From contig JAYTHY010000011.1 in the NCBI GenBank assembly GCA_043732185.1, forward strand, positions 1 through 6,465: a DNA stretch of 6,465 nucleotides, written 5' to 3'. This document shows positions 1 to 6,465 of the stretch, in pieces. How positions within the stretch are numbered: position 1 is the first letter of the stretch; each line of letters starts with the position of its first letter. The notes beneath the pieces were generated by a model. It saw only the letters and a list, made by a program, of their open reading frames with translations. It did not search any database and had not been told where the DNA came from. The DNA comes from Fibrobacteria bacterium (GTDB taxonomy: Bacteria; Fibrobacterota; Fibrobacteria; UBA11236). The translations under genes were made by a program, and so were the position numbers.

Positions 1-71
1 CAGAAAATTCGCACGTTGCTATACCTGACCGAATCAGGAAAGGGATAAGAGCGTGGGATTTTCGAGGCTAA

Positions 72-1004
72 TTATGGTAGTAGAGTGCGAGAGGAAACAT
101 TATCCAAAGGGCTGACAATCTTCGAAACATTGTTGGTGGCAACATGGGTATACCGTTCTGTAGTTTTTGAACTGCTATGACCTAATAAGGCCTGGATAAA
201 CCTTAAATCGGTACCATTTTCTAAAAGGTGAGTCGCAAAAGAATGGCGGAGGCTATGGATGCCACCAAATTTGACCATTCCGGCCTTTTTACAGGCATTT
301 TCGAATACCATCTGAAATGCGCGTCTTGTTAAAGCTTTACCCGATAGCGGAGATTCAAAGACAAAGGTTTTTGGCCCAAAGTGGTCGAGGTAGTCTTTGA
401 TGGGCTTTCGCAAAATTTCCGGAAATAGGACTACCCTATCCTTTCCGCCTTTTCCATTCCGGATTTTAATAACGCTTCGATTGTAATCAATATCGCAGAT
501 TTTTAATGCAGCCAGTTCGCTAACCCTTAGTCCAGATCCATAGGCCAGGGAAAGGGCTAATTTGTGTTTTGGATTTTTGATTTCCCCAATAACCTTTTCA
601 ATGCTCTTTGCATCCAATACCACCGGTAATTTTGCGTTTTCTTTCAGGCGGGGGATTGTATCCAATCGAATTGCGGATTTGACAACATTCCGGCAGAAAA
701 AGGATAGGCCATCTCGATACAGATTGACTGTAGCGGCATTCAAGCCTCTGTCTTGCTTTAAGGAGAGAAGAAACGATCGCAGCTCGGTGATTTTCCATAG
801 GTGGGGAGAGCCGGGATGAACTTTAATAAAGCATCTTACAGCATTGTCATAATTATTAAAGGTTTCCTTGGAATAATTTCTGGCTGCTATTTCCGCTCGT
901 AAGCGCGCTGACCAAAAGCTTAACCAATCCTTGGGTTTGGAATCGGCAGGTACTGCGTTCGATCGCGGTTGAATCAGATTTTGTGACATTGGATATCCAT
1001 TCAA
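72..1004 (-). CDS. Tyrosine recombinase, integron-integrase-like (N-terminal SAM-like domain plus catalytic domain), lacking the IntI-specific insertion
   Basis: The catalytic set is complete: YGSGLRVSE (R), GKGGKDR (K), HSLRHSFATHLL (H-x-x-R), LLGH (H), TTERYTHV (Y). The N-terminal RNYSKET..Y, the KLPVVL linker and the C-terminal SPLD are typical of IntI-like enzymes. The segment KDYLDHFGPKTFVFE is short, with no IntI 'LPxALxRKYP' insert. The true start may be the ATG at 989 (MSQNL), which has TGGA 6 nt upstream. Confidence 0.95.
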   Translation of the reverse strand: MNGYPMSQNLIQPRSNAVPADSKPKDWLSFWSARLRAEIAARNYSKETFNNYDNAVRCFIKVHPGSPHLWKITELRSFLLSLKQDRGLNAATVNLYRDGLSFFCRNVVKSAIRLDTIPRLKENAKLPVVLDAKSIEKVIGEIKNPKHKLALSLAYGSGLRVSELAALKICDIDYNRSVIKIRNGKGGKDRVVLFPEILRKPIKDYLDHFGPKTFVFESPLSGKALTRRAFQMVFENACKKAGMVKFGGIHSLRHSFATHLLENGTDLRFIQALLGHSSSKTTERYTHVATNNVSKIVSPLDNVSSRTLLP

Positions 1005-1021
1005 TTTGAAATTTGAATGGA
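996..1021. promoter_or_regulatory. Perfect 9-bp inverted repeat with 8-bp spacer at the integrase 5' end
   Basis: TCCATTCAA (996-1004), spacer TTTGAAAT, TTGAATGGA (1013-1021). It overlaps the TTG at 1004 and the putative SD of the ATG at 989. Function is inferred. Confidence 0.5.
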
Positions 1022-1185
1022 CAATTTACTCTGGGACGAATTATGGACTATGACACCGGTCACTCTTCGACTGAATACTTCCGGATTGATTAGAAAAAGC
1101 GCCACTTACGATCGCAGTGATGCGGCTCCGAATGCCCTGCCGCACGACCCAGCCGCCCCAAGCTTAAAGGAGTTTTGGGTTTCAG

Positions 1186-1287
1186 TCGAGCCACCTGCCG
1201 GACTCCCCGGGGATGTCCTGCCATGGCGGCAAATTGCCCATAGGTGGCAGCTTTACCTTTGGGTATGCCGCGAATAAGGGAAACCAT
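1186..1287 (-). pseudogene. N-terminal fragment of an MGMT-family / alkyltransferase-like (ATL) protein
   Basis: LIRGIPKGKAATYGQFAAMAGHPRGVRQVAR matches the IPxGxVxTYGQIA...PR..RQV signature. The resemblance stops abruptly and the PWHRV/PCHRV motif is absent. Confidence 0.8.
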
Positions 1288-1291
1288 TGGC

Positions 1292-1375
1292 GATTTGAAT
1301 TCTTGTCTTGAAGAGGAAAATCCAGGCCTGTTTTTACGGGCCCTTCAAGATGTAATCAGAGCCATTTCCGGGTGA
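1292..1375 (+). pseudogene. Internal fragment of a putative addiction-module antidote (HI1420-like antitoxin)
   Basis: Manual translation gives DLNSCLEEENPGLFLRALQDVIRAISG*, resembling YLNAALEE.DP..FL.AL.DVARA. There is no start codon or RBS, and the following HTH is missing. Not in the ORF track. Confidence 0.65.
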
Positions 1376-1393
1376 ATCAATCCGGCATCCAGA

Positions 1394-1528
1394 TTAGGCG
1401 GCCTTCTTTTTTTGATACTTAGGGCCAAGTGTCACGATTCGATTCCGTAATTTTTTGCGAATAGCATCAATTTGTTTTTCAAATTTTTCGGGATTGGTTT
1501 TGATTACTTTGTCGATTTTCTTGGTCAA
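1394..1528 (-). CDS. Small Lys-rich protein (44 aa), or the C-terminal remnant of one
   Basis: Manual translation gives MTKKIDKVIKTNPEKFEKQIDAIRKKLRNRIVTLGPKYQKKKAA*. TTG start with AGGA 6 nt upstream; the composition is helical and protein-like. Confidence 0.45.
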   Translation of the reverse strand: MTKKIDKVIKTNPEKFEKQIDAIRKKLRNRIVTLGPKYQKKKAA

Positions 1529-1588
1529 TTTGATTCCTGCAGCACATGAGGTGCGACCCCTTGATTATCGCCCCCAATCTTTTACCAC

Positions 1589-1835
1589 CGACAACTTGCA
1601 CGTGGCCTATACGATTGTCCCCGGCTGGGCGCTAAACTTGTCTCACTATCACCCACAACGGATGCCATCGCAAAGACAATTAAGGAGAGAGATGATACCC
1701 GACTCCAACCTTCATGGGCCCACGCGGCAAATATCTTGGGCTTGTCCACGCAGCTACCAATCCGAACTGTTTTCTTAACTGATGGGCTTGATAAGAAAGT
1801 AGTGATAGGGAATCGGCAAATTATATTGCGACGCA
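1589..1835 (+). pseudogene. Internal fragment of a DUF6088-family (AbiEi-like, type IV TA antitoxin-like) gene
   Basis: In frame with ORF 1736..1942 but extending upstream: RQLARGLYDCPRLGAKLVSLSPTTDAIAKTIKERDDTRLQPSWAHAANILGLSTQLPIRTVFLTDGLDKKVVIGNRQIILRR. This fits the LARGLYDYP...GA.AAN.LGLSTQVP...YLTDG pattern. There is an in-frame TGA at 1562 with no start before 1589, and similarity is lost after about 1835. Confidence 0.8.
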
Positions 1836-1948
1836 GTCTTTCAAAAGGTGATAAGCGGCAAACCTGGTCAAACCGGATTTTGCAGATAAGCAATTGGAAA
1901 TACAAATGCACTCTAATTTGGTGGAAAACAGTAGTTAGATGAGTTCTT

Positions 1949-1977
1949 TTGAATAACTGTACCTATTTAGGTACATC
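1949..1977 (+). promoter_or_regulatory. TA promoter/operator: perfect palindrome TGTACCTA-TT-TAGGTACA (1958-1975) within a putative sigma70 promoter
   Basis: The 8-bp arms are seen directly. A -35-like TTGAAT (1949-1954) lies 17 nt from a weak -10-like TACATC (1972-1977). SD GGAGG (1978-1982) and ATG (1987) follow. Confidence 0.7.
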
Positions 1978-1986
1978 GGAGGTATA

Positions 1987-2045
1987 ATGAAAAATTTGAA
2001 AAAGACTTGTGGGAAGTTCGATCAAATATTAAAGATGGAATTGCG
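1987..2045 (+). pseudogene. Remnant of a RelE/HigB (Gp49-like) toxin gene
   Basis: KFEKDLWEVRSNIKDGIA resembles the 'RKL..DLWEVRS....IAR' core of Gp49/HigB-like toxins. Only about 18 codons remain. They are out of frame with the ATG at 1987 and joined directly to the antitoxin RBS. Confidence 0.75.
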
Positions 2046-2054
2046 GGAGGTTTT

Positions 2055-2339
2055 ATGATCAACAAAACTAAGCGAAGTAATTTTGACAACTTCCTTGAAG
2101 AAGAGGGGCTTTTGGCCGAGGCGGAAGCGGTTGCGGCTAAGAGGGTATTAGCCCACCAATTTCAATCTGCCAGGAAAAAAAGGCGCATGACCAAATTGTC
2201 GATGGCGAAAAGGATGAAAACAAGCCGGACAGCCTTGGATAGACTTCTTGATCCAAAAAATTCCTCTGTGACACTTCAAACGCTAGAACGTGCGGCTGTA
2301 GTCTTGGGAAAGAAACTGAAAATCAGTTTGGTATATTGA
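2055..2339 (+). CDS. XRE/HTH antitoxin (HigA-like partner of Gp49-like toxins), 94 aa
   Basis: SNFDNFLEEEGLLAEAEAVAAKRVLAHQ...MAKRMKTSRTALDRLLDPKNSSVTLQTLERAAVVLGKKLKISL is characteristic of this family. SD GGAGG precedes the ATG at 2055. The longer track ORF from 2007 includes the toxin remnant. Confidence 0.9.
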   Translation: MINKTKRSNFDNFLEEEGLLAEAEAVAAKRVLAHQFQSARKKRRMTKLSMAKRMKTSRTALDRLLDPKNSSVTLQTLERAAVVLGKKLKISLVY

Positions 2340-2486
2340 TCTGACAACCCACATAAAATTGAGTGCCCGTGCACCGTGCAGCTAAGCGCCTTCGTGCGGC
2401 CTAGGCCTCTACCGAGTCCTTTAGAAAAAGTCCGGATCCGGAATTGTGCAGCAAACAAGCCGAAATCATCCCCGTCAGCGCCAATG

Positions 2487-2765
2487 TCACTTTCGCATGG
2501 CACGAAGATAGTCGTGCAGGATCTCTTCTAAAGGGATAACTGAAATGCGGTCATAGGAATGATAAATATATGGCCTAATAGGTCGAGTCCAATTGCAGAT
2601 CTTGTAATCTCGGATGCTATAAGTTTCATAGAATTTCTTGTAGGCTTTTCCATTGGGGACGCCGACCGAACGGCGCACAAAGCGATTGGCCGCAGCTTTT
2701 TCCATCTTAAGACGCTTTGTCCCATATCCATCAGTGGTAATGGGCTTTCGATAGGAACGACTCAT
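2487..2765 (-). CDS. Conserved hypothetical basic protein, 'MSRSYRK...ANR.VRR...NGKAYKK.Y....I.DY' type (92 aa)
   Basis: ATG with SD AAGGA upstream. I recall this motif pattern from uncharacterised bacterial and phage proteins; I know of no established function. Confidence 0.85.
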   Translation of the reverse strand: MSRSYRKPITTDGYGTKRLKMEKAAANRFVRRSVGVPNGKAYKKFYETYSIRDYKICNWTRPIRPYIYHSYDRISVIPLEEILHDYLRAMRK

Positions 2766-2798
2766 GTTTTAGTCCTTGGTTAAGGTGACTAAAACACG
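2763..2798 (-). promoter_or_regulatory. RNA hairpin sequestering the SD and AUG of 2487..2765
   Basis: The mRNA reads CG-UGUUUUAGUC-AC-CUU-AACC-AAG-GACUAAAACA-UG. Perfect 10-bp arms lie at 2765-2774 and 2787-2796, extended by CUU/AAG inside and G-U/C-G outside. Confidence 0.8.
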
Positions 2799-2854
2799 GC
2801 TCCTTTTCGACCGGTCCACGGCCTTCGGCAAGGGGATTGGTTGGCTTTGGACAT
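2789..2854 (-). CDS. Putative leaderless leader peptide (uORF) MSKANQSPCRRPWTGRKGAVF*
   Basis: ATG at 2854 with no SD, 6 nt downstream of a -10-like TATATT (2866-2861). The TAG at 2791-2789 lies inside the 5' arm of the hairpin. Confidence 0.55.
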   Translation of the reverse strand: MSKANQSPCRRPWTGRKGAVF

Positions 2855-3317
2855 GCGCTAAATATACTGCAATTTATTTGGAAAAAGAACAATTAACTTA
2901 ATCGTGGTAAAACCTCGCCGTTTACGGGCAGCGATAACCCGTCGATGACTCAATCAGGAACAAAGCTTCATTTACTCCGGCATCATTGTAGCGTTTCGCC
3001 CATCGAGGGCTCCCATGATTTTCCTGCGGAAGGCATCGGCCTTTGGCCTCGTCAATCAATCTCAATTCCACCCTCGCGAAATCTACCGCGTAGCTATTCA
3101 AGACAGTGCCGTCTCAATCATGTTCGCGGCCACTGGGTTCCTGTCCCTCCGTGATCGTTTCCCATCTTATTTAGTTTAATCAGAATTCAAATTAAAAGGG
3201 TGGGGGAGGCACATCCACGCCTTTACCTGGAAATTGCATTCGGACGCCGTCGCACATGTGCGCGGTAAACTACGAGGCGTTCATTGCATAGAGTATAACT
3301 GCACGGGCGAAATTAGC

Positions 3318-3539
3318 CTATGGAGCAGCTCCTTTCGATACTTGCTTTTTCCTTGATTTGAAATTATTTGGTTTGGGGATGATTCCCCTATTGTACAGCT
3401 GTGTGCGGACTTGATAAAACTGAACCGTGGCTATTTGTTTACAGGCACGTACAGCAATGACCTCCGCATAAGTGGCGGTTGGATGCTCTATCAAGTACTC
3501 GCGAACCGCTTGAAAAAATTTCGGTTTTATCTGGGCCAT
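3318..3539 (-). CDS. Small basic hypothetical protein, possibly (winged) HTH DNA-binding, 73 aa
   Basis: ATG with GAGG upstream. AVREYLIEHPTATYAEV...VQFYQVRTQLYNRGII has an HTH-like amphipathic pattern and a Lys-rich tail. Confidence 0.7.
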   Translation of the reverse strand: MAQIKPKFFQAVREYLIEHPTATYAEVIAVRACKQIATVQFYQVRTQLYNRGIIPKPNNFKSRKKQVSKGAAP

Positions 3540-3578
3540 CGGGAGATCCTCATTTGTTAAAGGATTTCGAATAACTGA

Positions 3579-4073
3579 GTGAAAAGTAACCTTTCAAGGA
3601 TTTTTAGTCATGATCCGAATTGGAAGGATGGTGTAGATCTATCTGCCCTAATCCTTCCAATTTCCATCGGCCGACGTCCCCCAAGGAGCCGTCGCCCGGG
3701 CTCAACTACCGCTCCGCCAATTGAAAACTTCCAGAAAGCACGAAACGGAAGTATTTTTGACTTAAGATCGCGAATGAATAACGGAGCCCGAATCAAAAAT
3801 GATGCCTTTTTGTTAGCAAGGGACAATGGTTTTGTTCTCAATAAAATCGGTGTGAAAACATTGGACGGAAAGTATCGACCGAATGTGGTGAGAATTTCAC
3901 TTGAAGAATTTATTGAAGAGTTGCTAAAGCCAGAAAATTTGGTTATCCTAACGCATACAAGCCCGAGAGACGGAATTTGGATTTCGAAAATGGATGAGGA
4001 ATTCGAATTAATTGCACAGGGAAGAGGCCAATCATCTCCATTCAATTCCCACCTATTACATATTACCGCATAA
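3579..4073 (+). CDS. Hypothetical protein, probably 5'-truncated or chimeric (coding-like from about 3720; alternative ATG at 3774)
   Basis: The open frame is 164 codons. The part from IENFQK onward looks globular, while the N-terminal part crosses two hairpins and is Pro/Arg-rich. The stop TAA lies within GCATAAC. Confidence 0.5.
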   Translation: MKSNLSRIFSHDPNWKDGVDLSALILPISIGRRPPRSRRPGSTTAPPIENFQKARNGSIFDLRSRMNNGARIKNDAFLLARDNGFVLNKIGVKTLDGKYRPNVVRISLEEFIEELLKPENLVILTHTSPRDGIWISKMDEEFELIAQGRGQSSPFNSHLLHITA

Positions 4074-4140
4074 CTAATCGTGCCCCAAATACGATCGAAG
4101 GCTAGAGTACTCCAGCCTTACCCTGCTGGGAGTGTTATGT
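4068..4140 (+). other. Degenerate attC-like site
   Basis: GCATAAC (4068-4074, containing the ORF stop) and GTTATGT (4134-4140) span 73 bp around a near-perfect palindrome AAGGCTAGAGTACTCCAGCCTT (4098-4119). L-box pairing is poor. Confidence 0.4.
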
Positions 4141-4277
4141 ACGTTGCCAAAATCCTCGCAAGGACCATTTTGGAACCGTTTCCGAATCCTATCCATTGTG
4201 ATCTATTCCCATTCAGCCGATTCGGTATGACGCGCGCTTAATACCTAGAAGCCCTATGTCCACAGAGACAGAATACT

Positions 4278-4379
4278 TTAAAAGATGAGAACCAGGCTTC
4301 CGGCAAGAATGAGACTGCCACCGACGGCCGTTTTCCAAGACAAGGTCTCACCTAAGACAAATACCGAGAGGAGGATAGT
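4278..4379 (-). pseudogene. C-terminal fragment of an EamA/DMT-family transporter
   Basis: Manual translation gives TILLSVFVLGETLSWKTAVGGSLILAGSLVLIF*, with the typical LGE.L....G..LI..G motif and a native-looking stop. The upstream part of the gene is absent. Confidence 0.8.
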
Positions 4380-4478
4380 CCCGAGGACGCGCCTTGTTAA
4401 TTGGCTGGCTCGAAGCCATTGTGTATCTTTTTTCGTTTTCTGCCAATCACTCAAGAAAAGATTAGCATGGGCTAAAAA

Positions 4479-4946
4479 TCAACCGCAGCTGCCTCCTGAT
4501 TTTTGGCTTAGAATCTTAAACCCTTCGATCGATGATGACTTTTTCAATGCCGAATTCTTTTCGATAACAATGCTCTCGTTTTCTGAATGAGTACAGGTCA
4601 TATTTGGGCTTTGATTAACCCTAATATTTTTCAAATGAAATATTTCACCATCGCTATAGACTAGATAGAATGAGTATAAACCGGGATCACCCCAAATGGA
4701 AACGCCTTTCCATGAACCGCCATACCGTGTAGTATCAATCCAGGCTTTGCTTGAATCAGGCGTAATCATAATTATTTTTGGAGCATTTATGGTATCTCCA
4801 TTTTGGTTGACTGTGATAATTGAAACTGATGGTCCCGAACAGCTTACGCAACTATACCCTCCCGAAATACATTGAAGCAATACGGTAAGGGAGAAAAGAC
4901 CAATAGAAAACAGAAACGTCTTTTGTATTTGGGCTTTGAGGAGCAA
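4479..4946 (-). CDS. Exported / lipoprotein-like hypothetical protein (155 aa)
   Basis: TTG start with AAAGG upstream. A basic N-terminus and hydrophobic stretch end in LLQC, followed by CVSC, a beta-rich body and further Cys residues including the terminal GGSCG. Confidence 0.75.
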   Translation of the reverse strand: MLLKAQIQKTFLFSIGLFSLTVLLQCISGGYSCVSCSGPSVSIITVNQNGDTINAPKIIMITPDSSKAWIDTTRYGGSWKGVSIWGDPGLYSFYLVYSDGEIFHLKNIRVNQSPNMTCTHSENESIVIEKNSALKKSSSIEGFKILSQKSGGSCG

Positions 4947-5155
4947 TGGTCGCCTTTTCAGATTGTATGGTAGGCATTATTCTTTATTCTAATCGCCATT
5001 TAAAATTGTAGCAAACCGCGAGCGCGGACAAAGAGGTTTTTTATTTTTTCCCCTTCATCCAATTGCTTGAGTCATTACGCGCAATAAAGAAGAAGTCCAA
5101 GTTGGAGAATCAAAAAAGTAAGTGGTAGTACCCCTCCCATATTAATCCGGGATTC

Positions 5156-6465
5156 CTACCGCATGAATAATGGGCGTCCGAGGTGCGCGGCCTTTTCCGT
5201 ACCCATGGGACGGCGGCCGAGCAGATCAAATTCGGACCGCCAGATGTCCAAACGGGCCGGGCGCAATATAGGAGTTAGAGATACTGGCACGCTCACGGTG
5301 ATGGAAGTCGATTGGCAGGTGGGCGTTCCACCATTATCAAGGCATAGATCGATTTTCAGTAATCCATCAGTTGAGCTTTTTAACATTACCCCATTACTTA
5401 GCAACGCGGTGTCGACGAGGGTTCCCGAAAACGTCCAGGACCAATGAATGACGGAGTCACGGCCCGCCTTAAGAGTAGCCAGGTTGGTAATGGTAGGACG
5501 GATGGGCAGCGTGTCGGTGCCATTCCAAGTTTGAATTGCAGGGAGATTGAAAATGGGATCAGGACTGCTTTCCTTGATCTGTATGCGTATATCCCTATGC
5601 GGTGAGGAATCCGGAAAGATGGCTGTAAGTCGGTACACCAATGCCGTGTCCTTTGTCACACGAGGCAAGGTTAGGAATTGCACTTTTGATTCCGGGTCCA
5701 GGAGGCTTGGCGCAGGTCCCGAAACCACGGACCAGGAAAGACTGCTGGCGCAATTCTCGGTAGCCGTCAAGGTCAAAAGTGAACCTTCATTTAGTGTCGT
5801 GTCTCGGGGAGCGATGAAGCTCGCTATGCAACGACTGGTTAGTTTGAGGGATACCAGTGATTGAACTGGCTTTTGATTCTCATAGGACAATTGGATCCAA
5901 TTTGTCGAACGTGCTGTTGTGCTTATTTCCAGTTCGTCTATTTTGCCATTAAAATAGCGGCTAGTATTCCAGGAACCAATATGGGAGGGGCTCACAAGAT
6001 CGACGCCTCTGGCCGTTGTCGGTGTAAGGGAATCACTCAATTTTCCGTTAACAAAAAATTTCATTTGTAGAGCGAGGGCGTCATATGTCATCGCGATGTG
6101 ATACCAAGCGGCAGGTTGGAAGGGAAATGTAGCATCCAAATCCGTTGGGGAATTTCCGTTCAAGCCAACCCTTAATCTGGAATTGGTAAACTGAAAGTGT
6201 AAATCGTGGGTCGTCCAATTGTCGTTAAGCCAAATGGCATCATAGGAACCTCCAGGGCTTAAGGCATTGGCAAATACCCAGGCAGATACCGTAATGGCAC
6301 TGGTGGTATCGGTACCTAGGGCTGGAAGAGCGATGGAATTTGTACTTCCATCAAAAGCCTGAGCCAGGCCAATGGCTCCAGGCTGCTTGGATCCTGCCCC
6401 CATTCCCACGCCCTGCCCATGAGCTCCCTTGAAAGTAGCGTCTTTGTAATTGCCTGGATTGGTAT
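5156..6465 (-). CDS. Large secreted LamG/ConA-like domain protein (probably DUF2341-associated); 5' end lies outside the window
   Basis: The frame is open to the window edge (TNPGNYKDATFKGAHGQGVG...). LamG motifs: ITVSAWV, WYHIAMTYD, FFVNGK, HIGSW, FNGKIDELEIS..ARS.NWIQLSYENQ. Ig/PKD-like segments and a C-terminal FDLLGR tail follow. Confidence 0.9.
   Translation of the reverse strand, partial: TNPGNYKDATFKGAHGQGVGMGAGSKQPGAIGLAQAFDGSTNSIALPALGTDTTSAITVSAWVFANALSPGGSYDAIWLNDNWTTHDLHFQFTNSRLRVGLNGNSPTDLDATFPFQPAAWYHIAMTYDALALQMKFFVNGKLSDSLTPTTARGVDLVSPSHIGSWNTSRYFNGKIDELEISTTARSTNWIQLSYENQKPVQSLVSLKLTSRCIASFIAPRDTTLNEGSLLTLTATENCASSLSWSVVSGPAPSLLDPESKVQFLTLPRVTKDTALVYRLTAIFPDSSPHRDIRIQIKESSPDPIFNLPAIQTWNGTDTLPIRPTITNLATLKAGRDSVIHWSWTFSGTLVDTALLSNGVMLKSSTDGLLKIDLCLDNGGTPTCQSTSITVSVPVSLTPILRPARLDIWRSEFDLLGRRPMGTEKAAHLGRPLFMR

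Follow-up and report, generated by a model that had tools for sequence, protein, structure and literature searches.

How could a ribosome reach a start codon that is buried, together with its Shine-Dalgarno (SD) sequence, in one arm of a hairpin, and what part might be played by a short upstream frame whose stop codon sits in the opposite arm? The question is raised by a gene on the minus strand (2487..2765) of the window, which is the entire 6,465-base contig C11 of a 4.46-Mb Fibrobacterota genome of 139 contigs (G000). The product of this gene is a 92-residue basic protein, MSRSYRK..., that belongs to an unnamed phage-type family. The original prediction saw in its leader a switch that senses translation or termination, operated by a leaderless upstream ORF (uORF).

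The leader of the 92-residue gene

Read 5' to 3' on the minus strand, the leader opens with a -10-like hexamer, TATATT (2861..2866), that stands 6 nt (TAGCGC) ahead of an upstream ATG (uATG, 2854-2852) with no GGAG-type motif 5' of it. From this candidate leaderless start, a frame of 21 sense codons (MSKANQSPCRRPWTGRKGAVF) runs to a UAG at 2791-2789, the whole occupying 2789..2854. Nested within it, and in the same frame, is a far shorter one, GUG-UUU-UAG (2789..2797), which is the counterpart of the start-X-stop mini-ORFs of phage homologues and has an SD of its own, SD1, read from the sequence as AAAAGGAG at 2800..2807. The mini-ORF and its UAG lie in the 5' arm (2798-2782) of a hairpin that spans 2763..2798, and are followed in that arm by an anti-SD, CCUU. 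Beyond the loop (2781-2778), the 3' arm (2777-2763) carries the SD of the main gene, SD2 (AAGGA, 2777-2773), and the main AUG (2765-2763), all of it paired. The lower stem joins 2798-2788 to 2773-2763 in 11 base pairs, one of them G-U, and the upper stem joins CCUU (2785-2782) to AAGG (2777-2774) in 4, with a bulge at 2787-2786, for a total of 15 base pairs. The ribosome-binding site and start of the 92-residue gene thus lie, in the predicted fold, within a stem-loop of the inhibitory type. Because the uORF and the main ORF begin 89 nt apart, they are in different frames. This arrangement, from the hexamer, the 6-nt interval and the SD-less uATG at 2854 through the 21 codons and in-arm UAG to the stem of about 15 bp, the paired AAGGA and AUG and the main gene in another frame, is as the original prediction described it, save that the UAG at 2791-2789 is one base from its implied place. 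The -35 element had been called weak, and indeed the position reads TTCTTT and a scan with the sigma-70 consensus gave no minus-strand promoter here.

The 41-nt hairpin has a folding energy of -14.6 kcal/mol (z = -5.03), which none of 200 shuffles equalled, and the 131-nt leader folds with a z of -3.4. The inverted repeat of the hairpin occurs once in the 4.46-Mb genome, and a scan of G000 for the same register, that is, a start-X-stop frame paired to a downstream ATG, returned the window site and one SD-less chance match, with none in reversed-sequence controls. The palindrome was also considered as an integron attC site and rejected, as the recombinase scores 198.6 against a TIGR02249 cutoff of 265 and the palindrome is a single-copy element of 36 nt placed before the gene. 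A search of Rfam, which had been proposed for the leader, yielded no match at the hairpin at E<=1; the sole match in the window, RefA1 at 3544-3752, has an E of 0.087 and falls far under the gathering score. Four DNA runs show no variation between 2766 and 2866, and a strain variant in one run carries five synonymous third-position changes and one altered codon in the 92-residue gene.

The leader across the gene family

Leaders were compared for 49 distinct homologues, drawn from viral contigs, genome contigs, one metagenome contig and genomes of the same genus. Eighteen (class A) combine the hairpin with an SD-led mini-ORF composed of a start and at most one sense codon, and eight (class B) possess a uORF of 3-25 codons that ends in the 5' arm of the hairpin, frequently as ...UUC-UAA, in which CUUC is the anti-SD. 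In 11 others (class C), a long upstream ORF has its stop at -12..+3 of the main start, and the remaining 12 (class D) have neither a uORF nor an abutting gene. A short ORF that overlaps the 5' arm and stops there is consequently found in the window and in 26 of the 49 leaders, the device being absent from the other 23, and the main start is within reach of a terminating ribosome in 37 (classes A-C). An SD-led ORF of a start and at most one sense codon, with its stop 16-32 nt before a gene's start, precedes 17 of the 49 family genes as compared to 1 of the 293 non-family genes that these loci contain, a contrast between related rows for which a Fisher P overstates the significance. Sequence comparison therefore identifies the SD-led mini-ORF, and not the leaderless 21-codon frame that was originally put forward, as the conserved unit in most of the family.

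Within class A the geometry of the mini-ORF is tightly constrained and its content is not. The stop lies 23-29 nt 5' of the main ATG, inside the arm that pairs with SD2 and the main AUG (AUG2), and the distance from the mini-ORF start (AUG1) to AUG2 is 29-35 nt in all 18 leaders and 32-34 nt in three new ones, with position i of AUG1 pairing with position 1-i of AUG2. These distances fall in all three phases, which rules out fusion of the mini-ORF to the gene by frameshifting or read-through. A strong SD1 is located 4-14 nt upstream of the mini-ORF start in 17 of the 18. The sense codon may be UUU, UAU, ACU, CAU, CUA, UUC, UUG, AUG, ACA or UCA, or may be missing altogether, as in the leader of L006, a true AUG-UAA start-stop, and the stop is TAA in 10 cases, TAG in 7 and TGA in 1. 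The conserved leader C-terminus that had been expected is accordingly absent across the family, 18 leaders consisting of a start and at most one variable codon followed by any of the three stops. The hairpin folds with z <= -2.6 in 15 of the 18 leaders of the mini-ORF type, the three others being weak (z of -1.3 to -1.5), and the stem sequences are almost wholly different among homologues, sharing only the CCUU..AAGGAG of the anti-SD and SD.

Covariation was assessed on 16 end-anchored leaders with the stated 14-pair structure and 500 shuffles, the rows having been picked for showing a mini-ORF and stem and the homologues not being independent. Paired cells amount to 84.3% as opposed to 74.3% in shuffles, and the covariation score is 0.411 as opposed to 0.256; no shuffle out of 500 reaches either value, and registers slid along the alignment give only 35-57% paired cells. 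Compensatory double changes number 6, 6 and 5 in the three sense-codon columns, and covariation also links the third base of the stop to its partner (GC 5, AU 4). In contrast, the G of AUG1 and the UA of the stop are invariant even where they are unpaired (in 3 and 5 of the 16 rows, respectively). The AU of AUG1 is partly accounted for by pairing with AUG2, because CAUG is self-complementary. There are 36 G-U cells and 4 A-C cells, an excess from which it follows that the structure belongs to the sense-strand RNA and not to duplex DNA. RNAalifold returned no pairs on a plain MAFFT alignment of 19 leaders, because the arms are misaligned in it.

The specificity of the element was examined in two ways. 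A pattern scan of viral contigs for an SD, ATG-NNN-TAA and an ATG 17-26 nt later, with hairpin and coding sequence left unspecified, found at least 114 stretches; 25 of the 80 loci examined have a downstream ORF of at least 40 codons, and 5 of those 25 belong to the family by its HMM. A covariance model detected the hairpin in three of these family members that had played no part in building it, L145, L104 and L120, whereas about 46 non-family loci of the scan gave no hit at E<=0.01. Over 32 genomes of the bacterial family, the model gave four matches, every one a leader of this gene. The leader is a structured, conserved and covarying element that is associated with a uORF and specific for this gene. 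The comparative test that had been proposed, for a covarying stem with an in-arm stop in homologues, thus came out in favour of the prediction, with the arrangement in 26 of 49 leaders, a covariation signal that beats 500 of 500 shuffles, and model matches only before this gene.

The protein that is transmitted with this leader resembles nothing named. The gene has 10 close relatives and 152 cluster representatives at E<=1e-3, its nearest named record is a Fibrobacterota MAG, and the alignment of every homologue begins at residue 1 (MSRSY[RK]K), some 56 residues at the N-terminus being conserved; judged from its sequence, the 92-residue ORF is a real gene. Pfam, NCBIfam, PHROG and PADLOC gave no match for the protein, and a PDB profile search gave a best E of >=0.5. 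An AlphaFold model (pLDDT 79.8, pTM 0.47) found no match at E<=1e-3 with Foldseek in PDB and BFVD, and its best VIA Z is 3.4. In the Atlas and IMG/VR the family is assigned to tailed phages, the Atlas clusters all being unnamed Uroviricota, and most of its members come from contigs of uncultured phages; when two family proteins were compared by tblastn with 50,697 deposited phage records, no match emerged, and a metagenome scan with a single protein gave one locus. Searches of the accessible literature yielded no account of these proteins as a family, nor of any minigene-hairpin module that is conserved. By its sequence relationships, the 92-residue gene is a member of an uncharacterised family of small basic tailed-phage proteins.

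The phage copies have a recurrent genomic setting. ARAGORN, applied to 52 loci, places them inside co-oriented tRNA arrays of up to 19 tRNAs in 6 kb, and the gene is often flanked on both sides by tRNAs a few hundred bases away, which provides some context for the guess that the protein is linked to translation. Of the 26 device-bearing leaders (classes A and B), 21 have a tRNA no more than 1.5 kb away, as compared to 1 of the 11 that abut a protein gene (class C). Because the devices sit in tRNA arrays with no upstream protein gene and class C abuts one, the family supplies a dummy cistron where no upstream cistron exists to couple to. Recurring neighbours among mostly unknown proteins are HNH and homing endonucleases, an RNA ligase, an exonuclease and a helicase. 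No tRNA was found in the window.

Possible modes of action of the upstream frame

Obligatory translational coupling to a dummy cistron is the best explanation of these leaders and probably, though not overwhelmingly so, the right one; most likely, it is translation of the tiny frame that switches the 92-residue gene on. A stem of -14 kcal/mol over an SD and AUG should block direct initiation, and the hairpin over SD2 and AUG2 would keep ribosomes from entering at the main start directly. A ribosome that initiates on the upstream ORF would cover or unwind the whole 17-nt 5' arm and terminate within it, which would free SD2 and AUG2 some 30 nt downstream, and the freed start could then be used by the same ribosome upon reinitiation or by a second ribosome that enters. 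Coupling by unfolding is the simplest reading because the 5' arm is covered whenever either AUG1 or the stop occupies the decoding sites of a ribosome. In most phages, the dummy cistron would consist of SD1, AUG, one codon and a stop; in the Fibrobacterota genus, the same stop would also be reached by a 19-21-codon frame from a probable leaderless AUG, with SD1 predicted to be buried in an extended helix. We infer from the leaders that the uORF is translated and that the stem opens as a result, and, as discussed below, which starts may be used in the window.

A sensor of the sort originally proposed would expose the main start only while the mini-ORF ribosome dwells at AUG1 or at the stop, awaiting a tRNA, a release factor or recycling, such that output would reflect the capacity for decoding or termination and the protein would be expected to act on tRNA or translation. 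The AUG1-AUG2 spacing is fixed at 29-35 nt, roughly one ribosome footprint, which would leave just enough room for a second ribosome in front of a parked one. The phage copies lie within tRNA arrays; the cognate tRNA of the mini-ORF codon, as judged by eye, is in the flanks in about half of these arrays, a proportion that is uninformative. Initiation and termination are, according to the available portion of a report on minimal ORFs, the slow steps in their translation (10.1101/520783). However, the sense codon varies and covaries with the 3' arm, all three stops are used, and a conserved peptide is absent, which makes an arrest peptide in the style of ermC or secM, or a sensor specific to a release factor, unlikely as the family-wide mechanism. 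Because of the fixed one-ribosome spacing and the tRNA-array setting, a dwell-time gauge stays alive, although as a distinctly doubtful proposition. In its family-wide form, the boldest reading of the leaders and a no less doubtful one, a parked ribosome on a minimal cistron would keep the main start accessible, the protein would be a factor directed at tRNA or translation and made in proportion to decoding or termination trouble, and the copy in the window would be a captured one that is driven from the leaderless 21-codon frame.

Improbable, to a greater degree, is a choice between transcripts, whereby the hairpin would silence the gene on long precursors and an RNA starting or cut within the 5' arm would be translated, the mini-ORF being a by-product of a TA-rich -10-like box and the self-complementary CAUG. 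Genes e, soc and I-TevI of T4 are controlled in this fashion, a hairpin silencing them on long transcripts and a shorter RNA being translated. In five leaders (L016, L025, L029, L028 and L145) the 5' arm contains TATAAT or TATAAAT, which includes the in-arm stop; genes in tRNA arrays would need to be released by RNA processing; and the AU of AUG1 is forced by its pairing with AUG2. Yet most 5' arms are not promoter-like (UUGUAAC, ACUUAAC, CAUUAGU and, in the window, UUUUAGU), the G of AUG1 and the UA of the stop do not vary where pairing makes no demand on them, 17 of 18 mini-ORFs follow a strong SD1 at 4-14 nt, and the longer uORFs also terminate in the arm. Autogenous control, by which the basic protein would bind its own leader hairpin and repress or activate translation, would account for the joint occurrence of leader and gene over very divergent hosts and contexts, and the protein is small and basic, but it is very improbable, the stems being almost wholly different apart from a CCUU..AAGGAG that ribosome binding explains and the protein having no match to an RNA-binding fold or family.

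Translational coupling to a minimal cistron has parts in common with several known systems. In ermCL-ermC and secM-secA, a leader ribosome likewise controls an SD-sequestering stem, but these systems need an arrest peptide and an inducer or pulling force; an arrest peptide is beyond the coding capacity of a start and one sense codon, and the leaders showed no conserved peptide. Two-codon minigenes are familiar from lambda bar, and in tap-repA of plasmid R1 and in synthetic bicistronic designs an upstream ribosome opens or reaches a closed start. Coupling by RNA unfolding and coupling by reinitiation have been modelled for f1 VII-IX and MS2 coat-lysis, and a short uORF could 'deliver' a ribosome (PMC12548453, in the part available); with respect to these pairs and tap-repA, the upstream cistron here is a dedicated minimal dummy that ends about 25 nt before the start and does not overlap it. 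The mgtQ-mgtB leader of Salmonella furnishes an experimental precedent for the uORF-operated unmasking of a sequestered ribosome-binding site, and coupling by unfolding here would match its logic. As far as the accessible text on that leader goes, mgtQ needs ribosome-destabilising acidic codons, whereas the frame here is usually a start and at most one variable sense codon (PMC8092293); a further difference is that the two start codons here are paired to one another, in a module conserved with covariation among the members of a phage gene family.

Stimulation of a downstream gene by a two-codon minigene is known from EHEC LEE1 (ler) and, with mg2, from axe-txe (PMC3262186; PMC8708949). These minigenes resemble the present mini-ORFs in placing an SD, AUG, one codon and a stop shortly upstream of a gene, and in the passages available both their translation and their spacing affect downstream expression. 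The authors of the axe-txe study found, in the portion of the paper at hand, no strong leader structure (PMC8708949), whereas here the minigene is built into a hairpin that sequesters the SD and AUG; LEE1 and axe-txe are, in these accounts, single loci without a hairpin or comparative support. The Start-Stops of E. coli are minimal SD-led ORFs that bind ribosomes, lie inside genes and attenuate by about 16%, and the AUG-UAA of the L006 leader is of the same form; hairpin coupling is not described for Start-Stops in the part of the report that was available (10.1101/520783).

What is known of the unmasking of a hidden ribosome-binding site by a uORF comes from mutational work on a small number of individual loci. 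The leaders described here follow the same logic in a compact module of some 40 nt that has accompanied one gene family across very different phages and into a Fibrobacterota genus, and compensatory changes mark its key nucleotides: the two start codons, the stop codon, and the anti-SD with its SD. The leaders constitute a natural, minimal and sequence-diverse set in which the hand-over of a ribosome to a start about 30 nt downstream, by unfolding or by reinitiation, can be tested. They also draw attention to a small basic protein, so far unstudied, whose gene phages keep among those for tRNAs.

The leader in the Fibrobacterota genus

The opener in the window may be either the leaderless 21-codon frame or the nested GUG-UUU-UAG, and the same logic would apply to either start because both frames end at the same in-arm stop. 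For the leaderless start, a -10-like hexamer stands 6 nt ahead of an SD-less AUG at 2854, and this arrangement is conserved in the genus: three intact same-genus leaders have an aligned uATG, from which a 19-codon frame stays open as far as the same UAG, with -10-like hexamers (TAAATT, TAAATT and TGCATT) 6 nt before the uATG. In G000, the most strand-biased 7-mers upstream of genes are TATATT-type words, and an ATG that opens a long ORF occurs 6 nt past a TATATT-type hexamer at about twice the in-phase background; this bias and this enrichment make a leaderless start at 2854 plausible and, on sequence grounds, probable. According to the available text of one study, uAUGs at the 5' terminus are known on SD-led mRNAs (PMC4965119), and the situation proposed for 2854, with an AUG at the predicted 5' end and an SD-led gene downstream, is similar.

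A net indel of +6 nt separates the window from the other copies of the genus in such a way that the uORF frame is kept and a GCCGAA block is read in a different frame. Because this common block is read in different frames, the 19-21-codon leader peptide is, by alignment, not conserved within the genus, and the peptides share only A-V-[YF], the codons for which are nucleotides of the stem.

The nested mini-ORF has fared differently in the window and in its relatives. In the relatives, GAAGGAG precedes GUG-UAU-UAG and puts GGAG at -9, within the optimal distance for the genome; the window has lost 3 nt by comparison, such that GGAG ends 2 nt before the GTG and the motif starts at -6, as against a genome optimum of -12 to -9. 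SD1 has, in addition, a predicted partner in the segment GUUCCU (2753..2758) in codons 3-5 of the main gene, which would extend the helix; minimum free energy (MFE) folds of the region between the uATG and +30 show this pairing for three copies out of four, namely the window, L055 and L058, and lack it for L056. The 5' end of the long uORF is predicted to be paired as well in the MFE fold of the window. Both candidate openers in the window look handicapped on these models, the nested one by an SD1 too near its GUG and the long one by a paired 5' end.

The distribution of the gene in its bacterial hosts is patchy. It is present in 4 of 14 other genomes of the genus and in none of 282 others in the phylum, one of the four copies being a C-terminal remnant and one containing a masked stretch. 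L055 and L056 have a repeat on the 3' side of the gene that G000 lacks. The surroundings also differ: the copy in L055 is accompanied by an SLFN/HATPase regulator and ParD-ParE, that in L056 by RelE and an HTH protein, and that in the window by a tyrosine recombinase and a convergent HTH gene. Patchy presence in the genus and differing surroundings suggest that the gene is mobile, phage-derived cargo that carries its own expression control.

The leader in a strain variant and in same-genus genomes

A strain variant, represented by one DNA run, differs from the window at four positions clustered at 2898-2912, which places them 32-46 nt before the -10-like hexamer (TATATT, 2866-2861, - strand). 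The same variant shows no differences across 2766-2866, and the changes are too few to call constraint. One same-genus copy of the basic-protein gene (L057, G259:C101) retains only its final 41 codons, with 88% identity to the window, and unrelated sequence takes the place of its upstream part; this copy is a truncated remnant that lacks the leader.

In two other same-genus loci, L055 and L056, a conserved element of ~80 nt lies just 3' of the family gene (1800-1880 in each); it is made up of a GC hairpin that resembles a terminator and, after it, a shared block. A further copy of the element is found at about 245-409 of L056, and a search of the genome carrying the window found it to be absent there. 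L056 also supplies the only SD-led mini-ORF among the control genes, AAAAGGAGG followed by ATG-TCC-TAA, which lies some 30 nt before ORF 142-441 (- strand). The ORF, which begins with TTG and overlaps the repeated element just described, is probably spurious, and examination of the hit revealed no hairpin sequestering the SD or AUG.

tRNA genes around phage-type copies

Two phage-type copies that possess neither the mini-ORF nor the hairpin device, those of L023 and L024, lie directly downstream of a tRNA or tRNA-like gene. In L024 the tRNA-like gene (2914-2985), whose anticodon has four bases (tttg), stops 16 nt short of the family gene, and 26 nt separate the end of a tRNA-Arg from the start of the family gene in L023.

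Among the phage tRNA arrays surrounding family members, ARAGORN calls suppressor-type tRNAs at L011:4701-4775 (anticodon tta), L023:403-492, L025:2013-2087 and L029:1120-1195 (each cta), and L046:1057-1155 (tca). The L011 leader has UAA as the stop of its mini-ORF, and its AUG1 lies 30 nt from AUG2 in the same frame, so that suppression would alter how the leader is read.

Neighbouring genes in the window

A tyrosine recombinase gene (72-1004, - strand) occupies the end of the contig. Two stretches of its product align with the integron-integrase model, for a score of 198.6 that is below the cutoff of 265 and about equal to the score against XerA (196.2; cutoff 220); no attC-like repeats were evident. 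Convergent with the basic-protein gene is a gene for a 110-aa HTH protein (2007-2339, + strand), with weak Pfam matches to HTH_26, HTH_37 and HTH_31 and a PHROG match to a transcriptional regulator (7e-8). Because the family gene of relatives adjoins ParD-ParE or RelE-HTH pairs, this HTH protein may be an orphan antitoxin-like regulator.
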